NCBI RefSeq assembly: GCF_028641065.1
Contig: NC_073379.1
Span: forward strand, 56,978,001 to 57,042,000
Direction of reading: 5' to 3'
DNA: 64,000 nucleotides
Origin: Leucoraja erinacea
Taxonomy: Eukaryota
Part shown: positions 1-64,000 of the stretch, in pieces
Numbering within the stretch: position 1 is the first letter of the stretch
How the letters are laid out: every line of letters starts with the position of its first letter
Notes under the pieces: model-generated
What the model saw: only the letters and a program-made list of their open reading frames with translations
The model's database searches: none
Told to the model about the DNA's origin: nothing
Program-made: the position numbers and the translations under genes

Positions 1-305
1 GGAAGGAACTGCAGATGTTGGTTTAAACCGAAGATAGACACAAAAAGCAAGAGTAACTCAGCCAGACAGGCAGTATCTCTGGAAAGAAGGAATGGGTGAT
101 GTTTCGGTTCAAGACCCTTCTTCAGACTGGTTAGGGATAAGGGAAATATAGAGATATAGATGCTGATGTAGAGAGATAAAGAACAATGATTGAAACATAT
201 ACAAAAAAGAAATGATCAGGCCATTCTTAGCTGTTTGTTGGGTGAAAATGAGAATTTAGTGCAAATTGGGTGGGGGAGGGATAGAGAGCGAGGGAATCAG
301 AGGGA
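1..305 (-). mobile_element. Penelope-like element 3' end/pLTR fragment with decayed hammerhead core (98-125)
   Basis: Same terminal-repeat family as the one attached to the GIY-YIG ORF at 23.7 kb. Minus strand reads CTGAAGA-A-GGGTCTTGAACC-GAAACATC. Confidence 0.8.
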
Positions 306-384
306 TTCTACAGAACGTTCAAGGTTTTGTAGACAAAATGGAGTGAAACCTCTGATGTGATACAGCAGCTTTTTTTCCCTACAT

Positions 385-814
385 TAACCATATAACCATA
401 TAACAATTACAGCACGGAAACAGGCCATCTCGGCCCTACAAGTCCGTGCCGAACAACTTTTTTTCCCTTAGTCCCACCTGCCTGCACTCATACCATAACC
501 CTCCATTCCCTTCTCATCCATATGCCTATTCAATTTATTTTTAAATGATACCAATGAACCTGCCTCCACCACTTCCACTAGAAGCTCATTCCACACCGCT
601 ACCACTCTCTGAGTAAAGAAGTTCCCCCTCATATTACCCCTAAACTTCTGTCCCTTAATTCTGAAGTCATGTCCTCTTGTTTGAATCTTCCCTATTCTCA
701 AAGGGAAAAGCTTGTCCACATCAACTCTGTCTATCCCTTTCATCATTTTAAAGAACTCTATCAAGTCCCCCCTTAACCTTCTGCGCTCTAGAGAATAAAG
801 ACCTAACTTATTCA
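385..814 (-). mobile_element. CR1 LINE 3' fragment, (ATGGTTAT)n-tailed family
   Basis: ORF 468..815 has the CR1 ORF2 C-terminus (LGLYSLERRRLRGDLIE...FFTQRVVAVWN) and an octamer tail. Confidence 0.92.
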
Positions 815-3639
815 TTATTCCAATACATTATTTTGAGTAGATCCAGATTTTCCAAAGTAATTAATCCAAGATGATCATTTCAATTACGTGAAACTGAGAC
901 ACCCTTGGGTTAATTTTCCAATTTCAGAGGGTATTGTTATTAAAATAGCAGGACAAAATTACTAACTGTGCCTGACTCACCAGCACTCACTTTCTTTAAG
1001 TGAGCGTTTATCAGTGAAACAAACAACTTTCAGTGAAGGGAACTGCTGAAGAACCAGGTGAGGTTAATAATGGCAGAGCACTAAGAAAAGTCAATTTGGT
1101 TGGCTCAAGTCACATTAGCTTTAGTGATAGTGGCAAGCCCAGTCCTCTGGGGGATGTGCCAGACACAGAGGATCATGTTGGTCAACTCTTGATAGGTGAG
1201 GAGCAGCCATAATGATTTCATCTTGCAGCAACTCTTCACCTTTGAGGAACCATATTAGACCAACGGGAGCTACTTGAAGCCAAGGCAAGCAGAATGCTTT
1301 GAAGTCTATGCAATGGAGAACATTGCTGATGTTGCCACCTGCAACCTGATGGCAGCAGGGTGACGTTCTGGCAGACTTCTGCTGCTACTGCCTAGGCTGT
1401 TTTGAAGATAGTCTTCAGTTTGCTTTCCAAACAGTCGCAACCACAACCATTTTTCCTTTAAGAGGTGCAGGATTGATGTAACCAGGCACTCTAGTGATGT
1501 GCTAAGTTCACTAAATCTTTTGGTGAACTCGTGGCATGTATTTCATATTCAACACCCATTAGTGAGTTGGGCAAAGGTTAATAACAAATTTGTTTTCCAC
1601 GAATGGCCAACATAGTCTTGCAGGTGGCTTCAGGTAGCAAGTCTGCAACAGCTGTGGGCTAGGAGGAAATGATAGACCAGGTGCAAACCAGTGGTAATGG
1701 GACAGGAATGAGTTAATAAGATGTTGGTCACCTTTTTATGCTTTTGGAGCAATTCACAAGACAGTAGGTTGGCTTATAACTGTGGAATTAATTCTGGAAT
1801 GAAATCCCGGGACTCAGAGAACTCCATGTTCAGGAGTCACCCTTATTACCAAATGAATTATGAGGCCAAGAAATTAACATCAGAATCTTGAATTTCTTAA
1901 CAATGCCAAACATGATGACCTTGGAGTTATTCAGTTGAGGGGGTCAAGGAAAGAGCGTTCACATTGCAGCCCTGTTTCCACCAATCTTTCCACCACTACA
2001 CACACGAAGCACAAGAAGCGCAAGTCGCCATTGGCTGCAGATACCAGGAAGTGTGTTCAGCTCTGGCTGAACAATTTCTAATCTTGTGATATGGACTCGA
2101 TAAGAAGAGTAGAGTTCAGAGGAATAATTTAATGTATTTATTGAACCAGAGAATTGCACAGTTCTGTTTTACTTTAGAAGTTATTGCAGTAACTTTAATT
2201 TACTTTTAAATTTGTTATTGCACTACTATACCAGTACCACATTTGTATAGTCAAAATATTATTAGGATAAATCTTGTACAACATTAGAGGGTCATTTATT
2301 CCTCTGCTCTCTCCACCCATTTCATTGCTCAGGTCCCAGAATTAAAAGTAGTATCTGCTGCTACAAACATTGTGATTGACATATTAATCTGACATTCAAA
2401 AATTATATCACTATTTTGGACAGGATACTAATGTTGCAGCATGCTGTGTGTAACAACTGCTGGACTGGGCACTCAATTGAAGTGGCATTATGCTTGAAAA
2501 ATAAAACTCAATCACAATTGACCAATGTTTAATTATATCAACTACAAGTGGGAAAAATGAGTAAATTACTGTTACTGGTGGCCTCTCAGAAGGTCAGGGC
2601 TAATTAGCAGTTGCTTGAAGTCAGTCCATCTCGTTCCTTTTCAGTGGAAAATGTTGGCTTAAAACAGCCAAGCACAGATAGAATGTGGCCTCTGAAGTGT
2701 AAGATGTGCTGTACCACCCAAATATACAAACGCAACAAAAGTAGAGAGAAATAACAGGAGCCATTCAACTACTTCAGGTTGCAAATAGCAAGACTTCTGA
2801 AGATAGTTTTTAAATAAATCTTTTGACTAACTAGCACAGCAATAGCTGTAAAAGTGAGCAAAGGAGGATTAGAATGTTGGCAGGAGAGCTGCCCAAATCT
2901 CGTCTTCAATGATGGATTGACTTTGGTTTAAGACCAAAGGAACACAAAAAAATTAACTGCTTAGCAGAATGATTATATTGCACAAGGGTGATTTTTTTTT
3001 GTGCACCATGCTGTTCAATTTCAATGAAATATCAATGATAGTGGAAAATCAGTGACCTACTTCAACTTGCAAGGTTTGGCATTTTCTGACTGGGTTCTCT
3101 GTCCATTTGATGCTTCCTCAATCATCAGGAATTATCACTTTTCAGATCAGTTGACGTGGAGTAATTTCAAAGACTTCCTACAGCAAGAAGTCTCATTAAA
3201 TATGTTTAGTAGTGGACAGGAAATATGGCTTTTATCACCACCTGACAGGCTGCAATTTTATCTGCCAATTTCAGAAGATACCCAGCATGGAAGTTCTGGA
3301 CCTTGTTCTCTTGCAACCTGCACACATTTGAGACCTGTACCTTATTGTTATGCCCGACAGTGTTAACACCATAAACATCCCAAGGTGTTTCCTAGGAGTA
3401 AAGGGCTAAACTTGACAAGAAGCCAAAGAAAGGGACATTGGGACAGGAATTCAGACATTAGGCCCTTCATGGGCACCCTAAAGAGGAAGACAGATGTTAA
3501 GCCAGGGAAGCCTAGAGAATGAATTTCAGACCAATGCCCTAGATGGCTGAAACCACAGCTGACAATGGGCGAGTGATGCATTTTCTTTCATTTATTCATT
3601 TTACCATTGGTCAAGGTCAATATTCATTTTCTACCCCTA

Positions 3640-4930
3640 ATTGCCCTTGAGAAGATGGTAGAGCCAGATTCTTGCAGCTTTGTGATTCTTCCAGTGATGT
3701 TGATCTTGCTCCACTGTTGTGGAGGAAGCTCAAGTTTTCAGACCAAACAATGCTGATGGAGCAACAACATGCTTCCAATTCATAATAGCGTAAAAATTGG
3801 AGGGGACACGCAGAGGATCTTGTTACGCGTCTACTGCCCTCTTCTTTCTGGGCGCTGGAGGCCATGGATGTGGAAGACGCAGACTGAATAGTCCAGTAGA
3901 ATAACTGCAATTTCCACAGTAGATGTCATACACTACAACTGCTGTGTGAAGCTGGTGAAGCTAATTCATGCGTAGGGATGTGGATGAAGTGATAATCGTG
4001 CTGGCTGCTTTTTCTTGGATGGTGGCTTGATCAATGAACATCCCCATATCTGACCTTAAATCACTGATGAGGCAATGATTAGGCCTAGGGCATTGTCCAG
4101 AGGAGTTCCCACAGTGAACTCCTGGTTTTGAATGACTAACCTCCAACAATCACAATGTCTGCAAAGTCAGATGCCAAGCACTATCCCTCACTACTATTGT
4201 TTTCAGTTTTACTGGGCTGTTGATGCCAATATTGCCTTTTCTGGGACATAGCTCTCTCATCTGCATCTTGAGCAAGTCTGGTAGCGAATGCTTCTGTTGA
4301 ATAAGGGACGAGGTTGCAGACCGTGGTGATGTACTATTCTGTGGTAGCTGATGGTTCACGGCACCTGAAGGATGTCCAGTTTTGAGCTGTCAGATTGGTT
4401 CTGATTTACATCCATTTAGTATGATTGTACATGAAGCAGGGTGCCCTTGGGGCATAGTAGAACTTTGTGTGGTTTTTAGTTTTATCACTGCTGTCACAGA
4501 GAGACGCATCCACAACAGATGGATCAGAGAGGATAATGTGCGGTAAGTTTACCCGTTGTGCTAGGTCACTTTCTACCCGTCACACACTGGATCTGGCAGC
4601 GATGTCCTTCAGGGCTCATCTAGTCTTAGCAGTGGATGTTGAAGTCACCCCCACTCAGAGTACATTCTTGCTACTGTCAGTACTTAGAAGTGTTGTTTAA
4701 CATTGGCGCGCACTGATTCACCAGGTTAGACAGAAAGCAAGGTGATAATCAGAAGGAGATTTGAGCTGATACCATGAGAGGTTAAGAAGCTAAAGTCAAT
4801 ATTGAGGACAATATTCCAGGGCCTTGCCCACCCTCCTTCACACCACAGTGGAGGGTGAACACGAGACTGACAGAAATACAGGAGGTTACAGAGACAGAGA
4901 GGGACATTGAAGAATTATTTTCATCCAAGT
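3640..4930 (-). mobile_element. Old, heavily decayed CR1/L2-like LINE
   Basis: Frameshifted RT remnants around 4030-4130 (GVPQG...LGP-like, SDMGMFID) and IQEKAA in ORF 3961..4149. Confidence 0.5.
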
Positions 4931-6645
4931 ATGAGAATCTTAAATTGGAGAGATTAGTGGACTGGAAGCCAATGTAAGCCGGCAATTACACAGCTGAAGG
5001 GCTATCACTTAAAACATAAACAAAGCCCTATATTTTGTTTCACCATTGGATGGATAACCCACCTACAAACATGCAACATAATGAGTCCAGCTTAATGAAA
5101 GAGGGTCCTTGGGATATTTCTAAATTGAATGTTTGATCAAGGTGGGGAATAAAGCTAGAAAGTCCAACGCAGCAGTAATTGTGGCAAATCTTGGATCGCC
5201 ACCAGTGTGAAGTTGGCACAGTTAGAGGTAGCTACGTAAATATGTGTCCTCATGGCAGCAATAAAGAACTTTTAAGTGTACACTATCATTACAAATCAGC
5301 AGATCTGCAACTGAACAGCACTTGAATACTATGACTACTGCTGCAAATACATTAACCTGCAGTTCTACATGCAAATTGAGCGAATGCTTGGAGATAATAT
5401 AAAAGGGCGTTACACTGCAAACAAAATTATTTCTAGGAAGCTTAGAAAGTTGAACAGAATCATCTAAAGCCATTTTTTCCTCTATTTTTACTTATATTGC
5501 ATTTTTGTAATCTTTAACAGAGCCTTTAGCATTGTTGGGCTGAAGCTCACCTTAAGTGGTGATAACAAGCTCGCAAGATGATCTTGTAGGTCAGCATATT
5601 CTTTCAGACTCCAGTCGGTGCAAGGAATCCATTTCCAGTGCCACCGCTCAACCGCCACTGGTGGGCTCAGTATAGATATCCTGAGCTGAGGGGCTTATAC
5701 ACATTGTATCTAACCTTTCATCATTAAGCCACCATCCAGTGGAGCCCCAGACATTTGAATGGGGGCTACCAGGGTATCCTGCTTTCTTTGTTTCTTTATT
5801 TTATTTTATTTTATTTTATTTTGTAATAATGTTCTTCAGTTTCAGATGGTATCGAGGCCAAAGTAAATGTAATCTGCATAGAGGTACAAGAATACTTGAT
5901 GCTAATGTTTGGTGAAGAAGTGGTAAGGTTTTTCACTTGCAGTCCTACAATCCCATTGCATCTTGTCAAACCGGTACTTTTCCTGTAGACATATAGGTCT
6001 TGGCACAGACCTTTAACAAACGTACATATCACATGGCCGGAAAACAAAATAATGATGTTTAACCTTTTAGAAGTGCTGGTATGCTGTACTGCAGTGTAGT
6101 CACAAAAATAAGCCCAGGGTCAAGCCGTTCTAGTGCAGCTGCAGCATTGTGGAAAATTGCAAAGACCTTGTCCTGCCTGTGAAAGGTGACACATATTCCA
6201 CCCAAACCAGCCTTCTATCAATCGTCAGCACATCGCTATCAAGCTCTCACTTAAAAATAGCTTGTTTATGATACTCAGAGTGTGATCTTCTCTGGAACTG
6301 CATGACTCTAGATCTCACCCTGGACAAAGCTGCTGAATCCAGGGAAGATGCAAGTGTGAGTGCCCATGGCCTCATGCGACATACAAAAGAGTGTAGTCCC
6401 AAGGAACCCAAGTGAAAATGGAATAGGAAGCAAGAGGAAAACTCTTGCACAAAGGAAAGTAGTCAACAATCCCAGAATATTGCTTCAGATGTTTCTTCAG
6501 GGGAAGGGGAGGGGAAGGGTGTTTCTGGCTCAGCCATCTTGAACTGATTTATAACGTGGAATTATCAGTCCAAATACAAGCAGATAAAGAGAGAAATAAA
6601 AGCTAAATAAAAGTTCTCAATGCATAAGTACAATGTTGAATATTG

Positions 6646-7394
6646 CTGGGAAAGGGGGAGATGCAGCGAGACCTGGGTGTCATGGTACACCAGTCATTGA
6701 AGGTAGGCATGCAGGTGCAGCAGGCAGTAAAGAAAGTGAATGGTATGTTAGCTTTCATTGCAAAAGGATTTGAGTATAGGAGCAGAGAGGTTCTACTGCA
6801 GTTGTACAGGGTCTTGGTGAGACCACACCTGGAGTATTGCGTACAGTTTTGGTCTCCAAATCTGAGGAAGGACATTATTGCCATAGAGGGAGTGCAGAGA
6901 CGGTTCACCAGACTGATTCCTGGGATGTCAGGACTGTCTTATGAAGAAAGCCTGGATAGACTTGGTTTATACTCTCTAGAATTTAGAAGATTGAGAGGGG
7001 ATCTTATAGAAACTTACAAAATTCTTAAGCGGTTGGACAGGCTAGATGCAGGAAGATTGTTCCCGATGTTAGGGAAGTCCAGGACAAGGGGTCACAGCTT
7101 AAGGATAAAGGGGAAATCCTTTAAAACCGAGATGAGAAGAACTTTTTTCACGCAGAGAGTGGTGAATCTCTGGAACTCTCTGCCACAGAGGGTAGTTGAG
7201 GCCAGTTCATTGGCTATATTTAAGAGGGAGTTAGATGTGGCCCTTGTGGCTAAGGGGATCAGGGGGTATGGAGAGAAGGCAGGTACGGGGATACTGAGTT
7301 GGATGATCAGCCATGATCATATTGAATGGCGGTGCAGGCTCGAAGGGCCGAATGGCCTACTCCTGCACCTAATTTCTATGTTTCTATGTTTCTA
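6646..7394 (+). mobile_element. CR1 (HER1-like) LINE, 5'-truncated, (TTTCTATG)n tail
   Basis: ORF 6643..7395: QRDLGV...LYRVLVRPHLEYCVQFWSP...RRLRGDLIETYK. Confidence 0.95.
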
Positions 7395-9055
7395 AGATCC
7401 TTGGTTTGTTTTGTACTGTAATGTACAAGAACAGTAATTTCTGACTGAAGCCCATGATGCATATTAGAACAATAGACTAAAAAACTTTAGACCCATAAAT
7501 TTAGCAAAGATAAGGCATTTCACATTAGAGCCAACAACCTGGGGTGAAGTGACGTGAAAACAGCAAAGAAAAATAGTGCAGGAGATATATCCAGTAATTA
7601 AATGTATCAGGGCAGCATAGCCTAGGTGTCCGTTCAGGAACCAGTGCTGCAGCTGAACACATGCCCACAGCTGTGGACAACAAGGATAAAGAACAGGAAG
7701 TGTGAATGTCAGTATAATCACGGCCAGTGGGAAAAGGAGTCATTGTTGATATGGACAGTCAATTGGAGAAGTATATGTGTCCCAGATAGATGATCGGAGA
7801 AAATTATGGAGCCAGTGCAATTAGTGTAATGTGGAATAATGCAAATGAGTTTTGATATTCTGAGTATTTGTAGATGATCAGTGTGCCTCATGGATAAAGC
7901 TGAATGGTTGAGGGAGTTCAGTGTCTGTTTTGCCGTAAATGGTAAAATAAAACTCCTTTAAAAGTCATAAGAATTGCTATTTTTTTGCAACGACAATAGT
8001 AAGGTTATAAGAAGGTCAAAAGTCTACTGATTACAGCATTGTTTGGTTCCATTCACAATCCACATGTCTGCACTTGGCAGCATTCGAACTGAAAAGTCAC
8101 AAATAGCATTTTCAGCAGCATGAGCATCTGGCAGTGTGGAGAGAGTAGCTACCTCCCCCTGACAATCAGCAGTATTACTCCTGCTGATATCTCCTTCATC
8201 AACACCCTGGCAATCTTTCGGACTGGAAGATCATTTGGACCAGCACAAAAATATCATTTTAACCCACAGTGCTCTAATTCTGGGTACTCTATAGGTAGTG
8301 GTATATTTCTTCACAGTCTCTCTTGTATCTATAAAGGCACAAATCATGATAAAAAACTCTCCATCCACCCGATGAGTGTAGCTGCATCAACACCAGCATA
8401 GCTTTCTCAGGGTATATAAAATCAACCTGATCGACAGCCCATTCATCTATCACCTTAAACACCTGCTCCACTGGCAGCTGTTTACACATCTACAGGGTGC
8501 ACTGTCAAACTTTAGACAGCACTTCTCATAGGCATGACTTCTACTACCAAAGGCAAGGCTGCCAAGGATAGGGCATAAATAAACAGCATCACTTCCAAGC
8601 TTTTCTCCGAATTGTTACCATCGGCATTGGATATCTATCACTGTTCATTATCACTGGCCAAAACCTGCCACTCTATTCAGAGACTAGTGATCGATGGGGA
8701 TGGGTCACTTGTGAAGGACAGCTAACTCTGAGTGGCAAAAGCTATTCTTACCTGAGATATCATAATCCTAAGATTTCATCAAACATAATATCTACTTTCA
8801 GTACAATGCTGAGGGTACATTTCAGCATTTTTATTATGGTGTGACCCACATTCACCTGTTCTCTGAATGTGAAGATCCCACACTATTTAGTGGTTTGTCT
8901 TGTCCCAATGCCTTTGCAACAGATGACCCGACCATTCATGAAGCCGGCTGTTTGAGACGCCTTGCTCTATGAAACCTGCTTGCCAAACCTGCTCAGTGAA
9001 GAATGACTGCACCCATTCAAACTGTTGTATGTAAAAGAGTCATTTGAAAGGGGAA

Positions 9056-9560
9056 ATAGAGGGAGTACAGAGGAGATTTACTAGAATGTTGCCTGGGTTT
9101 CAGCAACTAAGTTACAGAGAAAGGTTGAACAAGTTAGGTCTTTATTCTTTAGAGCACAGAAGGTTAAGGGGGGACTTGATAGAGGTCTTTAAAATGGTGA
9201 GAGGGATAGACAGAGTTGACGTGGATAAGCTTTTCCCATTGAGAGTAGGGAAGATTCAAACAGGAGGACATGACTTGAGAATTAAGGGACAGAAGTTTAG
9301 GGGTAACATGAGGGGGAACTTCTTTACTCAGAGAGTGGTAGCTGTGTGGAATGAGCTTCCAGTGGAAGTGGTGAAGGCAGATTTGATTTTATCATTTAAA
9401 AATAAATTGCATAAGTATATGGACGTGAAAGGAATGGAGGGTTATGGTCTGAGTGCAGGTAGATGGGACAAGGGGAAAATAAGTGTTCGGCACGGACTTG
9501 AAGGGCCGAGATGGCCTGTTTTCCGTGCTGTAATTGTTATATGGTTATATGGTTATATGG
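9056..9560 (+). mobile_element. CR1 LINE 3' fragment, (ATGGTTAT)n tail
   Basis: ORF 9044..9571 is a CR1 C-terminus; near-identical to the reverse complement of 385-814. Confidence 0.93.
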
Positions 9561-10442
9561 AATGCTTTTAAAGCAGAGCAAGATTTGATTCTTCACCAAG
9601 TGGCAGTTTCTGAATTAACAAAAACTGTGGAGATGATCTGTTAAATAACACCAAATGATAAGACTTTAATAAATTATAATTTAACAAGCAACAAGATGAC
9701 ACAAAATGATGAGAGATTCTTCACAACAGAATTGAACAAATGTTGGTCAATTCAACCAGTTGAAATGTGGTTTATTATTGTCCCCAACTGGATTGTTGGG
9801 ATGCAAGAACTTCATATGTAATTCCAAGTTCAGCAAGTGTGAAGTGTTGTGGATATCAATATAGGCTTTGTCTTATCCGGAACGCATGGTCAATGTCTTG
9901 ATTTTATAATTCCAAAATATATTTTGCCTTTTTTTCAGGATAATACAGAATCTGTCTAGATTTATTGTTATTTCATGTCAACAGTAATTGACATTAAGAA
10001 TAAGTCTGAATATCGGACTGGAAAGCTGGTGATTTTCTATTGGCATAAAATATTTATTCTTCATCACCAAGGGATGAGATTCTGGAAAATATTTTAATTC
10101 CCAGAGAATATAAACAAAAGATAAATATTTATATGACATCAAGCTGGCAGATTTATGCAGTGCAACTAAGATGGATGTATTAACCCTTTCACTGGCCAGT
10201 GTCCATCATACATTTGCTTCATTATTGTATGGTAACATCATTTTACAAACTTTTAGCTTGCTAAATTTTGGTAACATTTAAAAATTCATTTTCCAATGAA
10301 AAAAATGATTTCTCAATAAACAATCAAGCAAAAGTATCAATTCAATCATAACTTTGGGATTATTCTACCAACTGTTCAAATCTCTGATGGTGGATGGACT
10401 AACATAACATTTGTCTTTCTGCGTGGACAGACATACACAAAC

Positions 10443-10561
10443 CTGGCCGATTGCAACCTCTGCTCCATTGGGCAAGCTTCCGTTCTGCACTGGTGGGGAA
10501 AGATCCTTTGGTGGTGTCACTTCAACTTCTACGTTTGCTGTATTTGGCAGCTCTACTTTGT
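10443..10561 (-). CDS. SLC24A2: SLC24A2 119-nt exon (phase 1 to 0): (D)KVELPNTANVEVEVTPPKDLSPPVQNGSLPNGAEVAIGQ
   Basis: Acceptor tactttatccacgcag|AC, donor CAG|gtttgt. Lies within ORF 10365..10646. Homologous to human EKIELPNSTSTDVEMTPSSDASEPVQNG. Confidence 0.93.
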
Positions 10562-10818
10562 CTGCGTGGATAAAGTATGGAATACGCAACTTGTTAGAAA
10601 ATGACATTGGCAAACCCCAACTGTGGAATAGAAGCATGCTTGTCAAAACAATAACAATGTATTTTCTGCTGCAAAATACATTATTGGAAACAATGGAATG
10701 AGTTCTAATTTAATAATAACTTAATTTCACATAATACAACTTTCAAATAGTGTTTATGGTAGACAGAGAATTGGCCAGAAATCACTTCTTTTCATATGCC
10801 AGCTGCAATCAGTATTCA

Positions 10819-11000
10819 GTAGACAAAAGTGCTGGAGAAACTCAGCGGGTGCAGCAGCATATAAGGAGCAAAGGAAATAGGCAACGTTTCGGGCCGAAAC
10901 CCTTCTTCAGACTTATGACGCCTAGCCTCGCTGCCTCACCGGTAACTCTGTATATCTCCCCTTCCCCGATAAAAAATAAAATACAGTTCCTTCTTAAACA
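10819..11000 (-). mobile_element. PLE pLTR insertion (inverted piece plus a garbled forward 3' end)
   Basis: gtagacaaaagtgctggagaaactcagcggg...cttcagac is followed by the pLTR terminus cagttccttcttaaaca. Possible 10-bp flank repeat tcagtattca (10809-10818 / 11014-11023). Confidence 0.78.
10883..10910 (-). ncRNA. Minimal type I hammerhead ribozyme core (GUU site), sense to the SLC24A2 pre-mRNA
   Basis: CUGAAGA-A-GGGU[UUCG]GCCC-GAAACGUU. Conserved core with a palindromic ACGU stem III, as described for PLE hammerheads. Confidence 0.75.
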
Positions 11001-11859
11001 GTGATTCAGTAGTTCAGTATTCACCGCCCCCCTTAAAGTGGGCATGATGCATTTGTAAGTTAAAACAGTGCCTTTGTGGAAATTTGCGAGATAAGCATTG
11101 GGGGTGGGTGAGTGGAATAGAGGGCTTGACATCCATGCAAAGATAAACTGTTCTCATTAAATATATTCAAATAGTTCTTGAATATGTTAAAATGTTCAAA
11201 GTGTATCTGTAACTAAAACAGCAAGAATACAGGTAACAGTCTGAGGAGAAACATTCAATGTGTCAGATGTCTTAAAAGACTTAAGTGATCCAGATGGACA
11301 TTTACGTCAATCAATTAGATTCTCATCACCGTTGCTGATACCAGCACTTTCCAGATTTTTATTTAATCAACTGAACTTAAAAATCCAGATGTCACAGTGG
11401 GATATGTAATTGCATCTCCAGAAGGTAATTCAATCCTCTGCATTGCTAAACCAATAATATTTTACCATATCCATCTCTAACAGATAATACCTTCACTTGC
11501 GTAATGCCCATCATAAATACAAATTCCTCTGCATGTTTAGAAGGAAGAATGTTAATGTCAATGGAAGATCATGTAGGTTGAAACAAAATTATTTAATTCA
11601 CTCAAAGTATTTTAGTGGGACTTTCCCACCATCATTTTTCTTTGAGGGGAAATGACCTCATCTTTAGCTGATACTCTGTATTTAGAACCCAGCTAATTCA
11701 TATTTCAATGTACTCTTGGATGCATGCCTCAAAACAAATTGCACCTCAGATAATATATGTAGAAATTTAATCTTACATTGATTTGTAGCATTTAAACATC
11801 ATTTGTTGATTTCCAAGAATGAATTATTTATTTGCATAAAAATAACCCACTAGGTTGTT

Positions 11860-12150
11860 ACGGTGGTGCAGTGATAAAGTTGCTGCCTTACAGTGCTTGC
11901 AGTTTGATCCTGACTTCAGGTGCTGTCTGTATGGAGTTTGTACGTTCTCCCCGTGATCATGTGGGTTTTCTCCGGGAACTTCGCTTTCCTCCCACACTCC
12001 AAAGACGTACAGGTTTGTAGGTTAATTGGCTTGGTATAAGTGTAAATTGTCCCTAGTGTGTGTAAGATGGTGTTAATGTGCAGGGATCGCTGGTCGGTGT
12101 GGACTCGGTGGGTCGAAGGGCCTTTTTCCACGCTGTATCTCTAAAACAAA
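11860..12150 (+). mobile_element. tRNA-derived V-SINE (HE1-like)
   Basis: tRNA-like head plus V-core TGTATGGAGTTTGTACGTTCTCCCCGTG...TTTCCTCCCACA and a LINE-type tail. Confidence 0.85.
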
Positions 12151-12304
12151 AAAACCTTAAAAGACTAGTTTGTGTCTATTGCTACCATTATGAAATGTAA
12201 CTGATTTCTACCCTGCTTATTGTCAAGATTTGAATCATAAATTCCAACACTAATTGGAACGCATCCTATTGGGTTGTATCACAGCTTGTTTCAGACCACC
12301 TTGT

Positions 12305-12535
12305 CTATGTCGACCAAGTTAGCATATTGGTCTAGTCTCATCTGCCTGCATTTGGCCCATATCCCTCTAAACCCTTCCTATCCATAAATCTATTCAAATG
12401 TCCTTTGAAATTTGAAATTGTATTGGCTTGTTTAGGTTCTTCTGGCAGCTCATTCCAGATATAGTTGAATACTCTCTGAGTGTAAAAGTTGCCCTTGAGG
12501 TCCCTCTCAAATCTTTCCCCTCTTATCCCCTCTTC
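12305..12535 (-). mobile_element. Older CR1 3' fragment
   Basis: ORF 12338..12565 (GNFYTQRV...WNELPEE...MDRKGLEGYG). Confidence 0.75.
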
Positions 12536-12646
12536 TGTTAAGTAGATATGAAAGCATGAAAACATGTACCATCATATTTAAGAGCAATTCTTCCCCATTG
12601 ATATCAGGTTACTGAATGGTCGACCCATAACCTAGGATCTTCCAAC

Positions 12647-12828
12647 CTGGATACTTCCAAGAGAGAGCTAAATAGGGCTCTTAAAGATAGTGGAGTCAGG
12701 CGATTTGGGGAGAAGGCAGGAATGGGGTACTGATTGGGGATGATCAGCCATGATCACATTGAATAGCGCTGCTGGCTCGAAGGCTGAATGGCCTACTCCT
12801 GCACCTATTATCTATTGTCCATTGTCTA
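12647..12828 (+). mobile_element. CR1 3' end, (CTATTGT)n tail, inserted in a Rex1-type 3' UTR (about 12560-13040)
   Basis: gatcagccatgatcacattgaat...cctactcctgcaccta tail. The flanks resemble the 3' UTRs at 19600-19860 and 60150-60300. Confidence 0.8.
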
Positions 12829-14242
12829 TGCCTCACTGTGGATCTTGGACATTTTCTCTGGAATTGTAACACTATAATTTGTGACACTATATTCTGCACT
12901 TTGTATTTTTCTCTTTGCACTATCAATTGTATTTGTGAATGGCCTGATTGTTTTCTGTACAGTTTGATTTTGGATGGATGGCACACAAACAGACCTTTTC
13001 ACTGTGTCTCAGTACATATGACAATAATAAACCAATACCAGTAAAATACTGATGTGATCTGACCCATTTTTGAATCTACAATGGGGCAGTTGACATGGGG
13101 GATGATACGTTCCTCATTGTTACTGACTCTTACCCTTAACCTTCTTTTGGCATTGATTGTTACGAGGCTGAAATTTCTGACTGTGTTTACTTGCAGTAAA
13201 TGGAATATCTTTCCGTATCCTTTCAGGCTGAGTAACCACTTTAAAGAATGGATGCGTCAGGATGTTAAGAATGGGAATTATATCGGACTTGAAAAGGAAT
13301 ATTACACCTTTGCTAGGCCTCATGTATCTCTTGACAGTTTCCAAAATAGACACAGCAAAGAGCAGGGAGCAGAGTGACTTGCCTGTCCATCCTCAAATGG
13401 CTTACACTGCAGGCTTATGATCTTTCACTGGAACCTTCTCAACTAGAACCAGAGTTCAAGGAAGTGTCAGGAAAAATGCCTGCAACTTTCAGCTTGAATT
13501 TAATTTGTGTCAGAGATAATGGACCAATGTACTAACAAGACATTGATGAGCAATGGGACCACCTTCTTATTAACTAGTGAGATTAAAGGGCTTTGAAATC
13601 AAAAATAAAACCTGTGATTTGCATTCACGTGTCCAATGCATGAATGTATAATAGAACCTGGAACGGTGGAGTGGGCAACTTATGCCTGGATGCCATATCT
13701 GGGATTTTCATTCTCGCTGGTGTGGTTTGCACCTTTCATCTGCTACAGCACACAGTGCCTTTGTTCTGTACTTCTGTGTGGCTAAAGGAAGTCTCTGCAA
13801 ACAGGCACCAGGCTCGTGCTGGGAACAACTTCTAATCAAGAAATGTTTTAAATCTAGTTTCAAATAAATACCCTTTGAAGATACTGACAAAGCCTAGCTT
13901 TAAGGCCAATCAGAGAATGAATTGGAAAAAAAGGATAGAAAATGACTGCAGTTCCAGCATGTGAAAATACTGGTGCATTATGTTTCATAATAATCAGAGG
14001 GATTAACTGATTAAAGCACTCGAGTGCTGGTTTTAAAAAAATCAATTTTTCATCGGAAGTCTCCACCCTGCCAATATATTTTGCTCATTCCTATTTCCCC
14101 TTGAGATTGCAGTGGTGAACTATCTTCTTGAACTGCTGCAGTCTGCACAAACTCCCCAAATACTGCTGGTAGCAGGATAAAGAATGACTCAGCTAGAATG
14201 AAAGACCAACAGTAGGCTTCCTGCTCACTAAAACTATAGGTG

Positions 14243-14418
14243 NNNNNNNNNNNNNNNNNNNNNNNNNNNNNNNNNNNNNNNNNNNNNNNNNNNNNNNNNN
14301 NNNNNNNNNNNNNNNNNNNNNNNNNNNNNNNNNNNNNNNNNNNNNNNNNNNNNNNNNNNNNNNNNNNNNNNNNNNNNNNNNNNNNNNNNNNNNNNNNNNN
14401 NNNNNNNNNNNNNNNNNN
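14243..14418. other. Assembly gap (176 N)
   Basis: Run of N. SLC24A2 exons are collinear on both sides. Confidence 0.99.
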
Positions 14419-15058
14419 AACATTCAAATAAAGCTTTATGATCACACTGAGTCAAAGGCTCCAGATAGAAAATCATTTGAAAACTTTAAAAGGTAAAAAG
14501 ACACATCCTTGGGAAACATGGATGTTAGCAACAATGAAGAAATTAATATGTATTTATTTATGTTTTAAATGGTGAGCTTCCACATCTAACAGAATGTAGG
14601 AGCAGGTTGGATTGGTGTAATTATCTCTCTGGTTCATAAGCAAGTAAAATAATTTGTTGATGCTGGAAACATGAAATAAAAGTATTAACTTCCAGAATAC
14701 TAAACAAATCAGTGAGCATCCAGAGAAAGAGGGAGGAAAGGTTTACATTTCAGGCAAACCATATTGCTAAAACAAAATACATTACTGCACAATATACATT
14801 TTTTGAGTTAAATCCAAATCTCGTAGCAGTAAAATCTGTACTTCATATTGGGCCATATTGCAGCACTTTGAAGGGCATTAGCTTATCTAAATACACCAGC
14901 AAATGACAACTGTGGATTAATAAAACAACATTGATTTTACATTTGCATTCTGCTTTAGTAGAGCTGAAAAGGACTGAAAACAAACGTTGTATTAATTTCA
15001 GTTTTTGTCATACATTTTGTAACAGAATTGCAACAGCTCTTGGTTTGGATAGCCTTAC

Positions 15059-15157
15059 CTGTGTGATTATGAGTGCTATTGGATTTCTCACCGTCATCTA
15101 CATTACATTTGTTTTTGGCCAGTTTGTGAAGTATTGAAGCTCTGTGACGAAATTTAC
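15059..15157 (-). CDS. SLC24A2: SLC24A2 99-nt exon (phase 1 to 1): (G)KFRHRASILHKLAKNKCNVDDGEKSNSTHNHT
   Basis: Acceptor ctctctttgttgcag|GT, donor CAG|gtaagg. Homologous to human GRFREKASILHKIAKKKCHVDENE. Order and phase fit the flanking exons. Confidence 0.95.
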
Positions 15158-15991
15158 CTGCAACAAAGAGAGGGATGAGTGTTACTTTTGCTTCGTGTTT
15201 GAAAATTCACCGCAGTGGAGTGAGCCATGAATATCTCCATTTCTAATCATCCCTCCACATTTTGTACAACTGGAGACATTTTACGACATTTTAACATACC
15301 CACAGAGACAGGAGCAGAGAGTAGTTAAAACAGGACAGCTTCAATTTCCAATCCTAATTTTCCAATTGAACACAGTGGATTTATTTGCATGCTGTCAGGA
15401 CCTGGTATTAAATGCAAAATTGTGTCTTATTCATACAAAGGATCCTGATTTCCCTCCTCTCACTCTGAAATGGATAGCCTCCACACTCCCCATTTCCATA
15501 ACCACAAGGCCCTTACAAAAGCATCCCCCAGCCAACTCCCAAGCAAGGGCTTGCAATTTACAGATACCACAGGTAGAATCTGCTGCTCTGATGTCACATC
15601 CCTGCTGTCTACCACAGTTCTCACTGTTATCTGCCCAAAATGGGCAAACAGATGTCTGCCAAATAGGGCCAGCAGTTAAAATCTGCCAGTTCAGTCCTGC
15701 TGGTTTCCTGCCAGATGCAAGAATATTGTTCATTGTTAAAAACAATTATATCCCTGGAACAATACTGATTTTAATGAATAATCCAAAGAACTGATGACAT
15801 TGTAGTGCATTAGGAATAAATCAAAATAATTGGCCTTAATAATAAAAAAAACATTTTGGATTGCACAGACATAATTTCCAAATCACTTGTAATATTTTAA
15901 ATATTTACGCATTACTGTGGAATTGACGCATACAAATGATGAGTTTGAAGGCATGAATGATGAAAGACAATTTACTTCATTTACATGGATG

Positions 15992-16253
15992 AAATAGGGG
16001 TAACATGAGGGGGAACTTCTTTACTCAGAGAGTGGTAGCGGTGTGGAATGAGCTTCCAGCGGCAGTGGTGTCGGCAGGTTCGTTGGTATCATTTAAAAAT
16101 AAATTGGATAGGCATATGGATGAGAAGGGAATGGAGGGTTATGGTATGAGTGCAGGCAGGTGGAACTAAGGGAAAAAAGTTGTTCGGCATGGACTTGTAG
16201 GGCCGAGATGGCCTGTTTCCATGCTGTAATTGTTATATGGTTATATGGTTATA
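15992..16253 (+). mobile_element. CR1 3' fragment, (ATGGTTAT)n tail
   Basis: Near-identical to 9300-9560. Confidence 0.9.
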
Positions 16254-16469
16254 TGATCCCCTAGAACTTACCATTATTTCTATATTTGTTATTGAGTTTT
16301 CAAAGGTTAAATCATGTTGAACGAACGATGTTTACAAAATATTACATTCCCACCCACCCTGTTGCTGAGAGGGGGTTCCAACTTGATGTCAAAGGGCTAA
16401 TATCAGTTGCAGTCATAAAATAAATTCACCAGTTTCTCACTGGCATTCAAGAATAAATGCCAGGGAGTT

Positions 16470-16820
16470 TACATAGAAACATAGAGAATAGGTGCAGGAG
16501 GAGGCCATTTGGTCCTTCGAGCCAGCACCGCCATTCATTGTGATCATGGCTGATCATCCACAATCAGTAGCCCGTGCCTGCCTTCTCCCCATACCCCTTG
16601 ATTCTGCTTGTCCCAAGAGCTCTATCTAACTCTCTTTTAAATTCATCCAGTGAATTGGCCTCCAATGACTTCCGTGGCAGCGAATTCCACAAATTCACAA
16701 CACTCTGGGTGAAAAAGTTTTTTCTCATCTTAGTTTTAAATGGCCTCCCATTTATTCATAGATTGTGGCCCCTAGTTCTGGGCTCCCCCAACATTGGGAA
16801 CATTTTTCCTGCATCTAGTT
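16470..16820 (-). mobile_element. CR1 3' fragment, (TTTCTATG)n tail
   Basis: Matches 26203-26560 and the reverse complement of 43810-44062. Confidence 0.9.
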
Positions 16821-17481
16821 TTTAAGGTCTACTTAACATTTAAACAGGGCTGCAGCCATTTGTAATTCTGCCTTGTTAGCTGATAAGTTTGAGGAAAGGA
16901 CAAATCATTCTTGAGATCAAAGGATAGTGTTCCACAACAGTTGGGACAGGTTTGAATTGCCCGCAGCAGTCTTACCCCAGGGTTGTCGGCCTGTCAAACC
17001 TCATTCCAAGACAAGTGTATCACATGGCCCTTAGTTCATGCTGAGAGAATGCAATTTTTCAGCTTCATATAGTGCACAAGATTACATAGAACCTTTTGAA
17101 GGAAGAAATTATCTTAATATGTTAAGAAACAGTTTTGCTTCAAGAACATTTGATGCCATGCATCCTTTGTCTGCAATGTGGCCTTGCTGTGTATTTTCCT
17201 TCATAATGCAGACTGTAAAAGCAATTCTCCTTAAATTTTAGCTGCAGTTGTAAAAGGACCAAAGATACAGGTATGGGGACATGCATGGATGCCCTTTAAC
17301 ATTCCTGTGGGATGTACACAGAAACAATGCAACATAGGGAATGATATTAACATGATCAAACCTCCAAACAGAAATCATGTCATGGTTAGATATAGAGCTC
17401 CAGGTGCTGCTCTGTGCCATTTCTGCTTTGATCCTTTTGTTCACAATAAAACCCTGACCACCATTGTGAACAATACCATTG

Positions 17482-17703
17482 GAGATACAAGGAACAGTAG
17501 ATGCTGGTTTACAAAACAAGACACAAAGTGCTGGAGTAACTCAGCAGGTCAGGCAGCATCTCTGGAGAGCATGGATAGGTGACATTTCAGGTCAGGACTC
17601 ATCTCCAGATCAAGAAGGGTCCTGACTCGAAACATCATCTATCATGCTCTCCAGAGATGCTGCCTGACTTATTGAGTTACTATAGCACACTGTGTATATT
17701 ATT
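17482..17703. mobile_element. Fold-back PLE pLTR insertion
   Basis: Inverted arms at about 17521-17598 and 17619-17695. Decayed 11-bp flank repeat caataccattg / cagtgccattg. Confidence 0.82.
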
Positions 17704-18950
17704 CAGTGCCATTGCACCTCAATGATCTCAAAGAGGAAAGACAATGACAAGTCGGGGAATATGATGACTCTTACACTAATACTTGTCCAGAAGCTAGCAT
17801 AGTCCACAAATTTACCTTCCAAGAGACCAATATCCATATCAGGGCCTACTCGTGTTATGCATTAACTATACATCACCAAGGATGACCCTGAAGTACTGCA
17901 TTCAATGAAAAAAATGTGTGCCGTTGCAATTATACATTGAATAACCACAGATAAATTAATTACAAGTGAACTTCAAAACCACTTCAGCCTCAACAACTCT
18001 GTTATATTGTTCCTTTCTGAATTGCAAATCCAAATTTATCTTTTATGCCTTTTCACTGCTGCTTAGGTTTCCTTCTAGTGTTTTTACCTTAGGCTTTGAG
18101 TATGAATGAGTATTTCTTTCCCACAAACTAGTGCCAACTATTGGCATTCATAATGACAAGCTATCTTTTCTTTTCAGCAGAGCAGTTCAATTAAACCCGA
18201 ACCGTCTATTTCTCTGTCAGCTGCTAATTAAAACCAGCCACACTTGGAGCAATTACATATTGCCGTGAGTAACACATTTTGCTCGTTTTGCCACTGTGTA
18301 CTGATTTAATTGCTGTTTCACTTCTTTGCTGGCAGGAGTCCATGGAGAAGCTTGGCAAGAAGTGAACAAATATGAGAACTGACTTGTGCCAAATGTCATA
18401 CATTTATAGCCACACCAAGCAGTTGTTCAGTATTGAAATCATGGGGAAATATTTGCATGTTAACTTTAGTAAACAATAAGTCTAATTTTATCTCATTATT
18501 TATAATAAATACTCTCCTATGTTGCTGTTACATATTATGCTATATGTCATGAAGTATTCCATAATTATATTGTAATCAATTAGAATGACAATGCATTTCG
18601 TTGTCTCTGTACTGTACACTGACAATGACAATTAAAATTGAATCTGAATCTGAATTCATTCTGCATTGGTTATGTTATTATTACCATAAAAATCCAATAA
18701 AATCAAATTTAATCAGATGAAGCCATTTTTGTACTCAGATTCCTGACACCCCTCAACCTTTAAATTTTGTTTACTCAGATTTACTGCTTCACCAGATTTT
18801 TCTTTTCAGCCATTTATTCAGCCTAACTTTCCATCAAGAAAGGATATTTTGTGTTATTTTGGTCATAAGATATAAGATTATGGTTAATAAAGATGAGAGA
18901 GAAACTTTCCTTGTTTCAGTTGTTTTTAAATGAGCAAAGAAACATCATTA

Positions 18951-19083
18951 GTGTGTAGGAAGGAACTGCAGATGCTGGTTTAAACTGAAGATAGACGCAA
19001 AATGCTGGCATAACTCAGCGGGACAGGGAGCATCTCTGGAGAGAATGAATGGGTGACATTTTGGGTCAAGACCCTTCTTCAGA
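18951..19083 (-). mobile_element. PLE pLTR fragment with mutated hammerhead core
   Basis: gtgtaggaaggaactgcagatgctgg...gacccttcttcaga. The GAAACGTC box is changed to CAAAATGTC. Confidence 0.82.
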
Positions 19084-19179
19084 AAACAGTCTATCTGTTT
19101 AAACATCACCAGTCTTGTGGCCAAGTGCTCTGGAAGACTTTGCTGCATTGCACTTATAGTGGCAGATTTTCATATCTTT

Positions 19180-19870
19180 CAGGTCCGAAGTAGAGGTGGT
19201 TGAAAACATCAAGTTTCTAGGAGTAAATATCACTCGCAATTTGTCCTGGACTAACCATATCAAAGCAATGGCCAAAAAAGTACACCACACCTCTACTTCC
19301 TCAGAAGGCTTAGGAAGTTTAGCATGTCCCCAACATGTCTCACTAATTTCACCAGATTCACCGTAGAAATAATTTTATCAGAATGCATCACAGCATGATT
19401 TGGGAACAGCTCCATCTAAGATCACAAGAAATTGCAGAGAATTGTGGACGCAGCCCAGACCATCACCAGCACACCATCCTCCCTTCTGTTAACTCCATTT
19501 ATACCTCACCCTGCTTCAACAAGGCCATCAGCATAATCAAGGATGAGTCTCACCCTGGACACTCCCTCTTCTCATGGGAAAATGCATTCCTCCAGAATCA
19601 GTCACAGTTTCTTCCCAGCTGTTATCAGGCAACAGAACTATCCTACCACCAACAAGACAGCGGTCCTGAGCTACCACTTACCCCTCGGATTATCTTTAAT
19701 TGCTCTTTATTGGACTTTATTTTGCACTAAACATTATTCCCATGATCCTGTATCTGTACACTGTGGATGGGTTGATTATAGTCATACAGTCATTACGCTG
19801 ACTGGATTGCACATGGCAAAAAAGCTTTTCACTACACCTTGGTACACATGACAATAAACTATACTAAATG
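19180..19870 (+). mobile_element. Rex1/Babar LINE 3' fragment
   Basis: KFLGVNIT...LYFLRRLRKF and SIIKDESHPGHSLF motifs. Confidence 0.8.
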
Positions 19871-19883
19871 TAGACAATATGAT

Positions 19884-19984
19884 GAAGATAGACACAAAAT
19901 GCTGGAGTAACTCAGCAGGACAGGCAGCAGCATCTCTGGATAGAAGGAATGGATGACATTTCAGGTTGAGACCTTCCTTCAGAC
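19884..19984 (-). mobile_element. PLE pLTR fragment
   Basis: Same pLTR sequence as 18951-19083; hammerhead core degraded. Confidence 0.78.
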
Positions 19985-20617
19985 ACTGGGTGAGTCAGTA
20001 GGAATAGCAGGGAGTTTACTTTGTTTCCTCTCATTGCTGCGCTCTTTTTCAGATCCGTGTGTTTGGTGTCTTTTGGTACTTCCCTTACAAATGGAATGAA
20101 AGATTCCTTTACTTGCTGCTTTGAGGAGACTAATATTACAGCAGATATTTGAGCTTTTATGGCACAGGAGATCTCTAACAAGCATGCGGTGGTCAATAAA
20201 GAACTACTCCACCTAGTGACCATTTCCAGGTCATGGCTCTTCAGGAACACATCCAAGTAAATTTGCCATGGGTTTCTGCTTCTATCAACCATTCATGTAG
20301 CGAATCCCTGCCTGATCATTGCCACCCTTCGATAAAATTCTATCAATTAATTTTAAATCAATGCTCACTGTCACTTGTTGCTCTGCTAAGGGATACAAAT
20401 TATTTTTATTTTATTCACCTCAATTACCTTCTCCCTCAGCTGTCTCTTTTCCAAAGAGAACAATCATAATGTATTAAATCGTTTCTTCCTATGCTTTTAT
20501 CACCCTGGCAACATTCTTGTACATCTGTGCAAACTCCAGTACAAACATGTCTTTTGTTTAATAAGGTGACCAGAACTGTACATTGTTTATGATAGTTACG
20601 AATTAGTTACTGTAGTT

Positions 20618-20712
20618 AAGAAGGACCCAAAACGACCCAAAACGTCAACCATCCTTTTTCTTTAGAGATGCTGCCTGACCCATTGAGTTACTCCAGCACT
20701 TTGTGTCTATAT
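20618..20712 (+). mobile_element. PLE pLTR fragment
   Basis: gacccaaaacgtc...gatgctgcctgacccattgagttactccagcactttgtgtcta. Confidence 0.72.
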
Positions 20713-21041
20713 TCCGTATGTACCTGTAGTTTATCAAGTTTTCAATTGCTGATCATTTTTAAACATATGTTCCAGGAATATCTTCAGAGCCAAAGTAGAA
20801 ACCATCACTCAACTATGCACTTTGTGGACAGTCTATGGCTGCCTGTGGAACACTCATAACTAAAGATGGAAAATATAAATCACAAACTGAGGGCTGTGGA
20901 AAATACTTGAAAGAAACTAAAGGAATTGCAAACGTTGCCACAATAAACCAACCATAATCTGGTAGAAAAAAATTACAACATTTGAAAAGTTCAGGGAATA
21001 CATTGAAATAACTCAAGAAAATCCAAGTTCTATTTACACTC

Positions 21042-21139
21042 TGGGTATGAAGATAGGTCTCGACCTGAAACGCCACCCATTCCTTCTCTCCAGGGATGCT
21101 GCCTATCCCGCTGAGTTACTCCAGCATTTTGTGTCTACC
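21042..21139 (+). mobile_element. 98-bp PLE mini-insertion with 14-bp TSD
   Basis: TTCTATTTACACTC at 21028-21041 and 21140-21153; decayed hammerhead core at the 5' end. Confidence 0.88.
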
Positions 21140-21849
21140 TTCTATTTACACTCAGCAATTAACAAGGCATGGAACAGACTGCCACCATCAAAGTGAGTGC
21201 TGAATGACCGAAGGATTTAAATAAAAACCTGCAGGAGTGACATCTGATTCATCCATGATTAAAAAGGTTCAAGCTTGAAACAAAAACAATAGGAGACAAT
21301 TATGACTGACTGACATCAGGACAAGCTCAGTGGGCTGATTATCCTATTATTCTTAATGCTGATATATTAAATAATAAATGATCTCCTTACATTATTTTTC
21401 ACTGTAAAAATATATATATATTTGGTCACAGAGAGGATTAATGGAAAGATCCATTCCCGAGAACAACCAAATTAATTTTAATATTTTCCTGCATGATGAA
21501 CATTGAGTGGAAATTTACCAGCCTCTAAAATTAGTTATTCCTTGGGGTACAAAGTAGATGGCAAAATGACATGCTAGTTTGTCAATTGCATCAATCACAA
21601 AATCATGCCCTGTTGCCTTAAAAAACCTCTTGTTTTGGAGACACAGTGCAGCTGCACTTTAATTTCACTTCACCGTACGTAGTTGTTCTTTCTCCGAGTG
21701 GTTCCTCAACAGGCTCTTAATTCCTTTTGCAACAAGTGGATTCAGCCCAGAAATGCCAGCAAGATATTGCCTTCCCATTTCTTAAACACCTTTCAATACT
21801 GAAAAAAGTGAGAAGGACAGATATTTTTCTTCCTGCAGTGTGATCAAGT

Positions 21850-22500
21850 TGCTTCATGGGTCGTCCATTGAGATTGACTATGTCTTATTTTGCTCAGGCT
21901 TTATGGATTCTGAAGCGACTGTGCAAACTTTTCCACACAGGTGTCCTTACGGTGGCGGGATGGTTGGGTAGTTTGTTAGGTTGTGTGCTCCTTCTTCCAT
22001 TTATGTATGGCTTCTGTATGCTCCCAATGCATGGACTTGGGGATTTCAATACCATCCAGAATGCTCTTTCAATACTTTGAGTGGTTCTGAGCCATGGATT
22101 TCCTAAAACCAGTGGGGATGTAACATTTTTTGTTCCAAGGAAACTTTGAGCACATCCTTGAATCTTGTCCTCCTCATGATGGAATTTGAAATTACATTTC
22201 TGAAACAATCATTCAGAACTCTGACAGCTGGTCCAGCAGTGTAGCCACTATGTTCCTGCATTGTCCCACACCACTGCTTCATGTCTTAATGGACTGGATG
22301 CTGGAACCATTGTCGAATGCAGAGACTTGGGAGAGTCTGCTGCATTTCTCTGGGCTTGGCAGAACCAAGAAAGCTGGAAGTTTCAAGCATGTGAATAACA
22401 GCTGGGCTGCAGGACGCTCTCTCCAAACCACCCTTCAGTGTTTCCTCTGCAGTGCACCGTGGAAGAACTGGACGCATGCCACAAACAAAAGCACTGACCT
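21850..22500 (-). mobile_element. Decayed RTE (BovB/Expander-like) LINE 3' part
   Basis: Minus strand has RFKDVLKVSL...KC.IPT...SMAQ, typical of an RTE ORF C-terminus. Confidence 0.6.
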
Positions 22501-22565
22501 CTGAACAACTATGCTGCAAAATGCTAAGGCACTATTGATGTTAAATGAGACAGATGGCCATTCAG

Positions 22566-22742
22566 TAGACAATAGACAATTGACAATAGATGCAGGAGTA
22601 GGCCATTCAGCACTTTGAGCCAGTAACGCCATTCAATGTGATCATGGCTGATCATCCCCAATCAGTACCCCGTTCCGGCCTCCTCCACATATCCCCTGAC
22701 TCCGTTATCTTTAAGAGCCCTATCTAGCTCTCTCTTGAAAGT
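22566..22742 (-). mobile_element. CR1 3' end, (CTATTGT)n tail
   Basis: Reverse complement of the 12647-12828 / 24860-25020 family. Confidence 0.88.
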
Positions 22743-23748
22743 AGGCAACCATGAATATTTTGCAAAGAAAGAGATAAAGCATACACCATGAAAGAGGTTG
22801 AACTGGGAAAGGGATCCTGGAGCCTTATTGGATTTAAATGCTCAAAATATCGAAGCATTGCACACCAGGCATTAGAAAAGCCAAAAGGACATCAGTCTCC
22901 ATTAACAAACTAAAAGACAGCACCTCTACCACAGTACCCATTTTTGACAGCTGCGAAACAACAGCTATTTAGTACCAAATGCAATACAAGAAAAGGTACA
23001 GTGCTAGTACTCAGTTTTGCAGTCCGGATTATTGGGAATAACGGAAAAACTAAGCAGGAATGGGAAGCAGAAGAAATTGGTGAGCATTTGCCCTTTAACT
23101 GAATGTTAAAACTTACTAATTAAATAGAAGGAAACGTCCACCCAGACCATGCCAGCTTTAGTTCTCCTCTAAATTTGCAAGGCTCAATGTTCAAGTAATA
23201 TATTTGTCAGGCTGAACGTTTAAGCAACATGTTGAATATGTTAATTAAGGAGTTAACATCCACTGGAGAGCCCTTCCTGAAATTGGGATGACCTAAGCAA
23301 GTTGGCAGGGGGCAGGAAGTGTTGCGAACTGGCTCCATGGCAGGTCTGAAGACCTTTAGATGTCTGCAGTGCTCACAGCAAATGAGGTCCACCAGGGAAC
23401 TATTGCCAGCAGCAGATCTTCATAATGTGATGATGATAGGCATCAGCGAGATGGGTATTGAGGGGCTACTGGGGATCAGCATGAGTAAAGGATGGTTTCT
23501 ACTCAGCAGGGCATGAGAACCCGTGAGAGCAACACATGTCCTCTTTCATCTTTTTGATAACTGTATGCTATCAATTCAGCAGATGGATTTGATTGTGGTT
23601 CTAACATCAAAATTAACCCACGGAAATGATTAAAGTTTAATTTCTAATGGGTTGCGAATGGAAATTAATTTCAATTTTGTTGTAGGTAGACAAAAATGTT
23701 GGAGAAACTCAGCGGGTGAGGCAGAATCTAAGGAGCAAAGGAATAGGC

Positions 23749-23776
23749 GACGTTTCGGGTCGAGACCCTTCTTCAG
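23749..23776 (-). ncRNA. Minimal type I hammerhead ribozyme core (GUC site), sense to the pre-mRNA
   Basis: CUGAAGA-A-GGGU[CUCG]ACCC-GAAACGUC directly 3' of the GIY-YIG ORF. Confidence 0.8.
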
Positions 23777-24594
23777 ACTGATGTGGGTGGGGGGCGGGAA
23801 CAAGAAAGGAAAAGGCGGAGACAGTGGGCTGTGGGAGAGCTGGGAAGGCGAAGGGAAGGAGAGGAGAAAGCAAGGACTACCTGAAATTGGAGGTCAATGT
23901 TCATACCGCTGGGGTGTAAACTACCCAAGCAAAATATGAGGTGCTGCTCCTCCAATTTGCGGTGGGACTCACTCTGGCCATGGAGGAGGCCCAGGACAGA
24001 AAGGTCAGATTCGGAATGGGAGGGGGAGTTGAAGTGTTGAGCCACCAGGAGATCAGGTTGGTTAGTGCGAACTGAGCGAAGGTGTTGGGCGAAGCGATCA
24101 CCAAGCCTGCGCTTGGTCTCACCGATGTAGAGCAGTTGACACCTAGAATCGCAGATGCAATAGTTGAGGTTGGAGGAGGTGCAGGTGAACCTCTGCCTCA
24201 CCTGGAAAGACGGCTTGGGTCCTTGGATGGAGTCGAGGGGGGAGGTAAAGCGACAAATGTAGCATTTCCTGCAGTTGCAAGGAAAGGTACCAGGGGATGG
24301 GGGGGGTTTGGGTTGGAAGGGACAAATTGACCAGGGAGTTACGGAGGTAATGGAAGGGGAGAAGATGGGAAGATGTGGCCAGTGGTGGTATCCCGTTCGA
24401 GGTGGCGAAAATGTCAGAGGATTATATGTTGTATGTGACGGCTGGTAGGGTGGAAGTTGTGGACAAGGGTGACTCTGTCCTTGTTACAAGTGAGGGGGAT
24501 GGGGAGTGCGATCGGAGCTACGGGATATAGAGGAGACCTTGGTGAGATCTATAGTCCAAGAGGGGAACCCCCCGTTCGCTGATGAATGAGGACA

Positions 24595-25020
24595 AGAAAG
24601 AGAATGGAGCGGCTGGGCTTGTACACTCTGGAGATTAGAAGGATGAGAGGGGATCTTATTGAAACATATAAGATTGTTAAGGGTTTGGACACGCTGGAGG
24701 CAGGAAACATGTTCCCGATGTTGGGGGAGTCCAGAACCAGGGGCCACAGTTTAAAAATAAGGGGTAAGCCATTTAGAACGGAGACGAGGAAACACTTTTT
24801 CTCACAGAGAGTTGTGAGTGTGTGGAATTCTCTGCCTCAGAGGCAGGTTCTCTGGATGCATTCAAGAGAGAGCTGGATAGGGCTCTTAAAGATAGTGGTC
24901 AGGGGATATAGGGGAAAAGGCAGGAATGGGGTACTGATTGGGGATGATCAACCATGATCACATTGAATGATGGTGCTGGCTCGAAGGGCTGAATGGCCTG
25001 CACCTATTGTCTATTGTCTA
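24595..25020 (+). mobile_element. CR1 fragment nested in the PLE
   Basis: ORF 24586..24957. Removing it restores the PLE codons RASE-MSSF. Confidence 0.93.
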
Positions 25021-26202
25021 TCTCAGATGCCCTGGTTTGGAACACCTCATCCTGGGTGCAGATGTGGCATAGACAGAGGAATTGGGAGTCGGGGATAGAG
25101 ACCTTACAGGAAGCAGGGTGGGAAGAAGTATAGTTCAGAGAGCCATGGGAGTTGGTGGGTTCAGTTTCCACCATCAGCAGTTTATATTCATACAATTATA
25201 TCGAAATAACATGACAAATGTCACAGACTAAATCATTTTCTATATTATAACAAGCCTTGCCTAGGTGCTACAAGAAAGCTGGACTGGACAAAATTAAACG
25301 TTTACTGTACCACAAACCTTATCTATGGACAAGGAAGGAAATTACAATGTGGAAAATCAATTAGTTCGTGGGATTTAACAAGTTATCAGGATATAACTCC
25401 ACATCTACCACTACCAGCAAGGCTGACTATGCAATTAAATTGTTAAAGTATTCAGGTAGTCAATTTAGCAGTTGAAAAGCAATGAACATTTGGTATTATT
25501 AGGTATTGACATTTCCTAGTCTTGTTGCTTATTTCTGCACAAATTGTCTGTATATTAACGGAGTGAACAAAAGGTAACTTGAGTGACATCAAGGGAATTA
25601 CTCAAAGTATCCTTAATTTCAATACAACTAATAAAGTAAGTATTACTTATCTGCAGTGTACATTAAATATTACTAAGCATATGGCAAGAAACAATATGTG
25701 AATGTATTTACAGTTGTGCAGTCACTTAGGTCTTGCACAATAAATTTGCTCAAGTGTTTTCAAAGCAGCTTGCTTGAACAAAAGAGGTTATTTTGGAACC
25801 ACATCTTCTAAATACTTCAGTTTATGAACAGGAAACTCGATGAACTGAAAAGCAGCATGAAATGGGCAGCACATTGCAATGTACACCTGAAGTTAAAGGT
25901 CTGATGTAAATTGGGTCTTCCCTCATCAGTTTTTGAAAAGTCAATGGATTCATGTAGAAATAGTTGTTGCCGAACATAAAAGTCGCCAAACACACATCAC
26001 TACAGAATGGATATGAATAACACAATTGCCAATTTTGAATCAAAATGTGGAAGATTTTACTATAAGAGCATCTAAACAGAAAGACCAACTGACAATTAAA
26101 TAGAAAAATGTTAATTCATGTCATCACAGTTAAACAGGAAATCCAGGCAAAATGCATGGTCTACTCATTAAAATTAGTACGCACAAATATTGTAATTGTA
26201 CA

Positions 26203-26759
26203 CATAGAATAGAAACATAGAAACATAGAAAATAGGTGCAGGAGGAGGCCATTCGGCCCTTCGAGCCAGCACTGCCATTCATTGTGATCATGGCTGATCG
26301 TCCCCAATGAATAACCCATGCCTGCCTTCTCCCCATATCCCTTGACTCCACTAGCCCCTAGAGCTCTATCTAACTCTCTCTTAAATCCATCCAGTGATTT
26401 GGCCTCCACTGCCCTTTGTGGCAGGGAATTCCATAAATTCACAACTCAACTCTCTGGGTGAAAAGGTTTTTTCTCACCTCAGTCTTAAATGACCTCCCCT
26501 TTATTCTAAGACTGTGGCCCTTGGTTCTGGACTCGCCCAACATTGGGAACTTTTTCCTGCATCTAGCTTGTCCAGTCCCTTTATAATTGTATATGTTTCT
26601 ATAAGATCCCCCTCATCCTTCTAAACTCCAGTGAATACAAGCCTAGTCTTTTCAATCTTTCCTCATATGACAGTCCCGCCATCCCAGGGATCAATCTCGT
26701 AAACCTACGCTGCACTGCCTCAATCACAAGGATGTCCTTCCTCAAATTAGGAGACCAAA
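26203..26759 (-). mobile_element. CR1 3' fragment, (TTTCTATG)n tail
   Basis: ORF 26161..26442 (NLWNSLPQRAVEA) and the tail. Confidence 0.92.
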
Positions 26760-27849
26760 TCCTGTCAAATACAAACTATTCTTTTCTTATCCTGCAAGTA
26801 CCAAATTTGTCATATTAATGCTTATGAAAATAGATTTTCTATGTATAACATTCATTCATAATATACTACACCCCTCAAGGCAGTGTAATGTGTCCCTTGA
26901 TTAAACATTAATATATTAATTTCTGACTAGGGCTCATCACTAATGGTTTCCATTTACCATGCAGAAGCTTTGTTATGTCCCAAACCATCAGTTTTCAAAC
27001 CCTACGAGCAAGACTGCTAATTTGAAATCAGCTAGTACCAAATTAGGAGCAAATGTTTCTTAGAATTGCATTAAGGTCTCTGTGGATTGGACCTTGACAG
27101 CCAGTTAATACAGAACACTTTCATCTTACTGTAGAATGCAATATATAACACACAGATGTGGCAGATCTCTTCATAGATGGGGATCAAATGGAATCAAACA
27201 AAACTGCAATCAAATCTAATCAGTTAATGAAATACAAATGGCAAATCAGCATTATCAAAAAGCCAAACGTTGCTTTTAGTTTACCCGCAACTAATTTGGT
27301 TACAGGTGAGAAATATGACATTGTAGAGCCCAACCTCACAAACACATACATGCACGGATGAATATACGCCTGGATATGCCTTCACGCCCACATAGACACA
27401 TTTGCACTCACACCCGCGAACACACATACACACTCACATATACACATTCTCACACTCACTTTCACACCCACTCTTGTTGGAAAATTACCTAATCGCAGAG
27501 GTAGAAAGGTAGAGGTTATCTTTTTTATTGAAAAATGGAGTTCACTTGAAAACACGGAAGAAGTGAGGCAAACAAAGTGATTGAAATACTTTTAAACAAG
27601 AACACCAGTTCAATTTTGTATAAAAATATTTTTTACCATCATCGCATTTACATTTTCTATATCAGTACAATGTTCAACAGCACAAAAACAAACAAAACAA
27701 CGTATACATAAAGATGTAGTGACGATCAGGAAAAATGTTAGATGAAATAATGAGACAAAACATTATTATAATTATATTTTTATTGTAATAAAGAATGTAT
27801 ATGATCATGACTATACAGAAAATGTAACAGAGAGAGATGAAGTTCTTAC

Positions 27850-27900
27850 CTTCTTCTGTCATTGAGTCATAATATTTTAGTTTTCCATATGCTCCAAGTT
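27850..27900 (-). CDS. SLC24A2: SLC24A2 51-nt alternatively spliced exon (phase 1 to 1): (E)LGAYGKLKYYDSMTEE
   Basis: Acceptor gttgtag|AA, donor GAAG|gtaaga, about 100 nt of AG-free pyrimidine-rich upstream sequence. Matches the known 17-aa NCKX2 cassette ELGSYGKLKYYDTMTEE. Confidence 0.95.
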
Positions 27901-28950
27901 CTACAACATCACAGTAAAAAAAAGACAAATGAGCAAAATGCAAAAAAAGAGATTAAAAAATCAGGAAGCAGCAGAATGCATTTTCAGGTGGCACACACAT
28001 GTGCTTTAAATATCAGGTCACCAGGGGATTGAAGTTCAGCGGTGAATGGTAAAATATGAAATTTGGAATATTGCTGCAACAGATTCATCAATATTCAAAT
28101 TAGGAAAGCAGATGAACATCTTAAACAAAAGCACATTTCACACTGTTGAAAGGGCACAATTTAATCATTGTGCACAAACTTCTGTAGCTGGCAGAAAATG
28201 ATATCCAATGATTCCCTATAATATGCCGATTTTTGTCTTTTCTCAGTGGTAATTCCCCAGGGCCAGCCTTCCAAAAGAACTATAGTTAGTCCATTCCACT
28301 GAATGATTTTAAAGCACCTTATTTTTGGAGACTTTTATGCTAATCAAATTATATGTTATAAGATTCTGTAGACAATTAAGTTATATAAAAAAGTGAAATC
28401 AAACCTCTCTGAAATCAAGCCCCCTATTTAATAAACTGAGCTGTTTACATTCATCACACAGAGTTCCTAGATTTGCCAGTGAACCAAGCATTAATGAAAA
28501 ATCAGCCACAGAAAAAAAAAATAATGTTGGAAGTTCTGTCTTTCTTATAGATTGGATGAACCATTTATTTCCTTCTTATTTGTATCATGGAAAACAGGTC
28601 TAACCATTTCCAGTTGTTTTCTACAATTAAAAGTTTGGAATTTTATGTCTTGCCATTAAACGAGGATAATGATTTTTTTTCACACAAGGAAGTACAAAGT
28701 ATTAAGACACACATTCAAAACATTGCATAACAATCTCAATTAAATAAAATTGTCTACATTTTATGTAATTGCCTGAGTTTTTTTTTTGTTCACTGTTAAA
28801 GCCAATACCTTGCAAAAATGCATACGCACAAAATGTCAATCCATTTCCAGGATTTATGGTTTTAACTTGTTTTAGTTAGCCAATGCTTTCACTCCAAATT
28901 GGATTATTCTAATATTAAAACCAGTCCAGGATAAAAGCATTAACTACTTT

Positions 28951-29268
28951 AAGTTTAGTTTAGTTTAGTTTAGAGATACAACACGGAAACAGGCCCTTCG
29001 GCACACGCCGACCAGCAATCCCTGCACATTAACACTATCCTACACCCACAATGGACAATGTTTATATTTACCAAGCCAATTAACTTACAAACCTGTACGT
29101 CTTTGGAGTGTGGGAGGAAACCGAAGATCTCGGAGAAAACCCACGCAGGTCACAGGGAGAATGTACAAACTCTGTACAGCCAGCTTCCGTAGATGGGATC
29201 GAACCCGGGTCTCCGGCGCTGCATTCACTGTAAGGCAGCAACTCTACCACTGCGCCACCATGACCGCC
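28951..29268 (-). mobile_element. tRNA-derived V-SINE (HE1-like) with (CTAAA)n tail
   Basis: A-box GGTGGCGCAGTGG, B-box GGTTCGATCCC and V-core on the minus strand. Confidence 0.9.
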
Positions 29269-29713
29269 CAAAAGATTGATGAAAATAATTTGTGGCAGAA
29301 TTGGCTAAGCAAAAATAACTGTTTGCACTTTTAATTTTATAGGCTTTTTGTCAACATATGATAGTGAGTTATTTTAACTCATGAATTTAGCCATTTTATT
29401 TTGTAATTGTTTCTCGCATGTTTACGTAGAAAAGAGACTGTCAAACTAGATTAGATCTTGCTACATAAAATAAAAAGGCATTTAGATTCTACATTTTGCT
29501 TTTAAATTGTGCAGGGCCGGAAAAGAAAATGGAACAGCATCTTCCAAGACACCAACTTTGCAACAATTTGAGAAAGTTTCATAAGTAATCAATCATTAAA
29601 ATGGTATTTAACGAGAGGCAAGGATTGAAGTTCATGAAAATGTTAGAATTCAAATTGGTTTAACACTACATTGTGATTTATTGCCCAATGTTTAGAAAAC
29701 AATGAATCCTATG

Positions 29714-29774
29714 AAAATAATGAACTCCATAGATGGTGGCTCACCCACTGAGTTTCCCCAGCATTTTTGTCTAC
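29714..29774 (+). mobile_element. About 60-bp PLE pLTR mini-insertion with 14-bp TSD
   Basis: CAATGAATCCTATG at 29700-29713 and 29775-29788 flanks ctccatagatg...gcatttttgtctac. Confidence 0.82.
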
Positions 29775-30019
29775 CAATGAATCCTATGGATTGCCTTTGG
29801 GAGGAAGAAATGCAATTCCCACAAGGAACTAGCAGTCTTATGGAACTTAATAGTGGAATTTAATAGTTTAAATAATGCACTGTGATGGAATATTTACATA
29901 AGCCAAAATAGATTGACTGGGGAGGAGGACTGTGACTGACTAAAGCTTTTGAAGGGAAGAGTTGTATTGACTGATGAATTTAATGATACGTTCATCCTTT
30001 CTGGTCTACACACTTCAGC

Positions 30020-33000
30020 AAGTATTACGAGCTGCGCAGGGTTGGAGTCATCGGATCAAGCACCGCACCTGCCGCGGGGGGAATGAGTATACCTGCTGGT
30101 GCTAGGGGCACTCACTAGTCTCGCTAAATGAACATTCGAGTACTATCGTACAATTGTCGTGGCCTGCGTTTGGGCCAGAGCGCAGGGGATAAAGCTCGCC
30201 GCTCAGTTGTTGACGACCTCCTGGAGAACTGTGACATACTATGTATGCAAGAGACATTCTTAGCGAAGCAAGACTTGGACAAACTCAATTCTCTCAATGA
30301 CAACTTTCATGGGGCTGGGGAGTCTACAACTGACCTTGGCATGGGGATAGTCAGAGGTAGGATACCACGGGGTGTGGCTATTCTATGGAACAAGAAGCTT
30401 GACTCATCAGTAAATGTAATTCGGCTTGATGTTGACTAGTGCATTGCCATACACTTTACTCACAACAAGGAATTTGTTATCCTGAATGTATATACACCCT
30501 ATGAATGCCATCAGAATGAGGATGAATATTTAAATAGACTTGCTTTCATCTATTCTTTCATTCAAAACAATAATTATTGTAGTGTATATGTCATTGGGGA
30601 TATGAATGCAGATATCTCAGATAGGAACTCATTATTTGCCAATCATATGGCTCAGTTCTGTCAAGATAATAATTTAATATTGTCAAGCAAAGTGCTTTTA
30701 CCTACAGATAGCTATACTTATATTAGTGAGGCCTGGCACACCACATCATGGCTGGACCACTGTATTAGTACAGCTGATGCACATGCCTCATTGGGGTGTA
30801 TGAGCATTCTGTATGGGGCAGCAATGACTGATCATATACCTGTTGCTATGCCAATAAATGTTGAACACATACCTGTGGTATCCAGAGATAGAAATAGCTT
30901 TAATACAGAAAAACTGGACTGGTCAACGCTTACAAAGGAAGACATCTTAGCCTATTATGCCCATACAGATAAATCCTTAAGCAATATTCATCTACCTAAA
31001 GATGCAATAATATGTAGTAATGTTAATTGTAAAGATATGAAGCATAGGAGAGATATCTGCTCCATGTATAATGATATAGTAAGCGCCTTATATGTAGGCA
31101 GTAAGCCCTACTGCAAGCATAAAAATAAGACACATAACATCAGGCCTGGCAGGAATAAGTATGTAGCTGAGTATCATACTGAAGCCCGTGAAGCGACCAA
31201 ATCATGGGCTATGGCAGGTAGACCCAGACAGGGGCCTGTGTTTGAGCACAAGAAGCTCACTAATGCAAGGTATAAGTATGCTGTTCACTTCATCTGTAAA
31301 AATAAGCAAGTTATGAGGGCTGATTCCATGGCTAAGAAGCTGCTAAGTAACAATGCTACAGATTTGTGGAAGGAAGTGAGAGCTCTTAGCAGTTGCAAAA
31401 CATCTCTACCATGTACTGTAGATGGAATCTCCGGAACAGCTAATATCACGGAGTTATGGCGACAACATTATAGCACTTTATTCAACTGTGTCCAAGGTGA
31501 CTTGTATAGGGTGGACAATATTGATAGTAATGACTCAATGGTGATTATGTCACATGAGGTGTATCATGCCATGAACAAGCTGTCCAACAACAAAGCAAGT
31601 GGCTTGGATCATATCTCTGCTGAACATCTTAAGTATGTGAGTATGAGGATAGCTCCTCTCCTAGCTATTTGTTTTACTGGCTTTATGATTCATGGCTTGT
31701 TACCAGACTCAATGTTGTCTGTCTTGTTAATGCCGGTCATTAAGGACAAAGCTGGTAAAGTAGGCGCCTAAATAATTACAGGCCCATAGCTTTAGCCAGC
31801 ATATTGTCAAAAGTTTTAGAAAGAGTTCTGCTGGATCGAATAAATGAGTTTGTTAACTCCACAGATAGCCAGTTTGGCTTTAAAGCTAAACATGGCACTG
31901 ACTTATGCATATATGCCCTAAAGGAGATTGTAAACAAATATAGAGGCAAAAACTCTTCAATCCTTATGTGCTTTATTGATGCTTCCAAAGCCTTTGACCG
32001 TGTTAATCACAGAAAGCTGTTTGGTAAAATGAGTCAAAGAGGGGTGCCTGAATACATTGTTAGAATTCTGGCCTACTGGTATCCCCACCAGACTATGCAA
32101 ATAAAATGGGGCAATAGGGTCTCAGCCCCATTTGGGGTTAGCAATGGTGTTAGACAAGGGGGGAATTTTGTCCCCAGTCCTTTGTAATCTATATATTGAT
32201 GATCTATCTAAACAATTGAAAGCCTGTAACACTGGGTGCGTGATTGGTAATATTTTAGTGAACCATATTATGTATGCAGATGATCTTGTGGTCTTTAGTC
32301 CATCTAGCGCTGGTCTCCAGCAGCTCCTTACTATATGTTCTGTGTATGGTGTGGAACATGACATTAAATATAATGCTAGTAAGAGTGGTGTTATGATCTG
32401 TAGAACCAAAGAGGATAAATGCCTAAAATATCCTGATTTTAAATTGTCTGACAACAATTTTAGTGTCTGTAATAAGATAAAATATCTAGGGGCATATTAT
32501 TACAGAACAAATGACAGATGATGAGGATATTTATACGCAACGACGCATGCTGTATGTACAGGCGAATATCCTCTTGCATAAATTTGGTGCGTGTGCAGAT
32601 GTGCTGAAGATGTCGCTATTTAGAGCATACTGCACACCACTCTACACTGCGCACCTGTGGTCGAACTATTTAAAGACAAGTATGCACAGACTAAAGGTGG
32701 CATATAACGATGCTATGAGAACACTGCTAAGGCAACCTAGATGGTGTAGTGCCAGTAATATGTTTGTGGCTGCAGGAGTCAGTACTTTAGAAGCTATCAT
32801 AAGACACCACATGTATAAATTCATTTGCAGGATAAATGACTCTAAAAATGTGCTTATTGTGGCCTTGACAAACACTACACGCTACGAATCCCATCTTTTA
32901 ATCTGGATTTTTAACTTAAGTATTGTGTTTAAAAAATATATAAATTATGATGTTTTTACGTGATATACCAAGATTTTATATGTATTTATGATATTTGATA

Positions 33001-33062
33001 TGCAATGCTTTTTTAATGTAATGTTGCCCCTTGTCTGGACCTTGAGTCCGTAATAAAGTTTA

Positions 33063-33149
<87 letters not shown>

Positions 33150-33150
33150 T
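30020..33150 (+). mobile_element. RTE-X-like LINE with near-complete ORF2 (APE endonuclease + RT), few disablements, (ATT)n tail
   Basis: SYNCRGL..ILCMQETF..WLDH..TDH (APE); FIDASKAFD, GVRQGGILSP, YADD (RT); LFRAYCTPLY..LW C-terminus. Stops at about 30437 and 31769, frameshifts at about 32165 and 32490. Confidence 0.85.
33060..33150 (+). repeat. (ATT)n microsatellite (LINE tail)
   Basis: About 28 near-perfect units following AATAAA. Confidence 0.97.
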
Positions 33151-33859
33151 ACCATCCAGTGATATCTGTTACTGTGCAGTTGTCCCTTTTCAAAGCCATT
33201 TACTGGCTTCCTTGTTAACCCTGCACTAGACAATTATGCTTTAAATGTTTGTTTACATCTGGAACAGCCTTCTAACCTGAGTTTAATATATTTTGCTACA
33301 TGTGTTAGAAATGATGCAGCAAAAGATTTCCATTCGGAAATGGAAAACAAATCCTAACTTGTTTGTTAACATTTTCAAAGTAATTTGATGCCTTCATCTT
33401 GGCTTAATAAAGTTAAAAATGTGTGCTTTGTTTAGAGTAAAATCTGTTTGTTAGTCACTATAACAGAAAGAATAAGGCGTTATCTTCATATTCTAATTAA
33501 TGCTAATCAGCAGATTAGGGAAATTAATTTGTACATAAAGTAAAAAAACAGCTGTTACAACCATTCAAGAACATAATCTAAATTAAGTAATTCTTGTAAA
33601 TGTCAATGTAATGGAGTACAAAGCAACGAATGATATTGAATCATGATAATGCATTATGCATGTGAAATATTACGTTTGAAATAGAATTTCAATAAAATTG
33701 GAGGAAATGGGATGGCACCCTTTCTTATTTTAAAATTTCCTACTTTTTTCTCTGAAAATGCTTATTCACTGTGGCATTTGCCAAAACATATTGAATGCAC
33801 TACCACATTTAGGTGTCAGTTCAGCTCAGACAATATGGTGCAATAACTCAAATATTGGT

Positions 33860-34400
33860 CTTGGGTTTATTATTGTCACATTAATTGAAATAGAATGAAA
33901 AATGTTTTATGGACCATCCAGGCAAACCATATCATACATGAATATATCAAGTAAGGAAAAAGAGAAACAAAAGAGTGCAGTGTACAATAAGAAAAAATGC
34001 CGATTTAAAAACAAGTTTAAGAGCCACTCGAAGTCGATTGGGAGATCAGGAATTAATGTTTAGCATATGAGAGGCCCATTCAAGATTCTGGCAATAGTGG
34101 GTAAGATGCTGCTTTTGAATTGTGGTGGTTCTGGATTTGAATCTAGTTTCAGGTTTTTTTTAAGCTTCTGCCCAATGGGTGAGGGTAGAAGAGGGAATGA
34201 TCTGGGTGAGTGTAGTCCTTGATTCTGTTGGCTACTTTCCCAAGACAGTGTGAAGTATAGATGGAGCTAATGGGTTGGGAGAAGCGAGTTTGTGTGATGG
34301 ACTGGGTTGCGTTCACAAATCTCTGCAATTTTTTGGAGATCTTGGTCAAAGCGGTTGCCACAACCTGTGGTGCATCCAGATAGGATGCTTTCGATGGAGC
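33860..34400 (-). mobile_element. Decayed Rex1/Babar 3' fragment
   Basis: ORF 34149..34361 (KKLQRFVNATQSIT...IKDYTHPDHSLF). Confidence 0.72.
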
Positions 34401-34554
34401 ATCAGAGAATGTGAGGGTACTTTAAGAGACAACTTTCAGAGGGGAAACCTGAAGGCATGGGTTGCCTGCACTGACCTCCAGATTCAATAGTAGATAGCTT
34501 TTAATTTGTTCATGATTTTCCCTCCTGATAGCCAGTCAGTATTACAGTCTGTTT

Positions 34555-35265
34555 CATTCAGCTCCAATTCAATAATTAAGTTTGCTGATGACACTGTGGT
34601 GGTGGGCCTGATCTCAGACAACGATGAGAAGGAGGAGGTGGCTGATCTACCGGGAGGAGGTGGCTGATCTAACACTCTGGTGCCAGGATAACAGACTTGA
34701 ACATCAAAAGATTCAATAGTAGATAGCTTTTAATTTGTTCATGATTTTCCCTCCTGATAGCCAGTCAGTATTACAGTCTGTTTTTTCTAAAGTAGTCACT
34801 GGTTGAAAAGACAGGGACTTTTTGATGTGAATCAAAAGTGCAAGGTTGGATAGGGTGAGTGAGTAGGAGTGATGCTAAATGGAGCAGAAATGCACATTGG
34901 TGGAACATGATCCTGCCATATAAGAAGGCTCCAGAGAGTAGTGCGTGGCTGAACGGCTAATAACTTCACTCCTGTGGAACTATACAACAGAGGTGCAACT
35001 CCAGATAAATCATGCACCCCTGCAAACCAGCTGCTACGGTCAGGCAAACGCCTCCGTTGCCATGGCGGAGCTTCCCAGAGAACTGGTAAACGCCTATCTC
35101 ACCAGGGACTAACTCTACAGAACGTTTTTCCTTCCATTATTTATTATGTAAAAGAATATGTGCGTTATGATTGTGTTTATCATTTGTTTGCATTTTTGCA
35201 CAAAAGTACAAGCAAACTTTCATTTCACTGCAATCTCGTATGTGTCACAAATAAACTTGACTTGA
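34555..35265 (+). mobile_element. Rex1/Babar insertion interleaved with duplicated flank (probably mis-assembled)
   Basis: SNSIIKFADDTVVVGLISDNDE at 34560-34630; Rex1-type tail ending aataaacttgacttgac at 35250-35265. Confidence 0.7.
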
Positions 35266-36953
35266 CAGTTTTTTTCTAAAGTTCCCTGGTTAAAAGCAGG
35301 GACTTTTTGACAAAAGTTAAGGTTAAAGGGTGAGTGAGTAGGAATGCTAAATGGAGCAAAAGCTGAACCAATATGTGCTGAAAGGCTAATATTATTCCTG
35401 TGGTAAGATCAGATAAATCTGCACAAACCAGAAGTGGCAGCTAGAACTGGGCTTCTTCACATTCTAAATTACTGAATCAGGCATACTACAATCAAATGTG
35501 CATCTATTAATATTTCATCTTTCAGCATTTTTAGCACTTACATTAATAAATGTAAAAGCAAAACTGAGTAATTTGTAATCCATGCATGGGGAATGCATTT
35601 AAATTACTCAGAGATACAACTGAGTAGATTACATATGTTAAACATCAGATTTGGAATTCCCGCCTGTCAATATATAATACAAAAATTGACAATTTTTTCT
35701 TCAGTTGTTTTTTTTTAAATCCTCAATTATCCACGGTATGGAAAAATACTCCAAAACAGATCCACTAATACAGTCATTTTAGACATGATTCAGAATACTT
35801 AGTAAACATACCACATTTTTACGGCATGTTGTGTTGTACACAACACAGGTATTCATTAAATAATTATAGAAATTTTTGTGGCGTCATTAGTTAGTTTCAG
35901 GAAAATTGACTCGGAAACAAATAGAACGTGACCATCTGAGAGTGAGATAACAGGGCTAAATTAATTCAATAGCCCATAACTATGTACTTAATTATACTGG
36001 AGCAATTAATGTCTTGCATTTATGAGTCTCATTCACAACTTTGGCCCAATGTTATATTTAAGTCACAGCTTGCAAATGTTTACAATTCATCAAAATTCAT
36101 TTTTGTGTTACAAATACACGTGCATGTAGGGTGTACAGTTGTATTGTTAACGTTGCTGATTTAACCCATTTGTACTGACTATGACAGCCACCTTTTCACC
36201 TGTGCACTGTGTTGGACAGCAAAGGCATACTTTCGTATCTCCCCACATTGACATAGCATCTTTCACTTTTCCTTCAGAATTTCCAAAGACCTGAAAGCCA
36301 ATGAAGTGCAGAATACATTTTTCACACATTAGGTTCATGTCAGAATGATCTCTTGTTTTAATGATATGATGTTGGAAAAGGAATAGATGTTAGCCAGGAT
36401 ATTGTGGATATCTCTTTTGTACTTCCAGATATACCCACGGTTCTTTTTTGTTCACTTGAGAGGCCAAACAGGACGGTTCAGTTTGTCTCAATAAAACTTT
36501 ACTCGTTCAATGGGGTTTCAAAGTCATCTGTACTCCAATGTAGGGACATTGGACTGACTATCATCGATGTTACATGATACTCAAAGGTAAAAAACACAAA
36601 TCATATGTCTTGAGTATTGATAAAATATTCACAATAATCTCCAACCAGCTACTCTTTTATTTCTTCCTCTGGCAATCACTTTTGTTTTGAGTTTAAGCTT
36701 GACTGCACCAGAAGGATCTTTTATTATGTCATGAAATTTGCAAAAAAACATTGAAACAAGTTATTTCTTCATATTCTCTGGATCTGTATTTTTTTGAAGC
36801 TGCTCACACGTTGATGTTGTAAGTCGCCCGCCAGTGTCTTGTGGAGATGGAGCTTCTGCCACAGTTTGGGTAAAGTGAGAGGAGATGCAAGGGCTTTTCT
36901 GACTAGGCGATTTTGCTGTGATTGCAATTATCCATGCTATAGAACTGACTTAC

Positions 36954-36974
36954 CACCCCAGAGTCCCACAAGGC
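36954..36974 (-). CDS. Candidate 21-nt in-frame microexon of SLC24A2: (G)LVGLWG
   Basis: ttctaatagcagttgcttctcatcttcttcactcaaag|GCCTTGTGGGACTCTGGGGTG|gtaagt. Symmetric phase 1, no stop. Based on splice signals only. Confidence 0.35.
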
Positions 36975-39900
36975 CTTTGAGTGAAGAAGATGAGAAGCAA
37001 CTGCTATTAGAAACTAGGATCCTCCATAGAATTTATCTGCGTAACAAAATGAATGGTGCTGGAAATGGTGACAACCCTGGTTTACTTTAATTGTTGATCA
37101 CCTTTAAGTCTTATTTGTTCGCAGGTTATAGTTCACCAAATTCAATGAACCCAAGAATTTTCTTATTAAAATCTGATACACTCACACACTTTTTGATCAT
37201 TTTTTGAATGATGTTCTGATTTTATTTCCCCCTATTTCAAATTGCTTTTGATGTTAGCCTTCGAATTCATGACATTCTTCTTTGGGTCAATCAAGTTGGG
37301 GTGTTTTAAGATTGCTTAGTTAATAGTTAATTGCTTAGTTATTGTTTTTCACATCAAAACAGTGAATTCTCACACTGAAGGAAAATTTGTTCCTAGTATC
37401 AGGATTTTAAAATGGAAAGCGTCAAATGCAGTGAATGTTCCCAATTTCTGATGGGGATAACTCTCTAAAACTGATCGCCAATGATCCTAGTTATCCTCAT
37501 GAGGCTGAAACTGTTCTTCCCTGCAATTATCCTGATTTGCCAGTGGAGAGACATATCCCATGCCTGATGGATAGCTCAAATCTGCGTGAAAAGGATTTTA
37601 CAGTGTCAAAATGTCAGCTTACATATTGGACACAGCACTACAAATCAATTGTTACAAATCAATTGTTAATGGAATGTTATGGCGGCAGGCGCGGGCACAC
37701 CGCGACGCCCTGTGTCTCCCTTTCAAGGGAGATGCTAAAAATGCATTTCGTTGTCTCTGTACTGTACACTGACAATGACAATAAATTGAATCATCATTTA
37801 AACCAAGGTACTGTATTTATAATATTTCTGTTATTAAATTGTTGGCTAACTATGATGCACTTTACTGGATAAAACAAGTTTTAAATTAGAAAAATATACA
37901 TAACTTGCATAGAGTACACATATCTAGTGATTATTAATTTGTTTAGATAAAGTGTATTAAATGTTAAATAGAATTTTTCAGATTAAAGTCATAATTTTGC
38001 ACTCACCTATTTCCAACTAATATCTTCCAACTTCATCTGTAACTGTGATAAATTCAGATGAAACCAGCTGAGGTGTGGTTCAAGCAGGTGCGAGGATCAT
38101 CTTCTGAACTGATTCTTCTTCTGTAGGCCTTTTCGGTTGCAACAAATTGTTCTTCCCAATTTTTTTTAATAGTGTCAAAATGATTCTGCAAATTAATTTC
38201 ATGCCCTTCAGTCAGCAGATTGCCGCTTTTACTGACAACAAGCGACCTTGTCTGAAGAATCATTCTGATATTCCATTGTATTGCATGAATCCATCTGTGT
38301 ACCCCTTCTCAGAAGTTTGAAAATAATAACTTAGGTAGCTTGCCGTATCATTGGCATATAGTCTACAGGATATGCCATCTTGCTTTCATTTGCTTTGAGT
38401 AGTTGTATTGCTTTTTCATGAAAGCAACAAATGTTATATCATCAACAGTATTTTAAGGAACATAGGAAAACTAAGATAATTTTGGTGTACATTATTTCCA
38501 AGTGTCTGTTAAATGTTCTCCATAAATATCATCTTACATTTCATAGTATCTATAAACGTTTCTTTATCTAATCTATAGACTCATTCGCAAACTGTTTCTC
38601 CCAAGACATTTTCAATGCAGCGTATATCTATGTATTACATTTCCTTGAAGGATGAAAACATTACATACGATTGTTATATTTGGAGCTTCTAATATACCTG
38701 GGTTAGACATGATTAAGGGTTGGCCACCTATTTTGCACCCATGAACTCAACTCAAATTTGCCACTATCTTGCTCAGCGAGAACAGCTAAAGTTACCCCTC
38801 GCCCTTCAAGAAACATTCAGATTTTTCCCACGCGTAATTATCTTTCTTGTGACTGGCTATCAGCCTGAAACTTATAACTATTTTTTATTTTCTTTCAAAT
38901 AAATTGTTATAAACTACATTTTTCAGGTTTGAGTAAACCAGGGAAGTGAATGTTTTCTCTTAACTGTCCATAAATCAATTAAATCAATTAGGAACTTACT
39001 TGGTACTGATCCAAGTCACCTCTAACAATAGTTTTAACTTGGAACTTTTACAACCTCAATTTATGATCCTGTTTGGAAGCAGAATTAGTTAGCACAATTA
39101 TTTATACCACTAACTGGTAAAAACTGGGTTCTAGTTCAAGTTAATGAAGTGAGTGAAACCTTTGCTCCTTCATACCAGCTAAACGTTTAAACTATTCACT
39201 GGCATCTATTTTCAGATGGGTTCGTGACGGTGGTACACATTTACCTCACGATTTGCTTCTACTAAGTAGTATAATTTGATAAAAATATGAGGGCCCTTGT
39301 AAGAAATATAAATACTACAATGGTATAATACAAATACTTTGGTACTGCTGGGATTACTGAACATGTTTGGATTGGTACAGAGACATTGACCACAATAAAG
39401 GCTATTCTAACCAATATTTGCTCAATACTGAGCACAAATAAAGTCAAAACATCATCATCCCCATTTGCCTACAGGACAATAACATTCACAATAATGACCT
39501 AAAAGCAACACTTGGCCAATTAAAGCAACATTTTTGGAAACACACTCATTCGCATTGCTTTTATAAAGATAATTCGAGAAATTGCAACATTAGAATAGAC
39601 ACAGGCTTTGAGTACCTTCCCCAAACTTACCCATCAAATTTGAATCTTTTTTGTATTTCTCTGTGAGATTTAATGTTTTAAAGAAAATCTAAAATAGCTG
39701 GCTGCCATAAAAACAAGGTCTAATTGAACAGGCTGGAGATTGCAGGAAGCTCTTGAATAAAAAACAGATTTAAACCTTTTCAACATTGGATGTTACAATT
39801 GCAACAAGGAAACATGACCCTACTCCTACCAACTTGTTGTTCAAAGCAACCATAAAACTGTGGAAAAATCTTCATCTCTGAAGAGTTCAAGTAATCCTTC

Positions 39901-40395
39901 TTGAAAGTAAATGCAAGTTGGTCTATTATTGGAACATACATAATATTAGCCTTTTAAGAAGACCAATCCTTATCCAGGAGAAAATTCAATATGCGTTTAT
40001 TTACTATAGTCGCTTGCCCAAAAGTGCATAAACACTTTAAATACAAAAGAAAATGGGTTAAGCCTAAAACATTTCCAGATGGGTTGCAAGTCATTCACAT
40101 TCATTTTGTAAAGCTGTCCAGGAAGTATTAATATCCCAAAAAGCTTTGAAACATCAATACCTACAATTTTCCATCAAACAATATTTTGAACAAGGGGAAG
40201 ATGTGGCAGCATTTACTCCATAATTCATGCTCATTAATGCTTTGGTATAATTTCACATCATGCAGGAATAGATTAAGAAAAGTCAGTGTATACAAGGTAA
40301 CTGTTGAAAACAGTTTGTAAGAATGCAAACTCTAGTAGGGATAATTATTTATGTACACTTTCACATCCCCGTGGATCCAGGGTGTTGATCATTAC

Positions 40396-40504
40396 CTTCA
40401 GCCAGCGGATCCAGAGTGTTGATCATTAGCTGAAAGATGCTGTTTCTCATGAGGGTGTTGTGCAGGGAAGCCGAGCTCCCTCCCCGCTGCAGACGTGGCT
40501 TGGG
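40396..40504 (-). CDS. SLC24A2: SLC24A2/NCKX2 internal exon (109 nt, phase 0 to 1): PKPRLQRGGSSASLHNTLMRNSIFQLMINTLDPLAE
   Basis: Acceptor ttgttatttttcag|CCC and donor GAAG|gtaat. The translation matches the NCKX2 cytosolic-loop segment KPRLQRGGSSASLHNSLMRNSIFQLMIHTLDPLAE as I recall it from human NCKX2. Confidence 0.96.
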
Positions 40505-41691
40505 CTGAAAAATAACAAAGATTACTAAGCACCATCTCCCTTTTTTCTTTGGTATTTTGGAAGTATTTGGTACCTGTAAATGTTAAATATAACAAAATAA
40601 AAATGTTGAATATCCTAGATAGTTGTTAGTATATTTTAGGGCCAGTATGTCTTAATCATTTAATTCCTAGTTTATATACTTATTTATGGAACCACACATT
40701 ATGTACAATTTGCTGCGTAAATTCCATTAAAATCTGCTAGCACAGTTCGAAAACACACACCCCTGGAGAAAGCAGCAGTGAAATTATTGAGTTTACATTT
40801 TTTAGTTTCTACAGCAGGTAGATTTAATTATCATGTGAACTAGGCTGGAATGTGTCACCATGAACAGATTAAAGTGGCCAACTATCTACTTTGATTGGCT
40901 ACTTTACACCATGACTTCTTCATTCAATACAATATCATATTCCAAGAAGCTGTATTATTTAATATATAACTTGATAGAAGGTTTCATTCCAAGTAAATAT
41001 CTGGAAAACATCAGTTGTAAGGAAAGTGTTAAGGAAGTATTAGGAAACAATTGCTACAAGTATTTAAAAGAAAAAAGGTTCAATAGTTTCCTAATTGACA
41101 GTGTTTTCTACCTTGATTTCCGTCCACCTTTTAAAGGGAGCTAACATTAAGGGGTCTTTGATCTTAATGATAGTTGAAGACTCAATGTATATATATATAA
41201 TTAGCACACTTCAGAAATTGTGTGCAGATTTGTGAAAGGGCATCTTCTTCAGACACACACAGATTTATCCTTCCTACCAATTCATTCACTTGTGATATTT
41301 GGACAAAATGTTACAAACAAATCATTATAAATTAGGAACATTATCTATTCTGAAATATATTAACAATTTCTACTTGGGCAGAATATTCTAGATATCTGCA
41401 GTGACTGAATGAATAAATGTAGAGAGAACATCAAATCATTTCCATTAAGAATGAGCTGAGGCTATGTAAGGAGTGTGTAGACTATTATTCTATTTGCATG
41501 TAATGTCAGGAATATTGTGAATCATTGATAGACATTATAAAGTCACAAAATACCTGCATCCCCTTTATTCTACTTTCTTCAACTATACTGAGAACATGTG
41601 TGTATTTGTCATCCACTGATACAACTTTGTATTCATGACATCGCCTTGCCTTGTTTATGCACACACAAACAAACATGCACATTAAGAGCAG

Positions 41692-42290
41692 TCATAGAGT
41701 CATACAGTGTGGAAACAGGCCCTTAGGCCCAACTTGCCCACACCAGCCAACATGTCCTAGCTACACTAGTCCCACCTGCCTGCGTTTGATCCATATCCCT
41801 CCAAACCTGTCCAATCCATGTACCTGAATAAGGGGTAACCCATTTAGTGCGGAGATAACAAAACACTTTTCACACAGAGAGTTGTGAGTCTGTGGAATTC
41901 TCTGCCTCAGAGGGGGGTGGAGGCCAATTATCATGATACTTTCAAGAGAGCTAGATAGGGCTGTTAAAGATAGCGGAGTCAGGGGATATGGGGAGAAGGC
42001 AGGAATGGGGTACTGATTGAGGATGATCAGCCATGATCACATTGAATGGCCGTGCTGGCTCACAGGGCCGAATGGCCTACTCCTGCACCTATTGTCTATT
42101 GTGTATTGTTTCTTAAACATTGGGATAGTCCCAGCCTCAACTACCTCATCTGGCAGCTTGTTCCATATACCCACCACCATTTGTGTGACAAAGTTACCCC
42201 TCAGATTCCTATTAAATCTTTTCCCCTTCACCTTAAACCTATGTCCTCTGGTCCTCAATTCCCCCACTCTGGGCAAGCGGCTCTGTGCAG
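41692..42290 (-). mobile_element. CR1 3' fragment split by a younger plus-strand CR1 (41827-42108)
   Basis: The minus-strand CR1 UTR/ORF end continues across the (CTATTGT)n-tailed insert. Confidence 0.85.
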
Positions 42291-43809
42291 AGGGAAGCTG
42301 CTCAGTCCTGGAAGCATACTCCACCGTTCAACAAGATCATGGCTGATCTGGTTGTAACCTCAACTCAACACAACTACCCCCAGTAATCTTTCACTTTAAA
42401 GAAAGTTATTGCAGGGTTAAAGCCTCTCCAGGTTTTCTAACTATCTTTGTTCTACTTAAAAATTATTTGTGACATTGACTTAAGGTACATGTCACCTCTT
42501 TATTCACTTCATTGGTCTCTTCTCATCTCTTCCATGCTCCACTAATCGACTCATATCTCTTCAAATTCTCTACTATATCTTGGAGAAATTAAGCAATTTG
42601 CATGTACTTGTTGATTCACCTACAACTTGCATAAGCTCTTGATACTACATACTTCCACTATAACTCCAATATCCAAATATCATCAGATTTGTCAAGTGTG
42701 TTAAGGCCTTAAGTCTACATTGTTTAAAATGCCTCTTTCCAAGGCTTGAATCATAATCGTTTTTGTTTTGGTTTTGTCTCTCCCACTCTCCCCGCTGGCT
42801 GAGATACACTCATCTGTGTTCAGTATCTTCTACTTGGAGCTCAGCAGGAGTATCATCAGATGTAGAATCTCCTATTTCTGGGCGAATAGTTTGCTCACAA
42901 TGTTGTTATTGTGAAACCCCAGAATCCTGGCAGTATTCATTTACTCAGTGTTTTCTGTCGATTCTCCCTAATCTCTCTGCACACCATTTGTTGCCAGTGA
43001 AACAACACCATGTGTTTAATATCATCCTGTTTCATAAAGGTCGTAGGAATGAATGAAATGGAGGACCATTGTCCTATTCTAGTTCTTCTGATAAGCCATG
43101 AAATGAGAAAGTGGATATCAATTCTTCGACAATATCCCAAACATATTTCACTTGGAACCATTTTGAATAGCCATCTACTAGTGCTATACTATCAATCCTT
43201 TTCTCACAATGTTCAACATACAATATTTCCAACTCCACAACAGTGCCTTTGTTAGTTTAGTCAGCTTGGTGAGTACTTCCAACAAATCTAGCTCAGTAAA
43301 TGCTCACACCACCAGAATATTAACAAAGAAGTTCTTCCATAATTTGTCAGCTTAACGCCATTGGAATGGCAGGTTGTTTCCTGTTCATAACATCAGTAAA
43401 ATGATTTAGCTGATGTAGATGTTTTCAACTGGACATTTGCCTGGTTCATTCCAGCTCCTCAATTTTTTTTTAATTGTACACATCAGAACAGCATGTTTGT
43501 TTGCCATTTCTAATGGTATAACTGGAAAATCACCTGCAATTTTCAGTGTGAACATCATGATTTCACAGTGCCTGAATTTGCATCTGGCAACCTTGAAAGC
43601 ATGTCCTCAATTCCATGCTGCCTTGAAGTTCTCTGTTTGATCATATAGTCGTGCTGGGATGGATGGTCTAGTTTGGAATCTTGAGGTTGCCATGGTGAGT
43701 ATTGTCAACTCTGAACCAGGAATTGCTAATAATGGCTATGGTCTGAGACCCAAGATAAATGCTTTTCCCATAGGAATTGATGAAATACTTGCATGCTTTT
43801 GTTTTGGCT

Positions 43810-44062
43810 TTCACCCAGAGAGTTGTGAATTTGTGGAATTCCCTGCCACGGAGGACAGTGGAGGCCAAATCACTGGATGGATTTAAGAGAGAGTTAAATA
43901 GAGCTCTAGGGGCTAGTGGAATCAAGGGATATGGGGAGAAGGCAGGCACGGTTATTGATTTGGGACGATTAGCCATGATCACAATGAATGGCGGTGCTGG
44001 CTCGAAGGGCCGAATGGCCTCATCCTGCGCCTACTATGTTTCTATGTTTCTATGTTTCTATG
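43810..44062 (+). mobile_element. CR1 3' fragment, (TTTCTATG)n tail
   Basis: FTQRVVNLWNSLP...GYGEKAG and the tail. Confidence 0.92.
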
Positions 44063-45712
44063 AGCAAGGTTTTTCATTTTCTTTATAAATGTATGTGATG
44101 CTCATGCAGCTATTTTTCTCCTGACCATAATTGACTGATTCCAGATCCTTCTCTGAAATGTGAAACATCGCATACCGCATATTTTTGTATGTTCCCCATT
44201 TTGCAGCTCTCGACAATTTGGGAGGTTTGGAGTAAAGTGATTCCGTATCTTTCGCACCTTCTCACTCAGTGAAGCATTTTTTGCTCTTCACGGCCTTGGG
44301 AGAATTGTTAACATATTTGTTAACATTTTGTACATCTCAAAGCATAGTTCTGAAAATTTGCTTCCTGGCATTGGGGACTTAGCATCAACTTATTCAACAG
44401 CAATTTCTGCTATGTTGGTTTGAAGATCCCTGTGTCTTATGTATGTCTGAAGGTTCATGCTCCTAATCATATGTAAAAACTGCCAATGTTATTCACTTGA
44501 ATCTGAGTAAACATCATGTATTTGACACTGTGCTCGTCAATGGCAGCACCCTCTGACATTCATTAAATCACTATCATTAATGCAATTTCTATACTGCAGG
44601 ATCCATGGAGCAGTCTCTAATCCCAACGACATGGCTATACTGCGTCTGTAATTTTTCTCCACAATAATCATGGAGGAAATGCATTCCCCAAAGTATCAGA
44701 GGCAACGCCATTCCCATATCTCATGCAGGCATTCACTTCAAGTTAATTGATATTAGGCTCATGTGCTCCAATCTGAACCTGTGGTCACCAATGCTTTCAG
44801 ATCATTGGCGGGATTTTTAATCTATTCCCCTCTATGTGAGTTCCATACTCTATATCCTTGTTGATAATTTGTAATGAACGTGCAGTTTCTTCTGCTAACT
44901 GCATCTAATGCGTGAGATTAAATTACTTGGCAAACTGGATAAGACCTCAAATACAAGCAAACTATTTACTTCCACTATCTTCAACAGTACTGTGCATGCA
45001 TCCATGTCATGCCTACTTTAAGCATACGTCCTACAGCTACATGTATAAAAGCCCATATAAACTAAATTGTGGGTTTTGAAAGAGGATGCAGGAATAGTTG
45101 TCAAGTCTATGAACAAAGCACATGGAATCATTGGCATTGTTAACATTTGCATTGAGAAAAGTGCAAGTGGCAGCAGCAGGTAAATTGTGTTTATTTCTTC
45201 ACAAACTTTAACAAGGATAAAAATGTCTTCAGAGCGGTTTAGAAGAACAATTCGGTTAAGAAATGATTCCTTGGAGAACTGGTACATGATCAAAATTGTA
45301 AAGGGTTCTTGATAAATAAACATCTTTAATGGGGAAAAAGGTGGGTCTATCAGAGATAATGGTAATCAGGCTAAAGCAATGTGAGAAAATATTTCATTTT
45401 CGGGTGAGTTATTTCAATATATGGATGTACTGCTTGACTGACTTAATCGCAATCTTTTGAAAAGGGAATTGGTTAAATATTACAAAGAGGGCAAGATCAT
45501 AAAGCTATGAGGGATGGGGTGAAGATTGAATTGAAGAAAAGACTGTACTCTCATAGCTGACCAAATTATTTCTTCTCTACTCTAAGATCTTAATAGGTCG
45601 AGTTTAAAATACATAACATTCTCACGAGTTAGCAATACTGACAATCATAGAAATGAATTGAAAAAACCCAATCTACCCTGTCTTAAATATGGCTTGCACT
45701 CTAAAGCAACAT

Positions 45713-46509
45713 ATAAATGTGAGGTTATCCATTTTGGTGGCAAAAACGGGAAAGCAGATTATTATCTAAATGGTGGCCGATTGGGAAAGGGGGAGATGCA
45801 GCGAGACCTGGGTGTCATGGTACACCAGTCATTGAAGGTAGGCATGCAGGTGCAGCAGGCAGTAAAGAAAGCGAATGGTATGTTGGCTTTCATAGCAAGA
45901 GGATTTGAGTATAGGGGCAGGGAGGTTCTACTGCAGTTGTACAGGGTCTTGGTGAGACCACACCTGGAGTATTGCGTGCAGTTTTGGTCTCCAAATCTGA
46001 GGAAGGACATTATTGTCATAGAGGGAGTGCAGAGAAGGTTCACCAGACTGATTCCTGGGATGTCAGGACTGTCTTATGAAGAAAGACTGGATAGACTTGG
46101 TTTATACTCTCTAGAATTTAGGAGATTGAGAGGGGATCTTATAGAAACTTACAAAATTCTTAAGGGGTTGGACAGACTAGATGCAGGAAGATTCCTCCCG
46201 ATGTTGGGGAAGTCCAGGACAAGGGGTCACAGCTTAAGGATAAGGGGGAAATCCTTTAAAACCTAGATGAGAAGAACTTTTCTCACACAGAGAGTGGTGA
46301 ATCTCTGGAACTCTCTGCCACATAGGGTAGTTGAGGCCAGTTCATTGGCTATATTTAAGAGGGAGTTAGATGTGGCCCTTGTGGCTAAGGGGATCAGAGG
46401 GTATGCAGAGAAGGCAGGTACGGGATACTGAGTTGGATGATCAGCCATGATCATATTGAATGAAGGGCCGAATGGCCTACTCCTGCACCTAATTTCTATG
46501 TTTCTATGT
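45713..46509 (+). mobile_element. CR1 (HER1-like) LINE, 5'-truncated
   Basis: ORF 45658..46266 (KCEVIHFG...RDLGV...LEYCVQFWSP); near-identical to 6646-7394. Confidence 0.95.
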
Positions 46510-46606
46510 CTATTAGCTAAATTTGAAAGAGATCTGCAGTGTTCATTAAGCGATAGTGTGGTTCCAATCAGATTCAAATCATGAACTAGGTAGTTCATAT
46601 CTTAAT

Positions 46607-46715
46607 CAGACAATTTCATCAGTCTGAAGAAGGGTTTCGGCCCGAAACGTCGCCTATTTCCTTCGCTCCATAGATGCTGCTGCACCCGCTGTTTCTCCAG
46701 CAATTTTGTGTACCA
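46607..46715 (+). mobile_element. 109-bp hammerhead-carrying PLE mini-insertion with 15-bp TSD
   Basis: AGTTCATATCTTAAT at 46592-46606 and 46716-46730. Confidence 0.9.
46624..46651 (+). ncRNA. Minimal type I hammerhead ribozyme core (GUC site), antisense to the gene
   Basis: CUGAAGA-A-GGGU[UUCG]GCCC-GAAACGUC. Confidence 0.8.
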
Positions 46716-46941
46716 AGTTCATATCTTAATGCAGTCAGTCATTCTCAGCACACAACAATACACGTTTATCAATAAAGTTCATGCAAGCGTGTGTTCTGTA
46801 TTCAGATTTCTTGCAACCAGCAAAAATTTAAGACAATTTGGAACAATTACACCACATGACACAGGGTGGACAGCCAAGACACATGAATGACTAGAAACCA
46901 CAACAACATCACCACGAATAACTAGTTACAATTGCTCCTAC

Positions 46942-46995
46942 CGTGAGCATGTTGGGATTCTTCTGACCAGCAATGGCTTCCCGTTGCTTACCCAC
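46942..46995 (-). CDS. SLC24A2: Probable SLC24A2 54-nt exon (phase 0 to 0): VGKQREAIAGQKNPNMLT
   Basis: Open, phase-0 symmetric exon upstream of the PKPRLQ exon, where NCKX1/2 genes have a short variable exon. Acceptor ...ataaag| follows about 103 nt with no AG; donor ACG|gtagga. No recognisable peptide homology. Confidence 0.62.
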
Positions 46996-49900
46996 CTTTA
47001 TATGTAGTGAAGGGCGGGGGCAAGTGAATAAAACAGTAAATCATAAATTAAAGGAAAGGAACATAAAATGAAGACAATCAGCAAAGCAATCATAAAATAA
47101 CTCATTTCAGAGAAGAGGAACAAAAGCTATATCCTACAAAAAAATGTGAAAATATTTCAAAGAAAATGGCAGTATTAAAGAGTTTGGAAATGCTACAGAG
47201 GTGATGTAGCAAGCAGTCCAACAAATACACAAGCGTTTAATTAAGAAACACCTCTTTCTGTATCAGAAATTTATGCAGGTTTAAGACGTTGTTCAGATGT
47301 AGGGTGGTTGAAATATTTATTAATTTGATATTTACATGGTTGACAGAAACTGATAGTCAATTTCACCTTGCTCTGCCACTAACACCACTTAAGTTGTAGT
47401 TTTATTAACTTTATCAAATTAGTTATATGTTATCCACATTCAAATTCCGAATTATTGTTTAATTCTGTGTCATGTCTATCTCCTCACTGATAATTTCAGA
47501 TTTTATGATCACTTCCTATCCACACTCTCTCCCCCAGACATCTCTTTTATTATTCACTCATCTTTATGCCCTTTCAACTTTCACCATCATCACTTGGGTT
47601 AGTGAGTCTCTCCTGATCCAATCAAAGACCTTTCCTTTTTACTTCTCCTCCCCAAACTCTCCTCAATACATGGGACTGCAGATGCCGAAATCTGGAGCAA
47701 AAAACAAACTGCTTGCTCAGCAAGTTGAGCAAGTGGGTCAGTGGGGATAAAAGACACAGACGTTACTCAAACCAGAGAGTTATTCCAGCTGTCCTCCTTC
47801 ATTATTCTTTTCAGTTTTGATGAAAGACTATCATCCTAAAATGTATTGTTTCTCTCTGCTCAGCTTAACATTAATTGGCATGTTGAATTTGGCTTTTCTG
47901 TCTTTACTTGCAATTTCAACTTTTTCCCCATCATAATTGCAGTTTGTTATTGCACATAAATATGACTAATTCTGCAATGTAATAAACTGTATTTTTCATG
48001 TAAACACTTCTAGCTATTGTGACAGGGCTAGGTATACTGTTGTTCCCTGTAAGGTGGTGCTCAGCAAACCTCTATTGCCATGTTAGCGATGGTGCTCCCG
48101 CAATGTTTTCCATCTCACTACTCTTCTAGCCTTCTATCCTTCTATCCTTTTTGGCAATTGTTGTGATTATTTATCACTGTTGCATCTTAAGCAACATAAT
48201 GACTCTGGAGGGGTGGGGATTCAAATGTCAACTATATTGTAGCAGGAATCACTCCAAGTCAGACTGGTTCGAGATGCCAAATCGCTTTAGTATAGGACGG
48301 TGATGAAAATTTAATTTATGAGTACAGTATAACCTGCATGCTTATTTTTCGTCTTTCTTGCCAAATTAGTTATTTAATTGATAAGCCCTGCATTACTCAT
48401 TTACTCATTTAGCAAACCACTGCATTCTTTAAATAGTTAGCAGATATAGAGATCTATTTACCAAATAGCTGTGCTGTGGCCAGCTCCTTATTCAAGATTC
48501 ATCTGATTCATGTTTGAGATCGTGAACTAATGTGAACAAATATATTTGGTATATCTACTTGAAGAAATTAACTTCTATTGCTTTTCTGTGCAAAATTATG
48601 TGCTTAAAAGTAACATTCAAAAGATTAATTAGAAACAAGTGAAATGTTAGCATCAATTTGTCCTGCCATTTCCCAAATGATTGAACGTCATCTGTCTTAT
48701 TTTACCAAAGTGACTATAGAGCAAGATATCTAGGACTACCTTCTGACAGCAAGTTCCCAAAGACTCGAGCAACATAACTCAGCACTCAATTGGATGTTTG
48801 GCTGATATTTGGAGATGGAGAATCAGAGATTGAATCTATTCAGCTGTGATATATTATTTGAATATCAATTTGAAATCAAGTGTTCTCACATCGCTTTGAT
48901 GAGACTACGGAGTACATAATGCAACCTTTTTGGAAAATTTATGATTTGATTTCAGGGCATTGTCACACAATGAAACACTTATCCGTCAGCCTCAGTCTGC
49001 TCAGTCTTGATTATGAAACCTTTGTAAATTGCAAATGGGACCTTCTGAAAATTAGTTGCTGATAGAAAGGATCCAAGTGACAGACATATGGAAACAATTC
49101 CACCATTCCTGCAATAACAGGCCAAAGTTAAATATCGACATCGACTGACATTTCCTTGTAATCAGTGGTGGAATATGATTGCAATAACTTGAAATGACTC
49201 TATCATTAATTCTTCACAAACATCAATCACCAGCAACTCAAAGCTGTCAGTTGCAATTTTGCTGCCCGTCTCTGATCCAGAAAACATCACCAAACAGTGA
49301 AGGAGACATGCCGACTGAATTCTTTGACACCAGGCTTCCTGTCTGTTATGTACAATTTTGTCTTATTGCGGATAGTTACTGACTTATTTTACCACCGGTG
49401 AAAGATTAAAGATAAAACATTGCTGAATTTCATCGTGATGAACTAAATATCCTTGTAAATCTCAACAACAACCTAAACAATTAAGCCATGAATGCTTCAT
49501 CCCCCAACACTCCCATGTCCCTTTAGCAAGGTCGCAGTGAGTTCCCGCGTGTTTGATCATCCATATTTGTACATGGTTTTAGTATTTAGTTTTGATTATC
49601 CTTCCTCACAACCTCATAGAAACCTCCTTACCCCAAAGTTTCTTCAAAATTATATGTGTTATCATAAATTATTTTTATGAGATTTTGTTTCCAGGATCTC
49701 ATTAAATTCCTCTAAAAAAAAATCTGTGCTTAACCACAAAAAAAACAATAATCAGTTGAGTTTTTAAATCAGGTTTCTCTTTCTAATAGTCTGTCACCAA
49801 AGAGGAACTCATCACCCTTCCCCAATATTTATTTCCCTTTGAGTGTGCAGCGATTCACAAAAACTTTCCATACTAATCCAACCCACAGTCAAAAGGGGGT

Positions 49901-51236
49901 AAATCTGAAATACAAGTTTGATTGAAGAAGCTGCACAATCTTCATGCAATAGATCCATGGATGATCTTGCTACATTAATGCAAATTCTTTCTTAAGCACA
50001 GTTTTAAATTTTAGAAAAAAAGTTAAATGAAAGCTTTGTTTGTGAATATTACAGTTCTCTCTAAGGGTATTTCTTCAGTCCACTGCCAGAGTTCCACATC
50101 ATTTTGTCTCTTGTGAATACTTTTTAGCTAAGTTGCCAAAGTAAACTTTACTAAATATTGTTTGAGAAGCAATCTGAACTAATTGTGCCATTGTGCCATT
50201 TTATTGAGGACAGACACAACTTCAATGTTCAAGTATGAAATAACAACTTCTTGTCAGGAAAAAAAAAAGTCACCAGTACTAGATGCATCTAAATTTGAAT
50301 GTAATCCCACTCAATTAATTACTCAGACCCAATAATCCCCACATTTAGATCACATTTGTTTATTGTCATATCTACCAGGAAGCAATGAAATTCCCATTTC
50401 TCATGAAGTTCATAGAGTATTCGGTAATGACAGATACAAAAATAAATACAGATAATGAATGCAAATCAGTAGAATGGTATAAAGATTGTTGGGCGAACTG
50501 AAATAGTAAAAATAAATTCTAAACTGCAATAACAGAATAACCAAAGGATTAGTATCACCTGATAGGTAGATTGTTTGCATATACTGTACATAGATAAGAA
50601 ACTATTTGAGAAAACTGATGAAATGTTTTAGATGTACTGAATATTCTGGTCAGAGTGTTTCTGATGTATTTGATCATTGTGGCTAAAATATGGGCCGTAG
50701 ATAAACTCGATTCATTGACATATGCCGGTAGCAAGTTTGTACCCAAACCAATCACAGGCTATACTTCTGCCTTTTGCTAAATTCAGATTCACATTGCAGG
50801 AAGGAACAGTCATACCCTACAGAAACAAGCTCTGCAGCCCACCACATCCATTCCGACCATCGTACCCATGTATAGTATTTCCATTGATCATCACTTACTC
50901 CATAGCCGTCTACGCTTTGTCTAGATATTTTTAAAAGCTATGTTTCCCTGTTTCCACCACCCAATCAGGCTTTGCATTCCAGTTTTCAATTGCCCTTTGA
51001 CTGAAAAACCTCTACTCAGAACTTTTTACTGTTTACCTGAAAGAAACCCTCCAGTTGTCGACATGATTGCCTTGCGACAAAGTTTCCCATTATATATCCT
51101 AGAATGAATCTAAATTGAGTTGAAATGTGCTCCTAAAACATAATAATTCCAATCAAACTCATCTCCAAACCCCAGGACCTAGGCATCAGCACGCCCCCTT
51201 GTGACTGAATCCTCATAGACCACAATCAGTGAGGAG

Positions 51237-51513
51237 CCTTCTGTGGCAGAGAATTCCACAGATTCACCACACAGAGAGTGGTGAATCTGTGGAATTATCT
51301 GCCACAGAAGGTAGTTGAGGCCAGTTCATTGGCTATATTTAAGAGGGAGTTAGATATGGCCCTTGTGGCTAAAGGGATCAGGGGGTATGGAGAGAAGGCA
51401 GGTACAGGATACTGAATTGGATGATCAACCATGATCATATTGAATGGCGGTGCAGGCTCGAAGGGCCGAATGGCCTACTCGTGCACCTATTTTCTATGTT
51501 TCTATGTTTCTAT
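51237..51513 (+). mobile_element. CR1 3' fragment with 5' inverted duplication, nested in a Rex1 fragment (about 51190-51790)
   Basis: 34-bp inverted repeat at 51237-51270 / 51278-51311. The Rex1 sequence (RPQSVR...TGALQ.CVLSPL...YTHDC) continues across the insert. Confidence 0.87.
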
Positions 51514-52602
51514 GAAGGCAACAAAACAAGATCCTTCACAATAATCCGCAACACTGGTGCCCTGCAAAGATGTGTTCTTAGCCCCTTACCAGTCTCCCGA
51601 TACACTCATGACTGTCCTGCTAAATTCTGCTCTAGCAGAAGTTTGCAGATGATACCATCGTAGTATCTCCAACAACAATACGATGAGTTCCAAGAAAAAA
51701 ATAGAGAGCAAAGTGGCATGGTGACAAGGCAACAACCTTTCCATCAATGTCAGCATGACAACAGAACTAGTTATTGATTTCAGGAAACAAATTAATGTAT
51801 GTACCTTTTTCCACTGTATCTTAGTACATGTGTCAATAATAAACCAACACTAATAAGACAGAACACAAGGAGGCAGCCATCATAGAAATGGAAAATGTTC
51901 TCAAATTATTATTTTTTTAATTACAGCAAAGTAAACAATCTAGTAAGTCTGTTCTACCCATTTAAACATGTCAATGGGAAACCATTTTTTGAATCAAATC
52001 ATTGCTTATTGGACATAGTTCCAATTAGTTTCTCAAAAAATAACAAACACATCAAAAATGGAAAAGATTCAATCTCTCTTTTGGTTTGAAGCCAAGAGCA
52101 GATTTAAAATTCTATTTGGAGACAATTGTGGTACATGGTTATTAGCTTTCCAAATACTTCAAAGCAATGTACTTAATCACTGTCTTCTGCAGTGATTTAC
52201 GCCTCTTGGGCACATTTAAACTGTATTCTTTACTCAGTTTCTTTTGAAGGGGAGCTGGAAGGTGGGACCGGAGAATGAGAGCAATATTTTAACATGTCTT
52301 CATCATGTCAGTAATATGGGCTAGGTGATTCACCTAGGTCTAAATGAAGAAATAAAACATAACTGTAATTTTGTGCGCCATTAATTTGAGCAGGTCATAA
52401 ATTTAAAAATGCTCCCTTTACATCATGTTTTTTATGTGGACATTTGGTCTCAAATGGAGAAACAAGAGATGGCAAAGACTGGGATTTGGAGCTAAAAAAC
52501 AATCTGCTGGAAGAACTCAGCAGGGTAGGCAGTATTGGTAGAGAAATGGGAATATCTTAAGAATATATTAATTAAGAATATCCTTAATTAAGGATGTTCT
52601 TT

Positions 52603-52815
52603 TAGGAAGGAGACGAAGAGAAATGTATTTAGTCTGAGAGTGGTGAATCTGTGGTATTCTTTGCCACAGAAGGCTGTGGAGGCTGTAAGTGGATATTTTT
52701 AAGGCAGAGATATGTAGATTCTTGATTAGTACAGGTGTCAGAGGTTATGGGGACAAGGCAGAAGAATGGGCTTAGAAGGGAGAGATAGAGCAACCATGAT
52801 TGAATGGACTAGACT
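52603..52815 (+). mobile_element. CR1 3' fragment
   Basis: gagagtggtgaatctgtgg...ggttatggggacaaggcag. Confidence 0.8.
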
Positions 52816-52964
52816 TGAAAAATTACAAAAAGGTTTTCCTGTTTTATGATCGGTTGAGGTACTTTCTCTCTTGACCCAAGATGGAAGGCTTACCAGGATT
52901 ACCCACATGCATAACCCCACATGCATAAGCAATGATTGATTTGATGGGTTAAGATGTTAAAGAT

Positions 52965-53295
52965 CCGGTAGGCGGCGCGGCTCTGGCCAGCAGCGGCCTC
53001 TGCAGCCTGTCCGCGTTTTTATTATTTTTTGTCTGTGTTTCTGTGTAGTTTTTGTTATTTTATGTTGGGGTGTGTGTGTGGGGGAGTGGGGGTGGGGTGG
53101 GAGGGGGGGGGAAACTTTTTGAATCTCTCCCTGCACTGAGACCCGACCTTTTCTCGTCGGGTCTCAGTCGTCGTTGAGGCCGTAACGAGGAGCGGCCTCC
53201 AACAGGAAGAGACCGGGGACTCAGGTGACGACTCACCTCACCGTCGCGGAGCTGGCCGGGTCCGGAGCGGTGGAGGAGCGCTGCTGCTGCTGATG

Positions 53296-53345
<50 letters not shown>

Positions 53346-53855
53346 GGAGAGTCGGAGGCTCCAACGACAGGTCTGTGGACGGCGGCACCGGGAGCCCGCG
53401 GCTCCCTGGAGAGAGACCGCTTTTCGGGGCTTCTGCGGCGGCGAATTCTCCCGCCCGAGTTGCGGGGTCGAAGAGCTCCTGGAGCGGGGCCTAGCACCGC
53501 TGCCCCGCGCGGCTGGAATGGCCGCGGACTCTGCGAGCGCACACCGGGGGCATCAACACCAAGACCCGGTGTGCGACCTCGCACCACCCGGCGTGGCTTT
53601 AATGGCCGCGGGACAATCGCCATCGCCAGCCGGGGGCTATGACTTTGACTCTGACATCGGGGGGGGGGGGGAGAGTGGCAGTGGAGAGATACGTTTATTT
53701 GGCCTCCATCACAGTTATGTGATGGATGTTTATGTTAAATGTAATTATGTTGTGTCTGGGGTCTATTTGTGTGTTATGTATGGCTGCAGAAACGGCATTT
53801 CGTTTGGACCTCCAGGGGTCCAAATGACAAATAAATTGATTCTGATTCTGATTCT
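52965..53855 (+). mobile_element. GC/CpG-rich non-autonomous retroposon with internal (CTG)n and (GATTCT)n tail
   Basis: Abrupt GC-rich block. The 3' end gcatttcgtt...atgacaaataaattgattctgattctg resembles tails at 18590-18655 and 37740-37795. Confidence 0.65.
53281..53343 (+). repeat. Interrupted (CTG)n, about 21 units; reads (CAG)n in the pre-mRNA
   Basis: Directly visible. Confidence 0.95.
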
Positions 53856-54454
53856 AAAGGCACCACACCAGAAATTAGCTTCTGCTACTGAAATTAAAAT
53901 CAGCTGAGGAGAAACTCAGTATAAAGCAAATCAGGTTGGTTTTAATGGCTAATATTGCACTTTCTGATCGTCCTGCAGTGGTAGGAAGATGGTGGGATGA
54001 GCAAAGACAAGAGGAAAAATCTCTGCAGCTCACCCTTACTGCAGTGTAATTATGTGGCAGAGTCTGACTCTGGAGTTTGCTGTCTGACTCATGACAATGG
54101 AACATTTCCACATTGTGGAGTCTGACACCTAGTGGCCTATTTGGAAACTAACTAAATGAAGAATGGAGTTCAACTTTGGTGATTAATAAAATACTAATTA
54201 ATAATATCTCACCGTAAATTAAAAGTCAGATGGTTCTCCATCCTAAAGCAAATCAGTGCAGCAGAAGGACCAAGAAAATTGGCCTTAAATACTGATTTCA
54301 GGTTCAAGTAATTATGACCACAATGGCCTGCTGTGTCCCAACCTGCTCGGTGTTGAAAATGTTTTGAATCATGAATCTATTATTAAAATCACTGGGCACA
54401 TGCAGCAGTAACCTGGGCAAGAGGATTTGAAATAATTAAAAATGACAGACACAC

Positions 54455-55265
54455 TAGCCTGATTCGGGAATGAAGGAAGTTGCAGAAAGTTATGAATATT
54501 GCCTGGTCCATTATGGGCACTGACCTCCCTATCATTGAAGGGATCTACAGGAAGTATTTCCTCAAGAAAGCAGTTAATGTCATGCAAGACCCACGCCAGC
54601 CTGGCCATGTTCTCTGCTCACTGCTACCAGTTGGAGGAAGGTACAGGAACCTGAGAATGATTACCTCTAGGTTCAAGAACAGAAGGAAGCTGCCAAGCCA
54701 GCAGACCATGAATGTACATCACATCCGATGGAGGTGGCCGGCAAGTGGTAGCCGCTGAGCTGGCTCATGCTTGGCGGTCCGTGACCTGGGAGTGGAGCCC
54801 GCTGAGCTGCCGCCGCATATCCCCCGAGGCCTAGAGACCAGGAGGATGGAGCCGACGATAACGACGGAGGCGACAGGAGAGGAATGAGACCGGTAGGAGA
54901 GCAGAGGTCTAGTCCACCATGCCTTCAAGGTCTGGAGAACAAAGGTGAACAGGCAAGGAGAGGACATTGGTTGCGAGTCGACCATGGAAGGCTGAAGGTC
55001 CGCAGCAGCCTGGGTCTAGCCTGAATAACACCTGGAGCACGAACTGGACTTGGAAAATTGCGTCAAAACATGGCGCCTCTTGCATGCGGGCTCAGTAGGC
55101 TATTTCTGTATAATTGCTAATCGAGGATGAGCTAAGGTATGGCAATACTCTACAGGGCTGTTTGTAAGAAAATAATTTAACTGCGGTGTGGCACATCGCA
55201 CATGTGACAATAAAGCACCATTGAACGAGAGCTTCTTCCCATCAACCATCAGGTTCTTGAACCAC
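54455..55265 (+). mobile_element. Rex1/Babar 3' fragment containing a nested non-coding retroposon (about 54675-55228)
   Basis: ORF 54480..54758 reads to TSRFKN, and SFFPSTIR resumes at about 55230. The insert ends in catgtgacaataaa. Confidence 0.72.
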
Positions 55266-55597
55266 CCTGCACAGCCCTCACTGCAACTACACCAAACTAT
55301 GACCTTGCACTACTAAGGTTGATTTAAGTACTTTAGTATTTGCACTGTCATAGTCTAGTTTACTTAGAACGATAATTTATTGTATATTTGTTGTTATTGA
55401 TGCATCTAATTGCCTTTAAAGCTGCAACATTAAGAATTTCATTGTTCCGGTTCATTTCCGGTGCATATAACAAATGAACAGTCTCAAATCTCTTGATACT
55501 CTTAAAGAATGTCTTTTATATCTTCCTCATAACCTCTTTATGGTAAAATACTTCTGAAGTGAGTCATATATAATTCAGGAAATGCTGTAACCAACAT

Positions 55598-56356
55598 ATG
55601 GGCCTGTCTTACTTAGGCGATTTTTCAGGCGATTGCCGATGACTGTGAAATCGTAGTCGGTTGTTGAAAATCCGGCGACTGGAATGGCGACTGTCAGACT
55701 GGAACACACACACATCACTTCCTTCACCAGCCAGCTATGCAGGCGGGGGGCAGGGCAAGCGGGGGGACGCTGTCTGAATGAAATTCACACGGTGCAAAGC
55801 CAATGTGATACAGACGCACACCACGATGAATAGGAAGGTTGGCGCTGTAATTAAGACGGTGAAAGCACAGTGTGCGAGAAGGATCACTTCCTTTAAAAGA
55901 GGGAGGGGAATGGGGGCAGAGGTAGAAGGGGGGAGACAGGGTAGGGAGGAGGAGTGGAGACAATGTTTAAGAAGCCAGAGATACACAGCTGTGAAGCTCG
56001 GCGGACATTAAAATTACCAGTCGGTTATCCTTGGTTTTGAAAACTACTGTTTACGTTTTTTTTCCCCAACGAGCCAATGAAATTCACCGGTCAGCACCGG
56101 CGACAACCTACGAAAACCTACGACAACCTTCGACCTCCTGGCAACCCACTACCACTGCACCTACGGCACGAGAATTCTCGTTACTCTCCATGGCAGCTTC
56201 ATTCTATTCGCTGCTAATTATTCAACATGTTGGAAAATTAGCGGCGACCAGAATGAAGCCGCGACTAGTTCCGAGCATGAAGGTGACTCCCCGGCAACCA
56301 CCCGACTGCATATGTCTGCATAGTCTCCTGTAGTCGCCTAAGTGGGACAGGCCCAT
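55598..56356. mobile_element. Non-autonomous DNA transposon (PIF/Harbinger-like MITE)
   Basis: 23-bp TIRs ATGGGCCTGTCTTACTTAGGCGA / TCGCCTAAGTGGGACAGGCCCAT (21/23 match). No transposase; TSD imperfect. Confidence 0.85.
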
Positions 56357-56744
56357 CACACACTGAAACTCCAAGAATAATGTGGCAATAAATGTTAATC
56401 TGTTTCAGCAGAATTGGGGAAAATATCACCCAGAATATTACAGTGGAATGGTACTGCTGCCTCTGTCCACCAGTGACTTGAATTTAATCATGATTTCTGG
56501 TGCCGTCTCTATCTAGTTTGCATATTCTCTCAATGATACCTTTAATGTAGGTGGTGGATGGAGAATGAGGGGAAATTGATTGATAGGTGGGAGAGAATAT
56601 ATTGCAGGGAAATAGGTGAAGAATGGGATTGATTAGATTGCTTTGAGAGCCAGTATAAACATGATGGACATCTCAGATACCTCTCCTACTCTTCTTTAAA
56701 ATAGTGATGCAAGATTCATAGTGTAACCTGATATCCTACTTAAA

Positions 56745-57062
56745 ATAGACAATAGACAATAGGTGCAGGAGTAGGCCATTCGGCCCTTCAAGCCAGCATC
56801 ACCATTCAATGTGATCATGGCTGATCATCCACAATCAGTACCCCGTCCCTGCCTTCTCCCCATGTCCCCTGACTCCGCTATCTTCAAGAGCCCTATCTAG
56901 CTCTCTCTTGAAAGTATCCAGAGAATCGGCCTCCACCACCTTTTGAGGCAGAGAATTCCACAGACTCACAAGTCTCTGTGTGAAAAAGTGTTTCCTCATT
57001 TCCGTTCTAAATGGCTTACTCCTTATTCTTAAACAGTGGCCCCTGGTTCTGGACTCCCCCAA
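56745..57062 (-). mobile_element. CR1 3' fragment, (CTATTGT)n tail
   Basis: ORF 56835..57062. Confidence 0.92.
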
Positions 57063-57289
57063 AATAACCGATAGGACTTCTATTTAATCTCATGTCCAAA
57101 ATGAAGACACTCCAGCAATGTCATTTTCCTTCAAAATTGGACTGGAAAGTCAGAGCAGTACAGCACAGACACAGGCCATTTGGCCCAACATTAACCCCAT
57201 TTATTTTCATGCACCCTACAATTCAATTAATTTCCCTGGAGAATCTATCACTCACCCACATGCTAGCAACCAATTAGCCTACCGACCTA

Positions 57290-58283
57290 CACACTGTCAG
57301 CATGGGAGCACATCAAGGCTGCGTGCTCAGCCCCCTGTTGTACTCACTCTATACTCATGACTGCGTAACTGGCCATAGTGTGAACTCCATCATCAAGTTC
57401 GCTGACGACACAACTGTTGTGGGATGTATCACTGATGGAGATGAGTCAGAGTATAGAAGTGAGATTGACCGTTTGACCAAATGGTGCCAGCACAATAATC
57501 TGGATTTCAACACCAGCAAAACCAAGGAACTGGTTGTGGACTTTGGAAGGGGTAGGATGGGGACCCACAGTCCTGTTTATATCAACGGGTCGATGGTGGA
57601 GAGGGTCAAGAGCTTCAAATTCCTGGGTGTGCATATCTCTGAAGATCTCTCCTGGTCCGAGAATACTGATGCAATTATAAATCATCAGCGCCTCTACTTC
57701 CTGAGAAGACTACGGAGAGTCGGTATGTCAAGGAGGACTCTCTCAAACTTCTACAGGTGCACAGTTGAGAGCCTGCTGACCGGTTGCATCGTGGCTTGGT
57801 TCGGCAACTTGAGCGCCCAGGAGCGGAAAAGACTGCAAAAGTAGTAAACACTGCCCAGTCCATCATCGGCTCTGACCTCCCTTCCATCGAGGGGATCTAT
57901 CGCAATCGATGCCTCAAAAAGGGTGCCAGCATCATCAAGGATCCACACCATCCTGGCCACTCGCTCATCTCCCCGCTGCCTTCAGGTAGAAGGTACAGGA
58001 GCCTGAAATCTGCAACGTCCAGGTTCAGGAATAACTACTCCCCCACAGCCATCAGGCTATCAAACTCAACACAAACAAAACTCTGAACATTAATTGCCCA
58101 TTGCACTTTATCTGATTATTTATGTGTGTATATATATATATTCAATAGTACATGGCCACACTGATCTGTTCTGTATTTATTTATGCCTACAATATTCTGT
58201 TGTGCTGAAGCAAAGCAAGAATGTCATTGTCCTATCTGGGACACATGACAATAAGCTCTCATGAATCTTGAATCTTGAATCTT
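57290..58283 (+). mobile_element. Rex1/Babar LINE, 5'-truncated, (GAATCTT)n tail
   Basis: QGCVLSPLLYSLYTHDC...IIKFADDTTVVG...KTKELVVDF...FKFLGVHI. Confidence 0.92.
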
Positions 58284-58607
58284 GGCCCTGCCGTTGTACC
58301 GCCAAAATAAGAGAGAAAATTCTAAATCCTCAAAGTGGCAATCCAACTTAAAAGCTGATCATTCTTGAAAAAATGTGCGAGTGGATCATAGGGATCTTGG
58401 GATCAACAATAATTCAGATTCATTGAAGGCTTCCGGTTGATGCTATTTTTTTGTCTCTTAGAAACTGACCATGGATTTTCGGCACATTGGTGTTTTGTCT
58501 AAATTGTGACTGAAGGAAGCTGTTAGGAACACAATAAAATCATGTGTTTAACGCATCATCCCCAAGCCAGGTTACTCTACTGGACTATTCAGTCTGTGTC
58601 TCCCACA

Positions 58608-59151
58608 TCATAGAAACATAGAAAATAGGTGCAGGAGTAGGCCATTCGGCCCTTCGAGAGTGCACAGCCATTCAATATGATCATGGCTGATCATCCAACT
58701 CAGTATCCTGTACCTGCCTTCTCTCCATACCCCCTGATCCCTTTAGCCACAAGGGCCACATCTAACTCCCTCTTAAATATAGCCAATGAACTGGCCTCAA
58801 CTACCTTCTGTGGCAGAGAGTTCCAGAGATTCACCACTCTCTTTGTGAAAAATGTTTTTCTCATCTCGGTCCTAAAGGATTTCCCCTTTATCCTTAAACT
58901 GTGACCCCTTGTCCTGGACTTCCACAACATCAGGAACAATCTTCCTGCATCTAGCCTGTCCAACCCCTTAAGGATTTTGTAAGTTTCTATAAGATCCCCC
59001 CTCAATCTTCTAAATTCTAGCGAGTACAAGCCGAGTCTATCCAGTCTTTCTTCATATGAAAGTCCTGACATCCCAGGAATCAGTCTGATGAACCTCCTCT
59101 GTACTCCCTCTATGGCAAGAATGTCTTTCCTCAGATTTGGAGACCAAAACT
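58608..59151 (-). mobile_element. CR1 (HER1-like) 3' fragment
   Basis: ORF 58700..59071; same subfamily as 6646-7394 and 45713-46509. Confidence 0.94.
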
Positions 59152-60446
59152 TTTTAAAGAAAAGATAAATTCCATGAATAATTATATATTTCTATCTGGG
59201 GTCTTATAGTCATCTCATGACATTCAGTCTGAATTTATTCTGCAAGATCAGCATGATGCCTTGGCAGCATTGTAGGCAAGACAGTCAAGAAACTATTCTG
59301 TATCCCTCGGGTCCATTGCTGCCAACGGGCCTCAGAGCAACTGATTACATTACGGAAACCAGCCCACTTTTTGAAAAGGAGCCTCGCCTTTCATAATTGA
59401 TTTTCTTAAATCTTAGAGTGAATGAAGGACTTTGAGGTTCCTGATGCAAACTAAATGCCAGGACTCTGTTGCAAATGGAAGCAATGCTCACGTTAAATCT
59501 TCCAACCTTGGGAATTGAGATGGGGGTTTCCTTGGGCACCAGCATTCCTTTGGTGTCAAAGGAAATTCATGGCAAGAATTCACACAATGCTGCCAGTGTA
59601 GGCACTAAAATTAAAGCAGAAACATAGACCAATATTCTACTGCGGTAACTGATATATTTTAATCCTTTGCTTTAGCTCTGGCAACAGCTGGCTCTTTAAA
59701 TTAGATAAAGGGCACATTTTTAAAGTAACCAGTGCTAAGAAAAGCAGGCTACTTAAGACCCAGGGTCAGTCTGTCAAGGTGACCAGAATTTCGTTTCATT
59801 GTAAAGCACGACCCAGATTTAGCAGCATCAAGCATTAGCCAATTAGTGTGATGCTTGCATTTCCAAACAGAGGTCACCGACTGTAGAGCAGTGGCGCATA
59901 AAGGAAACACGCACTTATTGTTTAATGGTAAGCTCTGAATGCATTCTGGTTGTGTACCAGCTGCATGCTGCTTTGAGAAACCCCATGAAAACACTGACAA
60001 ATATCACTTTTGGGCTGCAGTTCTGGGCCAGCATTGACCTGGGGATTGGTGCCACACCCTTGAGGGTTGGTGCCACAGCAGTTATTACATTGATGGATAC
60101 ATTTTCACTCTCTCAATGCAGCAGGACCACTCTGCATATTGCATATCTCTAACCAGAATATAGTATCCAGAACCAGAGTACAGAATATAGTTCTCATCGT
60201 TGTAGTGTAACATTTCCACAGAAGATGTCTAATGATCATAATGAGGTAGGTTGGAGAATGAGGACTGTACCCTGCCTTATGGAAGGACCATTCAGAAGTA
60301 AGCATTCAGGAGAGAAGAAAGTGTTTCTGATACTGGTGGTATGCACTTTCAAACTTTTGTACCTTCTGCCTGATGGGAGCGATGAGTAAAATAAAAGACC
60401 TGGTGAGAAAGCTCCTTCATTATGTTGGCTGCTTATGTCCTTGATT

Positions 60447-60983
60447 ATAGACACAAAATGTGGGAGTAACTCAGCGGGTCAGGCAGCATCTCTGGAGGAA
60501 AGGAATAGGTGACGTTTCGGGTCAAGACCCTTCAGACTGAGAATCAGAGGAGAGGGAAACTAGAGATATGAAAAGGTACAAAGAACAAATGAATGAGAGC
60601 AGGAGGAATCACAGAATGTGTGCAGAGAGAGGGTTGTTGCGGAACTCTTGTCGGAGAGAGGGGAACTTCTTCAAAGTAGGCATACCTTGAGGAGAAGGTA
60701 GACAAAACTGCTGGAGAAACTCAGAGGGTGAGGCAGCATCTATGGAGCGAAGGAAATAGGCAACGTTTTGGGCCGAAACCCTTCCCGAAACGTTGTCTAT
60801 TTCCTTCGCTCCATAGATGCTGCCTCACCCGCTGAGTTTCCCCAGCATTTTTGTCTACCTTCGATTTTCCAGCATCTGCAGTTCCTTCTTAAACAAATAC
60901 CTTGAGGAGATGTTGCAGGGGAGCTTACAAATGTGTAGGAAGGAACTGCAGATGCTGGTTTACACCGAAGATAGACACAAAAT
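60447..60983 (-). mobile_element. PLE partial-tandem pLTR copy hosting a younger fold-back pLTR (60696-60896, 14-bp TSD)
   Basis: atagacacaaaat is repeated at both ends; ATACCTTGAGGAGA at 60682-60695 and 60897-60910. Confidence 0.88.
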
Positions 60984-62214
60984 CAGTTCTTATGTTGGCT
61001 GACGTTTGGATGTTTCTTTAACTAGAAAGGAGCATTCTTACTGATTACACGAAGCTTTGAAATGTTGCTTTCAAATTTGATGAACAGATTTCCTCTCCGT
61101 GTGGGCAAATAGATGAGAATCCAGGCGTGCCCTGGCATTGTTGGCACTGGACTCAATCATGTTTTTCCAACCAGTGAACTTTCCATCAATGCTAGAAGGA
61201 AATTCATTCTAAGTCTATCCCACATGGATATCTGTTTATTAATGTCATGCAAACTAATTAAGCGCAACACATTTCCCATCATTAGCAACCTAGCCACGCT
61301 GGGAAGAAGGAACAGCTGCGCATTTTGGGCAAGTGGCTTTACCTCAGCTCTCAGAAAGGGCTTAAAATTTTAATCCATTGTTGTAACTACCAAGGTTGGC
61401 AGGGTAAAATAATGTTCAATATTGCTCCAAGGCCATCTAATTTCACTCGCTGATTGGCACCCAGCAACAGCAATTAAAGTCTTACCCTTCCATTATCCAT
61501 GTGAAGCAGGTGCTCCAAAAGCACAACAAGTTAATGATGAAGAAAGGTTAAAGCTCCCTTCACTGGAGCAGAGATATTGAAGGTAATTTCAGGTTCCCAA
61601 AATGTCTTTAAGATATTGTAATGAGTCAACTTGAACACACATCAAGATACAACACATATTTACTACTGTACTAACAAACACTATAATTGGCTAGTATGAA
61701 ATAGCCAATCTACAGATGTTAACTGCACAAGAAACTAAAGATTGTTTTCAAAAGTTGGTAAATTGACACAAATATACATCCCGATAATATTATTTGAAAA
61801 GGGGAAGGAAATGTTCACACCAAATGTTATAAGTTTGTGGAATGCTTTGGTGTGGTAGCTTTTGAGTCAACCAGCACAACATAAATGGGATTGGAATTGT
61901 ACTTCTATCTGGAAAAAGATAGAGGTAACATGAAAGAGTACAGAGAAAGGTTGGGTAAATCCTGCAACACTAGCATAGTGGACAAATTCACAGGCCTGAC
62001 CTAAAGCAATGAGGACAAGCCCAAATCCTAGCAAAGCAGGGTCATTAAATTGAGTTATTAAATAATGTGAAACAATGAAAAGAAAGCTAATATGAATTAA
62101 CAGTAATCAAAATCGAATAAGTGTAAATGCCGGTCAAGCAGCACCTTTTGGGAAGAAAAAAGCGTATTAATGGTTTAAGTCAAGGACCCTTCATCAGAAC
62201 ACGACATCACACAG

Positions 62215-62950
62215 ATTCAGATTTGGATTCAGATGAGTTTATTATCATATACACCACGGTGCAATGAAATTCCTTGTTCACATGAAGCTCATAGAGTAAC
62301 CAGGATATGCTATACAGTAATGATAGATACAAAAATAGAAAGAACACCAAATGCTCAGCAGCAGAATGGTGCAAAGATTGTTGTGTAGATCAAAAGAACT
62401 GTAGTGCAATAACAATGAGGTTGAGTTAAGAATAAGAATACATGGCAGCACTTCCAAGAAGAGCATATGAAAGGGGTGATTAGTTCAGGAGTCCAATAGC
62501 TCTGGGAAGAAGTTGTCCTTCAGTCTGAATGTCCAGGGTTCCAAGCTCCTGTATCTTGTTCCAGAAAAAGGGAATGGCCAGGGGAGAAGGCATCCTTAAC
62601 AATACTCCCAGCCTACCTTGTGCAATGCACCGTGAAGCTAGACAAGATGGAAGGAAGTGATGAGCCTATGACGACTGGGTCGTCTTCACCACTCTTTGTG
62701 GGTTCAGATGGTCAAGAGCAGAGCAGTTGCCAAACCAGGCTGAGATGCACCCCATCAGAATGGTTTCCATAGCGCATCAGTTCAAAAGAATCCTCATGGA
62801 CATGCCAAATCTTCTCAGACACCAAGGAAGTAAATTCACTATTGCCTATTCCTGATCACCACAGTTTAAAGGATCTAAGATTTACCTAGATTGCTGGTAA
62901 TATGGATGCTCAAGTACCTGAAGCTGTCACCCAGCAGCTTCATTGTTCAG
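62215..62950 (-). mobile_element. Decayed Rex1/Babar 3' fragment
   Basis: FRYLSIHIT...LRRFGMS...WFGNCS...VVKTTQS remnants and a (GAATCT)n-like tail. Confidence 0.68.
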
Positions 62951-63035
62951 GACAGGTTTGTATTCGCCCACTCGCTTCCTTGGGTCTACAACCAACTCTT
63001 TCATGCTGCTTTTATCTCTTCACCAGATAAAAGCT

Positions 63036-63330
63036 GCCCAGATCTCCCCAGGGGAGCATGGGTGAAGCTCAACAGACTTCGTACTGGAGTTGGTGTTTCA
63101 ATGCCAGCATGTGGAGATGGGGACTCCGCCAGAGCCCAGCCTGTGAATACGGAGCAGAACAACAGACAGCCAACCATGTCATCTCTGGGTGCCCGCTCTA
63201 CTACCCATCAAATGGAGCTCAGGGCCCGGCCGACGCAGAGACAACAACCTGGCTGCACAACACCCGGCTTGAGATCTAACTATTCCTTTGGTTTATGTTT
63301 CATTCACAAGAAGAAGAAGAAGAAGAAGAA
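63036..63330 (+). mobile_element. Vingi/Ingi-like LINE 3' end with (GAA)n tail
   Basis: DLPRGAWVKLNRLRTGVG / MWRWGLRQSPAC.YG..QTANHVISGCP (zinc-knuckle-type C-terminus), frameshifted. Confidence 0.75.
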
Positions 63331-63454
63331 CCCTGACAGCATTAAGGGTTTGGTTGTTGCTCTGATGCCATGGCACAAGGTTTTCGATCTTTTTTCTCTT
63401 TTCCGTACTTTGTTTCACTGTTGTTCTATATCTGGCCAACAGTGGTGGTATTGG

Positions 63455-63688
63455 TTTCTTCCCACAGGCCATTAGGACTGTAAACTCTTATCTCACCAGG
63501 GACTAATTTACTGTACCAATTTACTGTTGTGTTGTGTCTTTTTTAAATTGCTGTTTTTTTCTAATAATGTAAATACTGATTCTGTTCTATTCTGTTCTGT
63601 AGTTTTTTGCACAATCCGCAGGCATTGCCACTTTCATTTCACTGCACATCTTGTATGTGTATGTGACAAACAAACTTGACTTGACTTG
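63455..63688 (+). mobile_element. Rex1-type 3' tail
   Basis: FLPQAIR-like end and a UTR shared with 35095-35265; (ACTTG)n tail. Confidence 0.72.
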
Positions 63689-63689
63689 G

Positions 63690-64000
63690 TATAGAAACAT
63701 ATAAAATGCTTAAGGGATTGGACAAGCTAGATGCAGGAAAAATGTTCCTGATGTTGATGGAGTCCAAAGCCAGGGGTCACAGTTTAAGAATAAGGGGCAG
63801 ATAAGAATAAGGGACTTAGATATTTATGTCAACAAAATAGAGAGAGAGTACAGAGGAGATTTACTAGAATGTTGCCTGGGTTTCAGCAACTAAGTTACAG
63901 AGAAAGGTTGAACAAGTTAGGGCTTTATTCTTTGGAGCGCAGAAGGTTAAGGGGGGACTTGATAGAGGTTTTTAAAATGATGAGAGGGATAGACAGAGTT
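63690..64000 (+). mobile_element. Two adjacent CR1 fragments (the second runs off the window)
   Basis: IETYKMLKGLDKLDAG, then VQRRFTRMLPGFQQLSYRERL. Confidence 0.88.

Follow-up and report, generated by a model that had tools for sequence, protein, structure and literature searches.

Short hammerhead-bearing inserts in the genome of Leucoraja erinacea are most likely by-products of a Penelope-like element

The window analysed here, a stretch of 64,000 nucleotides of Leucoraja erinacea (NC_073379.1, positions 56,978,001 to 57,042,000 of the forward strand), contains three short inserts that share a ‘...tacc’ end point and lie between long direct repeats, all on the plus strand. The first one (46607-46715, 109 bp) is flanked by perfect 15-bp target site duplications (TSDs) at 46592..46606 and 46716..46730. 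It consists of 10 non-element bases at the 5' junction (46607..46616), where the parent element has a C-rich 3' UTR, of the terminal arm of a Penelope-like element (PLE) with a 2-nt deletion (46617..46714), and of one extra base. The arm includes a TCAGT motif (46619-46623) and a minimal type I hammerhead core (46624..46651) composed of CUGAAGA, stem II and GAAAC-GUC according to the motif definition in PMC4209133, with predicted cleavage after 46651 and a stem I of only 2 bp. All arm positions below are numbered from this predicted cut, and the arm of the 109-bp insert runs from about -35 to +65, which we call site S. The second insert (21042-21139, 98 bp, within 21028..21153) also ends at S but belongs to an older subfamily and has 14-bp TSDs at 21028-21041 and 21140-21153; as C3 and U16.1 of its core are altered, its ribozyme is predicted to be inactive. 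The third one (29714-29774, 61 bp, within 29700..29788, 14-bp TSDs at 29700-29713 and 29775-29788) ends at S as well and lacks the core, as it begins about 14 nt 3' of the cut; the last C of its ‘tacc’ is shared with the TSD. The 5' ends thus lie at about -35, -33 (second insert) and +14, and 10–11 non-element bases are present at the 5' junction of the first and third inserts. A preliminary description made from the sequence alone had reported the 109-bp insert as a hammerhead core plus pLTR tail between perfect repeats, with two equivalents of which the latter has no core, and its coordinates, TSDs and common end point were all reproduced. Its treatment of the three as one homogeneous unit was not, as the first two are only 77% identical, the 5' ends are unlike and the core at 21042 is mutated.

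Merging of all arm matches gave 15 in the window, and several of them are more complex than the three inserts. A two-armed fold-back insert at 60682..60910, with its S end on the minus and its L end (the second 3' end, see below) on the plus strand, is flanked by 14-bp TSDs (60682-60695 and 60897-60910). This young fold-back is inserted within the 5' UTR part of an ORF-less unit on the minus strand (60447..60983) of about 309 nt with a 13-nt terminal redundancy, in which tail and 5' UTR are joined to the final ~95 nt of the 3' UTR, followed by ribozyme and S end, and which has the appearance of a single turn of a short template, either circular or tandem. A 12-bp flanking repeat (60420-60431 and 60990-61001) is found 15 and 6 nt away from the ends of this unit. 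An S-ended, 5'-truncated PLE copy with a decayed GIY-YIG coding region lies at 23685..25150 on the minus strand (upstream limit approximate) and is split by a different abundant repeat nested at 24600-25010 (minus strand). Further pieces are an older fold-back arm pair (17519..17699) and an S-ended arm on the minus strand (10819..10917) with its 5' end at about -31, for which no flanking repeat of at least 11 nt was found. The short near-perfect hairpin at 51236-51312 is unrelated to the PLE arms and gives weak miRNA-model matches on both strands.

The best 30 matches of the 109-mer in the genome have the same 3' end as it does, and upstream most of them run into a C-rich 3' UTR that they have in common and a GIY-YIG coding region. 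We fetched 20 coding copies selected for long open frames, and in 17 of them the hammerhead directly follows the ORF and the copy ends at or near S or L; the 2.7-kb coding copies terminate either at the ‘...tacc’ point (S) or ~35 nt beyond it (L). The longest frame, in copy L143, encodes 838 aa with matches to RVT_1 (E 5e-6) and GIY-YIG (E 9e-4), both below the Pfam cut-offs, and structure comparison of the ORF found no matching solved structure. Upstream of its GIY-YIG motif the L143 frame shows C-X4-C-X2-C, in agreement with the CX2-5CxxC motif between RT and EN that marks the Neptune and Nematis clades (PMC8557442), and vertebrates are described to contain Neptune and Poseidon PLEs (bioRxiv 10.64898/2026.07.22.740005). 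Full pLTR-ORF-pLTR copies were found in L293 (hammerheads at 2807 and 6455) and L294 (2748 and 6549), the unit between the hammerheads being 3.65–3.8 kb long. Hence the element has what defines an EN+ PLE, namely a single ORF with RT and C-terminal GIY-YIG and pLTR direct repeats with a minimal hammerhead, together with the optional 30–40-bp tail and inverted 5'-truncated copy. We are highly confident that the inserts are stubs of a PLE of this Neptune type, the clade being suggested by the linker motif. The proposal of a Neptune RT/GIY-YIG source agrees with this parent, while its mobilisation of a retrozyme-like family is unsupported. In L293 (2810-3904) the PLE reading frame is open from just after the ribozyme CUGA across the whole pLTR and tail, with ~50 open codons ahead of the first ATG; a splice-donor-like AAGGTATG overlaps this ATG. 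A random sample of 1 Mb, taken as 36 blocks from large contigs, contained 379 arms and gives a rough extrapolation of ~8 x 10^5 arms in 2.19 Gb; together with the 15 matches in the window this is in line with the high abundance, about a dozen copies in 64 kb, proposed before.

The 3' ends of 321 arms from the 1-Mb sample and the window are bimodal, with S at +62 to +68 and L at +95 to +103, in young and older subfamilies alike. As coding copies and stubs end at the same points, the fixed 3' end belongs to the whole element. The flanking direct repeats are far above chance level: a repeat score of at least 12 was reached in 58 of 323 arms, compared with 0–9 when the right flanks were swapped between loci (2–9 in five shuffles). 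In order to follow the ends of two-armed inserts we used an anchored set that is blind to the 5' end and is made of the first matches in genome order, 58 of 917 to an S-ended pattern and 58 of 3564 to an L-spanning pattern; TSDs of 10–19 bp, with a mode of 14–15, were present in 77 of these 116 arms. Among the TSD-flanked two-armed inverted inserts of this set, 16 that were S-anchored had L at the far end and 25 that were L-anchored had S, and as two inserts had been found from both ends this corresponds to 39 of 39 distinct S/L pairs. In the random sample, where 64 TSD-flanked arms were examined, 19 of 19 two-armed inserts were such pairs, so that all 58 TSD-flanked two-armed inserts combine one S end with one L end. 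Left out of this count were one S/S, one S/L and one L/S insert, all without TSD, and four internal inversions. A one-sided tail is known qualitatively (PMC8557442, PMC3846280), and our literature searches, with few subscription journals covered, found neither a published count of the S/L pairing nor a 5' pile-up upstream of the ribozyme.

According to in vitro work on a PLE from anole, RT begins at two internal sites that mark the limits of the genomic tail, nicking and extension occur on both strands, the template is mainly uncleaved RNA, and the reaction depends on RNA located downstream of these sites (PMC11167929). S and L match the positions of these two start sites and by analogy may have the same role in the skate. 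Two-site priming at S and L is a probable explanation of the ends, and the two nicks would prime at different sites, because TSD-flanked two-armed inserts always have one S and one L. Since the two arms overlap in template sequence, they are equally compatible with one RNA molecule or with two. The fold-back arms of L187, L190, L281, L291 and L299 overlap by 13–16 nt across stem II and turn inside the near-palindromic ribozyme stem. Alignment folding of 54 tails yielded no consensus structure, and therefore no hairpin is claimed at the RT start; folding z-scores were -0.7 for the stub and 0.0 for the 5' 217 nt.

We then looked at the 5' ends, again for the 116 young anchored arms chosen by their 3' end only. 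Of these, 33 begin at +51 to -22, 51 at -24 to -37, a single one at -38 to -60 and 31 further upstream, up to -1892. With inverted arms included, 65 of 153 young 5' ends are located at -24 to -37 and 17 at -17 to -23 within or beside stem II. There is no pile-up at the ribozyme cut, as only 8 of the 153 lie at -2 to +10, a density equal to that at -16 to -3. Exact genome-wide counts of apparent starts are 230 at -29, 475 at -30, 399 at -31 and 219 at -32, with 1322 matches intact to -38, and the -30/-31 peak falls on the TCAGT motif. Plain random 5' truncation, in which short copies would merely be the commonest, would explain why 5' ends span the whole range from +51 to -1892. Yet the stop rate is 0.060 per nt in this 14-nt peak and 0.002–0.004 elsewhere, that is 15–30x higher than on either side, and loose ends of RNA reads accumulate at the same place. 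Random truncation is therefore refuted for the young subfamily by the 5'-end distribution, and we regard it as an extremely improbable explanation overall. Instead of ends spread along full-length PLEs, we see two fixed 3' ends common to coding copies and stubs and one preferred 5' stop, in line with the stereotyped truncations with a preferred priming site that the preliminary description had offered as one of its two readings.

The same boundaries were visible in four raw RNA runs, which come from related or identical organisms, possibly not this species, and from poly(A), oligo-dT and single-cell libraries that are blind to ~100-nt or circular RNA. In these runs 76–96% of the aligned reads continue into unlike sequence, and their loose ends accumulate at -31/-30, S and L. 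This fits read-through of genomic stubs, and the three boundaries thus recur in independent material. No position where many molecules begin was listed in the four runs.

What causes the stop near -31 is a matter of two main explanations, both of which accept the PLE origin. D. virilis Penelope has an internal promoter with initiator (PMC2377424) and the Adineta pLTR carries an Inr-like TCACT (PMC3846280), and because of these two cases we prefer a run-off at the RNA 5' end, with TCAGT as the initiator-like motif of the transcription start, giving this cause about an even chance. The full-length copy L293 begins at -30, but the 20 5'-UTR-bearing copies among 64 exact matches count against a transcription start: only two of them begin near -31 (-28/-33), 14 begin between -15 and +65, three extend past -150 and one has no upstream arm. 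An extra G as left by a cap does not stand out clearly either: counted by eye, a G was found at -32 in 41 of the first 100 cases against a background of 0.28–0.36 and at -31 in 49 of 100 against 0.32–0.37, A>G changes contributing to the latter. The missing pile-up at -31 in 5'-UTR-bearing copies would also agree with a roadblock or a splice-related boundary, as the same place consists of a polypyrimidine tract plus CAG, which could bind proteins or act as a splice acceptor. A pyrimidine-rich tract and CAGT before the core are indeed conserved in all subfamilies, in D. virilis the end of the intron falls on the 5' side of helix I (PMC4209133), and the count profile from -29 to -32 is equally expected from MAG-type exon ends. 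Against this stands that the junction to the TSD is direct or formed by microhomology, without exon-like sequence, in 16 of 25 simple stubs, that several of the extra stretches (6–49 bases) in the other nine are local duplications, that no back-splice-type junction occurs in the genomic sequences examined and that just one of 153 ends lies inside the tract. The 16 TSD-abutting stubs argue against splicing to host exons and not against a roadblock, and in total we consider a roadblock or splice boundary possible but doubtful.

A further proposal concerns the long copies, which could derive from RNA that is cut by the ribozyme and re-ligated into a circle, or could involve strand transfer between the pLTRs, with stubs made from linear RNA and both routes coexisting. 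Long arms pass seamlessly over the cut site and -31, the start of six of the 20 5'-UTR-bearing copies lies close to S, at +51 to +65, as predicted for one full turn, the 309-nt unit in the window equals one turn plus 13 nt, and circular templates have been proposed in PMC4209133. However, tandem genomic masters such as L294 would yield seamless read-through RNA without any circle, there is no excess of ends at the cut, and ribozyme mutants left insertion in vitro unchanged (PMC11167929), so that this route appears rather unlikely to us.

The other reading in the preliminary description was a retrozyme-like non-autonomous family. A separate retrozyme- or SINE-like family of ~100 nt, with its own short RNA and served by the PLE enzyme in trans, would explain the discrete size class, and there are indeed ORF-less units of ~175–310 nt in which ribozyme, tail and 5' UTR are retained (the window unit at 60447-60983 with its 13-nt redundancy, L266, L168, the neighbouring unit within L292, L316, L324 and L325). 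In L316, L324, L325, L266 and L168 the 5' UTR at +135 to +215 is joined back to -28 to -155, each junction being different. A pattern for one such junction class had 2 matches genome-wide, and such unlike junctions are more readily explained by sporadic short templates or by template jumps than by amplification of a family; ORF-less templates seem to be a minority. Over 88 nt, the 51 short and the 31 long copies of the young subfamily differ in no column (all p>0.7, with limited power), and the mean distances within short, within long and between the groups are 3.8, 3.7 and 3.7 of 88. With alleles common to both size classes, there is no sign of a separate family. The 198 cores in the 1-Mb sample form no tandem array, rare arrays elsewhere in the genome being possible, and the few core spacings below 400 nt are all unlike, save two 39-nt duplications. 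Moreover, S-ended stubs would be unable to template L ends. Stem II is 87–95% paired with a U-A/U-G change between subfamilies, 74 of 202 cores are intact, and stem I has 2 bp with a third pair formed in 21% of the 202 cores; an Rfam scan of the window reported no hammerhead family and only hairpin matches under the gathering scores. Without private alleles, tandem arrays in the 1 Mb or an end excess at the cut, and with a minimal ribozyme, a separate family is very unlikely. Membership in the non-LTR retrozymes is not supported, as neither tandem 150–450-bp units nor a canonical ribozyme nor an own lineage was found, and the stubs are also unsupported as a new RNA element.

We therefore return to the PLE itself and consider it likely that the inserts are terminal pieces of an autonomous EN+ element, arising anew at each insertion by an internal RT start and a stop ~31 nt upstream of the cut. 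The parent with its RT and GIY-YIG ORF, 3.65–3.8 kb between hammerheads, has the two fixed 3' ends S (+65) and L (about +98 to +101). Two nicks about 14–15 bp apart, as suggested by the TSD lengths and PMC11167929, would open the target, and one would prime S and the other L, as a protein dimer would allow. Copies cross the ribozyme site with no end excess there, and for this reason the template would be uncleaved or re-ligated. After the strong stop at -24 to -37 (peak -30/-31), which a transcription start at TCAGT may or may not set, the cDNA end could join the other nick by microhomology to give stubs of 90–130 bp, or join the other cDNA to give fold-backs. Because stubs are devoid of the sequence downstream of L which the anole protein requires in vitro, they are predicted to be dead ends. 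Most likely, the stubs are dead by-products of a known element rather than a self-spreading ribozyme family.

Insertions of EN+ PLEs with pLTR, inverted 5'-truncated copy and 30–40-bp tail have been described (PMC8557442, PMC3846280), but most skate insertions comprise only the terminal 60–230 bp, the tail is one-sided without exception in the 58 TSD-flanked cases, the 5' ends cluster, and the TSDs have a mode of 14–15 bp compared with 8–10 bp in Adineta. PAc from Anolis (PMC11167929) is a further counterpart: its tail, too, is delimited by two internal RT start sites located downstream of the hammerhead, nicking and extension occur on both strands, the RNA is used without cleavage and a dimer is predicted. 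PAc belongs to the Poseidon clade and was studied in vitro, whereas the skate element is known from genomic evidence alone, and the text consulted of that account is silent on TSDs, on inverted insertions and on a 5' stop. The skate motif also resembles the solitary minimal hammerheads of metazoans, mostly single motifs ‘probably related to truncated PLEs’ (PMC4209133), in its minimal type I core, the unpaired base before stem II and a palindromic CG at 15.2-16.2. It differs by a stem I of 2 instead of 4–5 bp, and our extrapolated ~8 x 10^5 arms far exceed the 4,000–9,000 motifs of that study, which used a stricter method of counting. Metazoan non-LTR retrozymes share the type I hammerhead, the missing ORF, the relation to pLTRs and the long TSDs (PMC7229834, bioRxiv 10.64898/2026.07.22.740005). 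They are however described as tandem repeats of 150–450 bp with, in PMC7229834 (2020), canonical ribozymes and abundant circRNA, the canonical type I ribozyme having a helix I of about 6 bp and loop contacts, while the stubs are single or head-to-head, shorter than one unit and have the minimal core.

Two retroelement processes offer an analogy, and no more than that. In the twin priming of L1 a second nick primes an inverted segment, and retroviral minus-strand strong-stop DNA is a short cDNA whose synthesis starts internally, close to the 5' end of the RNA. In contrast to these, the stub arms overlap in the template and start at two fixed sites, and neither a tRNA primer nor an RNase H domain was found. 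Only tentatively do we suggest that the stubs might be the PLE counterpart of strong-stop DNA, in which a dimer would prime both nicks near the RNA 5' end, the cDNAs would run off at the transcription start, and a circle or a strand transfer onto the second pLTR would be required for long copies to arise. If this were true, the S/L pairing without exceptions would be the trace left in the genome by an obligatory two-site, two-strand priming, and tail, inverted copy and pLTR would be explained by one mechanism.

In summary, the layout of PLE tail, inverted copy and pLTR was already known and the value of the skate inserts is a modest mechanistic clue. How these parts are formed is a question for which PMC8557442 calls for mechanistic work, and the later steps are left untested in PMC11167929. 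The stubs, which are most likely dead, inflate hammerhead and retrozyme counts in such genomes. At the same time, hundreds of thousands of short TSD-flanked arms provide base-level read-outs of paired start sites and of one stop, with none at the cut, and these can be converted into direct in vitro predictions for the mechanism of PLEs.
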